26,785 nt of DNA from NCBI GenBank assembly GCA_020348985.1, contig CP070761.1:2864121-2890905 (forward strand), read 5' to 3'. Below are positions 1-26,785 of this stretch, piece by piece; position 1 is the stretch's first letter, and every line of letters begins with the position of its first letter. A program made the translations under genes and the position numbers. This stretch comes from Candidatus Thorarchaeota archaeon. GTDB taxonomy: Archaea; Asgardarchaeota; Thorarchaeia; Thorarchaeales; Thorarchaeaceae. The notes beneath the pieces are model-generated. The model was not told the DNA's origin. It searched no databases and saw only the letters and a program-made list of their open reading frames with translations.

Positions 1-981
1 TATGAACGCTGCAGGGGGTTCTATGTCACCGGCAGCATCTGCCGAATACGCTACTGGAATGCCCATTTCCCTCAGTTCGCTAGGCATCATCAGTTTGCTA
101 ATGGTTGTCTCATGGTGGATCCGACGGCGTAGTAGTGACTCGGGTGGGTCGGCACCGAGGTAACCTGGTTCTTTCCAAAAGTCTTCAACATATGTTGGAT
201 CAGTCTTGATTATTTGATCGAATAGTGTGGTTAATACCCCTGTGTAACCGAAAGCAATCATCCTGTAATGGAACCAAGCTCTTGGCGGAAAACCCATCTT
301 AGTCACTTCGGTGAGCGCTGCTCGTTCCTCCTCATTTAGGTCAGCATACATGTCGCCGCTACCACCAGGCTCCACCGCATCCACAATAGCGGGCATCTTA
401 TCTTCCAACACGCGCATCGCATGAGCCTGTACGGAGAAGTTGTAGGGTATGCTGATTGGTGTAGCGTGAACAAATGGAACCACACCGTCCCAGACACCGT
501 CTGTGTTCTCTATACAGCTGATGGTCTTGTATGCTCCGCCACTTCCCCCCCAAGCATAGCCGTAGGGGCGATGTTCGCCGTACATTTCGAAGGCCAAGAC
601 ACGAGAATACTTTGCTACTGCCGCACTGGTCCGATACCCGACAATGGCGGGATCGTCGCCAGTGAACATGTCCATTCTCCCTAGATTTGATATCACAAGA
701 TAACCGCCGCTGTCGGCAGCAAAGCCTATCGAGTAGCTTGAGGACTGGGCCGTTGGTGTCTGTGCAGTATACTCATCCCCCGATATCGGTTGGATATACT
801 GGAAGAACCGTCCTTCGTATTGCTCCTTCGGTGGGAAGTAGAACGAGAATCGAGCATCAGTATTCTTGAAGCCGCCATGGACATATCGATGATGTACGGG
901 CTCATCCCTCCACTCGTCAATATCCACATACGGTTCAGTGAAGAGCGGATCTTCTGATTCGGGAGACTCAATTGAGTTCAC
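1..981 (-). CDS. Tannase/feruloyl-esterase-like alpha/beta hydrolase (often annotated 'Tat pathway signal/PKD domain protein'); 3' end runs off the window
   Basis: Not in the ORF track. Manual reverse-strand translation from GTG at 981 (preceded by GGTGAG) is open to base 1: MNSIESPESEDPLFTEPYVDIDEWRDEPVHHRYVHGGFKNTDARFSFYFPPKEQYEGRFFQY...YGYAWGGSGGAYKTISCIENTDGVWDGVVPF... It has a GxSxG nucleophile elbow (GGSGG). Confidence 0.8.
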   Translation of the reverse strand, partial: MNSIESPESEDPLFTEPYVDIDEWRDEPVHHRYVHGGFKNTDARFSFYFPPKEQYEGRFFQYIQPISGDEYTAQTPTAQSSSYSIGFAADSGGYLVISNLGRMDMFTGDDPAIVGYRTSAAVAKYSRVLAFEMYGEHRPYGYAWGGSGGAYKTISCIENTDGVWDGVVPFVHATPISIPYNFSVQAHAMRVLEDKMPAIVDAVEPGGSGDMYADLNEEERAALTEVTKMGFPPRAWFHYRMIAFGYTGVLTTLFDQIIKTDPTYVEDFWKEPGYLGADPPESLLRRRIHHETTISKLMMPSELREMGIPVAYSADAAGDIEPPAAFI

Positions 982-1086
982 GATAACTCACCACTATCTT
1001 TCGACAGGAATAATGTCAGAGCTCACCCTTTAACCACATGCCATTGTGTTGGCATATAGAAAAAGGTTGTTGAAGAAAAGAATACA

Positions 1087-3003
1087 CTATCGGCGTTTCG
1101 CATACACTACCAGAGCGACTAATACCACAGTAGCAATCCCACTTACAACTAGTAATGCCAATGAGGTGTCCAGCGGTATTGGATTTGCTGTAGTATCAGT
1201 TGCTGTGGTTGTTACATCCAAAGTCAAGTTCTCCAGATTGAATATGTAGAATCGGTAATGAAGTCTGTTCTCATCCTCCAGAGTGAACGGATTGTCTGTC
1301 AACCACTGTTCAGCTATCTGACCCTCGATTGCGTACCCACTCCTATTCTGGAAGATCCTGTTGCGGGGCCAAGTTGACCAAGCATCCTCTGGTACCAGTT
1401 CAGGATCGTAGAAGGAGGTGTTTGATTCAACCATAGAGCTTCTGAATGCATTGGTCAGAGCAGTATTGTAGGAATCATCAGTCACATGGACACTGATATT
1501 CAGGTTATAATGAGGTTCGGGCAAGGTTGTGTTGACAAAGAGGACCAGATTACGATTAGCTTCAGTCATTAGTGTGAGTTCACTGGCTAGAACAGCTGCA
1601 TTGGGTATACCTGGTCCAATGATCCAGTCCACCTGCAAATCTAAAGGAGGGGAGCTTGCAGTCCAGTTATCAGACTTCCTAGGTATTGTTGCTTCGCTTG
1701 ATAATTGCTCACATAAAGAATCAGCATTGTAGAGCACGGACCTCAGTGTATCCATATACCCAGAGATGAGTAGCTCTGGGACTTCTAAGAGGGTGGTCTC
1801 AAGGTGTGATAGACTGTCCAGTTGGGTCTGATTCAAGGAGAGACTCTCAAAGTAGGCAATCTCATCCAAGTAACGACCCCAGAGTTGCAGGACCTGTCCA
1901 TTTCGTATCAGGTCCTCATCCAACTTGTCAAAGACCAGAGCAGTACCGTAATAGCTCATGAGCGAGGGTGTTGTGGCTGCCGAGGCCCATCCGAAAACTG
2001 TTGCAAGGTCAGTCTGACCAATGCAATGACAAATCTCATGGATGACTGTAGGTGTCATTGATGCACGTGGGGTGTCAGGATCACCGGCATAGAAATACGA
2101 AGTCGGACCGCGACCATTTAGGCTCCAGGAGTCAATCTCAGGATAATCTGAATGAAGGCGGCCAAGGCCGCCAACCGCCATTCCATATTGGACAGCGTAG
2201 AGAGTGTATTCTTGTACCAAGACCAGAGAGGGTAGGACCAGGTCATAATCACCATATCTGGGATCACTGGATATTACGTTGTGAATAATCTCATCACAGC
2301 GCGTGAGATAGTCCTCATCGACCATAATGCGATTATTAGATGTCTTCTCAGCCATCAAGTCAGCGAACTCTGTGGCGTTGTCGTAGTCAAACCAGTAGAG
2401 CTCGGTCTCCCATTCAACTAGAGGAAAGGCTTCATTCAAAGTCTCGTTTATGACATCTGGATGAATGACCCATTCGCTCATGTTTGCATTGTCATAGGTT
2501 TCGTCAAGACCATACATAACAATCAAAGGGAGGAATCCTTGGTAAGGGGGTTGAAATCCCTTGACATAGTCAAGTGCGGCAAAACCTCTGAGTGTATCCG
2601 TCTCGGTATGAGGTTTCGAGAACCGGGCGGTCATAGTTTCAAAAAGGTGGGCGAGCTGGTCAAGAGCTGCATCTTCTAGGAACTCCTTGTCGTGTTCAGA
2701 GACAGGCCACTCATAGACTTCGTCAACCCAGGTATTCACCCACTCCAAAGCTCCAAAATCTAGAAACTGATTTCTGCTCTCCTGAATGTAACCACGAAGT
2801 GGGAGTGAATGGGGGACATCGGTGTGTGCCCAGAATGGTTCCCAGATATCATCTGGCGTAATTGTGAATGATTCATAGGTGTACCAGTGTGATGGAGGAT
2901 CCTCCTCTACTGCGATTGAGACATTGGCTTGGGAGGACAGAGGAATGTTCAAGATACAAGTGAGCAAAAGGAACGCCTTCGCTCGGGTCCACGGTGATGA
3001 CAT
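1087..3003 (-). CDS. Secreted, C-terminally membrane-anchored zinc metalloprotease-like protein (metzincin-type motif)
   Basis: 638 aa. N-terminal signal peptide, HEICHCIGQTD (HExxHxxGxxD), downstream Met-turn-like SLMSY, Thr-rich linker, C-terminal TM helix ending KRR. Confidence 0.7.
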   Translation of the reverse strand: MSSPWTRAKAFLLLTCILNIPLSSQANVSIAVEEDPPSHWYTYESFTITPDDIWEPFWAHTDVPHSLPLRGYIQESRNQFLDFGALEWVNTWVDEVYEWPVSEHDKEFLEDAALDQLAHLFETMTARFSKPHTETDTLRGFAALDYVKGFQPPYQGFLPLIVMYGLDETYDNANMSEWVIHPDVINETLNEAFPLVEWETELYWFDYDNATEFADLMAEKTSNNRIMVDEDYLTRCDEIIHNVISSDPRYGDYDLVLPSLVLVQEYTLYAVQYGMAVGGLGRLHSDYPEIDSWSLNGRGPTSYFYAGDPDTPRASMTPTVIHEICHCIGQTDLATVFGWASAATTPSLMSYYGTALVFDKLDEDLIRNGQVLQLWGRYLDEIAYFESLSLNQTQLDSLSHLETTLLEVPELLISGYMDTLRSVLYNADSLCEQLSSEATIPRKSDNWTASSPPLDLQVDWIIGPGIPNAAVLASELTLMTEANRNLVLFVNTTLPEPHYNLNISVHVTDDSYNTALTNAFRSSMVESNTSFYDPELVPEDAWSTWPRNRIFQNRSGYAIEGQIAEQWLTDNPFTLEDENRLHYRFYIFNLENLTLDVTTTATDTTANPIPLDTSLALLVVSGIATVVLVALVVYAKRR

Positions 3004-3166
3004 TGTACTTCAGCCCACACAATGATTAGGGGTCCATTGCAAGTTGATTCTACCTAATCTGGAGATATAAAGCTCAACAGTCGACAATCGTATAATCACT
3101 TCGATTCCTGGTCTGTAGGAGACTCCTAGCTCTGCAAGCTCGCATAGCATCGATTACCCTCTCAGC

Positions 3167-3532
3167 CTAGATCCAACTCAATGCATACCAAACAGTAAGC
3201 ACATTGAACAATAGTCCCACAACTATCAGAAATCTGTCATAGTATCCGGGATATGAACGCACCCCTGCGAGATTGAAGAGGAAAAGAAATGCTGCAGAGA
3301 TGATGTTTAGCCAGCCATTCACAGGATACGGCAGAATTAGGGTAATAGGAATCATAGCAATCGGAATCAGCATCAATACTGCGGCTCCCATCCACATTGC
3401 CTGAGTTGCTTCCTCACCGTCCATTTCTCCTGCTACAAAGTCGCCGGCGAATATCCGCATCACATCCCCCAAGAGATAGGTCAGCATTAGAGAAACCCAT
3501 AGTCCCGAGAGTATTATCTGTACGTCCTCCAT
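3167..3532 (-). CDS. DUF6326-like 4-TM membrane protein
   Basis: MEDVQIILSGLWVSLMLTYLLGDVMRIF...LIPIAMI...NGWLNII...VWYALSW matches the pattern I recall for DUF6326. ATG at 3532 is preferred because AAGGTGG lies upstream. Confidence 0.75.
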   Translation of the reverse strand: MEDVQIILSGLWVSLMLTYLLGDVMRIFAGDFVAGEMDGEEATQAMWMGAAVLMLIPIAMIPITLILPYPVNGWLNIISAAFLFLFNLAGVRSYPGYYDRFLIVVGLLFNVLTVWYALSWI

Positions 3533-3616
3533 GATCAACCACCTTGTAGTGGACACTGCAAAGCGGAATATAATCTCTGCTGAGTGCTCCTAGAGATGGA
3601 ATAACGGATGGAGTTT

Positions 3617-4717
3617 CTAGTCGACCCGACATTCCTTCAAGATGGTGTTCACCAATACATCCTCATAATGCTGCTTTTCATCCAGCATTGGATAGTGCCC
3701 TGAATCTTCAAAGATAATAAGCCTCTTCCCCTTCTCAGCGTTTAGACCGTTATAGAAATCCTGAACAACAACCATTGGAGTTATCATATCATATTTGCCT
3801 TCCATGAAGTATATGGGAACTTCTATCGAATCTATCTCTCTAGTGAAATTGATCTTTGTTATTTCATTCCATAATGCGTATGTGGTGAAATTCCGTCCTC
3901 TCCCTAGTATTGTTCTAATTCCTTCCAATAATGAGTATTCGGGAGAAGTCAAATAGGGCAGAATTAGACCAATCATTTTCCTAAAGGAAGGATCTAGCAT
4001 CATTCCTCCATATCGAACAATATAGTTGGCTTTATCCCATAGTTTCTTGGGGGTATCGTAAGGTGGAGGTCCAATCGCTTTAATCGCAAGTTGATGTCTT
4101 ACATTGCCTAATCTTTCAGCTTCTTCAATTGCAAAATCATAGGATATTCTCTCGTGTTCATGGTCGTTGATGATTTGCGCTACTCCGACATAGGCATGGA
4201 TTTTTCCCGGATATCTATGCGCTGTTCTGATTCCGATTAATGTTCCTGATGAATGCGCGACAATGAAAACCTTAGGTATGTCAAATCTAATTCGCAAATG
4301 ATCAATTAACTCATTACAATCTTCAACTAGTCTGTCCAGGGTCATTGAATCAACTGGGATATTAGAATGAAATGACTTCCCTCCTCCTCGTTGATCCCAA
4401 TGCACTACTGTGAAGTGCTTTATTAGCTCAGCATCTAATCTTCGGGAACTTGACATACCCACTGATGGTTCGCCAGGGCCACCGTGCAGGAATATCAATA
4501 CAGGGTTGTTTTGGTCCATACCTCTAATGAATATCCATTGCCTCAATCCTCCTAGTGTAACCTCCTCCAGTGAGCTTATTCCATTCTGTGTCTTTATTCT
4601 TGTTGAGTATCTCAAGTATTGCTTATACAGGAACAAGCCAACAAGGAGAAGTAAAAGGACTCCTGGTACACCGATGACTAACAATAGAACGATGTTCATT
4701 GCATTTCTCCACTTCAC
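3617..4717 (-). CDS. Membrane-anchored alpha/beta hydrolase (proline iminopeptidase-like)
   Basis: N-terminal TM, then FLHGGPG, WDQRGGGKS, AHSSG (catalytic Ser), GKYD and SGH. The true start may be the ATG at 4699. Confidence 0.85.
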   Translation of the reverse strand: MKWRNAMNIVLLLVIGVPGVLLLLLVGLFLYKQYLRYSTRIKTQNGISSLEEVTLGGLRQWIFIRGMDQNNPVLIFLHGGPGEPSVGMSSSRRLDAELIKHFTVVHWDQRGGGKSFHSNIPVDSMTLDRLVEDCNELIDHLRIRFDIPKVFIVAHSSGTLIGIRTAHRYPGKIHAYVGVAQIINDHEHERISYDFAIEEAERLGNVRHQLAIKAIGPPPYDTPKKLWDKANYIVRYGGMMLDPSFRKMIGLILPYLTSPEYSLLEGIRTILGRGRNFTTYALWNEITKINFTREIDSIEVPIYFMEGKYDMITPMVVVQDFYNGLNAEKGKRLIIFEDSGHYPMLDEKQHYEDVLVNTILKECRVD

Positions 4718-4766
4718 TCAGCAATTATGACTACATTCGCAGTATCTGACAAACTTCTACCTACGC

Positions 4767-4776
4767 CTATATATAG
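4767..4776. promoter_or_regulatory. Palindromic TATA-like box in a short divergent intergenic region
   Basis: CTATATATAG is self-complementary and lies between the divergent starts at 4717 (-) and 4812 (+). Confidence 0.45.
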
Positions 4777-4811
4777 CCTCCATTAGAAAAGGATGAGTAG
4801 GTGAGCTTACT

Positions 4812-5195
4812 GTGGAAGATATCAAGAAGAAGCTCTCATTACTATGGGTAGCTCGTATGTTGACAAGCATTCAGGGTGATGTTTTACGGTTTTTTGAGCC
4901 TGGAATTCTGGAGGATATCATTGCAGGAACTCTAGATATTCCACTGACTGAGGAAATGTTGGCTGTCATGGCCATAATGATGCTGGTTCCAATCTTCATG
5001 GTTTTCCTCTCTTTGGAGTTGCCGTACAAAGCGAATCGCTGGGCAAACATCATCGTAGCCATAGTTTTCATCGCTATTGATGGCATCGGATTCATCATAC
5101 CAAGACCCTTGTATGAAAACATAATGGGAATTGGGTATGTTGTATTCTGTGCACTGATTGTTTGGTATGCATGGAAGTGGACTAAACCAGAATAG
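4812..5195 (+). CDS. DUF6326-like 4-TM membrane protein (paralog of 3167..3532)
   Basis: MEDIKKKLSLLWVARML...GDVLRFF...LVPIFMVFLSL...NRWANII...IVWYAWKW. GTG start with AGGTGAG upstream. Confidence 0.8.
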   Translation: MEDIKKKLSLLWVARMLTSIQGDVLRFFEPGILEDIIAGTLDIPLTEEMLAVMAIMMLVPIFMVFLSLELPYKANRWANIIVAIVFIAIDGIGFIIPRPLYENIMGIGYVVFCALIVWYAWKWTKPE

Positions 5196-5196
5196 T

Positions 5197-6213
5197 CTAC
5201 TCAACGGTTACGACGACATTCCCAATCTTCTGTCCTGATTCAACATATCTATGAGCGTCAACCATTTCCTCCAAAGGATAGCTTCTATCAATGACTGATT
5301 TGATAGTTCCTGCCTCAAAGAGCTCTGCGAGATATTCTAGATCTTCAATGTTATCACTAGCTGACCCACCTATGTAGGTTCTATTGCTTCTCCATGCCAT
5401 CAATCGCCCTCGTAGACTTCGTGACACAGTGGGGTAGCCACAGAGATAGATTCCATTCTCTGTGAGTGATTTCGTAACGGACAACCACGCCGCCTTGCCA
5501 ACAACGTCAAAAATGACATCGTAGGTCTCACCCCTATCCGAGAAGTCCTCCTTCGTGTAGTCTATTACATGATCAGCACCAATGGAGCGTAGCATATCCA
5601 ACTTCTGCGCACTGTCAACGGCTGTCACTTCGGCTCCCCAGTGTTTGACAAGCTGGACACTGATGGTTCCTATGCTTCCGCCTGCGCCATTGATTAGTAC
5701 CTTCTGTCCGCCCTGGATGTTTCCTTTTCTAAGGAAGTGTATTGCTGTGATTCCGCCGGTAGGAATAACTGCAACTTCATCGAATGTCAAGTTAGACGGT
5801 TTTAGAACAATGGCTCCGTCCCCTAATTCGGGAACACAATTGTACTCGGCATACGCACCCAATCCAAAGCCTGTAGATCCGAATACTTGATCCCCTGGTT
5901 TGAACCTTGTTACATCCTCACCAACTGCTTCAATCTCCCCTGCCAGCTCCTGCCCGAGTATTTGCTGCCTTGGCCCCCTGATACCAAAGCCAAGTCGCGC
6001 AAGGAGCCATAGCCAGGAAGGAAAATCGAATCTTCTAACTTCGCAGTCTCCCGCCGTGACTGTTGCTCGAATTATTCTGATAAGCACTTCATTGTTTTTT
6101 GGAGCAGGTTTGTCTACCTCTTTTAGTTGAAGAACTTCAGGCCGGCCGTATTTGGGACAAACAATCGCTTTCATGAGTTTCGGAGCTCTTTTGGTAGAGA
6201 ATCGTTTCGTCAT
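5197..6213 (-). CDS. NAD(P)-dependent MDR-family oxidoreductase (zinc-independent, quinone-reductase-like)
   Basis: MKAIV..YG.PEVL, GQELAGEIEAVG, GAYAEY, VLINGAGGSIG, GADHVIDY, IDRSYPLEE, GNVVV. No catalytic-zinc Cys/His set is visible. Confidence 0.9.
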   Translation of the reverse strand: MTKRFSTKRAPKLMKAIVCPKYGRPEVLQLKEVDKPAPKNNEVLIRIIRATVTAGDCEVRRFDFPSWLWLLARLGFGIRGPRQQILGQELAGEIEAVGEDVTRFKPGDQVFGSTGFGLGAYAEYNCVPELGDGAIVLKPSNLTFDEVAVIPTGGITAIHFLRKGNIQGGQKVLINGAGGSIGTISVQLVKHWGAEVTAVDSAQKLDMLRSIGADHVIDYTKEDFSDRGETYDVIFDVVGKAAWLSVTKSLTENGIYLCGYPTVSRSLRGRLMAWRSNRTYIGGSASDNIEDLEYLAELFEAGTIKSVIDRSYPLEEMVDAHRYVESGQKIGNVVVTVE

Positions 6214-6310
6214 CTTAAATCTGGTCGTGGGCAGGTGCTTGGACCAGAAATTAAGGAGACTTCAGGAAAAAGGAGGGAAGGAGACCAAGTCATGGTCTCC
6301 CAACTTGAAG

Positions 6311-6676
6311 CTATTGCTCTTCCATGAGGAGTCCTGGCAGAAGAATTAGCAGTCCCGGAAGGCTCCAGCCCGTCAGCAGCATGATGATGCCGATGATAGT
6401 AAACCCGGTTCTGTGGGCCATCGGTTCCTTTCGCCACATGTAAATGACAAGAAGGAAGATGATTTCGGCACCAGCGATAGCGAATATAACGACTGGGATG
6501 AATAGTGTATTAGCTTCGAGGAACGCTACGGCTGTCGGATCGGTAATGAAAGACCCTACGTCGAAGAACGTCAACGCCAAATAAAATGCAACTCCTGCGA
6601 CTATCGTCACTATGATAAATAGGACGATGAAGACCATAGCAAACCACAGTATTCTCTGTGCTGTATCACTTCTCAT
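6311..6676 (-). CDS. Hypothetical membrane protein (3-4 TM)
   Basis: 121 aa with hydrophobic helices, ATG start with a purine-rich upstream sequence. Confidence 0.65.
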   Translation of the reverse strand: MRSDTAQRILWFAMVFIVLFIIVTIVAGVAFYLALTFFDVGSFITDPTAVAFLEANTLFIPVVIFAIAGAEIIFLLVIYMWRKEPMAHRTGFTIIGIIMLLTGWSLPGLLILLPGLLMEEQ

Positions 6677-6868
6677 TCTCTAAACTCTCCCAAGAATAGG
6701 GTTCCAAATAGTCTTCCTCGCTAGTGATAAATCCTTCATTTCAATTGTGAAGCAGAATGCAGAATTCCATGACTCTTTTTCGCTCAGGAGCGGGAATCAA
6801 GTTAGGTTTCGAACTATCCAGGCTAGTGGCCAACCAATCAGTGCCAAATCAAGGCACTCAATGTGCCA

Positions 6869-7669
6869 TCAAAGTGCTTCAGACGGGCTATGGCCACATC
6901 TGCTGATGTGCAATTCGAATTCGTTTCTTATTCCGAATCTCTCTGCATATTTCAGGATAAAGCTACGTCTCCTCCCGTGAGTTGCACCCACGATCATTAT
7001 TGCCGGAATCACCCAAAACGTGACGATAATAGGCAAGATGAACAGAAACAAGATCGCGGACCAGTGTACTTGACTTCCGTATGTGTCAAGGAAGTCGAAA
7101 GTAAACTCGTATAAAGCAAGAATGACTCCGATTCCTGCATAGCCCTTCAGAAGTGCCAAGTACCACTTGCCAATGGCCTGAATGTCAGTCGACCCATATT
7201 TGCTCATCATAACAATCCCAGATTCATCGATGATCCAAGCAGCGGAGAACAACGCAAAAGCAGGGGCTTGCAGGAACGCACCCAAAATGAAGAACAGAAA
7301 GATGATGCTATTCCAGGCAAGATAGTAGTCTTGAAGCAGTGCAATGTTCATTATTGTTGGATTGAATATCAGACTCAATGCGAAATTCGTCGCCATTATG
7401 GCCGGAAAGAACCCCATGAACATGCCATGAGATTTCTCCATTTCGTGTTGCTCTTGGATTGCGAACAGGTGGTTTCTCCCCATGTACTTCTTGTAGACCC
7501 AAAGGAAGATGGGAGCAAGAACGAACCCGATCAAGGTTCCAATAATGGCAGACACTGGAAACAGCAGAATTACCCACCCCGCGTTGCTGGTGACGGCAAA
7601 CAACACCGTCATGGGTATAATCGCAATTATGGATACAAGAAGCGGTCTAGTATACTTCATCTCAGTCAC
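6869..7669 (-). CDS. Hypothetical polytopic membrane protein
   Basis: 266 aa, about 6 hydrophobic segments. GTG start preceded by AGGTG. Confidence 0.7.
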   Translation of the reverse strand: MTEMKYTRPLLVSIIAIIPMTVLFAVTSNAGWVILLFPVSAIIGTLIGFVLAPIFLWVYKKYMGRNHLFAIQEQHEMEKSHGMFMGFFPAIMATNFALSLIFNPTIMNIALLQDYYLAWNSIIFLFFILGAFLQAPAFALFSAAWIIDESGIVMMSKYGSTDIQAIGKWYLALLKGYAGIGVILALYEFTFDFLDTYGSQVHWSAILFLFILPIIVTFWVIPAIMIVGATHGRRRSFILKYAERFGIRNEFELHISRCGHSPSEAL

Positions 7670-7796
7670 CTACGACAACGACCAATCTTGCTTTTGGCCA
7701 GGCATGTAACTGGGTCTTATATTTGTGATGAGAGAATAAGGTATCATACTATTGACAGTCTGATACAACAAGGCGAGAATTCTTCGCTGGCGAGTG

Positions 7797-8774
7797 CTAC
7801 TGATTTGCCATGGTTATGACTACTTTTCCTAAGGCGAGTCCTTTCTCAAGGTAGCTGAGAGCTTCGGGAACCTCACTTAGCGGGACGCGTTTGTCTATGA
7901 CAGGCACTACATCGCCTGAATCAAAAAGCTGCGCTAGGAATTCATAGTCCTCTCTCTTGTGCTGTTTCCATATGTTGATTCCCAGTTTCTTCTTGCCCAT
8001 TCTCGAAATCAATGGACCCAGGACGAAGGCTTGAAAGATTGCATACCTCGAACCACCAATCAGCTGGTAAATCCCATTGGGACTCATGACACGTCTATAG
8101 TCTAGGATGGATCGACGCGCAACCATATCAAGGATAATATCATAGCGCGCTTCACTCCGGGTGCAATCCTCTTTTCTGTAGTCGATTACATGATCTGCAC
8201 CTAGGGAGCGCACCATATCCAACTTCATTTCACTGTCAACGCCTGTCACTTCAGCGCCGTAGTACTTTGCAATCTGTACAGCGAAGGTGCCCATGCCTCC
8301 GCCCGCACCATTGATCAAAACTCTGTCCCCTGGTTGAACCTGTCTCTTCTCGCGAAGACCCTGTAGGGCGACGAGTCCCGAGTGAGGAAGGGTCGCTGCC
8401 TGCTCGAATGTCATACTTGCCGATTTGGCCGCAAGTACCTTTTCAGGAGCACACACGTACTCTGCAAAAGCACAATATCCCCCCGGGAAGAGGAGGTCCG
8501 CCAGAACTTCATCACCGGGCTGGAATTCCTTGATGTTCCTTCCAACCTCTTCAACCACACCTGCTATGTCGGTGCCAAGAATCTTCTGTTTGGTTCTTCG
8601 TGGACCTCCGATTCTGGTTGCCCAAGATCCTCTCATCGCTTCAAAGTCAGCTGCATTTAGTGACGACGCATAGACCTTGACAAGCACCTCACCATCTGTG
8701 GGAGAAGGTCTTTCCACATCCTTGTATTGAAGAACTTCAGGACCGCCGTACTTCGGAATCACAATCGCCTTCAT
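7797..8774 (-). CDS. NAD(P)-dependent MDR-family oxidoreductase, second paralog
   Basis: MKAIVIPKYGGPEVL, GTDIAGVVEEVG, AFAEY, VLINGAGGGMG, GADHVIDY, GKVVI. Start placed at MKAIV (8774); the ORF track extends it to 8804. Confidence 0.9.
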   Translation of the reverse strand: MKAIVIPKYGGPEVLQYKDVERPSPTDGEVLVKVYASSLNAADFEAMRGSWATRIGGPRRTKQKILGTDIAGVVEEVGRNIKEFQPGDEVLADLLFPGGYCAFAEYVCAPEKVLAAKSASMTFEQAATLPHSGLVALQGLREKRQVQPGDRVLINGAGGGMGTFAVQIAKYYGAEVTGVDSEMKLDMVRSLGADHVIDYRKEDCTRSEARYDIILDMVARRSILDYRRVMSPNGIYQLIGGSRYAIFQAFVLGPLISRMGKKKLGINIWKQHKREDYEFLAQLFDSGDVVPVIDKRVPLSEVPEALSYLEKGLALGKVVITMANQ

Positions 8775-8880
8775 CTTGATGCCGACTTGCTCCCGATTCC
8801 ACAAGTAATAAGTGAACCGTCATACATTCCCTTCTAACCACGGCCAACTTTAGTGAGTGTGATCGCAGCACAATGATAGG

Positions 8881-10098
8881 ATGTTTGCATCGATGAGCAG
8901 ACAAGAAGACATCTCCAAAACAGAAGCTGAGCTTCAATTCCACGTCCGGCATGTTAGGTGGTTTGTGAATTTTATTGCAGAGCCGAGTCTTGCTGGCGAA
9001 GAACTTGATGCAATCTGCTCGAATCTGGCCGGAAATATCGAGAGTGCACTGGTTGAAGATTCTGCAATTGACAAACTGGCTATCGAGGTCGAAGTCAGTT
9101 GGGGTCAGGTTGCGGAGATGAATCTGGAAGAGATGACGTGGCTGGGCATCCTTAAGATTCAGACAGATTTGGGTCACGCCCGAATTGACGTCAAAGACAT
9201 TCAGAATGTATCAATACGTCTGACTAAGGTGTTAATGGAGAATTTTGGAGACCTCAATCAACAAGGTCGTATTATGTTTGACACAGAGTCTCCTCTCTAT
9301 GTAGTTCTCTCCTCTGACAAAACGAGTCCGGAAGTCGACGCATGGGATACTCAAACCATTCAGCGATACAAGAAGGAGTTGGGACCGTATCTGGCTCTAT
9401 ACAGTGGTCAATGGCCGGACTATAGCGACGAGCTATACAATCGTCGAATTGAGAAGAACCTTTCAAATCGAACAACTGAGCTGCATTTCTATGCAAGGAA
9501 TAGCGCTTTCATATACATTGAGGGGGAAGGATACGAGAAGTACTGGAACTATGTTGAGGACGTGATGGACCCCCCCCTAGTTCGTGCACGTGGTGTGATC
9601 TTTGTGATGTTGAAACTTCAGGAGTTAATCCAACGATTCCATCAAGAGCTTCCTGACCTAAAGATGCAAGATATTTCCATTATCGAAGAAAAACAAGCAG
9701 AACTTGAGAAGACAAATCGGTCCCTAATGCAGTTGATTGCGGCAATTCGTCGAGAAAACATGGTTAACATGCGGGCTCATGCTCGGGCACTAAATGACCA
9801 CCTGGTCGACATATTCCGAATTGAGGAGGTGCTCTCTCATGTCACGAGCGAGCTGAACTACGTCCACGAGTCTGTTCAGTCGGTACATGAGGAAAAGAAT
9901 CGAGAGATCCAAAAACGCCAGGAACGGCTCTTCCTTTACTTGAGCATCATCCTTGGAGCTTCAGTTGTCACTGAAGCAATCAACATACTGATTGCACCCT
10001 ATGTAGACACACCAGAGTATCTGATTATACGTTACTCAATGGCGCTATCAATCGTTGCCATATTTTTGTTCATTATGATAAGGATCTTCAAGAAGTAG
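8881..10098 (+). CDS. Hypothetical protein with soluble N-domain, long helices and 2 C-terminal TM segments (CorA/RMD1-like architecture)
   Basis: 405 aa. Heptad-like charged helices at about aa 240-350, then two TM helices. No GMN motif. Confidence 0.6.
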   Translation: MFASMSRQEDISKTEAELQFHVRHVRWFVNFIAEPSLAGEELDAICSNLAGNIESALVEDSAIDKLAIEVEVSWGQVAEMNLEEMTWLGILKIQTDLGHARIDVKDIQNVSIRLTKVLMENFGDLNQQGRIMFDTESPLYVVLSSDKTSPEVDAWDTQTIQRYKKELGPYLALYSGQWPDYSDELYNRRIEKNLSNRTTELHFYARNSAFIYIEGEGYEKYWNYVEDVMDPPLVRARGVIFVMLKLQELIQRFHQELPDLKMQDISIIEEKQAELEKTNRSLMQLIAAIRRENMVNMRAHARALNDHLVDIFRIEEVLSHVTSELNYVHESVQSVHEEKNREIQKRQERLFLYLSIILGASVVTEAINILIAPYVDTPEYLIIRYSMALSIVAIFLFIMIRIFKK

Positions 10099-10564
10099 GG
10101 GTCACTCCTGGGTGCTGCTTTAGGCTTTGAGCAAAAGCTTCAGCATTCCTTAGGTCTTCAGCATTGGGTCTAGCCTTGTTCATTCCCCCAAAGAACCTGA
10201 GGAAGCTATTGGTGTTGAAGCCGTGACAATTGAATTCGCCAATGATCACGTATCCTTTGGATTGCAGTCTTTCCCTGAGTGGTGTGTGGAATGCGTCGGC
10301 ATATGTTGTAACTCCACTAGTCGAGAAAATGAATGCGTTCCTATTGGTGACCTGTGGTATTCTATCAGCAAATTCAAGCAGAGCTCTGTGGTGTTTCTCA
10401 TCATATATCCCTGAGCCAAAGCCTACCAGATCGAAATCTTGAAGCTCATCAGGGCTTGCTTCCCGTGGTGTCCTTATCTGTGCATCAAGAATTCTCGCCA
10501 TAACGTTAGCAATCTTCTCGGTATTCTTGTGGTGAATTGAGAGCAAAACCAAGAGTGTTCTCAT
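10088..10564 (-). CDS. Flavodoxin family protein
   Basis: SIHHKNTEKIA (FMN phosphate loop), DLVGFGSGIY, FIFSTSG, GEFNCHGF, RPNAEDL. Start placed at the second Met. Confidence 0.9.
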   Translation of the reverse strand: MRTLLVLLSIHHKNTEKIANVMARILDAQIRTPREASPDELQDFDLVGFGSGIYDEKHHRALLEFADRIPQVTNRNAFIFSTSGVTTYADAFHTPLRERLQSKGYVIIGEFNCHGFNTNSFLRFFGGMNKARPNAEDLRNAEAFAQSLKQHPGVTPTS

Positions 10565-10683
10565 TGAACGCACATCAATCTCTTACATTTCCCAGAAACA
10601 GTGCTTTCCTACCAAGGGCCACTTATCTATCCATCTCAATTTCGAGATTGAGGGTTAGAAGGTTAACCCTAGCTGATTGGTTT

Positions 10684-11757
10684 TCACTCATTCGTTTTCC
10701 TCTTGAGGAGAGATGGAATCACAATCAGTGCACCTATAGACAGAAGAGAGAATGGAAAGGCCCAAAGCCACAAGTGACTAGGTGTCGTTACTGCGTAGGC
10801 ATAAGTCCCAAAATCCTGGAAGTCGATCAAGATGAACTCTCTGTCTTGGTCTGCAAGATATGTGTAGACACCATCGAAGTAGACATCATGGGGAGCAGCG
10901 TTTTCATACTCAGCAATAAGAGTTGGATTCCCAGGGTCTGTGACATTGAGAAGCTTTGCACCTTCTTGTAAATCAGCAAGTGCTAGACATTCACCATTTC
11001 CGAAGACACCATAGACCTCACCAACATCGTTGTACGAGCTTCGGTAGGCAGGGTTTTCTGGCGATGATATGTCAAATATCCTGACACCCATACTATGGGA
11101 CGCCAAATACAGGGTATCTTCATGCACACTGATATCCCATGCGCCAGTCGCAAATGATACAGTTCTGATGATGTCTGGAGTAGTGGGATCGCTAACGTCA
11201 ACCACCACAAGGCCATCATTAGAATCTGCAACGTATGCAATGTCGCCATTTACGAAGACGTCAAGGCTGTAAGAACCAACATCAAGACTAGCAAGTTCTG
11301 AAGGATTTGACGAGTTGGTGACATCAATTATCTGTAGGATTCCACTCAGCTTCACTACATATGCGCGGTCTCCTGTGACATAGAGATTCTGGATACCGCT
11401 CACAAACGAATGCGTCTCGAGGATTGCTGGATTCGAAGGAGTACTGATGTCTACAATAACCAATCCTTGGGAATCTGCTCCAGCATACAGTGTATCATCT
11501 ACAATCTCCAAGCCAAAAACGCCATCAGACACAGGAATCTGGTTGACACGAATGGGATAATTGTGGCTGCTGATGTCAATGACTGCCACGCCATCATTGT
11601 TTGAAACGAACGCATATTCATCATGGATTGTGAGATCATATCCGACTGACAATCCTGGAACAGTGACATCAGGATTGGTTAACACGGTCACAAAGACTGC
11701 TGACAAGAGCCCCAGGACTATTAGAACAACGGATAGAACATTTCGCTTCGAGGGCAT
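10684..11757 (-). CDS. LVIVD-repeat beta-propeller surface protein
   Basis: Seven ~41-aa repeats ending in variants of GLVIVDISxPxNP, with N- and C-terminal hydrophobic helices. Start placed at MPSKRNVL (11757). Confidence 0.85.
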   Translation of the reverse strand: MPSKRNVLSVVLIVLGLLSAVFVTVLTNPDVTVPGLSVGYDLTIHDEYAFVSNNDGVAVIDISSHNYPIRVNQIPVSDGVFGLEIVDDTLYAGADSQGLVIVDISTPSNPAILETHSFVSGIQNLYVTGDRAYVVKLSGILQIIDVTNSSNPSELASLDVGSYSLDVFVNGDIAYVADSNDGLVVVDVSDPTTPDIIRTVSFATGAWDISVHEDTLYLASHSMGVRIFDISSPENPAYRSSYNDVGEVYGVFGNGECLALADLQEGAKLLNVTDPGNPTLIAEYENAAPHDVYFDGVYTYLADQDREFILIDFQDFGTYAYAVTTPSHLWLWAFPFSLLSIGALIVIPSLLKRKTNE

Positions 11758-11886
11758 TGTTATGCGAGAATCACATCTGATGTCTACTGAAAAGAGGCAT
11801 GTTTGACGCATTGCGTGTATCGTTACTGGAATGAAGTAGTGGAAGCGTATCGGCGCTTCCATCTCAGAAGAATGTCCTCTGCCAGA

Positions 11887-12546
11887 CTAATTCCTTCGAG
11901 CAACGACTAGAGCCGCGATGACAATCAAGACACCAACGGCCCCTATCCCGAGTATGAGAGTGGGGTCAATTCCACCAAAAAGACCCTGGTTGGGATTATA
12001 ACCATCTCTAATGGTTTCACTAGAGCTTATGACCTCATCTGTTGAACTCACAAGCCCAAGATATCTGTAGTTCAATGCTCCATCCGCCTTGGAGAATCTA
12101 AGCTCCTGCGTCTGCGTTGAATCGGCAAATGTGGCCTCGTAAGCGATTATCCAGTCAGTTGCTGTTTCTGATACAACTCCTTGAGCATGGACCTGTGCGT
12201 TGTGGAGCTCCGTCGCCAGACTCCAATTACCAATTGCCACTACTGCCCAACCCATCTGGTAAATCTGCGTACCGTTGGCAAGGAAGTATATTGCCGAAGT
12301 GTCAGTTATCTGCGAGAAGTCGGTAACAGGGTCAGGGATCGTCTTTAGCGAAATGACTCGGGCATAGAATTCGTATGTTCCTTCAGGATCGCCTGGTACT
12401 GATGGTTGATAGTATGAGACCGTATAGTCAATCCGATCCTCCACCTCAATTCCCCATTCGAATCCCTGTGAGTTTGCCGCGTCAACTGAGCCAATGCTCA
12501 TCGAGATTAAGGCTATCACCAACACAAGCACTATGATTCTTCTCAT
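11887..12546 (-). CDS. Secreted protein with C-terminal TM anchor (hypothetical)
   Basis: Signal peptide MRRIIVLVLVIALISMSIGSVDA, beta-rich body starting GFEWG, C-terminal TM ending RRN. Confidence 0.75.
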   Translation of the reverse strand: MRRIIVLVLVIALISMSIGSVDAANSQGFEWGIEVEDRIDYTVSYYQPSVPGDPEGTYEFYARVISLKTIPDPVTDFSQITDTSAIYFLANGTQIYQMGWAVVAIGNWSLATELHNAQVHAQGVVSETATDWIIAYEATFADSTQTQELRFSKADGALNYRYLGLVSSTDEVISSSETIRDGYNPNQGLFGGIDPTLILGIGAVGVLIVIAALVVARRN

Positions 12547-12665
12547 TACTCTGTTTGCACCCCGGGGATGCAAGTTGCGCCAGAGAACCGAGATTTATCC
12601 TTTCTGATGATTCATCTAGGAAACCTTTTCTTACTGGAATGGCTTGGGACCCGCAGTGAAGAAGA

Positions 12666-14411
12666 ATGGCTGTGAGACCTATCGAGCGATATCCTCTAGA
12701 TCAGATCATCGATGTAGCCGCTGCACGAACTAGAGCTGATACGGTTCTGAAGAATGCTAGGGTTGTGAATGTCTTCACCGGAGACATTGTTGAGGGCGAT
12801 GTTGCCATACACAGTGGGTTCATCGCTGGTGTTGGAGAGTACGTGGGCAACAACACTATCGATGTGAAAGGCAAGTACGTTGTTCCTTCATTCATCGATG
12901 GACATGTTCACATTGAGTCTTCAATGGTTATGCCTATGCAGTACGCCCGGGCCGTCGTACCCCACGGTACAGGTGCGGTCGTTGCAGACCCTCATGAAAT
13001 CGCAAACGTTCTGGGACTGGAAGGTATAATGTACATGTCCAAGAGTGCTCGTGGAGGTCCGATGGATTTCTACCTGATGTTGTCCTCATGTGTTCCATCA
13101 TCTGACCTAGAAACGAACGGTGTTTCGATGGACTTCCTTGACATCACCCCATTCATGACGGAGCACTACGTCTTGGGCCTCGCGGAAGTAATGAACTACC
13201 CTGGTGTTGTGTATAGAGATCCGGCCGTTCTTGACAAAATCAGAGTTGCTCTCGAGCATGACAAGCGTATCGATGGTCACTCGCCTGGCTTATCTGGACT
13301 TGACCTGAATGCTTACGCGTCTGCAAGGATTACATCTGATCACGAATGCACGACGCTTAAGGAAGCAAAGGATCGGCTTGGAGTGGGAATGCATATCCAC
13401 ATTAGAGAGGGTTCAACTGCAAAGAACCTCAAGGACCTCTCTCCTCTGATCCAGCCAGACACTGCGATGTTCTGTAGCTTTGTGACTGACGATAGGAACA
13501 CCCTAGATCTGATGGAGAATGGTCACATTGATTCGATGATCAGAGAAGCGATATCATACGGTGTGGACCCGATCCTCGCCATCAAAGTTGCCACCTTGTC
13601 TACGGCGAGACATTACGGGTTGAATTATAGTGGCGCAGTGGCACCAGGATATCGTGCGGACATTGTAGTACTTGATTCTCTGAAGAAGATAGGGGTCCAG
13701 ATGGTATTCAAGGATGGACAGCTGGTCGCTAGAGACGGTCGACTCACATTCGATGTAGGTGAACGTGAAGCTCCCAGACTTCGTCGTTCAGTGAACATTC
13801 ATTGGCTTGAGCCTGAGGACTTCCAGGTGAAGGCTAAAAGCGACCAAATGAATGTCATTGGAGCGATTCCGGACCAAATCATCACTGACCATCTGATAGA
13901 GGAGACAAACATCGTGGATGGCCTTGCGGTTCCGGATATCGACCGAGATATCGTGAAGATATCTATAATCGAGCGGCACAATGCAACAGAACCCAGTCCT
14001 GTTGGCTTTGTAAAAGGCATAGGCATCAAGGAAGGTGCCATGGTTTCATCAATCGCTCATGATAGTCACAATATCGTAGCCGTCGCAACTAATGACAGTG
14101 ATCTGATTCAAGCTGCTATTCAGATTGTCCGGATGCAGGGTGGAATTGCAGTTGTCAAGGACGGAGAGGTCATTGCATCACTTCCTCTGCCGATTGCCGG
14201 TTTGATGTCTGATTCACCGATTGAAGTGGTAGCTGAGGGGCTCAAGAAGCTCAAAGATGCGTCTGATGAACTTGGCTCTACTCTAAAGGAGCCATTTATG
14301 GCTATGGCCTTCCTTTCACTTCCAGTCATCCCCAAGCTAAAGATTACCGACCTAGGACTAATCGATGTCGAACGCTTCAGGATAATCGACTTGTTTGAAG
14401 TCCCGGAATAG
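12666..14411 (+). CDS. ade: Adenine deaminase
   Basis: 581 aa with FIDGHVHIESS, DPHEIANV, LAEVMN, IDGHSP, DHEC, REGS, TDD, AHDSHN, LPIAGLMS and FLSLPVIPKLKITD. Confidence 0.96.
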   Translation: MAVRPIERYPLDQIIDVAAARTRADTVLKNARVVNVFTGDIVEGDVAIHSGFIAGVGEYVGNNTIDVKGKYVVPSFIDGHVHIESSMVMPMQYARAVVPHGTGAVVADPHEIANVLGLEGIMYMSKSARGGPMDFYLMLSSCVPSSDLETNGVSMDFLDITPFMTEHYVLGLAEVMNYPGVVYRDPAVLDKIRVALEHDKRIDGHSPGLSGLDLNAYASARITSDHECTTLKEAKDRLGVGMHIHIREGSTAKNLKDLSPLIQPDTAMFCSFVTDDRNTLDLMENGHIDSMIREAISYGVDPILAIKVATLSTARHYGLNYSGAVAPGYRADIVVLDSLKKIGVQMVFKDGQLVARDGRLTFDVGEREAPRLRRSVNIHWLEPEDFQVKAKSDQMNVIGAIPDQIITDHLIEETNIVDGLAVPDIDRDIVKISIIERHNATEPSPVGFVKGIGIKEGAMVSSIAHDSHNIVAVATNDSDLIQAAIQIVRMQGGIAVVKDGEVIASLPLPIAGLMSDSPIEVVAEGLKKLKDASDELGSTLKEPFMAMAFLSLPVIPKLKITDLGLIDVERFRIIDLFEVPE

Positions 14412-14423
14412 GACCGTAGCTCT

Positions 14424-15239
14424 TTATCTCTCTGCTGTCAATCCCAGTGTGATCCTTGCGGATCTAAACTGTTTGTGCTTCTTGTATCCAACTGCTGTTG
14501 CCATCATAGACCCGATGAAGACCAGAATCACTGAGAATGTGAACGCTCCAAAAAGAAGCGGGAGGAGCCACGGAATGGGATTGATCAGCAAATTGAAGTA
14601 GAGTCCCCTGCCAATCAGGAATGCGGCCTCTGCAACCAGTATGATTAGAAGCACTATTCCTGATCCTAGTTGTCGTTCATGAATGTACACCTGAAGTGCC
14701 GTCTGCAACAGAATCGCAGAGAGAAGATTCCCCAGAATGCTTAGGACAATAACAATATCACCGGGAAGGAAGAACATCGGAAGATTCGCTGAATGGGTTG
14801 TGAAGTACTGGAGATATATCATTGATAACACAAACACAAGTTCGAATATCATCATTAGTACAGCACCGAGCCCCGTAACCCGAAGGATTAGGTTGTCAAT
14901 ATTGTCAGCCCAATCCATGTTCACCAACTGTTGATACTCCCTGTTGAGTGGCTTTGCCCACTGACTCTCATCTACACAATACTCTTTGTCGCAGTTGACA
15001 ATGGTAAACAACTTGCCGCCATAGTCAGCAACCCTGTATTCGATATCTTCCTCACAGAACATCTCATTGCAAACATGACAGACTTCGACTGCAAGGCGAT
15101 CAGGATGTCTTGAACAATTCCGGTTCTGGTCGGATCCGAGAACTGGGCTGGCACAGTATTCACAACGATTGACTTTGTCATTATGCTCTATGGGGATTCG
15201 GCCGCCGCAGACTGGACACATGATATGCTGCACTTGCAA
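14424..15239 (-). CDS. Zn-ribbon + B-box-like zinc finger membrane protein (4 C-terminal TM)
   Basis: CPVCGG...CEYC, then CSRHPDRLAVEVCHVCNEMFC...CDKEYC, followed by four TM helices. Confidence 0.7.
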   Translation of the reverse strand: MQVQHIMCPVCGGRIPIEHNDKVNRCEYCASPVLGSDQNRNCSRHPDRLAVEVCHVCNEMFCEEDIEYRVADYGGKLFTIVNCDKEYCVDESQWAKPLNREYQQLVNMDWADNIDNLILRVTGLGAVLMMIFELVFVLSMIYLQYFTTHSANLPMFFLPGDIVIVLSILGNLLSAILLQTALQVYIHERQLGSGIVLLIILVAEAAFLIGRGLYFNLLINPIPWLLPLLFGAFTFSVILVFIGSMMATAVGYKKHKQFRSARITLGLTAER

Positions 15240-15240
15240 T

Positions 15241-16668
15241 TCAGTTCTGCCTCCTGAAATACGTCTCAGTCACATGTCGTTCACCAGCATATCTGGATCC
15301 TCTGTACTCCCAATCACGCTGGTCTTCTCTGAGAGTTGACTCCTTTGTCTTAGCAGGGGCACCAACAGCGATGCCCTTCTCTCTTGCTTCAGAGAGTGAC
15401 AGGAAGTCCGTTCGGCTGATGATCTTCACAGCCTCTATCGTAACCCCCACAAGTCCTGCATAGAACAGGAAAGGTATGATTACTATTGCACCCAGCAGCA
15501 ACACGACACCGATTGCCAACGGAATTGCTACTACGGCGACCACGACAGCAATCAGAACCATGGCTGCACCATCATTGCTGTTTCCTTTTCCTCCAGCCTT
15601 CATAACACTGGCTGCAAGTCTAAGTGTGAATTCCAGAACATATCTCATTACGGCACTGTACTTGCCGAGGAACTTCCTGTATATGCCACCGACTCTAGAG
15701 AACCTTGAACCAGCCTTGTCAAACAACTGGTCGATTGGTAGCACCAAGGATGTCGTTGTAACCGCTGGTCTGTAACGACCCTCAAAGCACTTCTGGCAGA
15801 TGTGTACAATTGAACCCTTCCATCGCTTATCCACAGGAGGCTCCTGCGCAGTCAAACACATGCGACAGAAGTGTTCACCACATACGTCACAGTTCGTGGC
15901 CGCCAGATACTCGGGATGATTCTCACAGGGTACAAACACGCTACTGACACCGAGCCTGACCCCACAATAGTCACATACCAGCGTGTTGTCGTCTTCGACC
16001 TTGGTCAACGGCGTTGCACCCCCACAATTGGAGCACAGGACTGCCATACCTTCATCTGTGGTTACACGACGCACATCCATGATTCTACGTGAATCATCAT
16101 CAGAGAGAGTCGTCTCACCATCTGGGGAAATCAGAGAGGGAGTGAGCGGACTTGGAACAATACCAGTGACAATCTGTTTGGCTATAACCCGGTCTCGCTC
16201 GACATAGACGTCTGAAGGAGGCGCCACCTCATTCCATTTGACAATGAGGTATAGAGCAAAAAACGCCTCAACTACAACAATGAAAACAGCGAGGTTTCCA
16301 ATTGCTACCTGAACTGAGATTTCATACAATGGGAATGCCCATTCGTATCCGATGCCCCAATACATCAAGAAGATGGCAGCCATGGCGATTGAGAAGAGAC
16401 TGTATAAAATCTGAGCGACTACTGCATTCCGTCGGAGGTCATCTACATAGTTGCCAATGACAAGGCATGGAATGACCACTCCAATCAACAAGACAACAGC
16501 ATATACAGGTCCCAAGTCCGCAACGCCAGGAACTCCCCCTACTATCGCCAGCACTAGACCAATAAAGGCAACGAGAGCCAAGAATCCGAAAGTCATCTGT
16601 GTCAGACCAATCATCCGAAGTCCGAAAGGTCGGTCGAAAATTGTCGCAGTTTGCGCTTCCTCAGACAC
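15241..16668 (-). CDS. Membrane protein with central Zn-ribbon + B-box-like zinc finger (4 N-terminal TM plus a C-terminal hydrophobic hairpin)
   Basis: CSNCGG...CDYC, then CENHPEYLAATNCDVCGEHFCRMC...CQKC. GTG start with GGAGGAG upstream. Confidence 0.7.
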   Translation of the reverse strand: MSEEAQTATIFDRPFGLRMIGLTQMTFGFLALVAFIGLVLAIVGGVPGVADLGPVYAVVLLIGVVIPCLVIGNYVDDLRRNAVVAQILYSLFSIAMAAIFLMYWGIGYEWAFPLYEISVQVAIGNLAVFIVVVEAFFALYLIVKWNEVAPPSDVYVERDRVIAKQIVTGIVPSPLTPSLISPDGETTLSDDDSRRIMDVRRVTTDEGMAVLCSNCGGATPLTKVEDDNTLVCDYCGVRLGVSSVFVPCENHPEYLAATNCDVCGEHFCRMCLTAQEPPVDKRWKGSIVHICQKCFEGRYRPAVTTTSLVLPIDQLFDKAGSRFSRVGGIYRKFLGKYSAVMRYVLEFTLRLAASVMKAGGKGNSNDGAAMVLIAVVVAVVAIPLAIGVVLLLGAIVIIPFLFYAGLVGVTIEAVKIISRTDFLSLSEAREKGIAVGAPAKTKESTLREDQRDWEYRGSRYAGERHVTETYFRRQN

Positions 16669-16854
16669 TTAGTTTTCTCCTCCGAATCCAGACCTTTGTG
16701 TGCAACTTGTCTCATCTCTGGGAGTTCTGTTTTTACTCTTTGCGTCTGGAGGGTAAACAATGCCAACGATATCCTGCACGATAGGCTCTTAAGTAGGAAC
16801 GACAAGCCACATCCAAGATTGTCAGACCTATAGGACAATTCGTGGGTGAATTCA

Positions 16855-17028
16855 ATGACCGAAATTCCTATGCCTAGTGATTACGGCGCGCAGCCGCCTC
16901 CGGCCGAGAAGAAAGGATTCTGCTCCAAAGTTTGTGAAGCCTCCTGTGTCGCGTTGGCTGCATGCATCATCTGCGTCCTTGCGATATTCATCATAATCAT
17001 GATAGCTCTAGGATTCTTCTTCTTCTAG
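16855..17028 (+). CDS. Small Pro-rich/Cys-rich tail-anchored membrane protein (CYSTM-like)
   Basis: MTEIPMPSDYGAQPPPAEKKGFCSKVCEASCVALAACIICVLAIFIIIMIALGFFFF, with GGGTGA just upstream. Confidence 0.6.
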   Translation: MTEIPMPSDYGAQPPPAEKKGFCSKVCEASCVALAACIICVLAIFIIIMIALGFFFF

Positions 17029-17201
17029 GATCGTCTGATGTAACACACTGTTTCCAAATGCATGTCAGTCAATCCCAGAAGGAGGATGCTGGGTGGTCTG
17101 CTGCCTATGGAGCACAAAAACAAAGACATAATTGGTCTGCATCGTAACGGAGTACACTGGTTTGAACAATTCAGACTTCTCAAGGGAGAAACCGATTTTC
17201 T

Positions 17202-17879
17202 GTGTCTGATCAAGACGAAGAGAACAACACAATCGTAGGGGAGGCCGAGGGGCCTTTCGCAGGAATGGGCCGAATTGAACGAATCATGAGAGCCCTTGAG
17301 ATCACTAAGGGTGTTCAGATAGCACGCCGCTACCTGGCCATGAATGCCTTCGATGGCGCGCTTACAATGCTGGGTCTTATTCTCGGCGGCCTGATTACAA
17401 TAAACCCGTTGAATCCAATGCCTGGATTCACTGCAATACTCGTAGCCGCCGCAGGCACAAGCATCGCGATGGCGATCTCGGGTTTTAGTGGATCATATCT
17501 TGCTGAATCAGCGGAACGAGACCGAGAAGTGGAGGAAATGGGTAAGGCAATGCTCTCTGACATGAGCGAAACGATGTACGCTCACGCATCTAGAACAACT
17601 TCAGTCGTTGTTGCCGTCGTCGACGGACTCTCACCAGCAGGTGCTGCTCTCATCATCATAACACCGCTGTGGTTCGTGCCAGGTGGATATCTTGCGTACA
17701 ACATAGCCTTCTACATGGCAATTATCATATGTTTCGCGCTTCTTTTCGTTCTAGGAATGTTCCTGGGGACAGTTTCGAGAAGGAATATGTACATCTACGG
17801 GGCAAAGACGCTTCTTGCGGGTCTTGCCACCGCCGCGCTGATGCTTCTGATTTCTATTTTGACTGGTGGGAACATCTAG
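17202..17879 (+). CDS. VIT1/CCC1 family (archaeal TIGR00267-like) metal transporter
   Basis: ARRYLAMNAFDGALTMLG, AMAISGFSGSYLAESAER, DGLSP, LFVLGMFLG; five TM segments. Confidence 0.85.
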   Translation: MSDQDEENNTIVGEAEGPFAGMGRIERIMRALEITKGVQIARRYLAMNAFDGALTMLGLILGGLITINPLNPMPGFTAILVAAAGTSIAMAISGFSGSYLAESAERDREVEEMGKAMLSDMSETMYAHASRTTSVVVAVVDGLSPAGAALIIITPLWFVPGGYLAYNIAFYMAIIICFALLFVLGMFLGTVSRRNMYIYGAKTLLAGLATAALMLLISILTGGNI

Positions 17880-17881
17880 CT

Positions 17882-18865
17882 ATGTTCGAGCAGCAAGCTC
17901 GGGAACGGATTGCATTTCTACCAACGCCATTCCATCGCCTAAAGAATCTAGGACCCAACATTGGTCTCGACAACCTTTGGATAAAGAGAGATGATCTCAC
18001 CGGTCTCTCGGCTGGAGGAAACAAGACAAGGAAACTCGAGTTCGTCGTCGGTAGTGCTCTGAGAGAGTACGCTGACACGCTCGTCACTGTTGGGGCCGTC
18101 CAAAGTAACCATTGTAGACAGACAGCGGCAGTCTCCGCGATGAAAGGATTGAGATGTGTTCTTCTTCTGCGGGGTCAAGAACCGGAGTCTGAAACAGGGA
18201 ACCTCTTGATGTCTCGCCTCTTTGGAGCCGAAACGAAATTCTATCCAGATGATACATTTGACGAGCTCCAAGAACGCCTGACTTCAGTAACTGAGACCCT
18301 CACTGAACTTGGTTTGCGCCCATTTCCAATCCCAGCCGGTGCCGCCATGCCGGAGGGGATCATCGCCTATGCAGTGGCCATGGAGGAGCTTAAGACTCAA
18401 GCTACCGAACAGGGAACAGACATTGAGAGAATAGTCGTTGCGTCTGGCACATGTGGCACTCAGGCAGGAATGATACTTGGGGCGAAGTTGCTAGATTGGG
18501 ATGTACAAATCATTGGTGTAAGCACTTCGATTGACTCGGAGACGGGAGTTGCCAGGGTTAGGAAGTTGATTGACGAGACCACGGAGGCATACCCCGACGA
18601 AATCGACAAGTTCCTGCCCAAAGTGACTGTCGACGATCAGTTCGTCGGGGAAGGGTACGGAATTCTGAGCGAAGGTGCGAAGAGTGCAATCGAGCTATTC
18701 GGCAAAACAGAAGGCATCCTTCTAGACCCAGTGTATACAGGAAAGGCTGCCCTGGGGCTCATAAGGATGTCACTTGCAGGTGATATCGACCGAGATTCGC
18801 CTACTCTCTTTTGGCATACAGGTGGTATGCCTGCAGTCTTTGCCTATGCGAAAGAGTTGCAGTAG
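17882..18865 (+). CDS. D-cysteine desulfhydrase family PLP enzyme (DcyD-like)
   Basis: PTP, KRDD, GGNKTRKLEF (PLP Lys), QSNH, DPVYTGKA and HTGG. Thr at the two diagnostic positions indicates the desulfhydrase type rather than ACC deaminase (YEGK/HLGG). Start corrected to ATG 17882. Confidence 0.88.
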   Translation: MFEQQARERIAFLPTPFHRLKNLGPNIGLDNLWIKRDDLTGLSAGGNKTRKLEFVVGSALREYADTLVTVGAVQSNHCRQTAAVSAMKGLRCVLLLRGQEPESETGNLLMSRLFGAETKFYPDDTFDELQERLTSVTETLTELGLRPFPIPAGAAMPEGIIAYAVAMEELKTQATEQGTDIERIVVASGTCGTQAGMILGAKLLDWDVQIIGVSTSIDSETGVARVRKLIDETTEAYPDEIDKFLPKVTVDDQFVGEGYGILSEGAKSAIELFGKTEGILLDPVYTGKAALGLIRMSLAGDIDRDSPTLFWHTGGMPAVFAYAKELQ

Positions 18866-18919
18866 TACATTGATTGTCCTAATACGTAGTTCGTAATACC
18901 TATTATGCGATAGTCTGGC

Positions 18920-19624
18920 TTGTCTATCGCCGTTAAGGCTTTGCGTCAAAAGTCGGAGTGGTTTGTAGTGGAAGAGAATGCTGAAAGGGCTACCTGGCCC
19001 GATTCAGGTGATGATGTAGGGACACTATCTCAGAAGCAGGACAAGCTGCTGATATCAATCGGTTTCATCGGGTCTCTGTTCTATGCCATGGAAAGATTCC
19101 CGGTGATTCTGCTCATCGTATACTGGCAGGGACCGATATCTCCTGTCTACTACTCTATCGTGTACTTTGCAGATTATCTCAGTGTAGGAGCTGCAATAAT
19201 GATTGGGCTAGGACTACTCACACTCGCCCAGACAGCACAAAAGAACTGGGCGACTGCAGTGCCGATTGTAATGATCTTGCTGCCGATTACTACTGTCACT
19301 CTCAGTCGAGAGCTTATGCTCCTTGTGGGGGAAATTGAGCTCTATCAACTTGTTTCAGCGGTGGTTGTCAACAGCGTATGGCTGATAGTGGCTGCTGTCA
19401 TCTGGAGTCTAAGCCCTTCACTCCAGGACGAATCACGCACGAAGCTCACATCATTGATTGTACTGCTCCATGTTGTGGGAATCCCAATCTCGACGGCTGT
19501 AGCCATTCCCTTCGTGGGGGACATTTCTCAGATTTGGATAGCACTTCTTCCAGCGGCAGTCCTAGCATTGATTGCTGGTGTTGCACTCGCGCTGTTCTTC
19601 AAAGCCAATCTACCGAAAACGTAA
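18920..19624 (+). CDS. Hypothetical 6-TM membrane protein
   Basis: 234 aa ORF with about 6 hydrophobic helices. The start may be the GTG at 18968. Confidence 0.65.
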   Translation: MSIAVKALRQKSEWFVVEENAERATWPDSGDDVGTLSQKQDKLLISIGFIGSLFYAMERFPVILLIVYWQGPISPVYYSIVYFADYLSVGAAIMIGLGLLTLAQTAQKNWATAVPIVMILLPITTVTLSRELMLLVGEIELYQLVSAVVVNSVWLIVAAVIWSLSPSLQDESRTKLTSLIVLLHVVGIPISTAVAIPFVGDISQIWIALLPAAVLALIAGVALALFFKANLPKT

Positions 19625-19749
19625 AGCCATATATCATCAGACTAGGTGAGGCTGTTACACACTCCCAAGACCACCAAGGCCGCAGCCGATGCGTGGTCCT
19701 TTAATAGAATCTCAACCGATTGACCTACAGGTGATGCGGGGGCGTAGTT

Positions 19750-20667
19750 ATGCATAAAGAGGCTGCCAAGTTTACCAAGGCTTTCAAGGAACGTCTTGAC
19801 GCTGCGACTGATGAAAAGGTTCGAATAGTGATCAAAGAGCAGTACAAAGACGCATTCGACATACTCTCAGACTGCGAGAATGCAGGTCTTATCCCTGGAA
19901 TAATTGGCCCTCCGGGAATCGGCAAGACGCTGCTGTTGCGCGCGTACGCTGAGAAGAGCAGACGTGAGTTCCATTGGGTAACCGGTGATGAGGGCGTCCG
20001 GCCAAGTCATCTCATCGGGTCGTTTAACCCAGCTCTCGTCCTGGACAAAGGATTCAGTCTTGATTCATTTGAACCGGGTACACTTCTGAAGTCGATGGTT
20101 CTTGGGGGAGTGTTCGGTCTCAATGAGGCAAACCGTCTTCCAGAGTACGTCCAGAATAGTCTGTTAGAGCCTTTCGAAGAGCTGAGCGTCAATGTTCAAA
20201 GACTAGGCAGGGTCAAAGCCTCAGACGGTTTCTTTCCAGTGCTAACGCTAAACCCTGAGGAAATGGCAGGTGCTCACAGACTGAGTGAGGCTCTCAGAGA
20301 CCGAATTAGGGTTTGGATCAGACTAGGATATCCTCGCAAAGAGACGGAGATGGAGATAGTCCGTGTAAACTGTCCCGAGTACACGATAAGTGATGACACT
20401 CTGGAGAAGATCTACAGCCTGGTGTCATCGACGAGGATGACAACGGACATTGAGATTCCGGCATCAATTCGAGCAGGTATTTCTGTTGCCCGTCTTGCCG
20501 CAGAGATGACAAAACGTCAAAAAGAGAAGTCGACAAGTCATCAGACACTATCGAAGGCAGCAAGTTACGTTCTTTCGGGAGCGCTCAGATTCAGGCCAGG
20601 AATTGACCCTCAACCGGCGGTTGATGCGCTAATCAGGCGCTCCCTTGGAACAGGGAGGAAAGCCTAG
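19750..20667 (+). CDS. MoxR-family AAA+ ATPase
   Basis: Walker A GPPGIGKT, LIGSF, variant Walker B GLNEANR, TLNP, LSEALRDR (Arg finger), lid ASIRAGI. Confidence 0.9.
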   Translation: MHKEAAKFTKAFKERLDAATDEKVRIVIKEQYKDAFDILSDCENAGLIPGIIGPPGIGKTLLLRAYAEKSRREFHWVTGDEGVRPSHLIGSFNPALVLDKGFSLDSFEPGTLLKSMVLGGVFGLNEANRLPEYVQNSLLEPFEELSVNVQRLGRVKASDGFFPVLTLNPEEMAGAHRLSEALRDRIRVWIRLGYPRKETEMEIVRVNCPEYTISDDTLEKIYSLVSSTRMTTDIEIPASIRAGISVARLAAEMTKRQKEKSTSHQTLSKAASYVLSGALRFRPGIDPQPAVDALIRRSLGTGRKA

Positions 20668-20669
20668 AG

Positions 20670-23201
20670 TTGGCAATCACTCCAAAGATTACTCCAACGC
20701 CTAGCAATGTTCCGCCGTTTGCCCATGAGTTCGTAACACGTATGAGAGCTCACGAAGAAACCAAGACTAATCCAAGTGTGAGACAAACACAAGCTATTCC
20801 GATGCTGTTGTCAGCACGGTACTTCCGGAATGGAAAGTTGACACTCGATGACTTCATCGATGCTGCTGTATACACGACTTATCCAGCTGATCAAGGAATC
20901 GCTAGGATGATAGCTGAAGACATTGTGCTCGGAAGAGAGAAGCAGAAGGTTGAGATTGCCACCGATGTTAAGGCAGAAAGAAAGCCAGCGCTGTCAGAGC
21001 GGGAGAAACGCCTACAACAAGTGCTTGACAAGATCAAATGGGAACAGAACCTAGCGAAGACAATCAAGAAAGACAAAGTGCGCCAGGGTTTTGATTACCT
21101 ACAAGAACTTCTCAATAGGGAGGACGATGATCTCTACAAGGCGGCAAGACATCATCTCAAGGACGGTGATATAGTCCTCCGAGGCATATCCAGCGATGAT
21201 GGTCTCAAGCAACAAGCGGCCTCGGAACTGAGAGGGAAGTTTGGCGGCTTGACTTCTGAAGAGATTGAGAGCTCGAGAGTGATTGACGCTCTGAACGATA
21301 TCTGCGATAATGCGAGCGCAGCTGAACAACTTGCCGGAAGGGGACTGAGGGGAGACCGCAACGTTTCGGACTTGTTCAAGGACCTCGCTGAAAGAGATTC
21401 AAACACTGCTGCGAGGGCCTTAAAGCACCTAGAAGAAATGGGGGCCCTAGGACCCAGGAAAGAGAAGTCATTTGACAAAACACTCCAAGAGGCCATCCAG
21501 AACTTGAGCGAGGCGCGGGGATATTCATCTGAACTTGGCAGACCACCAGACAATATCCAAGATCATATCAATCAAGCTCCTTCGAAGTACTCTCTGGGAG
21601 ATGCCATGCAATTCGCAAAAGAGATTGGACAATCAACCGGCCAGAACTACGATGGCGATGTTTTGAAGCAATATGACGAGCAATTCGACACCAACAAGTC
21701 TCACAATGTTGACATGAGACAGCTCGCTGAATCTGCAACGAGCAATCCTCATTGGCATAGCCTTGTTCAAAAAAAGACCGCTGAAAACATAGAGAAAGCG
21801 GAATCAAGATCGTCTCCCTCCGATTTTCTACAGCAACACCTGGCAGAACTAGAGAAGCTGAGACGAGAGATTCCAAGTGGCAAGACTAGCCAAACTTGGA
21901 AAGAGGCAATGCAGAAGGTCGCAGACGCTGCCGTGAAATTCTCTCCAACAAAGACGCATCTTCGGCAGACCGTCAGACAGTGTTCGAGGATGGGCACGAT
22001 GCCCTCTCAAGAAGCGATTAGGGAGGCAGGTGGAAAGCTCGGTATGGATGAAGGAGAGATCCTGGAACTCCTTAGTCCATCTTTCAGGATAATCAAGCAA
22101 CTCGTCAAACAAGGTGTTTCTGACTTCGATCGACTACGTAGTCTAATTGCGTCTGCTGGTCTAACGAATGAACAGCTTGAAGAACTGGCAGACATCGCGG
22201 CTGAGAGTGGTAATCAGTCTGCACTTGGAGCTATTGCTCATGAGAACCTACCGGCGGCGTTGGGGCAGAGTGGAGCCCGGAGGGGCTACGGCAGACCTGG
22301 ACCTATTCCCGCACCACATGAAGAGAAAGGCAAAGAGAGAGTTGACCTGGTTTTTGGCGGGCTCTTGGGAGGTCCTGCCACTTCCATCATCAGGATGTGG
22401 TATACATACCGTGATCAGCTTCCTCCAGAGCTCAACGAACGACTTCGGTTGATTGCGAAGCGACTTCTTATAGACCTAGGAATGAGGTTCGCAAAGCAAA
22501 CAATGGGTACTTCAATGCTGGGAGGTATACAGCTTTCCACCACTGTGAGGCCGTTCCGTATTGGTGATGATATCGACCTCATCGATCTCGAGGAGACGAT
22601 AGATCACTTGTTATCAGAAGGAAGGACGGACTTCAAGATTGTCGAGCCAGAGGACTTCAGGATTGCGGAGACTTATCATGGACACAGATGTTTCGTGTGG
22701 GCGCTGGACAAAAGTGGATCGATGGACAGTGCAGAGAAGCTTGGAATGCTCGCAATTTCGGTGATGGCGGGATTGTATGCTGTTCAAAAGGATGACTTCG
22801 GAGTAGTTCTGTTTGACCATTCAACTCACATTGTCAAGAACGTTACAGAGAAGAAGGTATCAGTTGACAAGGTTGCCGCATATCTTCTTGAAGCCAGAGC
22901 AGGAGGTGGAACTGGAGCAGCACACACAATGGAATGGGCACTGAAAAACTTCGAAGAAACCAGGGCCAAAGAGAAGATCTTCATTCTGAATACTGACATG
23001 TACCTGAGTGACCAATCAAAATGTGAAGAGATAGCCTCGAGGATGAAGCAACAAGATATCAAAGTCGTTGTTATTGTTCCGAAGACTTCCTATAACCGTC
23101 AAGCTGCAAATGCTCTCGCAAAGAAGTCTCATGGAGTTGTATTGGATATTGGCACAATAGATGAGCTTCCAGAGCGACTTCTAAGAGTCACGAACTACTA
23201 G
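20670..23201 (+). CDS. Large VWA-domain protein, MoxR partner (CoxE-like C-terminus)
   Basis: 843 aa. Long helical region, RPFRIGDD..IDLEETI motif, MIDAS DKSGS...GGT...TD. Starts 2 nt after the ATPase stop. Confidence 0.85.
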   Translation: MAITPKITPTPSNVPPFAHEFVTRMRAHEETKTNPSVRQTQAIPMLLSARYFRNGKLTLDDFIDAAVYTTYPADQGIARMIAEDIVLGREKQKVEIATDVKAERKPALSEREKRLQQVLDKIKWEQNLAKTIKKDKVRQGFDYLQELLNREDDDLYKAARHHLKDGDIVLRGISSDDGLKQQAASELRGKFGGLTSEEIESSRVIDALNDICDNASAAEQLAGRGLRGDRNVSDLFKDLAERDSNTAARALKHLEEMGALGPRKEKSFDKTLQEAIQNLSEARGYSSELGRPPDNIQDHINQAPSKYSLGDAMQFAKEIGQSTGQNYDGDVLKQYDEQFDTNKSHNVDMRQLAESATSNPHWHSLVQKKTAENIEKAESRSSPSDFLQQHLAELEKLRREIPSGKTSQTWKEAMQKVADAAVKFSPTKTHLRQTVRQCSRMGTMPSQEAIREAGGKLGMDEGEILELLSPSFRIIKQLVKQGVSDFDRLRSLIASAGLTNEQLEELADIAAESGNQSALGAIAHENLPAALGQSGARRGYGRPGPIPAPHEEKGKERVDLVFGGLLGGPATSIIRMWYTYRDQLPPELNERLRLIAKRLLIDLGMRFAKQTMGTSMLGGIQLSTTVRPFRIGDDIDLIDLEETIDHLLSEGRTDFKIVEPEDFRIAETYHGHRCFVWALDKSGSMDSAEKLGMLAISVMAGLYAVQKDDFGVVLFDHSTHIVKNVTEKKVSVDKVAAYLLEARAGGGTGAAHTMEWALKNFEETRAKEKIFILNTDMYLSDQSKCEEIASRMKQQDIKVVVIVPKTSYNRQAANALAKKSHGVVLDIGTIDELPERLLRVTNY

Positions 23202-23932
23202 GGCAGGAATCCTCGGGTGCTTTCGAGGTTTTTCTCAAAGACTTCCGAGACCCACAGCTTGTATCCACATACGTAGTCCGGCGATTGAAGATCCAAGAAA
23301 CGGCTTGAAAAGAGCTGACGCAAGAGCCGCATGAATCTGAAGAAAGGATTCTCGGGTGTTACTACTTCTGCTATGCAGTTCAGTTGAAGTCCGTAGTGCT
23401 GGTTTGTAGTGTCATCGTACCAATTGAATCCCAGGCACACTCGTGGGTCTCGCAGAATATTCGTATATGTTGTTGCCCCGAACATCTCCACAGCACCAAG
23501 TCTGAATTGGTCAATCTTAGACTCGTCCAGGTAGAGCTGCTTGTATAGCTCCAATCTATCTGCTACAGTCTCTTGAAACGGCTGTCCTTGAAGCGAGAGC
23601 ACTTCACCCTCAAGGTCATCTATTCTGTCCTCAATCTCATTGTCAGACAGTGTCAATCGAACAACCTTCAAAGCAAAATTGAGCGAGAAAGGAAGGTCTA
23701 GAGTGAAAGTGCACATTGCAGGCTTTGAAACCGTGTCCCTGTAGATGAACTCTAAGCCTTCTCCTGCGTAGTCCGAACTCTCTGTTAGCCCGGCTAGCCG
23801 TTGAAACAGACGATCCGGTAGAGCATTCAAGGGATAGCTGACAATCACGTTGTCTTTCGATATCTCTATCCTCCGAAGCTCTCTATCAATGAACCTTAGA
23901 GTTGCTGTGCTATGCTCGGTCATAGGTCTCAC
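23198..23932 (-). CDS. Divergent pyridoxamine 5'-phosphate oxidase-like (split-barrel) protein
   Basis: TYTNILRDPRVCLGF and GLQLNCIAEVV resemble the 'N(L/I)xxNPxV' and following strands of PNPOx-like folds. Weak family call. Confidence 0.5.
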   Translation of the reverse strand: MRPMTEHSTATLRFIDRELRRIEISKDNVIVSYPLNALPDRLFQRLAGLTESSDYAGEGLEFIYRDTVSKPAMCTFTLDLPFSLNFALKVVRLTLSDNEIEDRIDDLEGEVLSLQGQPFQETVADRLELYKQLYLDESKIDQFRLGAVEMFGATTYTNILRDPRVCLGFNWYDDTTNQHYGLQLNCIAEVVTPENPFFRFMRLLRQLFSSRFLDLQSPDYVCGYKLWVSEVFEKNLESTRGFLP

Positions 23933-24112
23933 CTGAAGCCGATTGTTCCGAACTTCTCCCGTCTATTGAGCCAATAAGCATATCTCGTATTCGTCACAAA
24001 TCAAAAAACCACATAAGTGGGCCAGCTATCATAAATCCAGCTGCAAGAATCTGAAAATGGTCATCTTGGGTGGCGAGACGAGTCTCGTTGTAAAATCTAG
24101 TGTTGCGGAGAG

Positions 24113-24394
24113 ATGCCAATGGTTGACGCCTTCGAAATCGACTCAAAAGCCAAGCTTGTTGAAATCAAGCTAATAAAAGACATCCTTGATACCACAAAGA
24201 CACTCGTTTTCATCGACCATGATAGCAAGACAATCTTTCTATGGCGCGGAAAGAAGGCGACAATCTTTGAGAAACTAATTGGGACTCGCGTTGCTGCCAA
24301 GTTGAGTCATAAGTATCCGAAATACAGAATCAGGCCTATTGCAGAAGGGGAGGAACCTGCGGCGTTCAAAAGCCTGATCAAGAGTATTGGATAA
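24113..24394 (+). CDS. Single-domain gelsolin-like protein (Asgard ProGel-type)
   Basis: LDTTKTLVFID...IFLWRGKKA...EKLIG..VA..L...IAEGEEPAAF is the gelsolin repeat pattern (LD, D, WxG, long helix, EGxEPxxF). Confidence 0.85.
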   Translation: MPMVDAFEIDSKAKLVEIKLIKDILDTTKTLVFIDHDSKTIFLWRGKKATIFEKLIGTRVAAKLSHKYPKYRIRPIAEGEEPAAFKSLIKSIG

Positions 24395-24418
24395 AATCTG
24401 CAGCACATATTCGGTTGG

Positions 24419-24745
24419 TTGAGGATTCTGAATATTAGTCGTAGAGCATACCTGCACTGGGTCAACAACGTTAGGCCGGGTCTTATCACTCGGACCAAGA
24501 TCATTCTCCTGCTAGAGGAGGGCATACCCCTCAGCCCTACCGAGATTTCTGGCTCTGTCGGCGTCACAGCAAGTACGGTGAGTCACCATCTATTCAATAT
24601 GGAGCGGGAAGAGATCGTGCAACGCTTCCCGGAGGACCCGAAGCGTTGGACGATGGGACCATGGCTACAGGCTGACCTCTCAGAGTATTTGCGAAGTGGC
24701 AAGCGCACTCCAAAGAAGAAGCGGACCCATAGGAAGAAACGGTAG
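24419..24745 (+). CDS. ArsR-like winged helix-turn-helix protein with basic C-terminal tail
   Basis: RTKIILLL...LSPTEISGSVGVTASTVSHHLFNMEREEIV...W, then QADLSEYL and KRTPKKKRTHRKKR. Confidence 0.8.
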   Translation: MRILNISRRAYLHWVNNVRPGLITRTKIILLLEEGIPLSPTEISGSVGVTASTVSHHLFNMEREEIVQRFPEDPKRWTMGPWLQADLSEYLRSGKRTPKKKRTHRKKR

Positions 24746-24759
24746 GGGTCGAAGGAAGA

Positions 24760-26043
24760 GTGGGTGAAGAAGATACGGACTCCGAAGGGATTGGCGTTCT
24801 AATTTCCAAAGTCGACCCAAAGTCCCGATGGACAAATGAACTATTAGAATCGACTCACCTTGTACCAAGTGATACCAGAACCTTGGATCTTAGAGGGCAA
24901 AGCATTCGATCAATTGACCTGAGGCCGCTTACCATGCTACCTAGCCTTGAAATTCTGCATCTAGGGTTCAACGAACTAAGCGAAATCGATCTTAATCCAC
25001 TGGCAACATGTGTCAGCTTGACGGAACTTGACTTGGGAATAACTCCACACTCGGGCTATGTTGGGAACTCTATCCAACAGATTGACCTCAACCCGATTTC
25101 CAAATGCAGCGAACTTCGAAGACTCAGTCTTAGCGGAAACCAGCTGCGTTCGGTTGACCTTGATCCACTTGGTGAATGCGAAAGAATTAGTGAATTGGAT
25201 CTTTCTAGAAATCCTTTGAAAGAAATCGACCTTACACCCTTGAGCTCATCCAATTCACTCAATCGAATCGACCTTGGATTCTGCGAACTTGAAAGAGTGA
25301 TCCTTCCTCGAAGTAAATCGCTACAAACCCTAAGTCTTGAATGCAATCGACTTGCATCGATTGATCTAGAGCCGCTACGTGATTGCTCAGCTTTAATTGA
25401 TCTGGGTTTGGATGGCAACCCCCTAGAATCACTGAACGTGTGGCCCGTTATCGATTGCCCACGTCTCGACCTTGGTGACCAATCCTTCTTCTATCAGAAG
25501 GTAGTGCTTGCTGCCCTGGGAATGTCAGAGCTCTTCTGCTATGATGGGGATCTCATGGATGTCATGAGAGCGGCAAAATCTGAAAGTGAATCAGACGTTC
25601 GAGTAGCGGAGGTCTACAGGATTCTTGTCTCGAGGCTTGAGAAACAGATAGGAAGAAGGGGCCCGACGCTGTTCTTGGGAGTGGAGAAGTTGTCAAGAAC
25701 TCAGGCATCAAAGCTAGTTCCGCTCATTGTTGAAAGAAGAAATGAAGAGGTAGCAGAGACAACAGTTCTTGTCTCTGGTGGCGTTGCTGACTTGCGGCCG
25801 TTATTGCTGACCGAATATGGATTCAGAGTCATGACATCTCTTGGAGTTGATCCTGAGGTCTCAGAAAGGACCCTCAATAGCGTTAGAGATGCCTTAGCAG
25901 ATATTGGCCTTGAGCTGTCCATTACCAGAGATCCTTGCGAGAAGAGATGGGGAGTAGTCATGTCTGAGAGTATGAAACGCTATATCTTCCAATTGGCACA
26001 TCAGGCAAGGGAAAGGGAAGTTCAGCTGCGGAATCCGTCCTAG
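24760..26043 (+). CDS. Leucine-rich repeat protein (24-residue LxxLxLxxNxLxxIDLxPL repeats) with a non-repeat C-terminal domain
   Basis: About 8 LRR units, e.g. LEILHLGFNELSEIDLNPLATCVS. C-terminal region contains GPTLFL...DLRPLLLTEYGF. Confidence 0.85.
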   Translation: MGEEDTDSEGIGVLISKVDPKSRWTNELLESTHLVPSDTRTLDLRGQSIRSIDLRPLTMLPSLEILHLGFNELSEIDLNPLATCVSLTELDLGITPHSGYVGNSIQQIDLNPISKCSELRRLSLSGNQLRSVDLDPLGECERISELDLSRNPLKEIDLTPLSSSNSLNRIDLGFCELERVILPRSKSLQTLSLECNRLASIDLEPLRDCSALIDLGLDGNPLESLNVWPVIDCPRLDLGDQSFFYQKVVLAALGMSELFCYDGDLMDVMRAAKSESESDVRVAEVYRILVSRLEKQIGRRGPTLFLGVEKLSRTQASKLVPLIVERRNEEVAETTVLVSGGVADLRPLLLTEYGFRVMTSLGVDPEVSERTLNSVRDALADIGLELSITRDPCEKRWGVVMSESMKRYIFQLAHQAREREVQLRNPS

Positions 26044-26058
26044 GTGAGTCGCAGGTGT

Positions 26059-26784
26059 CTACTGCACGAAGAGTTTCGCAGCGTTCTCCCAGTAGATTCT
26101 CTGAAGCGCAGAATCTGGTAGTCCCAATCCTGAGAAGAACGTGCCGCCAACGCTTGCTGTATCAGGGTCTGAGAATGGAAGGGGAACATGTTCAAGCTCA
26201 GTCTCTAGGAGAAGGCGGAGCGCAAGGTGGCGGCCGTCATAGTAGCTCTTGTCTTCGGTTCGTGTAACACAGTCGGTAGCAAACAGAATCCTATCTGAGT
26301 TCCTCATAAAGAAACCACGCGACTTTTCGGGGTCTCTTCCGAGTTCGCGAGCCATCCATCTTGCTGAACTAGTGTCAAGCAACAGATTGGTATGGTCCTT
26401 GAGCATTCGCTCCAAGTTGGCCAGCCTCTCAGGCTCAGGCTGAGCCGCAAGATGAGCCGCCTGAATACTCAATTTCGAGTTCCGAGCGAGTCGATTTTCG
26501 AACTCTTGGACGTGTTGGTCCTTTGTGCCATAGAGATGTGAATCAGTATACCTCGTGGAATAGTATGTATCGGGGTCGGAAACGTGAACAATAAGCGGGA
26601 TGTCTTCATCTGTCAATGCATCAAAGAAAACGTCGAATCTCTCACAGTCAATCTGTCTTTCCTCAGGCACTCTCGCAATCCTTTGTAGCCAGAACGGAGC
26701 AAAGTGAGCCTTCGCGACAGAATATCCCTGATTCCTTAGATTCTTCACTTCTCTTACCACGTAGTCAGGTTCCTGTGTAAGTAG
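26059..26784 (-). CDS. Amidohydrolase family protein (Amidohydro_2-like); 5' end lies outside the window
   Basis: IVHVSDP, AAHLA, LDTSS, RILFATD, IYWENA. The frame stays open upstream of 26760 (LLTQEPDY) to the window edge. Confidence 0.85.
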   Translation of the reverse strand, partial: LLTQEPDYVVREVKNLRNQGYSVAKAHFAPFWLQRIARVPEERQIDCERFDVFFDALTDEDIPLIVHVSDPDTYYSTRYTDSHLYGTKDQHVQEFENRLARNSKLSIQAAHLAAQPEPERLANLERMLKDHTNLLLDTSSARWMARELGRDPEKSRGFFMRNSDRILFATDCVTRTEDKSYYDGRHLALRLLLETELEHVPLPFSDPDTASVGGTFFSGLGLPDSALQRIYWENAAKLFVQ

Positions 26785-26785
26785 C

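Follow-up and report, generated by a model that had tools for sequence, protein, structure and literature searches.

The B-box, RING, IBR and FYVE fingers have a binuclear cross-brace fold in common, and B-boxes mediate self-association, as in TRIM proteins. A B-box binds two zinc ions through eight Cys, His or Asp ligands, in the classical form with the last ligand pair only a few residues downstream, and FYVE fingers bind phosphoinositides through the motif (R/K)(R/K)HHCR. Membrane-anchored B-boxes are a described class in prokaryotes (Burroughs, Iyer and Aravind 2011, Mol Biosyst 7:2261), and prokaryotic B-boxes are linked to the folding, stability and proteolysis of membrane proteins in the summary of that work in PMC4506424. 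We detected two adjacent genes, A and B, in a Thorarchaeota genome whose products fall within this class as it is outlined there, with a B-box-type finger, transmembrane (TM) segments and no obvious ubiquitin context. Like the members covered by that summary, both carry a putative binuclear treble-clef finger, predicted to be cytoplasmic, on TM segments with no evident ubiquitin system; unlike them, A and B are a fixed pair, are both polytopic, each combine a zinc ribbon with a B-box-type finger, are predicted to heterodimerise through their fingers and have membrane domains that are both orphans. The first-pass annotation had proposed the pair as a new system. We found no publication on the A–B pair in the literature on B-box proteins of Thorarchaeota, Asgard or archaea, so the pair does not appear to be already characterised, but its parts are less novel, with membrane B-boxes already described in the work summarised above and the module also present on small two-TM proteins.

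The window, meaning the whole stretch of DNA analysed, covers 26,785 nt of Candidatus Thorarchaeota archaeon (GCA_020348985.1, contig CP070761.1, positions 2,864,121 to 2,890,905), and the features of the locus are given in Table 1. As first reported, the two genes are co-oriented and 1 nt apart: in the open reading frame (ORF) list, only base 15240 separates the A stop codon from the B start. The GTG start of A is preceded by a Shine-Dalgarno-like GGAGGAG, and the ribosome site of B, a Shine-Dalgarno-like AGGAGG, lies within the last codons of A, 10 nt before the TTG. This tight spacing, or overlap in other genomes, suggests coupled translation and thus matched stoichiometry of the two products.

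Table 1. Features of the A–B locus, in window coordinates
Feature	Position	Strand	Basis
Gene A, 6-TM membrane protein, 475 aa, GTG start	15241..16668	-	ORF and translation
A residues 1-150, N-terminal 4-TM bundle	16219..16668	-	
A residues 209-240, zinc ribbon (C212, C215, C232, C235)	15949..16044	-	
A residues 246-297, binuclear cross-brace finger, B-box/FYVE-like (C248, H251, C260, C263, C268, C271, C291, C294)	15778..15933	-	
A residues 300-316, linear motif RPAVTTTSLVIPIDxLF, strongly conserved	15721..15771	-	
A residues 366-419, hydrophobic TM hairpin	15412..15573	-	Hydropathy segment 362-418; helix 367-419
Gene B, N-terminal zinc module and C-terminal 4-TM bundle, 271 aa, TTG start	14424..15239	-	ORF and translation
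B residues 5-34, zinc ribbon (C8, C11, C26, C29)	15138..15227	-	Aligns with A ribbon
B residues 40-90, B-box-like cross-brace finger (C42, H45, C54, C57, C62, D65, C83, C88)	14970..15122	-	
B residues 109-264, 4-TM helical bundle	14448..14915	-	AF2 helices
Cys-rich single-TM ORF, 60 aa, possible accessory, membership uncertain	16846..17028	+	tblastn; divergent from A

Gene A was found in 33 relatives: 32 of 36 genomes from its own family and the one genome (G037) that represents a second family of the order. Sixteen other families of the phylum, sampled with 23 genomes, yielded no A; the pair has so far been seen only in the order of this Thorarchaeota genome. The expected linkage of the two genes held in other genomes, with a B-type match directly downstream of A in all 33 relatives. 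At the ORF level, A and B were adjacent or overlapping in 19 of 19 loci, from a 113 nt overlap to a 7 nt gap when computed with the longest ORFs, and the longest B ORF overlapped A by more than 60 nt in two genomes (G012 and G018). With this query, two fairly complete genomes of the family, G011 (97%) and G016 (93%), yielded no match, and the pair may therefore be dispensable. An adenine deaminase gene was convergent in 14 of 16 loci, and VIT1-like, PLP-enzyme, MoxR and VWA neighbours belong to a family-wide synteny that is absent in G037, where the A–B pair is kept though the surrounding gene order is lost. The neighbouring genes give no clue to A–B function. Among the loci of 15 relatives searched by tblastn, the 60-aa ORF lay immediately upstream of A in divergent orientation in 3 and about 3 kb from A in 2 further loci; it had no match in Pfam, and PADLOC-DB 2.0 returned no family at E<=0.1 for this ORF, A or B.

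The two proteins share a cysteine-rich module that the first-pass annotation placed at about 15787-16035 in A and 14976-15218 in B, close to the 15778-16044 and 14970-15227 that we obtained. In A it reads C212-x2-C215-GG-x14-C232-x-Y-C235, C248-x2-H251-P-x7-C260-x2-C263-x4-C268-x2-C271, C291-x2-C294, and in B C8-x2-C11-GG-x12-C26-x-Y-C29, C42-x2-H45-P-x7-C54-x2-C57-x4-C62-x2-D65, C83-x4-C88. The motif given with the first-pass annotation matches these in every element except the ribbon spacer, written there as x12/13, which is x12 in B and x14 in A. Each module has 12 ligand positions, giving 24 Cys, His or Asp positions over the pair. All 12 are invariant in the 80 A orthologues and 11 are invariant in the 81 B orthologues; at the remaining B position, 65, 76 orthologues have Cys and 5, the B of the window among them, have Asp, and the translations bear out the earlier observation that B has CEED where A has CRMC. 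BLASTP aligned A and B with 35% identity over 60 residues (E 1e-9), and hhalign of the two family profiles gave a probability of 98.3% (E 2.1e-14); judged by sequence, the A and B modules are homologous.

The N-terminal part of the module is a C4 zinc ribbon of the Rpo12/RpoP-like type. The two CxxC knuckles, which in zinc ribbons sit on beta-hairpins and lie 12-16 residues apart, are arranged as CxxC-x16-CxxC in A and CxxC-x14-CxxC in B, each knuckle is flanked by strands in the A and B models, and the module profile matched the ribbons of RNA polymerase subunit P/Rpo12 (E 7.3e-5) and LysW (E 4e-4). In the part that follows, the first six cross-brace ligands have the B-box arrangement C-x2-H-x8-C-x2-C-x4-C-x2-C/D, which is invariant, and the AF2 model of B places a beta-hairpin insert at residues 66-83 of the finger (strands 66-73 and 76-83). 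C2H2 arrays (PRDM9, ZNF568) were the top PDB rows of the profile search; we regard these as artefacts of cysteine composition and drew only on the rows for ribbons and for TRIM/MID1.

The earlier description of this finger as B-box-like holds in part. Among the 81 B orthologues, 76 matched the Pfam B-box family PF00643 at E<=0.01, the best of them at 1.6e-5, and the module profile matched the B-boxes of TRIM2 (E 9e-4) and MID1 (E 1.5e-3). Against the family gathering score of 24.1 bits, however, the A and B of the window reached 18.7 and 16.7 bits, and hmmscan at E<=1 gave no B-box match for either; a small relative (P0275) scored 24.8 bits. The Pfam matches span only profile positions 2-31 of 42. 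The final Cys pair follows after 19 residues in A and after 17 in B, a longer spacing than in the classical B-box. A and B resemble the eukaryotic TRIM-type B-box (MID1 B-box1, 2ffw; TRIM2, 8ams) in the pattern of the first six ligands and differ from it in this distant last pair, in the below-threshold scores of the window's copies, in having neither RING nor coiled coil and in being membrane-embedded and archaeal. B has 126 database homologues, several of which were automatically named 'B-box zinc finger protein' by NCBI and four of which carry a precomputed PF00643 label; all 182 database homologues of A, mostly labelled Thorarchaeota, are unnamed or hypothetical.

In the long spacer and in structure, the finger of A is closer to FYVE-related domains. 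It matched Rim2 (2a20) with a Foldseek probability of 0.99 (TM 0.67, rmsd 2.1 over 59 columns), rabphilin-3A (1zbd_B) ranked first in the fold search, and no solved B-box was among the matches listed there. These two FYVE-related proteins, neither of which binds lipid, are the best structural matches of the A finger and share with it a long spacer before the final CxxC; unlike them, A has no Rab-binding helices. In the set of 80 A orthologues, 20 matched FYVE and 19 matched IBR at E<=0.01. The A of the window scored 16.3 bits on FYVE (PF01363), below the cut-off of 27.8, and the (R/K)(R/K)HHCR motif was absent from all 80 A and all 81 B sequences.

The same 12-ligand module was detected in a family of small proteins (A-family profile E 8e-8 to 8e-4) in which it is followed by a two-TM hairpin, the order of parts seen in the C-terminal half of A. 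These proteins of 160-260 aa are encoded by single genes, are without the 4-TM bundles of A or B and in many cases have a C-terminal helical tail. Most of their loci (33 of 39) are labelled Bathyarchaeia or Bathyarchaeota, and a few Thorarchaeota.

Protein A is arranged as a 4-TM bundle, linker, zinc ribbon, cross-brace finger, linear motif, amphipathic helix, TM hairpin and charged tail, with 51-64% identity to 19 relatives. Its predicted topology of four N-terminal TM helices and a long C-terminal hydrophobic hairpin agrees with the earlier placement of the module between them, as does that of B, in which the module is N-terminal to four TM helices. In the N-terminal bundle of A, TIFDRPxGLR (9-18) and GNYVDDLRRxAVxAQ (72-86) are conserved motifs on the cytoplasmic side and a short beta-hairpin (110-121) lies on the outside, and the linear motif is invariant at P301, A302, V303, T305, S307, V309, P311, L315 and F316 in 80 sequences. 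The AF2 model of A had a mean pLDDT of 73, with moderate confidence in the zinc module (60-79) and low confidence around the linear motif (below 50 over 299-312). Protein B, 55-72% identical to 18 relatives, was modelled with a mean pLDDT of 88.8, and its helices 109-146, 161-183, 187-214 and 225-264 form a block (pLDDT 87-97 over 111-260) with conserved polar residues E133, N171, Q179, Q183, H187 and R211. Lys and Arg are absent from the predicted outside loops of A and B and are abundant in the A N-terminus, the TM2-3 loops and both C-tails, a charge distribution that places both zinc modules in the cytoplasm. They are thus predicted to share one membrane face rather than to lie on opposite ones.

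The membrane domains themselves have no recognisable family. Homology between the A and B membrane domains, and between the N-terminal bundle and the C-terminal part of A, was rejected by hhalign (probabilities 0.4%, 0.2% and 1.5%), so the mirror-image architecture proposed in the first-pass annotation does not hold: the membrane domains are unrelated and A has TM helices before and after its module. Nothing in Pfam or NCBIfam matched A or B above cut-off, the family scans gave no enzyme, defence or transporter match for either protein, and Foldseek of the whole models against the PDB gave no match at E<=0.001, with only generic four-helix-bundle matches for the B bundle. In the ESM Atlas, the best feature scores of the TM domains were 0.86 and 0.77, below the meaningful level, and the structural rows naming DsbB, VKOR and PEMT were all under the bar. 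Tetraspanins (CD53 6wvg, CD9 6k4j, Tspan15 8esv), which are 4-TM bundles with a large Cys-containing (CCG) second extracellular loop, were compared and set aside. The same applies to rhomboid proteases, which have a catalytic GxSG in a TM helix: no Rhomboid match at E<=0.01 was seen in 80 A or 81 B members, and G.SG is not conserved, with 46 of the 80 A sequences and 3 of the 81 B sequences containing it.

Structure prediction suggests that A and B bind each other. The A–B heteromer was modelled together with three controls and reached an ipSAE of 0.64, with 0.00 for the best control; of 157 solved complexes, 116 score at least this high, as do 2 of 215 mismatched pairs, a benchmark that holds only roughly here because our own alignments were used. 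The runs agreed in at least 76% of contacts, with a partner pLDDT of at least 75. The predicted interface runs finger to finger (A 210-298 with B 4-79) and continues in the membrane, where the A hairpin meets TM1 and TM2 of B (A 399-417 with B 119-137 and 164-187). Interface residues were enriched for positions of at least 90% conservation in A (odds ratio 2.5, p 7e-4) and in B (odds ratio 3.2, p 9e-5), an enrichment not fully independent of the model since the same alignments were used; within the A zinc module alone, conservation was not enriched at the interface (p 0.19). A heteromer joined through its zinc fingers, as first proposed, is thus predicted by the model, with an interface that covers both modules.

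We infer, with a probability of roughly 55%, that the pair is a translationally coupled operon for a hetero-oligomeric membrane complex that serves as a scaffold or adaptor. On its cytoplasmic side each subunit would carry a module for three zinc ions, made of a C4 zinc ribbon and, fused to it, a binuclear cross-brace finger that would combine six leading ligands in the B-box pattern with a FYVE-like long spacer and terminal CxxC. The A and B modules would pair with each other and the A hairpin would pack against TM1 and TM2 of B in a six-helix membrane core, leaving the N-terminal 4-TM bundle of A free. The paired fingers, together with the invariant cytoplasmic motifs of A, may then form a docking platform for a cytoplasmic or membrane client. 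Neither protein has a recognisable catalytic motif, which makes a membrane-anchored scaffold or adaptor the most likely role, and a scaffold or quality-control function would be in line, by analogy, with the part in folding, stability or proteolysis proposed for prokaryotic membrane B-box proteins in the summary cited above.

A and B may instead be two independent membrane-anchored B-box proteins, domain paralogues that are co-regulated and act alone or as homo-oligomers, which we consider unlikely. The unrelated membrane domains of the two proteins would suit this reading, as would the small single-gene relatives with the same module and the tandem paralogue arrays that we found in two Thorarchaeota genomes. 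Against it, the heteromer prediction passed while its controls failed, the genes were never apart in the 33 relatives with A, and their spacing suggests matched stoichiometry.

Somewhat less probable still is a role in signalling, as a sensor or sequestering factor tethered to the membrane and akin to zinc-binding anti-sigma factors. A signal from outside or within the membrane, or the zinc or redox status sensed by the 24 Cys/His ligands, would alter finger pairing and so free or bind a cytoplasmic regulator. The joining of a TM sensor domain to a cytoplasmic zinc module is what such a device would need, the invariant cytoplasmic motifs of A (9-18, 72-86 and 300-316) fit partner binding, and one ligand tolerates a Cys/Asp swap. 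Bacterial ZnR and B-box domains also occur in membrane stress-response contexts, as far as these are described in PMC11237479, which counts for signalling. However, no regulator, kinase or HTH gene is conserved beside the pair, and the very short outside loops (9 and 19 residues) leave little room for ligand sensing.

We regard as improbable a membrane-bound RING-like ligase, or an adaptor of a ubiquitin-like system, in which the fingers would bring an E2-like enzyme to substrates in the membrane. The cross-brace fold common to B-box, RING, IBR and FYVE fingers and the IBR matches among A orthologues speak for it. The genome of the window (86% complete) had no UQ_con (PF00179) match, although this is a weak test as the control genomes were also without a match, and in the 33 small-family loci whose neighbourhoods we analysed, mostly from Bathyarchaeia and 31 of them carrying the small protein, the conserved neighbours were housekeeping genes with no ubiquitin-system gene among them. 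Thorarchaeota are also reported to lack the Asgard ubiquitin gene set. Least probable is a channel or transporter with a pore formed by the B bundle and the A hairpin and gated by the zinc modules: polar residues are conserved within the B helices (E133, N171, Q179, Q183 and R211), there is a weak 4-TM structural resemblance to pannexin/LRRC8, TARP/claudin and MS4A, and a VIT1-like metal transporter gene lies near the pair in several loci, but the structural scores are all within the range for any helical bundle, no transporter family was matched, and N171, A175 and L182 lie in the predicted A–B interface, a position that suits assembly more than permeation.

No known group is more closely related to eukaryotes than the Asgard archaea, and experiments have so far hardly touched their membrane biology. 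The scaffold complex proposed here could, as a long shot, be an Asgard-specific membrane-organising complex with six zinc ions, in which a tetraspanin-like 4-TM scaffold and a second 4-TM subunit, joined by heterodimerised B-box/FYVE-like fingers, would recruit cytoplasmic machinery (e.g. small GTPases, ESCRT or cytoskeletal factors) to membrane patches, as a forerunner of the eukaryotic cross-brace fingers (FYVE, RING, B-box) on endomembranes. Should the heteromer prove real, it would be the first known case of an archaeal B-box-type finger that mediates specific hetero-association of membrane proteins. The pair lends itself to testing: its interface is predicted, its 24 metal ligands are defined, and the invariant cytoplasmic motifs could serve as bait for a client. 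It gives one order, so far, a conserved predicted two-subunit membrane complex with cross-brace fingers of the kind that eukaryotes use for membrane assembly, and even if its function proves mundane, the family merits a name instead of 'hypothetical protein'.

Two neighbouring minus-strand genes in the window, A and B, encode membrane proteins with a common zinc-finger module and are separated by a single base. A GGAGGAG motif lies upstream of the gene A start, and AGGAGG occurs within the last codons of A, 10 nt 5' of the B start, which fits coupled translation of the two. The window comes from a single-contig genome of 3.16 Mb, and where database homologues of its proteins are named, most are labelled Candidatus Thorarchaeota. 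Searches with A as query gave matches in 32 of the 36 same-family genomes and in the one genome that represents a second family of the order; the 23 sampled genomes of 16 further families in the phylum gave none, and neither did G011 (97%) and G016 (93%), two fairly complete members of the family. The tandem arrangement that the first-pass annotation proposed as a two-gene system recurs: a B-type module match directly followed A on the same contig in all 33 relatives with A, and B lay directly after A in 19/19 loci at the ORF level, with spacing that ranged between an overlap of 113 nt (longest ORFs) and a gap of 7 nt. Across the wider 17-kb loci, a convergent adenine deaminase gene adjoins B in 14/16, and on the opposite side of the pair genes of the VIT1-like, PLP-enzyme, MoxR, and VWA types are found repeatedly. 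None of these genes is present in the locus of G037, a genome from another family, where the A–B pair is intact; what is conserved is hence the pair itself, and its neighbours reflect family synteny.

Features of the window, and of proteins A and B in residue numbers
Feature	Position	Strand	Details
Gene A	15241-16668	-	475 aa, GTG start
Gene B	14424-15239	-	271 aa, TTG start
A, 4-TM bundle	residues 15-143		confident; short beta-hairpin within TM3-TM4 loop; linker after bundle
A, zinc module	residues 209-297		pLDDT 60-79
A, RPAVTTTSLVIPIDxLF motif	residues 300-316		strongly conserved, modelled poorly
A, basic amphipathic helix	residues 312-358		long
A, TM hairpin	residues 367-419		then charged tail
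B, zinc module	residues 5-90		beta-hairpin insert 66-83
B, 4-TM bundle	residues 109-264		after zinc module
DUF6326 paralogue	3167-3556	-
Alpha/beta-hydrolase gene	3617-4717
DUF6326 paralogue	4812-5195	+
Cys-rich ORF	16846-17028	+	60 aa, single C-terminal TM helix
VIT1-like gene	17202-17879	+
PLP-dependent enzyme	17669-18865	+	longest ORF
MoxR-type AAA ATPase	19750-20667	+
VWA-domain protein	20670-23201	+	843 aa
ArsR-type HTH gene	24419-24745	+
Leucine-rich-repeat protein	24760-26043	+	427 aa

The MoxR–VWA gene pair is close to A–B in 7/16 loci. For the PLP-dependent enzyme, the longest ORF shares ~210 nt with the VIT1-like gene, but translation probably begins at the Met of MFEQQARE near 17882, which would likely leave the genes abutting. 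Divergent from gene A, the Cys-rich ORF is probably a genuine small membrane-protein gene; tblastn places it immediately upstream of A in three of 15 loci from relatives (L039, L046, and L050) and ~3 kb off in two more. Elsewhere, two DUF6326 paralogues lie on either side of an alpha/beta-hydrolase gene, and the ArsR-type gene directly precedes that for the leucine-rich-repeat protein.

In both A and B the module consists of a CxxC...CxxC zinc ribbon, followed directly by C-x2-HP-x7-C-x2-C-x4-C-x2-C(D) and then a distal Cys pair. The first-pass annotation had described all three elements correctly, with the exception of the spacer after CxxCGG, which is x14 in A and x12 in B, not x12/13. Judged from sequence comparison, the common module is real: A and B are 35% identical across 60 residues (BLASTP, E 1e-9), and their family profiles align with 98.3% probability (hhalign, E 2.1e-14). 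All 12 ligands are invariant in 80/80 A orthologues and 11 are invariant in the 81 B orthologues, where position 65 varies (76 Cys, 5 Asp, the window's B being among the latter). Between the two proteins' membrane domains no relationship was detectable (hhalign probability 0.4%), so A and B have only the finger module in common; database protein searches detected no relative of either membrane domain outside the pair.

Sequence identifies the first sub-domain as a zinc ribbon, and the module profile matches LysW as well as RNA polymerase subunit P/Rpo12 (E 7.3e-5). For the second, PF00643 was matched at E≤0.01 by 76/81 B orthologues (best 1.6e-5) and an ANCHR-like B-box by 16/81; several B orthologues already carry the NCBI name 'B-box zinc finger protein', and the module profile matched the TRIM2 and MID1 B-boxes. 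The window's own copies score 18.7 (A) and 16.7 (B) bits against PF00643, under the 24.1-bit cut-off. A orthologues match FYVE (20/80) and IBR (19/80) rather than B-box, and in the structural search the FYVE-related Rim2 finger 2a20 matches A's finger best (probability 0.99, TM 0.67, rmsd 2.1, 59 columns), rank 1 in that search being rabphilin-3A; the FYVE lipid-binding motif was found in 0/80 A and 0/81 B sequences. Because of the B-box-like sequence, the FYVE/IBR matches, and the Rim2 match, we name this predicted binuclear cross-brace-type finger B-box/FYVE-like.

AlphaFold2 models from alignments of 80 (A) and 81 (B) rows had mean pLDDT of 73 and 88.8. Both zinc modules should be cytoplasmic, since the predicted outside loops of A and B contain no Lys/Arg, which are present in the N-terminus of A and in the TM2-TM3 loops and C-tails of both. 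One complex prediction, of A 1–440 with B 1–271 and a separate alignment for each, scored 0.69, 0.64, and 0.62 (median 0.64; best of three controls 0.00), a mark reached by 116/157 solved complexes and 2/215 mismatched pairs, though these counts are rough here because our own alignments were used. Contact agreement between runs was at least 76% and partner pLDDT at least 75. The predicted interface joins the zinc module of A (210–298) to that of B (4–79), with the lowest-error contacts at A 257–264/B 73–79 and A 237–246/B 4–15, and also the A hairpin (399–417) to TM1 and TM2 of B (119–137 and 164–187), with the N-terminal bundle of A outside it. The interface is enriched in residues at least 90% conserved (A, odds ratio 2.5, p 7e-4; B, odds ratio 3.2, p 9e-5), a check that is not independent because the alignments are common to check and model; within A's module alone the enrichment is not significant (p 0.19). 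The prediction supports, rather than proves, that A binds B, and it is the backing for the heteromer joined through zinc fingers that the first-pass annotation had proposed. Independent homo-oligomers of A and of B appear unlikely.

Searching the A profile against 1.84 billion representative proteins gave 47 matches at E≤0.001, 21 to A orthologues or fragments and 26 to the zinc module alone. The latter are small proteins of about 160–260 aa with the same 12 ligands and then a two-TM hairpin, frequently with a conserved C-terminal helical tail, and their zinc ribbon, B-box, and TM hairpin follow the order of A's C-terminal half. Of 39 small-family loci, 33 are labelled Bathyarchaeia/Bathyarchaeota and 2 Thorarchaeota, and the rest are weak partial matches. 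Loci L055–L087, mostly labelled Bathyarchaeia, encode ~230-aa proteins with this architecture and the tail LYxxLLxxYVxxWG...EAVRxI, the gene often lying 3' of FTR-aRF1-aminotransferase(-MFS) and 5' of an 85-aa zinc-ribbon ORF. Tandem arrays of 4–5 small paralogues each occur in two Thorarchaeota genomes of one genus (L052, G034:C3, about 69.9–75.2 kb; L053, G012:C36, about 50.0–55.3 kb); these paralogues have a zinc ribbon, B-box, and TM hairpin, some with a second C-terminal zinc ribbon, and their arrays are interspersed with genes for an ABC-2 transporter ATPase/permease pair and adjoined by roadblock-like and small-GTPase-like genes. In other Asgard families, the profile matched over the B-box-plus-TM part only. 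A weak B-box profile match (18.6 bits; G000:C1:2974435-2974518) also falls in a 524-aa open frame of the window's own genome, ~95 kb downstream of A–B and outside the window.

Membrane-anchored prokaryotic B-boxes are a class already described. The novelty lies in two unrelated polytopic proteins that occur as a fixed pair, each with a zinc ribbon and B-box, and are predicted to heterodimerize via these fingers; we found no paper on the pair in the literature, and existing labels are automatic only ('hypothetical', 'B-box zinc finger protein', 'FYVE zinc finger domain-containing protein', and 'RPC12/RpoP'). We regard a function as sensor or sequestering device as rather improbable. The conserved neighbours of the small family are housekeeping genes (formyltransferase FTR, aRF1, aminotransferase, MFS, class-I tRNA synthetase, and DinB) with no ubiquitin-system genes among them, and we consider a ubiquitin-like ligase very doubtful. 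A channel is similarly doubtful. Our preferred reading is that A and B together form a hetero-oligomeric membrane scaffold or adaptor (probability roughly 0.55), which is in keeping with the part in membrane-protein folding, stability, and proteolysis that Burroughs et al. 2011, as summarized in PMC4506424, proposed for prokaryotic B-boxes. In such a scaffold, the paired fingers and the invariant cytoplasmic motifs would provide a docking site for a client.
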